A stretch of DNA of 16,189 bases from NCBI GenBank assembly GCA_039815375.1, contig JBCBZJ010000043.1, positions 1 to 16,189 on the forward strand. The letters run 5' to 3'. This document shows, one piece after another, positions 1 to 16,189 of this stretch. The stretch comes from Verrucomicrobiota bacterium (GTDB lineage: Bacteria > Verrucomicrobiota > Verrucomicrobiia > Opitutales > Coraliomargaritaceae). The position numbers and the translations under genes were made by a program. The notes below the pieces were generated by a model. That model was not told where the DNA came from, did not search any database, and saw only the letters and a list, made by a program, of their open reading frames with translations. The stretch's first letter is position 1, and every line of letters starts with the position of its first letter.

Positions 1-7
1 CGGATAT

Positions 8-27
8 GACGTGTGCTCTTCCGATCT
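8..27 (+). other. Illumina TruSeq adapter remnant (GACGTGTGCTCTTCCGATCT)
   Basis: Exact 20-nt match to the 3' end of the TruSeq read-2 primer/adapter ...CAGACGTGTGCTCTTCCGATCT, at the extreme end of the window. The GTG 'start' of ORF 13..432 lies inside it. Confidence 0.95.
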
Positions 28-408
28 ATGGACGTTGATGGCGTTTACTACTCGCTCGTTGATGTAGGCAGTTCTGCTACAAATATGGGCGATTTAGGTT
101 CTATTCCACTTAAACTTATTCGCGGTAAAGATCACATCCATGTTGACTCGCCTAAGACAACAGTGAAAGCGGGCGACTATGTTCCTGTTACATTTGAAGT
201 ACTGGCGAATAATACCGGTATCGATAGTGAATATAGCTTCGAGCTTGATATTCCAGATGGTTTAGCGCTTCACGAAGATAACGTACTTATCTCGAGCTCA
301 TCAGATATTAATGTTGAAGTTGCTGATGGCAAATTAACTCTAACTGGTACACAGCTTGATACTAGTGATATCGCACCAGATTATATCGTGACAAATAGCA
401 TCACTGAC
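28..408 (+). other. Probable chimeric fragment: internal piece of a large secreted protein resembling the C-terminal region of marine gammaproteobacterial S8 serine peptidases
   Basis: Open frame with no real start (VDVGSSATNMGDLGSIPLKLIRG...KAGDYVPVTFEVLANNTG...IPDGL...DYIVTNSITD). It is more AT-rich than the operon, directly follows the adapter and collides with the 3' end of the minus-strand gene. The family resemblance is from memory, not a search. Confidence 0.5.
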
Positions 409-3267
409 GTCCATTCCATCAACGGATATTAAGATCTGCTGTGTAAGGCCAAAGGCGTTAAGATTTTTGCGACGGTATAAATTGAACTCTACTGTATGCG
501 AGATTTCAGAGCCATTGAGCATTTGCATCTCATAGATGGAGTTCATACGATTTTCGCGAAAATCACCTCCTGCCGCGAATTGTGAGAGGTCATCCACTCC
601 ATTTCCATCCATATCTTCGTCAGGGAGCCCCGGTAGATAGTCAGTCGCATCAGTACTGGCTGAGAAGACCAGATAAGCAAGCTGCTCTGCCCCGTGACTT
701 CGATCACTATTACGAATAATGTCTTCGTCAACAGCCGTTAGTAATCCCTGGTCCGTTAAGTAATTGTCACCGTAAAGTAATGCCCAAGAGCCATCTCGAT
801 TATCCAAGCCTGCTTGTGTTAGGATTACACCGGTGGCATTCTCTACTCCAGTAATCGGATAATCGTAGGGAGGCGAATTATGCATGCCTTCGACAGTTCT
901 ACCCCCAAGCTGAGCAGTATAATGGATCGAACCAGGCAATGTTCCGCTGCCAGCCTCGATAACGACGTAGCCCAAAGTTTCGTCGGCTCGGGCCTGGTTG
1001 GTATCCCCTGCAACGGCTTTTCCCGTCCTAAGTACAGTCGAGGAAGGAGAATCACCACGATTGCTACCTCGTGTCCAAAAATACGAGAAATTCGGATCAT
1101 TGTAAGTCATCACTTGGCCCAATACGACTGGCGTAGTGTATTTGTTGTTGTAAAAACCATCATCCCCGTCCCAGTCATTCCTTCTAAAATAGGTTGAGGT
1201 CGAAAGATACTTTTTGGCTTCCATCTTGATCCCGTGTATGTCCGAAAAATATGTTCCTTCATCGACCACAAAATATTCAAGATCAATCGTACTTACCGGT
1301 TCGTTACTATCGTTTACCGGCTGAGCCAGAATCTCAAAGCTGTTACCGCTGGCATTCCGGATACGAGGAACCATAGGAGGATTGCTACTGGAATAAATAG
1401 GCGTCGCAATTACAACCATATCATTGTAGTTATTTGCCAGTGACACTGTTCTCCAGTTTTGATTGTCAACCTCAGTGACTTTGCCACGCTCCCAAATAAG
1501 CGCTTCGGGAACCTTGATCACATTTAAGGTCAGCGTGCCAACACTGGAAACTTCAAAACCGTCGTCGACGGTGTAAGTAATTGTATCGAGCCCTTCGAAA
1601 CCAGGGTCTGGAGTATAAGTGAATTGCTCGCCAGTCTGGGTCAGAGTGCCGTTCGCTGGTTGTGTGACGATCGTGTATTTGAGATAATCATAGTCTAAAT
1701 CAAAACCTTCGATATCGATGTTGCTCGTTTCATCTTGGAGCACAGTCACAACAGCATCACGAGCCTCAGGTGTCGCATTAACTCGTTTCAGATATCCGAG
1801 TTCCGTGACTGTCTTATAGGCAAGGTACAGAACATACTCCTGTTCTTCAGTCCAACCGTTGTAATGTTCGAGAGGATTTCGGTTTGTCATTACCGTATAT
1901 ATCATCCCAGCCAGCATAGTTTCGCCAAGGGTTGTCAGATGAACATCATAAACTCGCGGCACCAGAATCAATTCAGGTCTTTGCTCCCAGGCACGACCAA
2001 AACCGAGGTAATTGGGTGTCCCCCGGCAATCGACATCGGAATGGGCTGAGGTCGAAACGAATCCCATTTGTGTGCGGATACCAGCGAGGGTTCTTTCCTC
2101 CGAAGAAACCTCACTGCCTCTATCTGTCGTATAGTGCCTTTGTGAAAAAACGAATCTTGTGTCACTCCCTTCATCTGGGTCGAAACCATGTAAGGTGTTC
2201 ATATGAGAGGAGAAGTTGAGGCTGCCATAGGGTCGGCCAAACAAAAAGTCATAGTTACTATCTGTGATCAAAGTCTGGATCGCGTCGACTTCGAGGTTAT
2301 CTGGGAAATACCGGTAGTCGGTATTCCCGTCATCATACTCGTAGCCATCGATGTGAATCCCGAGATCACCATACCCGGTATTTTTCATGATCTTTCTTAG
2401 CTGCCTGGTTGTTCCCTTTTCGGTGCTCGTTCCCATAGAAGCCCAGTTTCTCATATCTGCGAGCAAAAGCGGAACCTCAAAGGGTGTGCAAAAGCTACTG
2501 GTAAATTCGCCCGTGTAGTGAGTCGCAGTCTGAGCTTCATCCCAATTGGAGTAAGCATAATCAATAATCTGAGTCGTTTGCTCTGCCGTGATATCCTCAT
2601 GCGTATAGGTGCTGTTATGCGCATCTTGCTCGAAAAGATGAGTGTAAACCGAAACAGCCATAACATATTCGACCCATTTATTGGGCGACTGGACCGATGA
2701 GGCTGTAGCCGATATTAAAGTATCATTAACAACATCTTCCATCACCAAACCAGCCGGAACGCAGTCGAGTGCCAATGCATCCGTTACCCGGTAAGAAACT
2801 TCTTCGACATAGCTAAGGGATGACGAGAAGGTGCCCGAATCCCAAATCATGGGAACAATGATTTTACTATCACGCTTTGCCGTGTAAGCCTTTATGAGGC
2901 GCACGGTTTCCATGAATAAAGCTGGTTTCCTCTCTATATCGTCTTCTCTTGGAATCAAAATGATGTAGTCACCACTGGCATCAATCGCGTCCAGCATGGG
3001 ATTTTTATCAGCGGCGACAACCCGATCATCGTAGTAGGCCTGAAGGATGTCGTCATCGTCAAAATGAGAGAACTGCAAATTCAGCGAACTCACGTTAGTA
3101 TCTGATTCATAGATACTTTGGAACGTAGCTTGAAACTCAGCCGCCCCGGAACCTAGAAATAAAATTTTACTATCAGCTGGGACAACAGCCCACAAAGGGC
3201 TAGTGAGAAGAAGGCCAGATATTAAACTAATAAATGGCCGAATCTTAAAGAGGATTGGCATTTTCAT
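340..3267 (-). CDS. Large secreted multidomain protein: signal peptide, two SGNH-hydrolase-like modules, Big_9/cadherin-like (tandem-95) domain, three lectin-like beta repeats, C-terminal DxDGNG...YRR...S-D tail. True 3' end probably lost at about 409.
   Basis: 975-aa ORF with an N-terminal hydrophobic signal ending PLWA. NATPEARD...YTIVTQPANGTL...FTYTPDPGFEGLDTITYTVDDG (about 1518-1779) is a typical Big_9-like repeat. Three units end in (E/L)-x-Y-x-V (about 665-1497). The last ~23 codons read through the foreign fragment. Confidence 0.8.
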   Translation of the reverse strand: MKMPILFKIRPFISLISGLLLTSPLWAVVPADSKILFLGSGAAEFQATFQSIYESDTNVSSLNLQFSHFDDDDILQAYYDDRVVAADKNPMLDAIDASGDYIILIPREDDIERKPALFMETVRLIKAYTAKRDSKIIVPMIWDSGTFSSSLSYVEEVSYRVTDALALDCVPAGLVMEDVVNDTLISATASSVQSPNKWVEYVMAVSVYTHLFEQDAHNSTYTHEDITAEQTTQIIDYAYSNWDEAQTATHYTGEFTSSFCTPFEVPLLLADMRNWASMGTSTEKGTTRQLRKIMKNTGYGDLGIHIDGYEYDDGNTDYRYFPDNLEVDAIQTLITDSNYDFLFGRPYGSLNFSSHMNTLHGFDPDEGSDTRFVFSQRHYTTDRGSEVSSEERTLAGIRTQMGFVSTSAHSDVDCRGTPNYLGFGRAWEQRPELILVPRVYDVHLTTLGETMLAGMIYTVMTNRNPLEHYNGWTEEQEYVLYLAYKTVTELGYLKRVNATPEARDAVVTVLQDETSNIDIEGFDLDYDYLKYTIVTQPANGTLTQTGEQFTYTPDPGFEGLDTITYTVDDGFEVSSVGTLTLNVIKVPEALIWERGKVTEVDNQNWRTVSLANNYNDMVVIATPIYSSSNPPMVPRIRNASGNSFEILAQPVNDSNEPVSTIDLEYFVVDEGTYFSDIHGIKMEAKKYLSTSTYFRRNDWDGDDGFYNNKYTTPVVLGQVMTYNDPNFSYFWTRGSNRGDSPSSTVLRTGKAVAGDTNQARADETLGYVVIEAGSGTLPGSIHYTAQLGGRTVEGMHNSPPYDYPITGVENATGVILTQAGLDNRDGSWALLYGDNYLTDQGLLTAVDEDIIRNSDRSHGAEQLAYLVFSASTDATDYLPGLPDEDMDGNGVDDLSQFAAGGDFRENRMNSIYEMQMLNGSEISHTVEFNLYRRKNLNAFGLTQQILISVDGMDVSDAICHDIIWCDITSIKLCTS

Positions 3268-3310
3268 GGGGATGGCTGTTTTCGGGGAGTTTAGCTAAGT
3301 CCAATCACTG

Positions 3311-3366
3311 AAGCGAGTAGCAAGGATAGGAATCGACAAAGCGAGTAGCAGGGACAGGAATCGACA
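3311..3366. repeat. Two-copy 28-bp tandem direct repeat
   Basis: AAGCGAGTAGCAAGGATAGGAATCGACA (3311-3338) and AAGCGAGTAGCAGGGACAGGAATCGACA (3339-3366), 26/28 identical. Confidence 0.95.
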
Positions 3367-3479
3367 AGGTTGATTACCCACATGTAACTATTTTTCTTAG
3401 AGAGCAATCTAAGAGAGGGTGGTTTCCAACTGTTAAGGGATAATTTTTCTGCAGTTGATAGAATTAATCTAGAAAAAAG

Positions 3480-4419
3480 GCCTCTTCACGGATTTCGGAC
3501 ACAGGTTGTCTGAAGTCTTCTTTCTTAGCTGCTTCTCTGGCTTGGATCTGAGGCTGCAGGGATTTGGCTGATCGAGGTTATTCAGAGGGTTGAGCAGGTG
3601 CTGGCTGTCGTTTTGCTGTCTGGTTTTCGACATCAATACACCAAAACTATGACAACCAGTATCGTTTACCATACTCAGGGCATCCGTGGATTCCACTATG
3701 AAAAGACCGTTCGCAAGGATCAGACTGAGTATTATCACATCATCTGCACTGCAACCAAGGCGGTTTGCCCCTGCTGTAAGTCCAAGCAGGCAAAATTCGT
3801 TGAGACTGTGCAGCAACGCTTCATCCGAGAGCTGCCTGCCGGCTTAAAAAACGGTTTTCATTGTGCAGATCAAGCGAGTGCGCTGCGAGAGTTGTCACGG
3901 TTTCGCCCGTGAGCGTTTGAGCTTTTGCCCGGCTCCGAACGTGGCTTACACCAAATGGTTGGTGAAGTATGTCCTGGCTCTGAGGCGTGAGATGTCGATC
4001 GCTGCTGTAGCCAAGTTCACCGGTCTACACTGGGAGAGTGTCAAGGAGATCGAGAAGCGTTATCTGGCTAAAAAATACGCCAAAGTCAGCCTGGGTTCGT
4101 TGTGCAGGTTCGGCATCGACGAGGTATATCTCGGTCGTAAGTTCGGCTTCATCACCGTGGTGCGACAAAGCGGAAGCCTCTGCGATCCATTGCCTAAAGC
4201 AAATGGCTAAAATCATATGCAAGCGTATCGAAGGACTCCTCGCCTTCTGGAAACATGACCGTCTCACCAGTGCCAGCCAGGAGCGCTGTAACAACAAAAT
4301 AGGATGGCTCACCAGACAGGCTTATGGATACAGAGATGAAGAGTTCCTAAACCTTAAAATCTACGATCTGCCGAACCTATCTACGCGGAAAGAACTGTGA
4401 CCGAAATCCGTGATGAACT
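3480..4419 (+). mobile_element. Degenerate ISL3-family insertion sequence (about 940 bp)
   Basis: Imperfect terminal inverted repeats: left GCCTCTTCACGGATTTCGGACACAG (3480-3504), right on the reverse strand AGTTCATCACGGATTTCGGTCACAG (4419-4395). They enclose ISL3 transposase fragments. No target-site duplication is visible. Confidence 0.88.
3649..4400 (+). pseudogene. ISL3 transposase pseudogene in three pieces
   Basis: Zinc finger CPCC...RVRCESC, HTH region (MSIAAVAKFTGLHWESVKEIEK), first catalytic motif GIDE, and C-terminal E-x-x-NNKI...RQAYGYRDEEFLNLKI. There is a frameshift at the A6 run 3846-3851 and a large internal deletion at about 4158-4166. Confidence 0.9.
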
Positions 4420-4606
4420 GATTTTCGCTTCTTACGCGAGTCTAAGTAATTGTTTATTTGATCAGCAATTTCCGGTGTACACTCAAATCAAATGTGCGAA
4501 AGATAATCTATGTTATCAAACAGGCACAGACGATTGGGGGAAAATGACACTTATGTCTCTGCCGGAAATGTCACAATAAACTACCCTGAATAATACACCT
4601 GATAGT

Positions 4607-5050
4607 TTAGCGTTCCTGCACCTGCGGGATGATCTTACTGGTAAGTGTCAGCTTACCGGAATTGACGCCCTTGCAGGTCAGCATGCGGTCGGTGATTTTT
4701 CTCAGGCGGCGGACGCGGCCCTGGACTAGAACGACCTCCATCACGTTGTCGCCTTCGAGGAGAACGTGCTGACTGCTGATGCACTCGTCAATATGCTCTC
4801 GCTCGATCCGCGCCAGTTTCTCCAGAAGGCCCGCCTTTGACGAGTCGTAGAATAAGGTAATTGTTCCGGCCATTAAGGTCTCGTCGTTTTCCTGCTGATA
4901 CTCGACAAGCTGCTGCTCGATCATTTCAGCGATTGCTTGCGAACGGTTATGAAAACCTCGTCTTTGAATCATCTCGTCCAGCCCCTCGGCCAAACGACGC
5001 GGTAGGGAGACGCTGATGCGGTGCGCTGTATTATTTTTATCCACCTTCAT
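4607..5050 (-). CDS. nikR: NikR-family ribbon-helix-helix transcriptional regulator with a degenerate Ni-binding site
   Basis: N-terminal RHH (RISVSLP...[21 protein letters not shown]) plus NikR C-terminal ACT-like domain (GTITLFYD...SQHVLL...MEVVLVQG...KGV..GKL). ATG at 5050 is preferred over the upstream TTG at 5095, which falls in the operator region. Confidence 0.88.
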
Positions 5051-5076
5051 ACGATTTCGGTCTACTGCATCAAATC

Positions 5077-5104
5077 GTAATACTTCCGGCAACAAATTTA
5101 TTAC
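5077..5104. promoter_or_regulatory. Putative operator of the NikR-like regulator: GTAATA-N16-TATTAC
   Basis: Perfect 6-bp inverted repeat with a 16-bp spacer, the same geometry as the E. coli NikR operator GTATGA-N16-TCATAC. It lies between the nikR-like start and the sigma54 promoter. Confidence 0.75.
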
Positions 5105-5125
5105 TTTTAATTCCTGAAAAATTGA

Positions 5126-5142
5126 TTGGCACGCTTAATGCA
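5126..5142 (+). promoter_or_regulatory. Sigma54 (RpoN) -24/-12 promoter
   Basis: TTGGCACGCTTAATGCA matches TGGCAC-N5-TTGCW with one mismatch and exact GG(5128-5129)/GC(5140-5141) spacing. Predicted +1 is near 5153, upstream of a nitrogen-assimilation operon. Confidence 0.82.
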
Positions 5143-5214
5143 AGATTGTTCAGGCTTTCGGACGCTGTCGCGGACAGAGCCTCTCGAACAATACTACTCA
5201 ACAAAATAACGACT

Positions 5215-6216
<1,002 letters not shown>

Positions 6217-6253
6217 AAAGCCAGTCTTTCTCAGACTTTCTAGTTTGCTTGTC

Positions 6254-6288
6254 GAAGGCGGGCCATAGGCCTGGCTCGCCTTCTTTTT
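6254..6288 (+). terminator. Intrinsic terminator-like hairpin between the binding-protein and permease genes
   Basis: GAAGGCGGGCCA-taggcc-TGGCTCGCCTTC (12-bp stem, one G-U pair) followed by TTTTT. Confidence 0.75.
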
Positions 6289-6337
6289 GCCTCGAAACAA
6301 GGACTGCCTTTCAAAATCCGCGATATAAACAAGCAGC

Positions 6338-7723
6338 ATGACTAAGAACAAAAAGCCCAAGGCGCAGAGGCATCCTTGGTTTGCGGTCCGGAAGGACCTT
6401 GATGCAAAACGTCGCCTCTTGCTCTCTGTATTTTCCTTCATCATGCCTTTGGCTATCTGGTGCCTGGTGAGCTACACGCCGTTTATCTGGCATCCGGATA
6501 TTAAACTGCAAATCTCTGCCGACAGAAGTGATGTAACAACCGTGTTCACTGCGGGTGACCATCTGAGCAAGACCTATTTCCCGACCTTTGTTGAGGCGAT
6601 CCAGAAAGATAATAACTTGGTTTTGGCGGCTCGTGAAGCTGGCGAGCTGGGTAACGGAGGCTCTCGTGCACGCCGTGCCAACGTTAAGATCATACGGCAA
6701 ATCTCATCGCCTGCTATTGCGAATGGTTGGTTAACTAAAGAAGAGGCAGAGGAAGATGAAGCACTCTACATGATTTGGAAAGGTGTTGCTGAAGGCAGCC
6801 TCGAAGGGAAAAAGGTAAAATTCAGCGAAGAGAACGTTGCGATAGCTCAGCGTAACTGGGCTTTGATGTCGGCCAAGAGCCCAACTTACGATTCCAAGCT
6901 GATGCCGGACCAGCCTCTCCAAAAACTTGTGCCACAGGGACGCTTGGCAAATCCAGTTTATCTGCCCGCGCCGCACGAAGTTGTGGTCAAGGGTCTAGAA
7001 GATTTCACCTTCACCTCCGATGGCGACAAGCCCTCGATGTTTGAACGCTATAAGCATTCGTTGAAAATCGTCTTCATGGGTTTCCTCATGGCGGCACTGG
7101 TTGGCGTTCCTCTAGGCGTGCTCTGTGGCACCTTCGATTTCTTCTCCAAGCTCTTCGAACCATTTATCGACTTTTTCCGTTATATGCCGGCACCCGCCTT
7201 CAGTACTTTGCTGGTCGCAATTTTCGCAGCGCATGACGCGCCAAAGATCGCTTTGGTCTTTGTCGGCACTTTCTTTCAGCTCGTGTTGGTTGTTTCGAAC
7301 ACAACGCGCCAATTGGAGACTTCCCTCCTCGAGGCTGCTCAAACGCTCGGTGCAAAAAACATGACGCTGATTCGCCGCGTTATCATTCCTGGTATCACAC
7401 CGAATCTCTTCAATGACCTACGCATTCTACTCGGCTGGGCTTGGACCTGGCTTGTTATTGCCGAGCTCATCGGGGTGAAAAGCGGTCTGACTGAGTTCCT
7501 CGAAACGCAAGGTCGCTGGCGCAACTTCGATAGTGTGTTCCCTATCATTATCCTGATTGGTGTGACTGGTTTCACGACCGACCAGTTCCTTGCATCGTTG
7601 CGTAAATATCTTTTCCCATGGACACCGGAAGCTTCCGAGAAGAAGCACGGTATCTTTGGACGCTTCGCCTTCTGGCTCCTCGACCGGAAAGTTTATGAAT
7701 CACCTGTCAATGGAAAGGTATAA
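6338..7723 (+). CDS. ABC transporter permease (SsuC/TauC-like) with a large extracytoplasmic insertion
   Basis: [29 protein letters not shown] loop ([10 protein letters not shown]) and [14 protein letters not shown] motifs. A hydrophilic segment of about 150 aa follows the first transmembrane helix. Confidence 0.92.
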
Positions 7724-7725
7724 GT

Positions 7726-8625
7726 ATGAGCGAAGTAATCGAATTACCCAGTTATAAGGAACAGAGTGACGAAGTTCGTGCTCGTTTTACCGAAATCTAC
7801 AAACGTCCGATTAAGCTCGAAGTGAAGGGGGTGAGCAAGAGCTTCACCACGGCGAAGGGCACGGTCGATGTGCTCAGTCCGATCAACTTTAATGTCCATC
7901 GCCGTGAGTTCATCTCGGTTATCGGACCATCGGGCTGTGGAAAGTCCACTCTGATTCGTATGCTTGCGGGTCTCGAAACCACTTCCGGCGGCACTTTCCT
8001 GCTCGATGGCGAAGAAGCCAGTGGTCCGGGCGCGGATCGCGGAATGGTTTTTCAGGGTTACACACTGTTCCCGTGGCTAACGGTTAAAAAGAATGTCATG
8101 TTTGGTCTTGAGGTGAATGGGCGCTCCGGGTCGGCGGTCGAGCAGGAGGCCTTGCAGTGGATTGATCTGGTTGGTCTCTCACATGCGGTCGAGAAATACC
8201 CGAGTCAGCTTTCGGGCGGGATGAAACAGCGCGTGGCTATTGCTCGCTCGCTCGCCAATCAACCGCAGATTCTCTTCATGGATGAGCCTTTCGGTGCGCT
8301 CGATCCGCATACGCGTTGTCAAATGCAGGCACATTTACTGCAGATCTGGAAGAATGTTGATGTAACGATTATGTTTGTAACACATGATCTTGATGAAGCG
8401 ATTTATCTGTCCGACCGAATCCTGGTTCTGAAGGCAAATCCTGGAGAGATTCATGAATTCCTCGAAGTGCCTGTTCCGCGTCCGCGTTCAGATGATCAGT
8501 TGCTCAGTCCAGAGTTTCTTGCAACGAAGCAGCGACTTGAGGAGTTGATTCACCCCAAGAACCATGCGGAAGAGCACCAACTACCCATGGTTCGAATGAC
8601 GAGCACAAGTGACGAAGTTGAGTAG
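7726..8625 (+). CDS. ABC transporter ATP-binding protein (SsuB/TauB-like)
   Basis: Walker [11 protein letters not shown]-loop VFQ, signature LSGGMKQR, Walker [12 protein letters not shown]-loop VTHD. Confidence 0.96.
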
Positions 8626-8627
8626 AT

Positions 8628-9404
8628 ATGCCTGATATCGCACACAGCCAATGGTCGGTCATGACATGGCCGGAAATTCTTGAGGCGATTCGGGGTGGTT
8701 GTGATGCCGTGATGCTGCCGCTTGGAGCTACGGAACAACATGGGCCGCATCTCGGCACGGGCATGGACAGCGTTCTTGCCGAGAAACTCTGTAAAGAGGT
8801 CGGCAAGAAAACGCGCGTGCCTGTCCTGCCGACACTGAGCTATGGATGCTCGATAGGGCATTCACACCGCTGGCCCGGGACGCTTGCATTGAGTCCGAGC
8901 ACCATGATTGCAGTCCTTTGCGATATCGGCGACTGGCTTTATAAGGCAGGTATTCGTCGCTTGTTCTTCGTGAACTGTCATATCGGTAACATCGCTCCGA
9001 TTCGCTGCGCGCTCGATACCTTACGTTGCCGCTATGACGACCTGATGATTGCGTCCTTCAACGATGGAGACATGACACCGGTGATCAAAGCAGCCTTCGA
9101 GACGGATGGTGCCGACTGGCATGCGAATGCTGCAGAAACCAGTCTGATGATGGCGACTGCTCCAGATCTGGTTCGGCCTGATAAAATCGAGGATGCGGAC
9201 GATCCGGACCGCACCGGGGACTGTGTCTTCGCGCACCCAGTCAACCGCACCAGTACCAACGGTGTGACGGGACGCCCAAGCGAAGCATCAGAGTTTGCAG
9301 GTGAGCGCCTCTTTGAGCATCTTGTCTCGGCGCTATGTATTCGAGTTGAGGCTGGTCTTGAAGAAGAGCCACCGTTGAGAAATTCCTATTTTGAACGTAT
9401 CTGA
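8628..9404 (+). CDS. Creatininase-family amidohydrolase (substrate unknown)
   Basis: [33 protein letters not shown] and HANAAETS motifs. The binuclear metal ligands of the creatininase fold (E, H, D, H, E) appear intact. Confidence 0.92.
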
Positions 9405-9416
9405 AATTTGAATACA

Positions 9417-10835
9417 ATGAGGGAATTCTACGAAAAATACAAAACTGCTGCCGGTAATCTCTATACTGAAGAGAGATGGACGGATGAACAGGTCGCCGCA
9501 ATTCAGGCTGATCTTGAGAGTGCAGGGGTGAAGTATTGTGTAGGTAACTATGTGGACATTCATGGAGTGCCTAAAGGTAAGGTGGTGCCGCTGAGCCACT
9601 TCCCTGAATTTGCGCGAGGTTCCGAGCTTTATACGGGCTATGCGCTCGACGGTCTTGGACAGCGTCCGAATGATGACGAAATTGCTTCGAACCCAGACCT
9701 TGGCCTAATTATCCCGCTGCCTTGGAATCCCAGCGTAGCATGGATTCCTGCCGACAATACACTTCATGGGGAGCCCTACGAAGTGAATACCCGGGTGGTC
9801 CTGCAGAAGGTTTTAGAACAGGCGTATACGATGGGTTTCGGCATGAACCTGGGCATCGAGTGTGAGGTTTTCGTCGTTCGCTACACCGAAGACGGCCGAC
9901 TTGAAATACCCAATAGTGACGATAATTTGGAGAAAAGTTGCTATGACTTTAAGCGTTTCATGGATCGTTTCGACTGGCTTGATAAGATGGCGACGGCGAT
10001 CGATGAGCTTGGTTGGGAGCTTTACTCCTTCGATCACGAAGATGCCAATTCACAGTTCGAATTCGATTTCAAATACGCAGACGCCCTTACCATGTGCGAT
10101 CGCTTTACCTTCTTCCGTTACATGGCCAAGCACTATGCTTCGGAGGAAGGCCTGATTGCGACCTTCATGCCAAAGCCTTTTGCTGACAAAACCGGTAGCG
10201 GCGCGCACTTTAACATGTCGCTCTACGACAAGGAGACCGGCGAAAATCTCTTTAAGTGCAACAAGTCAGAGGACTCGCGTGGCTTAGGCTTGAGTGAGCT
10301 GGGCTATCAGTTCAGTGCAGGTATTCTCAAGCACGGTCCTGCACTTTGTGCGGCCTTTGCACCCACCGTGAACAGCTATAAGCGGCTCGTGCGCCGGGGC
10401 CTGATGAGCTACTATTCCTGGGCACCTGTTTTTAACTCCTACGGCAGTAATAACCGCACGAATTCCCTCCGTGTGCCAATGGCAGGTTGCCGAGTCGAGT
10501 CGCGCAATGCTGACGCTTCCTGCAACCCTTACCTTGCTGCTGCTCTCGCACTTGCAGCAGGTCTCGAAGGCATCAAAGAGGAACTTAATCCTGGCGACCC
10601 GCAGGAAGATAATCTCTACGAACTCAGTCCGGCCGAGCTCGCCGAGCGCGGTATTTCCGAACTCCCGCGTTCCCTTGATGAAGCGGTCGAGGCATTTGCC
10701 GCCGATCCATTTATCGAGCAAGTGCTCGGCGAGGAGTTACGAAAGGAATTTATCACTTATAAATCCGAAGAATGGCGGCAATTCCATCAGCGCATCAGCC
10801 AGTGGGAGGTCGATCAATACGCACGTCTTTTCTAA
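9417..10835 (+). CDS. glnT: Type III glutamate-ammonia ligase-like protein (GlnT/GmaS-like gamma-glutamyl-amine ligase)
   Basis: [61 protein letters not shown] and RVESR..D...NPYL. ATG 9417 or TTG 9408 are both possible starts. Confidence 0.85.
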
Positions 10836-10858
10836 ATTTCTGCAACAGTATCCATACA

Positions 10859-11611
10859 ATGAATGAAACTATACCCAACCCGCCGCTCGGTTCGAGTGAG
10901 CCCATCTATGAAACGTCGCTACGTGGTGCATCCATGTGGTCGAAGGTCATTGGACGGGGCAAAACTCTCCGAATGACTGACCTCGAAGGTAAAGGAAATG
11001 TGGGCATGCTGCTTTACAATGCCCATGAGCGCTCTGAGCGATATAACATGCCTGATACCCTTAAAGGGCAGCACATTTTCTACCTCCGGTCGCCATACTG
11101 TCTCCACTCCGATATGGGTCGACTCTTCTGCTCGATTACGGGTGACACCCTCGGCTGGCATGATGCGGTTTGCGGTTGCTCTGATGCTGCGCTTGTTGAA
11201 AAAAAGTATGGCATCAGGACCTTTCAGGAGGCCCGCAACGACTATCATCGCGATGGGCAGAATTCGTTCTTGATTGAACTTGCGAAGTGGGGGCTTGGGA
11301 AGCGTGACCTCATGCCCAATATCAACTGGTTCAGCAAAGTTGTCACAGATGAAGAGGGTAAGCTCAGCTACGTTGCCGAAGAGTCGAAACCCGGCGATAC
11401 TGTCGATTTACGTTTTGAAATGGATGCGCTTGTGGTGCTCAACACCTGCCAGCATCCGCTCGATCCGAGTCCTGAATATGACCCGGGCCGAGTGAAACTT
11501 GAAGTATTCAAGAGTGAACCTGCCGGTGAAGACGATCCGTGCCGCAATTCGCGGCCAGAAAACCAACGTGCATTCAACAATACTGAAGATTACAACGCGC
11601 TCCGATTCTGA
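10859..11611 (+). CDS. cgdA: DUF1989 urea-carboxylase-associated protein (UAAP1), carboxyguanidine deiminase subunit A
   Basis: [34 protein letters not shown] and TCQHPLDP motifs. First of a DUF1989 pair ahead of uca. ATG 10859 follows the glnT stop. Confidence 0.9.
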
Positions 11612-11628
11612 CTTTAACTTCTTATACT

Positions 11629-12264
11629 ATGTTTACCGAAAGCACATTGAAACCAGAAGACGCGGTTTACCGCAAAACAGTTCTCGCAGGCGATTACTGG
11701 ATCCACGAAATCAAGAAGGGGCAGACCTTTCGTATCGTGGACGTTGAAGGCAACCAGGCAGCCGATACAATCTTCTATGACGCACAGGATCCGGAAAATC
11801 GATATAGCGCTTCAGATACAGTCCGTCGTCAGGGTGCGCTTTACCTGACGACTGGCTCCGATCTAGTTTCCACGGCTGGCGACGTGCTGATGAGAATCAC
11901 TGCTGATACCTGTGGTCGCCACGACACGCTCGGTGGTGCTTGCTCGCGAGAGAGCAACACCATGCGTTACTCTCCACGAACTGAATATATGCACGCTTGC
12001 CGTGATAGCTTTATCAGAGGCTTGCAGGACTGGGGGCCGAATCTAACTACGCGCGACCTGCCATGTAACATTAACTTCTTCATGAATGTTCCTGTCACCC
12101 CGGAAGGAAAGCTCACTTTCGAGGATGGTATCTCTTCTGCAGGGCTTTATATTGAGATGGTTGCCGAGCGCGACGTAATGTGCCTCATTTCAAACTGCCC
12201 CCAACTGAACAACCCCTGTAACGCTTACAATCCCACTCCTATCGAGACGATTATCTGGGATTAA
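11629..12264 (+). CDS. cgdB: DUF1989 urea-carboxylase-associated protein (UAAP2), carboxyguanidine deiminase subunit B
   Basis: [33 protein letters not shown] and [17 protein letters not shown] motifs. Confidence 0.92.
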
Positions 12265-12276
12265 AGGGTAAATCTG

Positions 12277-12349
12277 TCCGCGGATTAAGCCGATTCACGC
12301 CGATGTAATGTTTTTTGATTAATCTGCGTCGATCTGTGCAATCTATGGA
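12277..12349. repeat. Imperfect intergenic palindrome with 9-10 bp GAT/ATC periodicity (REP-like)
   Basis: Left arm TCCGCGGATTAAGCCGATTCACGCCGAT (12277-12304) versus the reverse complement of the right arm (12322-12349), TCCATAGATTGCACAGATCGACGCAGAT: 18/28 identical plus 4 G-U-compatible positions, around a T-rich loop. Confidence 0.6.
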
Positions 12350-12366
12350 TTAAAGATCCATTCTGT

Positions 12367-15300
12367 ATGTTTAAAAAAGTATTGATAGCGAATCGCGGTG
12401 AGATTGCCTGCCGCGTTATCCGCACACTTGATCAGCTGAGCGTCGCTTCTGTTGCAGTATATTCTGATGCAGACCGGGACGCGCCACATGTGTCGATGGC
12501 GACGGAAAGCTACCGTATCGGGCCGGCTGCGGTTAGCGAGAGCTACCTCCAAGCCGAGACGATTCTTGAAATTGCCAGATGCTCCGGCGCGGATGCGATT
12601 CATCCTGGCTACGGATTGCTCAGCGAGAACGCCGACTTCGCTAAAGCCTGCGAAGAAGCAGGCGTCACCTTCATTGGCCCGACTCCTGAAAGTATGCTTG
12701 CCTTTGGCCTGAAGCACCGTGCGCGAGCGCTTGCTTCCGAGAATGCAGTGCCGCTTGTTCCAGGAACGGATTTGCTCGTCGACGTCAAGGCTGCGCAAGA
12801 GGCGGCTGACGAAATCGCTTACCCGGTCATGCTCAAAAGCACGGCTGGCGGTGGTGGCATCGGAATGCAAATCTGTTATTCGGAAGCAGAGCTACTTGAT
12901 GCTTACGACCGTGTTGAGCGCTTGAGCCAAAGCCACTTTGGTCAGGGTGGTATCTTTCTGGAAAAGTTCGTTGTCCATGCGCGCCATCTGGAGGTCCAGG
13001 TCTTTGGCGATGGGCAGGGCCAGGTTCTTTCGCTTGGCGTTCGTGATTGCTCCACTCAGCGGCGAAACCAGAAAGTCATTGAAGAAACGCCACCTGCAAA
13101 TGTATCCGAAAATGTGATACAAGGTCTACAGGAAGCTGCGCTGCGACTTTGCGAGTCAGTTAAATACCGTTCTGTGGGCACGGTTGAGTTCATTTACGAT
13201 AATGACACGCAGGAATACTATTTTCTGGAGGTGAATACCCGCCTTCAGGTGGAGCATGGCGTGACTGAGTTGGTCACGAATGTTGACCTCGTCAGTTGGA
13301 TGGTGCAGCTCGCTGCCGGAGATATGACGATTTCGGCTGATCCAAAAATTGTCCCGCAGCATGGGCATGCGATTCAGTCGCGACTCTATGCCGAGAACCC
13401 GCGTAAAGATTTCCAGCCCTCGAGCGGTTTGCTGACTCAGGTGAGTTTCCCCGAAGGTGTGCGTTGCGACCATTGGGTGAACTCCGGCACTGAAGTCAGC
13501 CCTTACTACGACCCGCTACTTGGAAAGCTGCAGGTCTATGCCGAGACGCGTGAAGGTGCCGTTGCAGCGATGTATGGAGCTCTGACAAAAACGCGTCTGG
13601 AAGGCATTGAAACGAATCTCGACTACCTGCGCACGGTCGTTCTTTCGGAGGTATTTCGCTCCGGTAATATGATGACGAAGAGCCTGTCGGAACACGATTA
13701 CCAGCCGAAGACTTTTGAAGTGCTGCGCTCCGGCACGATAACCACGGTGCAGGACTATCCCGGTCGAGTCGGTTATTGGGAAGTCGGCGTGCCTCCGTCC
13801 GGCCCGATGGACTCTCTGGCCTTTCGTTTGGGTAATCGACTGCTTGCGAACCCGCAGGATGCAGCGGGTCTTGAAATCACCGCGACCGGACCGAAGCTTG
13901 AATTCCACACCACTGTTACTGCGATCCTCACCGGTGCCGAAATGGACACGACGCTCGACGGAGAGCCAGTTGATTTCTACCGTCCTTTTGAAATTGAGGC
14001 AGGTGCCACGCTCGACATCGGCAAGTTAACGGGGCTAGGTGTGCGTAGTTACCTGCTGATACGAGGAGGGATCGATGTCCCGCTCTATTTGGGTAGCCGT
14101 TCAACTTTTACCCTCGGTCAGTTCGGCGGGCACGGAGGACGTGGTCTGCGCCTTGGGGACATTCTCCATGTTGGTGGTTCCGAGCCAGCCCAACCGTCGG
14201 CTCCAGACTATGCGGCATCCTCAGAAGGCACTCTATTTGCTAGCGATCTTTTCGACCTTCCAAAGGACCAGCAGCCCGAGTTAACTCACACGTGGGACAT
14301 TGCGGTTCTCTATGGGCCGCATGGTGCGCCGGACTTTTTCAAGCCGTCCGATATCGAGATGTTCTTCGAGACGGAGTGGGAGGTGCATTACAATTCGGCC
14401 CCGACGGGTGTCCGCCTTATCGGTCCAAAGCCGGAATGGGCGCGTCCCGATGGTGGAGAGGCTGGCCTGCATCCGTCCAATATTCACGATAATGCCTATG
14501 CGATTGGGGCCATTGATTTTACTGGAGACATGCCGGTGATTCTTGGTCCCGATGGGCCGAGTCTGGGCGGTTTTGTTTGTCCTGCCACGATTATTCAGAG
14601 TGAGCTCTGGAAAATGGGGCAACTCAAGCCGGGGGATAAGGTGCGGTTCCGCTGCGTTTCCCGTGAACAGGCGGAGAGCCTTCGGGGCCGTCAGGAGGAG
14701 AGTATCGCCACTCTCAAAGCAGACTTCGAGGTGCCGAGTGATGTGCGCCTTCCGGAGCCGGACGAAATGATTCTCGTCGATGAAGGGGAGGGTGACGCGC
14801 GACTTGTCATCCGTCAGGCCGGGGATGCTTATGTGCTCGCTGAGATCGGTCCAATGGCGCTCGACTTTAAACTGCGCTTCCACGTGCACGTTCTGTATCA
14901 GGCTTTGAAGGAGCAAAGTTTTGAGCCGGTCGAAGACTTGACGCCCGGCATTCGCTCGCTGCAGGTGCATTTTGACTCGAGGAAGGTTAGTGCGGAGTCG
15001 GTGGCTGTATGGATTCAGCTAGTGAATCAGCAGTTGCCGCCGCTGGAAGATATCACGGTGCCTTCACGCATCGTGCACTTGCCGCTTTCCTGGGACGACC
15101 CCTCGACACAGCTTGCAACCGAGAAATACATGCAGTCGGTTCGTCCTGATGCGCCATGGTGTCCGGACAATATCGAATTTATCCGACGAATTAATGGTCT
15201 CGAAAGACGCGCAGACGTTTACGATATCGTCTTCAATGCGAGCTACGTTGTGCTGGGTCTTGGGGATGTTTATCTTGGTGCCCCTGTTGCGACTCCGCTG

Positions 15301-16017
15301 GACCCGCGTCACCGCCTCGTCACGACGAAGTATAATCCGGCCCGAACATGGACGCCGGAAAATGCTGTTGGTATTGGTGGTGCCTACATGTGTATTTATG
15401 GCATGGAGGGCCCGGGAGGTTATCAGTTTGTGGGGCGCACGATCCAGATGTGGAATCGCTACAATGAAACCGAATCTTTTGAATCCGGTAAGCCTTGGCT
15501 ACTGCGTTTCTTCGACCAGATTCGCTACTATCCGGTAAAGGCAGAGGAGCTTGAAGCACTTCGCCACGACTTCCCACAGGGTCGCTACAATCCGAAGATC
15601 GAGGAAACCTCATTCAGTCTAGAAGAGTATGAGCAGTTTCTCTTTGAGAACATTGATTCGATTCAAGCTTTTAAGCAGCGGCAGCAGTCTTCCTTCGATG
15701 CCGAGCGTCAGCGTTGGGAAGAAGCCGGGCTAGCAACCTACGTCGAGGAAGAGGGCGGTGCGGTGACCGAAGGCGCTGAAGTGCTTCCTGATGATGTTGA
15801 GCCTGTCGAAAGCCCCGTTGCGGGAAGCGTCTGGAAGATTGTGCAGGGTGAGGAGGGTAGCTCGGTCGAAGCGGGTAATACGCTGGCCGTATTGGAATCA
15901 ATGAAGATGGAAATCAAGGTGGAGGCACCTATATCCGGCATGTTGCATCGTTGCCTTTGTAAGGAGGGCCAGGCGATTTCGCCCGGGCAGATTCTGTTTG
16001 GAATTAAAGAAAGTTAA
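12367..16017 (+). CDS. uca: Urea carboxylase family enzyme, guanidine carboxylase type
   Basis: Biotin carboxylase ([33 protein letters not shown]), carboxyltransferase domains ([52 protein letters not shown]) and biotin carrier ESMKME (Lys codon 15904-15906). 1216 aa. Confidence 0.96.
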
Positions 16018-16024
16018 TCTGCAA

Positions 16025-16189
16025 ATGACACAGATGAGCGTAAATTTATCGATTGAGAGTTTAAAGAAAGCCTACGGCGAGGGGACATGCGCTCCGCGTC
16101 AGTTGATTGCTGAACTGCTTGAGCGTATCGACTCAGTCGATAATCCTGATGTTTGGATTTATCGCCTGAGTGTGGAAGAGCTGGAGCCA
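16025..16189 (+). CDS. atzF: Allophanate hydrolase, N-terminal 55 codons (runs off the window)
   Basis: Open frame MTQMSVNLSIESLKKAYGEGTCAPRQLIAELLERIDSVDNPDVWIYRLSVEELEP starting 7 nt after the uca stop. It resembles AtzF/amidase N-termini and sits in the expected position. Catalytic motifs lie outside the window. Confidence 0.78.
   Translation, partial: MTQMSVNLSIESLKKAYGEGTCAPRQLIAELLERIDSVDNPDVWIYRLSVEELEP

Follow-up and report, generated by a model that had tools for sequence, protein, structure and literature searches.

A predicted guanidine carboxylase operon in a Verrucomicrobiota bacterium with a NikR-like regulator gene and a conserved ligase/hydrolase gene pair

A locus in a Verrucomicrobiota genome of the Coraliomargaritaceae (GCA_039815375.1) is best explained, at a probability of about 0.5, as a sigma-54-dependent, nitrogen-scavenging guanidine operon controlled by a NikR-derived repressor and extended by an add-on ligase/hydrolase pair. 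The window, meaning the whole stretch of DNA analyzed, comprises 16,189 nt of contig JBCBZJ010000043.1. Profile searches give the gene order nikR-like (minus strand), ABC substrate-binding protein (SBP), permease, ATPase, creatininase-family hydrolase, TIGR03105 GlnT, CgdA, CgdB, Uca and atzF, bearing out both the order and the identities listed in a preliminary description of this DNA. All 10 genes in the window are intact, with atzF (allophanate hydrolase, 5′ end at 16025..16189, plus strand) running on into contig C26; the closing 126 nt of the window recur without a mismatch at the end of that contig, on which the frame continuing atzF scores 666 bits against TIGR02713. The gaps between the plus-strand genes are, in order, 121, 2, 2, 9 (3 from a TTG start), 23, 17, 102 and 7 nt, and from this spacing, below 25 nt in 6/8 cases, co-transcription as an operon is predicted. 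Inside the 121-nt gap between SBP and permease lies a terminator-like stem-loop with a U-run (6254..6290, plus strand; z -2.6), which probably sets SBP stoichiometry.

The metabolic core of the locus points to guanidine. The Uca/Gca carboxylase (TIGR02712, 1811 bits; 12367..16017, plus strand) carries Asp at the position of Kluyveromyces lactis Asn1330, as do 41/41 cassette carboxylases in which the motif is covered, and because Asp at that position is a mark of guanidine carboxylases (PMC12186494), the window enzyme is assigned to the guanidine type. CgdA (UAAP1, DUF1989; 10859..11611, plus strand; 332 bits, cut-off 206), CgdB (UAAP2, DUF1989; 11629..12264, plus strand; 313 bits, cut-off 285) and allophanate hydrolase share one cluster with the carboxylase and all exceed curated cut-offs, supporting the guanidine-type pathway that had been proposed. 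The importer consists of an SBP with an NMT1/SsuA fold (5215..6216), a permease whose 461 aa include a long N-terminal region (6338..7723) and an ATPase (7726..8625), all on the plus strand. The nearest SBP homologues outside Verrucomicrobiota (54%) are found in Burkholderiales, under a riboswitch alone, and lie directly 3′ of a Guanidine-I riboswitch in 3/3 loci. Compared with the Gca-pathway operons of Raoultella, Klebsiella and Vreelandella (PMC12186494, PMC12508155), the locus shares the core genes, the Asp-type carboxylase and a related importer, but differs in having neither Guanidine-I nor Guanidine-II, a NikR-type operator and two extra enzymes.

No guanidine riboswitch was detected at this locus. 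Running cmscan on the window with 4227 Rfam families, a set that may not include Guanidine-IV, returned no riboswitch and only two weak, unrelated matches at a threshold of E=10; no ACGR hairpins were found in the leader or in the cgdB-uca spacer, and a genome-wide search found no Guanidine-I. The predicted leader of ∼62 nt is shorter than the 107 positions of the Guanidine-I model. The same holds more widely, with no Rfam riboswitch in 21 related cassette loci and Guanidine-I in 0/50 Verrucomicrobial genomes. The preliminary description had proposed that a protein regulator replaces the riboswitch. The missing riboswitch, together with the conserved operator and sigma-54 box described below, agrees with this for the window, but replacement is not strict across the family: in Acinetobacter, operator, sigma-54 box and Guanidine-I riboswitch are stacked on one promoter, that of cgdA (2/2 loci).

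The divergent region between nikR and the importer holds a candidate operator, GTAATAC-N14-TTATTAC (5077..5104), followed by a predicted sigma-54 (-24/-12) promoter (5126..5142, plus strand), whose box, TTGGCACGCTTAATGCA, begins at 5126 and has the GG-N10-GC form (GG at 5128-5129, GC at 5140-5141). Nowhere else in the 3.56 Mb genome is there a perfect match to the palindrome GTAATA-N16-TATTAC of 5077-5104; near-matches elsewhere (on contigs C2 and C12) fall within coding regions. The operator, of consensus GTAWTAC-N14-GTAWTAC, lies 27-54 nt 5′ of the nikR ATG and 50 bp 5′ of the sigma-54 TGG. Both elements, which had been noted from the single sequence, are conserved in an alignment of eight intergenic regions (with one row, L021, shifted). 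Upstream of the importer, the operator occurs in 38/62 loci, as compared to 0.009 expected per 360 bp, and the sigma-54 box in 58/62, although the relatedness of the genomes means that these and the other locus and genome counts overstate independence. In the remaining 24/62 loci, some of which have nikR, the operator is missing 5′ of the importer. Extra copies precede glnT, nikR and cgdA in related loci, and the operator motif and the regulator clade occur together in four alphaproteobacterial and two Acinetobacter loci. In loci without a divergent nikR, the operator sits directly downstream of the sigma-54 box, the position of a repressor. In the window it stands 5′ of the -24 box, where it may mainly autoregulate nikR. 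The genome encodes rpoN and three enhancer-binding activators, the best of which scores 487 against NtrC (cut-off 559); no NtrC-like enhancer emerged, with matches in 2/58 loci as compared to two in controls.

The regulator itself (4607..5050, minus strand) combines a ribbon-helix-helix domain with an ACT domain and scores 114 bits against NF003381 (cut-off 105). A start at TTG 5095 had been suggested, but ATG 5050 is most likely, giving a protein of 147 aa, the length of the closest homologues. With the NikRs of E. coli (1q5v), P. horikoshii (2bj1) and H. pylori it shares this architecture, the R-S-S strand and, in its candidate operator, half-sites about two helical turns apart; unlike them, it has lost three of four nickel ligands and adjoins guanidine genes rather than genes for nickel uptake. 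In alignments, the H/H/H/C positions, which we take to be the high-affinity nickel site of NikR, read R/H/L/V in the window protein, as compared to HHHC in 14/14 control NikRs. Cys at the C95 position is present in 0/54 cassette regulators, and the window protein and 29/54 cassette regulators have Arg at the H76 position. The view of this protein as a repurposed NikR is thus upheld for its nickel site. The regulator clade was found in 27/28 cgdB genomes of a 301-genome sample, and in five Verrucomicrobial and six proteobacterial loci the regulator adjoins cgdAB-uca without the extra enzymes. It tracks the guanidine pathway, not the ligase/hydrolase pair, contrary to the linkage drawn in the preliminary description.

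What the regulator senses is a separate question, on which the operator is uninformative because the R-S-S strand that reads DNA is common to canonical NikRs as well and 3/14 control canonical-NikR loci also hold the motif. We favor, somewhat above even odds, release of DNA upon binding of guanidine or a pathway intermediate, the role played elsewhere by Guanidine-I. It is quite possible, if less probable, that the signal is instead a metal, read on behalf of the metal-dependent enzymes that the operon encodes, or nitrogen status in general. Three histidines are retained (HHHY) in 18/54 cassette regulators and the acids E99 and E105 are conserved in the family, so that a metal role may persist in its HHHY part; the genome encodes a nickel urease and, by tblastn, no NikR-family gene besides the window copy; and in Acinetobacter the riboswitch already reads guanidine on the same promoter, to which a protein could add a second signal. 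Against this stand the Arg substitution in the window protein and more than half of the family, the complete lack of Cys, and the confinement of operator sites to guanidine-pathway genes.

The two extra enzymes form a fixed pair, the hydrolase gene lying next to the ligase gene in 40/40 full-flank loci, as the proposed co-conservation of the creatininase-like and glnT genes would have it. The hydrolase (8628..9404, plus strand) is predicted to be a creatininase-fold metal amidohydrolase. Creatininase (P. putida 1j2t) is its best solved relative, and with that enzyme and its wider family (MftE, ArfB, IolN) it shares the fold and an E/H/D/H/H/E core that is invariant in 74/74 homologues. It scores only 127 bits against the creatininase cut-off of 235 (TIGR04448), however, and Y121 and E122, presumably functional positions of creatininase, are replaced; by these features it is not creatininase proper. 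A tblastn search of plasmids with the hydrolase gave at most 36% identity, and a viral scan gave no match. Named organisms from the wider searches were one Deltaproteobacteria MAG, one Pseudomonadota and one Actinomycetota. The mum operon of A. baumannii was considered as the same locus and set aside as different and LysR-controlled, as far as the available part of its description goes (PMC5050338).

The ligase (9408..10835, plus strand, from TTG 9408 or ATG 9414) scores 616 bits against TIGR03105 (cut-off 470) and 299 bits against the GSI model TIGR00653 (cut-off 429), identifying it as a putative GS-like gamma-glutamyl ligase. Its best solved relatives are the methylamine ligases 9qur and 7cql (RhGmaS; PMC7948447), with which it shares K30, Y147, D177, E179, E186, W300 and R312 (RhGmaS numbering; D177, E186 and R312 being catalytic) and the absence of ammonia-GS residues, having Trp at the GS flap residue Glu304 and Thr at GS Asp53 (B. 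subtilis numbering). It differs from GmaS in the pocket (T48/S175/D188, that is, A48T, Q175S and N188D) and is never found beside mgsABC (0/80 loci). S175 and D188 are present in 81/81 clade-A and 8/8 paralogue sequences, as compared to Q and N in 7/7 mgs-linked GmaS, and a quick tree of 59 rows, rooted at the midpoint, separates clade A from GmaS with an SH-aLRT of 100, placing the GlnT-like ligase in a non-GmaS clade. Ligases of 49-51% in seven genomes (L140-L146) were rejected as the same module; their pocket differs, and no hydrolase gene, cgd genes or operator lie nearby. P0125, a metagenome-scan query, turned out to be a genuine GmaS (mgsA adjoining in 44/80 loci, no creatininase) and served as a control only, and the one top ligase match examined in the plasmid search was likewise an mgs-linked GmaS.

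Under the preferred explanation, the ABC system would bring in guanidine or a close derivative, and Gca, CgdAB and AtzF would break guanidine down to ammonia and CO2 by way of carboxyguanidine and allophanate, an established chemistry that is attributed to these enzymes on the basis of sequence. The NikR-derived protein would bind GTAWTAC-N14-GTAWTAC and repress both the operon and its own gene. The ligase may use ATP to join a guanidino nitrogen to glutamate at its gamma-carboxyl, and the hydrolase, whose known relative cuts a cyclic acyl-guanidine, would then hydrolyze the resulting acyl-guanidine, either at the amidine carbon to yield glutamine and urea (for which the genome has a urease) or at the acyl bond to hand guanidine back to Gca. 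In larger loci, the glutamylated product would be the substrate of a Rieske oxygenase, as happens with aniline dioxygenase. Against the chemistry proposed for the pair, guanidinium is only weakly nucleophilic; a parallel route through the pair would be redundant because all 21 genomes with a clade-A ligase already have cgdB, and acyl-bond hydrolysis alone would be a futile cycle. The sequences show the genes, residues, motifs and co-occurrence; operator binding, ligand and co-transcription are predictions from them, and the substrate and reaction of the pair are put forward tentatively, at somewhat less than even odds.

An alternative that is possible but rather unlikely, and that generalizes the idea in the preliminary description, has the pair act ahead of the carboxylase on a guanidine bearing a substituent or an acyl group (formyl-, carbamoyl- or cyclic acyl-), the hydrolase freeing guanidine for Gca and the ligase capturing or carrying the other amine. 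Amide cleavage is typical of creatininase-fold enzymes, and 34/80 loci add genes for a Rieske oxygenase (30), a TIM-barrel protein (32) or a PuuE-like deacetylase (18), for which reason substituted guanidines in general are kept as candidates; FGE-domain (30), GFA (18), SDR (15) and second ligase paralogue (8) genes also recur. The best-scoring model for the Rieske genes is that of glycine betaine N-demethylase, with scores under its cut-off. Cultured environmental carriers include Thalassobacterium sedimentorum and T. maritimum, with the minimal cassette, and Haloferula sargassicola and Luteolibacter marinus, with the extended one. These extended loci match the logic of aniline and 1-naphthylamine dioxygenases (AtdA1-5, NpaA1-5; PMC11335346), in which GS-like glutamylation and a hydrolase accompany a Rieske enzyme, but with a different hydrolase fold and ligase clade, and with the oxygenase absent from the window. 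By tblastn, homologues of these Rieske, TIM-barrel, GFA and deacetylase genes are absent from the genome of the window, yet the pair is intact there; no downstream use of a glutamyl-amine is visible; and the closest importers from other phyla are controlled by Guanidine-I, a riboswitch that in V. boliviensis discriminated against methylguanidine (PMC12508155). The operon of that organism is likewise a Gca operon with a two-enzyme add-on, but MgdH/MgdL are an oxidative demethylase and a lyase for methylguanidine, unrelated in sequence to the ATP ligase and hydrolase here (PMC12508155). This route was found in neither the window nor the 80 loci, and the TIM-barrel gene of the extended loci was rejected as MgdL, having no visible motif in common with the available part of the MgdL alignment (PMC12508155).

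It is improbable that GlnT is a second, locally induced glutamine synthetase trapping ammonia, with the hydrolase a repair or side activity. The ligase is the only GSI-type gene of the genome and RhGmaS can use NH4Cl, though its Km is high (PMC7948447), but the substitutions at Glu304 and Asp53 argue against ammonia as substrate, a GSII-type housekeeping enzyme is encoded on C2, and the fixed hydrolase link and duplicated paralogue would be left unexplained. Least likely is release of methylamine from methylguanidine or creatinine for salvage by GlnT as gamma-glutamylmethylamide, suggested by the best solved relatives of both enzymes: creatinine or methylamine salvage is disfavored by the altered pocket of the ligase (Q175S, N188D) and by the lack of N-methylglutamate genes (neither a stand-alone MgsC nor a sarcosine-oxidase-type alpha domain in the genome), and the methylguanidine or creatinine-like substrates named in the preliminary description also lose ground to the missed creatininase cut-off and the absence of MgdH/MgdL.

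The preferred explanation, a guanidine operon under a NikR-derived repressor with an add-on pair, bears on how guanidine is sensed and where it comes from. In the parts of reviews available, bacterial guanidine sensing is described solely via riboswitches, which is also the way guanidine genes were found. Among the papers listed in literature searches, titles and abstract openings do not describe the regulator or the pair, and Nelson 2017, Schneider 2020 and Sinn 2021 might mention the genes. The conserved ligase/hydrolase pair appears to carry out a reaction not yet described. The strongest version, in which a nickel sensor gave rise to a NikR paralogue that senses guanidine and serves, in two or more phyla, in place of riboswitches or in addition to them, and in which the pair is an ATP-dependent gamma-glutamyl-guanidine route passing nitrogen straight to glutamine, is unlikely to hold in full. 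If true, a protein sensor whose operator can be defined would offer a second handle on guanidine regulons in lineages without a detected riboswitch, and the regulator, if it senses guanidine, would be a clear case of ligand change by a metal sensor. The pair and its Rieske-containing versions point toward undiscovered natural guanidino compounds or an undiscovered route, which bears on the source of environmental guanidine.

The window makes up the whole of contig C1 in a 3.56 Mb genome that is 99.9% complete, and the nearest proteins to those it encodes come from Opitutales and Coraliomargarita-like Verrucomicrobiota. Family scans of the window bore out the ten genes and the mostly sub-25-nt gaps (six of eight) of the preliminary description; a hairpin and U-run lie within the gap between the substrate-binding protein (SBP) and permease genes. 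The atzF gene crosses the contig end, with the rest on contig C26 joined via a 126-nt exact overlap. The window carboxylase carries Asp at the position of K. lactis urea carboxylase Asn1330, given as a mark of guanidine carboxylases (PMC12186494), and Asp was found in 41/41 related loci whose sequence covered this motif. The core guanidine carboxylase pathway is already known. We put the probability that the core genes serve guanidine-type nitrogen scavenging at about 0.85; all odds for the mechanism and the extra pair are judgements, not computed values. The genome also encodes a urease and a GSII-type enzyme. Just beyond nikR is a broken ISL3-family transposase in several frames (3598-4400; NF033550 match), and 340-3267 (-) encodes a secreted-looking 975-aa protein with an Ig/cadherin-like tandem-95 domain and no family match for most of its length. 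Among related loci, uca of genome G010 aligns as two pieces ~300 nt apart (L021, 4222-4528), an insertion or assembly error. A record named Yoonia sp. (L040) nevertheless holds a typical Opitutales cassette, with Verrucomicrobial genomes as class neighbours, and is probably mislabelled.

The creatininase-fold hydrolase and glutamine synthetase (GS)-like ligase form an extra pair. Of 283 loci retrieved with the ligase, the best 80 include 75 that carry the hydrolase (40/40 where flanks are full), the remaining five being short or truncated on the upstream side. We also sampled 301 Verrucomicrobiae genomes evenly; these are related and in many cases incomplete. In this sample, cgdB is present in 21/21 genomes with a close ligase (at least 66%). 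Of the remaining cgdB operons, five are without the pair, a sixth holds a paralogous version and a seventh is fragmented. The two genes are thus co-conserved with the guanidine pathway, as the preliminary description implied, and the pair behaves as a dispensable add-on, which within Verrucomicrobiae was never seen apart from the carboxylase pathway.

The ligase retains the catalytic residues of RhGmaS (PMC7948447; numbering moved by hand from the 7cql alignment) and lacks ammonia-GS residues. Its pocket differs from that of GmaS by A48T, Q175S and N188D, found in 81/81 close and 8/8 paralogous sequences as compared to 0/7 GmaS linked to N-methylglutamate (mgs) genes. With more room and an additional acid, this pocket would accommodate a larger cation, such as guanidinium. 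In a quick tree of 59 rows, which samples roughly one in four close sequences, the ligase separates from GmaS (SH-aLRT 100). The metal and catalytic core of the hydrolase family is present in 74/74 homologues, and the window hydrolase falls below the creatininase cut-off. We tentatively propose, at somewhat under even odds, that the ligase would glutamylate a guanidino nitrogen and the hydrolase would then hydrolyse the product. A somewhat less likely role is that the pair frees guanidine from a compound in which it is acylated or substituted. That the ligase acts as an ammonia trap is improbable, given the missing ammonia-GS residues and the GSII-type enzyme elsewhere in the genome. Methylamine or creatinine salvage is very improbable, as no N-methylglutamate genes were found in the window's genome, the hydrolase fails the creatininase cut-off, and the ligase clade and pocket are not those of GmaS, which also disfavours the creatinine-like substrate suggested earlier. 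The remaining odds were assigned to other explanations.

Several relatives of these enzymes were also observed. A second ligase paralogue, 44-48% identical (L039, L041, L043, L044, L048, L051, L091 and L158), carries Gly in place of the glutamate-binding Arg288 in 8/8 sequences, which suggests another acyl donor or a non-catalytic subunit. In seven small genomes (L140-L146), a ligase related to GmaS has Gln in place of the catalytic Asp177. One of these sequences matches a protein whose name refers to Methylacidimicrobium; no cassette genes lie nearby, and a scan of L141 neighbours showed no mgs genes. Contig C62 of the window's genome (232400-233200; L024) bears another creatininase-family gene, which is unrelated (33% identity).

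Rieske oxygenase, TIM-barrel or PuuE-like genes are added in 34/80 loci, often along with FGE-domain, SDR and formaldehyde-activating genes. These extended loci match the layout of aniline/naphthylamine dioxygenases (GS-like ligase, hydrolase and Rieske oxygenase), where the amine is glutamylated ahead of oxidation (PMC11335346). By analogy, the shared layout supports a glutamyl-carrier role and substituted guanidines in the extended loci. The earlier proposal of a substituted-guanidine substrate is favoured there. The window's genome lacks the Rieske, TIM-barrel, PuuE-like and formaldehyde-activating genes, so the pair must be useful without an oxygenase too. On a Paraburkholderia sprentiae plasmid (L240, 9041-10980), a TIM-barrel gene annotated as 'xylose isomerase' (46-48% identity to its counterpart in the extended loci) adjoins a 2OG oxygenase upstream of riboswitch-led cgdAB; the TIM-barrel genes point to an uncharacterised guanidine-linked enzyme family.

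The 147-aa regulator has a NikR fold with R/H/L/V at the four aligned nickel-site positions. Among 54 cassette regulators, none has Cys at its nickel position, 29 have Arg at the first and 18 keep HHHY. HHHC is present in 14/14 control NikRs (sampled from ~60 lower-scoring matches of the same class), none of which adjoins cgd genes. An altered regulator occurs in 27 of the 28 cgdB genomes among the 301, 25 of them at 153 bits or more (a threshold set after the score gap had been seen) and two adjoining cgdA; all 25 high-scoring regulators are accompanied by cgdB. The operator (5077-5104), best expressed as GTAWTAC-N14-GTAWTAC, precedes the importer with at most two mismatches in 38/62 loci with enough flank; the remainder of the loci hold 30 sites in 1.17 Mb, many immediately 5' of glnT, nikR or cgdA. 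A sigma-54 box (5126-5142) is matched by a loose pattern in 58/62 loci. Where nikR is divergent (15 loci), the operator precedes the -24 box by ~50 bp; elsewhere it sits just downstream of that box. The motif also occurs in 3/14 canonical-NikR control loci; it therefore reflects inherited NikR specificity and is uninformative on the ligand. The regulator probably represses through this operator, and its ligand may well be guanidine or a pathway intermediate.

In agreement with the preliminary description, no recognisable riboswitch is present in the window, where an Rfam search to E=10 gave just two weak, unrelated matches. Guanidine-I was found neither in the window's genome nor in 50 genomes picked from the 80 loci (no more than 61 candidates scored in any genome). 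No riboswitch reached gathering score in 21 cassette loci (three batches of seven), and 0/50 cgdB-uca spacers held paired ACGR hairpins, with both Guanidine-II controls picked up. Riboswitch absence may thus be characteristic of the lineage.

Outside Verrucomicrobiota, ten loci were picked from the top matches in a plasmid collection. In Novosphingobium (two loci), Sphingobium and Asticcacaulis, the regulator and operator adjoin ABC-cgdAB-uca-atzF, with neither riboswitch nor extra pair. Four Burkholderiales loci have Guanidine-I and lack both regulator and operator; in three, an SBP 54% identical to that of the window directly follows its own riboswitch. In two Acinetobacter loci, an operator, sigma-54 box and Guanidine-I are stacked 5' of cgdA, with additional operators 5' of nikR-atzF and of the permease. 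The claim that a protein regulator replaces the riboswitch thus does not hold strictly, as both coexist in Acinetobacter. On the Acinetobacter sp. NCu2D-2 plasmid (L136, 15305-17531), an operator precedes permease, ATPase, 2OG-Fe(II) oxygenase, hypothetical protein and Qac/EmrE-type SMR transporter genes; the hypothetical protein has, by eye, the D-x-R and Y-V-E-x-W motifs of MgdL, from the published methylguanidine route (PMC12508155), and the set probably makes up a methylguanidine module controlled by the NikR-like regulator. Two copies of the NikR-like gene are present in Novosphingobium resinovorum, and extra Sphingomonad operators near TonB-dependent receptor and sterol-desaturase-family genes mark these as possible further regulon members (L134, 9520-15971; L135, 20412-20521).

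No publication describing the regulator or pair was found in mostly open-access literature, with the primary CgdAB studies outside coverage. This analysis adds the operator consensus together with its control in canonical NikRs, the stacking of operator and riboswitch seen in Acinetobacter, and a signature for the ligase pocket. The presence of regulator and operator at guanidine loci across phyla ties this regulator to guanidine-controlled genes, yet a riboswitch can coexist with it.

Follow-up and report, generated by a model that had tools for sequence, protein, structure and literature searches.

The 16,189-nucleotide stretch of Verrucomicrobiota DNA analyzed here, referred to below as the window, encodes a NikR-fold protein that is probably a nickel-independent repressor of the divergent guanidine uptake and carboxylase operon, from which guanidine would release it. 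The clade to which this protein belongs has lost the nickel site and retains the RHH strand and a predicted 28-bp operator, which co-occurs with the regulator gene.

The regulator and its neighborhood

The features on which the analysis is based are the following (window coordinates, strand):

4607-5050, minus: NikR-fold regulator, 147 aa, ATG at 5050, with RHH_1 and NikR_C domains (Pfam)
4610-4639, minus: C-terminal tail, residues 138-147, clade-typical
4736-4801, minus: former nickel-site segment, with Arg84 (His76), His95 (His87), Leu97 (His89), Val103 (Cys95) and Glu105 (Glu97)
5006-5020, minus: RHH recognition strand RISVS, residues 11-15
5077-5104, no strand: predicted operator, perfect 6-16-6 dyad GTAATA-N16-TATTAC, 28 bp, located 27 bp upstream of the regulator start codon
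5127-5142, plus: sigma-54-type -24/-12 promoter element, 22 bp from the operator, directed at the transporter operon
5215-6216, plus: ABC substrate-binding protein, NMT1-like
6338-7723, plus: ABC permease
7726-8625, plus: ABC ATPase
8628-9404, plus: creatininase-family amidohydrolase, below the creatininase equivalog cut-off
9408-10835, plus: type III glutamine-synthetase-like ligase, best solved relative glutamate-methylamine ligase 9qur
10859-11611, plus: CgdA (UAAP1), above the TIGR03425 cut-off
11629-12264, plus: CgdB (UAAP2), above the TIGR03424 cut-off
12367-16017, plus: urea-carboxylase-family enzyme of the guanidine carboxylase type
16025-16189, plus: allophanate hydrolase (atzF), start only (start at 16025 or 16034); it continues on contig C26, which overlaps the window end

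The regulator is composed of an N-terminal RHH domain (RHH_1) and a C-terminal ACT-like NikR_C domain, an assignment from Pfam with which a PDB sequence search agrees. Its AlphaFold2 monomer (pLDDT 87.5) matched NikR structures in Foldseek, the ACT-like domain superimposed on several NikR C-terminal domains with an rmsd of 0.9-1.9 Å, and the matches in the ESM Atlas were NikR-named clusters only. In a tblastn search of the genome, it was the sole NikR-like gene. Since the protein passes the cut-off of one NCBIfam NikR model (PRK04460, 114.5 vs 105), though it lies under that of four others, annotation pipelines label it nickel-responsive. No sigma-70 promoter was found for the gene. Downstream of it lies a frameshifted remnant of an ISL3-family transposase (3598-4400), and positions 340-3267 of the minus strand encode a 975-aa protein with a signal-peptide-like start and a single Big_9/cadherin-like domain, the remainder having no Pfam match.

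Loss of the nickel site throughout a clade

The ligands of NikR are numbered His76, His87, His89 and Cys95. The nickel site that they form has His3Cys geometry (PMC11672702, PMC2875016). Residue equivalences were taken from ungapped phmmer alignments to the NikR proteins of E. coli (1q5v) and P. horikoshii (2bj1), and the codons concerned specify Arg (4799-4801), His (4766-4768), Leu (4760-4762), Val (4742-4744) and Glu (4736-4738). Both codons and alignments agree with the sequence-only reading, in which His76 had been replaced by Arg, His89 by Leu and Cys95 by Val, with His87 and Glu97 kept; one of the four ligands of the square-planar site (His76', His87, His89, Cys95) is thus retained. The window regulator also lacks the external-site His pair and the tail His.

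Among the best 120 of 541 homologs, none had His at the His89 column and none had Cys at the Cys95 column; one ligand was retained in 98 of them, two in 12, and none in 10. Mean conservation was 0.86 in the beta2-beta3 segment, which holds the ligand columns, vs 0.77 in the DNA-binding domain. This conservation across homologs rules out a sequencing error or the decay of a single gene.

A profile search of 50%-identity representatives, of which the best 150 of 2196 were used, yielded two sets of proteins: canonical ones with His-His-His-Cys and a group without that set. In a first, quick tree, built from 130 of 151 rows after 21 gappy or incomplete ones had been dropped, 63 rows fell on one branch (SH-aLRT 94). 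A second tree of 87 chosen rows (123 columns, computed without the tail, the His-His loop and the ligand columns; rooted at the midpoint, with many of its inner forks open) contained a sub-clade of 53 rows with a support of 99/95. Cys was missing in all 53 and the Pro tail was present in 52, while all 33 canonical rows lay outside. At the first split within the clade stand Opitutales proteins with three His and Tyr for Cys, which already adjoin cgdA. If canonical NikR is the outgroup, loss of the Cys and gain of the tail would have come first, and the His losses later and repeatedly. The regulator appears to have been derived once from NikR, as part of a NikR sub-clade and not by single-gene decay. 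Separate losses of nickel ligands, without the Pro tail, were also seen within the canonical NikR branch (P0222, P0226, P0232, P0243, P0250, P0256 and P0266).

Neither the 58 representatives of the clade nor the regulators of the 80 genome loci (best 80 of 593) had the Cys in a single case. None of the four ligands was left in 27 representatives, one in 21, two in nine and three in one; the external-site His pair was missing as well, and no alternative metal-ligand set was conserved among the 58. The His and Cys of the segment EHIDEC had been brought up as alternative nickel ligands, an idea that did not survive comparison: Cys stands at its column in 3% of the 58 representatives, and in most of the clade position 86 is His, Tyr or Phe and position 90 is Val or Ile, so a His86/Cys90 nickel site was rejected.

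The clade is instead marked by Glu89 (79% of the 58 representatives), Gln110 (89%) and Pro142-Pro143 in the tail, the Pro-Pro being present in 81-82% of the 58 and absent from about 93% of 59 canonical NikRs; the tail of the window regulator itself has Pro-Gln in place of Pro-Pro and Gln where His is usual. Candidate pocket residues comprise Arg84 (55%) and His95 (43%) in addition to Glu89 and Gln110; that none of them is invariant counts against the reading of a guanidine-released repressor. A restored ACT 'PG' ligand loop was discarded as a clade feature (Pro73 in 24% and Gly74 in 32% of the 58).

Three-His proteins do occur among the early-branching and some proteobacterial members (HHH-Y in the Opitutales loci L088-L093, HHH-T in 36 of the best 80 of 455 metagenome loci), and these, together with the PRK04460 score (114.5 vs 105) and the presence of a urease in the host, would fit a regulator that senses nickel or another metal via a rearranged site and turns the ATP-costly route off when nickel enzymes can work. 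We consider such sensing very unlikely, given (i) the single ligand left in the window regulator, which has neither the external-site His pair nor the tail His, (ii) the 27 of 58 representatives with none of the four ligands, (iii) a urease locus without an operator, and (iv) a substrate signature that points to guanidine, on which urease does not act.

The operon for guanidine use

The carboxylase has Asp where the urea carboxylase of K. lactis has Asn, in a column that we take to be the specificity position meant by the following rule. Asp rather than Asn characterizes guanidine carboxylases (PMC12186494), and it was found at 87 of 87 carboxylase motifs of the compared loci and at 19 of 20 in metagenome loci (best 80 of 455). 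In the binding protein, residues Trp38, Trp41, Asp112, Trp182 and Asp211 show a spacing within two residues of that of the docked guanidinium site described for GimA (PMC12704784), a comparison of residue spacing with the published description and not a sequence alignment. The genome also has a urease with a urea-type transporter, at which no operator was found (best score nearby, 0.2 bits). The Asp-type carboxylase, the site of the binding protein and the lack of a urease operator led us to assign the operon to guanidine and not to the role of a urease stand-in; the earlier idea of a nickel-independent alternative to urease is contradicted by the carboxylase type and by the urease locus. A urease-sparing switch is ruled out by the same absence of an operator. 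Nor does the type of binding protein imply a different substrate, as each of the two types is seen with the operator as well as with the riboswitch, and the Trp/Asp residues are common to them. In L105 (1655-1953), a match to the 5'-ureB RNA family suggests that urease genes adjoin the guanidine operon there.

Among the best 80 of 593 regulator loci, nearly all of them from Verrucomicrobiota, cgdA was present in 70 and the carboxylase in 69. With the tree support of 99/95, these counts bear out the proposal that ligand-less members would form a clade tied to cgdAB/uca. The clade adjoins cgdAB and an Asp-type carboxylase in both Verrucomicrobiota and Pseudomonadota, and the link between the regulator and cgdA also exists in named records of Novosphingobium, Sphingobium, Asticcacaulis and Acinetobacter. 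At the genome level, cgdA was found in 29 of 301 Verrucomicrobiota genomes, 23 of which had a NikR_C match, within 10 kb of cgdA in 22. In 401 Pseudomonadota genomes, five clade-level matches stood above a clear score gap, all of them among the 40 cgdA-positive genomes. In a distant subgroup known from metagenome loci (best 80 of 455, many on short contigs), 76 of 80 loci adjoin pathway, transporter or accessory genes, and 54 adjoin cgdAB, uca or atzF.

The creatininase-like and ligase genes (8628-10835) may provide an accessory step, so far undescribed, in the use of guanidine or methylguanidine. They accompany the transporter in 35-37 of the best 80 of 593 genome loci, some of which are incomplete, and in many metagenome loci. 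Several regulator-linked clusters (L028, L032, L034, L039, L040, L045 and others) are extended by genes for a Rieske oxygenase (21 loci), a TIM-barrel isomerase-like protein (18), an FGE-sulfatase-like protein (17), a PuuE-like deacetylase (12) and a short-chain dehydrogenase (10), as well as by a second ABC system and an additional copy of the ligase; they possibly provide a route from a larger nitrogen-rich compound. In Acinetobacter sp. NCu2D-2 (L085:12320-16466), the operator heads ABC genes that are followed by genes for a 2OG-Fe(II) oxygenase, a hypothetical protein and an SMR exporter, a set resembling the methylguanidine genes mgdH/mgdL.

A conserved predicted operator

The dyad of the window is weak by itself, with 0.24 expected by chance at two mismatches. 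In an unguided dyad count over 86 upstream regions, however, three hexamers with a spacer of 16 ranked top, and the operator pattern written from these three was found with that spacer in 60 of 85 upstream regions. Each of the other spacers between 12 and 20 gave 0-4 matches, and none of 84 downstream controls had the pattern. When scored with a leave-one-out matrix, 78 of 85 upstream regions reached p<=0.01 relative to base shuffles. When the matrix was built without the window, the window operator was the top site in the 3.56-Mb genome (20.8 bits, the next site scoring 14.5), and the predicted regulon there is a single strong site, at the guanidine operon.

The operator also follows the regulator: sites were present at 13 of 14 regulator-bearing cgdA loci and at 0 of 6 regulator-less ones, and riboswitch-led loci gave one marginal match in 35. 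The same matrix matches GTATGA-N16-TCATAC before two of six canonical nikR genes. The recognition strand RISVS, which the sequence-only reading had described as intact, is kept by relatives, R11 and S15 being found in 117 of the best 120 of 541 homologs, with the other three rows incomplete. DNA-binding function looks intact, judging from this strand and the conserved predicted operator. Most of L088-L093 (Opitutales) have a variant operator, whose half-sites are two copies of GTGTTAC in the same orientation at a distance of 21 bp.

Operator placement at sigma-54 promoters

The genome encodes rpoN, and operator sites lie at a sigma-54 element in 89 of 140 cases, vs 15 of 535 control positions. 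Within these 140 sites, 43 are placed over the start site, 27 abut the -24 box (0-6 bp) and 19 lie 21-22 bp upstream of it; related loci are not independent, but Opitutales, Acinetobacter and the metagenome subgroup are all represented in the start-site class. Placement over the start site, the commonest, fits the geometry of a repressor. The window operator belongs to the 21-22 bp class, upstream of the -24 box and not over it, which makes repression less obvious here.

Positions just upstream of the -24 box are where bending proteins act. As 46 of the 140 sites, including that of the window, are so placed (0-6 or 21-22 bp), the regulator could act at sigma-54 promoters without any ligand, by bending DNA or by damping, and possibly as a co-activator. 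We give this the least credence of the readings considered, because the 43 sites over the start site fit repression only and the ACT-like domain is strongly constrained in the region of the former site. A helical phasing between operator and sigma-54 box was seen and discounted, as each spacing class is largely one lineage, and a simple pattern search found no NtrC-like dyad near the window promoter.

Exchange with guanidine riboswitches

The window gave no match to any Rfam family, hence no riboswitch at the operon head, and guanidine-I was not found in its genome, also when a profile of our own was used. None was found in the 29 cgdA-positive Verrucomicrobiota genomes either, with up to 91 candidates scored per genome. 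In the Pseudomonadota, guanidine-I was present in 35 of the 40 cgdA-positive genomes, and in four of the five others the regulator was linked to cgdA (Fisher p 5e-5, a value overstated by kinship). Neither control was found in six of the 29 Verrucomicrobiota genomes and in one of the 40 Pseudomonadota genomes. Loci L098-L103 and L154 have cgdA operons in which no regulator, operator or riboswitch was found, and the six Verrucomicrobiota loci among them carry three DUF1989 genes rather than two. There may thus be yet another kind of control for cgdA operons, besides regulator and riboswitch.

The 124 heads of transporter operons, which include a few loci counted twice, carried the operator in 62 cases, a riboswitch in 26, both in none and neither in 29, seven being too short. 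In L124, the gene order of the window from transporter to cgdB stands under two guanidine-I riboswitches, without the regulator. L152 and L153 have riboswitches on both divergent arms; in the same layout, the transporter arm carries the operator in L184, L189 and L204. Guanidine-II riboswitches within operator-led operons (L155, L160, L210, L224) tie these operons to guanidine; they are also known within guanidine-I-led operons (PMC12508155, PMC12186494).

The exchange is not strict. In Acinetobacter (L083, L159), the operator, a sigma-54 box or spacer, and a guanidine-I riboswitch stand in tandem before cgdA, and a guanidine-I riboswitch was found near the regulator in seven of 80 metagenome loci (best 80 of 455). 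These co-occurring loci rule out a strict exclusion of regulator and riboswitch, which holds only at the heads of transporter operons. In L059 (G301), the regulator adjoins an operator-led ABC-atzF-uca unit, and a guanidine-I riboswitch precedes cgdAB at another place in that genome. Near the regulator in three further loci (L201:7430, L211:6282, L214:10812), a guanidine-I-like riboswitch lies upstream of an apparent gene for a TonB-dependent receptor; in L081 and L082, a TonB receptor is divergent from the operon.

The same repressor and operator might respond to a pathway intermediate (carboxyguanidine, allophanate) or to a substituted guanidine on which the products of the creatininase-like and methylamine-ligase-like genes would act, a choice of inducer that strikes us as rather unlikely. 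An intermediate would suit the Acinetobacter tandems, where the regulator is co-transcribed with atzF, although tandem guanidine controls are known from the two riboswitches of V. boliviensis (PMC12508155). For either kind of inducer, one may point to L184, L189 and L204, in which the operator heads a unit of transporter, creatininase, ligase and regulator, cgdAB-uca having its own riboswitch, and to the many metagenome loci that have this unit without adjoining cgdAB; in L124, however, the transporter-creatininase-ligase unit is preceded by a guanidine-I riboswitch. The kinship of the ligase with glutamate-methylamine ligase, its best solved relative, is a further point in favor, but the accessory genes occur in 35-37 of 80 loci vs 69-70 for the cgdAB-uca core (best 80 of 593, some incomplete).

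In a further alternative, the signal would be general nitrogen status, sensed as glutamine, as 2-oxoglutarate, as ammonium bound at the former K+ site or through a PII-type partner, with repression at nitrogen excess. ACT-like domains often bind amino acids, as is textbook knowledge, and where regulator and riboswitch occur together, they would on this view share the work. Residues 38, 41, 42 and 45, which we take to be linked to the K+ site of NikR, are changed in the clade. With these changes, the domain-interface cation site of NikR (PMC2875016) appears remodelled. A general nitrogen signal would, however, hardly predict a regulon of one site, with none at the urease/urea-transport locus, or the near-exclusion with guanidine-I at transporter heads, and sigma-54 promoters already offer a nitrogen input; we therefore rate this alternative as decidedly unlikely.

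Proposed mechanism

For the guanidine-released repressor, we propose that a tetramer contacts the two quasi-palindromic half-sites, which are spaced by 21 bp, in the manner of NikR but without metal. In most lineages, it would repress by covering the start site; in the window, it probably blocks the contact between an upstream activator and the sigma-54 polymerase and would also repress its own divergent gene. Guanidinium would bind the remodelled ACT-like domain, with Glu89, Glu99, Glu105, Gln110 and the new tail as candidates, and cause release from DNA. In lineages with Arg84, it may displace the arginine that fills the old nickel position. The logic of NikR would thereby be inverted from co-repression to induction, and with sigma-54 as the input for nitrogen limitation, expression would need both nitrogen starvation and guanidine. 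Repression, tetramer, ligand and pocket are what we infer; the site, its placement and its co-occurrence with the gene are seen in the sequences themselves.

In H. pylori, NikR without its nickel ligands keeps the interface, but DNA binding is abolished (PMC2875016). The clade must therefore have altered its resting state by compensating changes, for which the tail and residues 38-45 are candidates.

Relation to known systems

With NikR (E. coli 1q5v/2hza/2hzv, P. horikoshii 2bj1/2bj3, H. pylori 2ca9/6mrj), the regulator shares the RHH and ACT-like fold, the recognition strand, the 6-16-6 operator geometry, as predicted here, and probable autoregulation. The clade differs from it in lacking the His3Cys site and the external-site His pair, in its added Pro-Pro tail, and in its targets, which are guanidine genes at sigma-54 promoters and not nickel uptake or nickel enzymes. 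As a NikR-derived protein that appears NikR-like on DNA but has lost the nickel site, it should not be filed as a nickel-responsive NikR. According to a 2024 review, NikR proteins sense nickel only (PMC11672702), a statement that could be tested with the protein, operator and promoter of this clade, for which a laboratory host also exists.

The guanidine-I riboswitch controls the same target operon (gca, cgdAB, atzF and the ABC importer) from the same place at the operon head, and both controls are paired with an internal guanidine-II riboswitch in several loci. They differ in that an RNA aptamer acts on termination, whereas the protein, whose guanidine binding is presumed, would act at initiation via a DNA operator. 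We see roughly even prospects that the regulator is the first protein transcription regulator responding to guanidinium, that is, a nickel co-repressor rebuilt stepwise and interchangeable with guanidine-I at the same promoter. As a candidate for such a switch, it can be put to the test. If true, this would (i) explain the control of guanidine use in Verrucomicrobiota without guanidine-I (0 of 29 cgdA-positive genomes), (ii) put right a 'nickel-responsive' label on account of which one such operon has already been interpreted in terms of nickel, (iii) add an example of a metal sensor that became a metabolite sensor, its logic inverted, and (iv) possibly yield a protein guanidine biosensor.

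The operon maps of Nelson 2017, Schneider 2020 and Sinn 2021 may include the regulator gene. Our literature search, which covered mainly open-access papers, found no description of the clade, its operator or a guanidine-binding transcription factor. A NikR tree is given as Additional file 19 of PMC2667541, and further related papers are PMC12623156, PMC12153308 and PMC10927577. A closely related case is CCNA_01902 of C. crescentus, annotated as 'nickel-responsive regulator NikR', which heads the urea carboxylase/allophanate hydrolase operon CCNA_01902-06 (PMC8552747 Table S1) and has, by annotation, the same gene context; that operon was read as possibly nickel-regulated (PMC8552747). From this context and the Caulobacteraceae relative L084, CCNA_01902 would belong to the clade, the comparison being by annotation only. 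The control genome of C. vibrioides gave matches to NikR_C and CgdA and none to guanidine-I. The main text of a preprint on Caulobacter NtrC makes no mention of the CCNA_01902-06 operon. Finally, a MucR-independent hypomethylated GANTC at position 2,044,585 of C. crescentus is assigned to CCNA_01902 (PMC5172544 Table 1), and it may mark an occupied operator.
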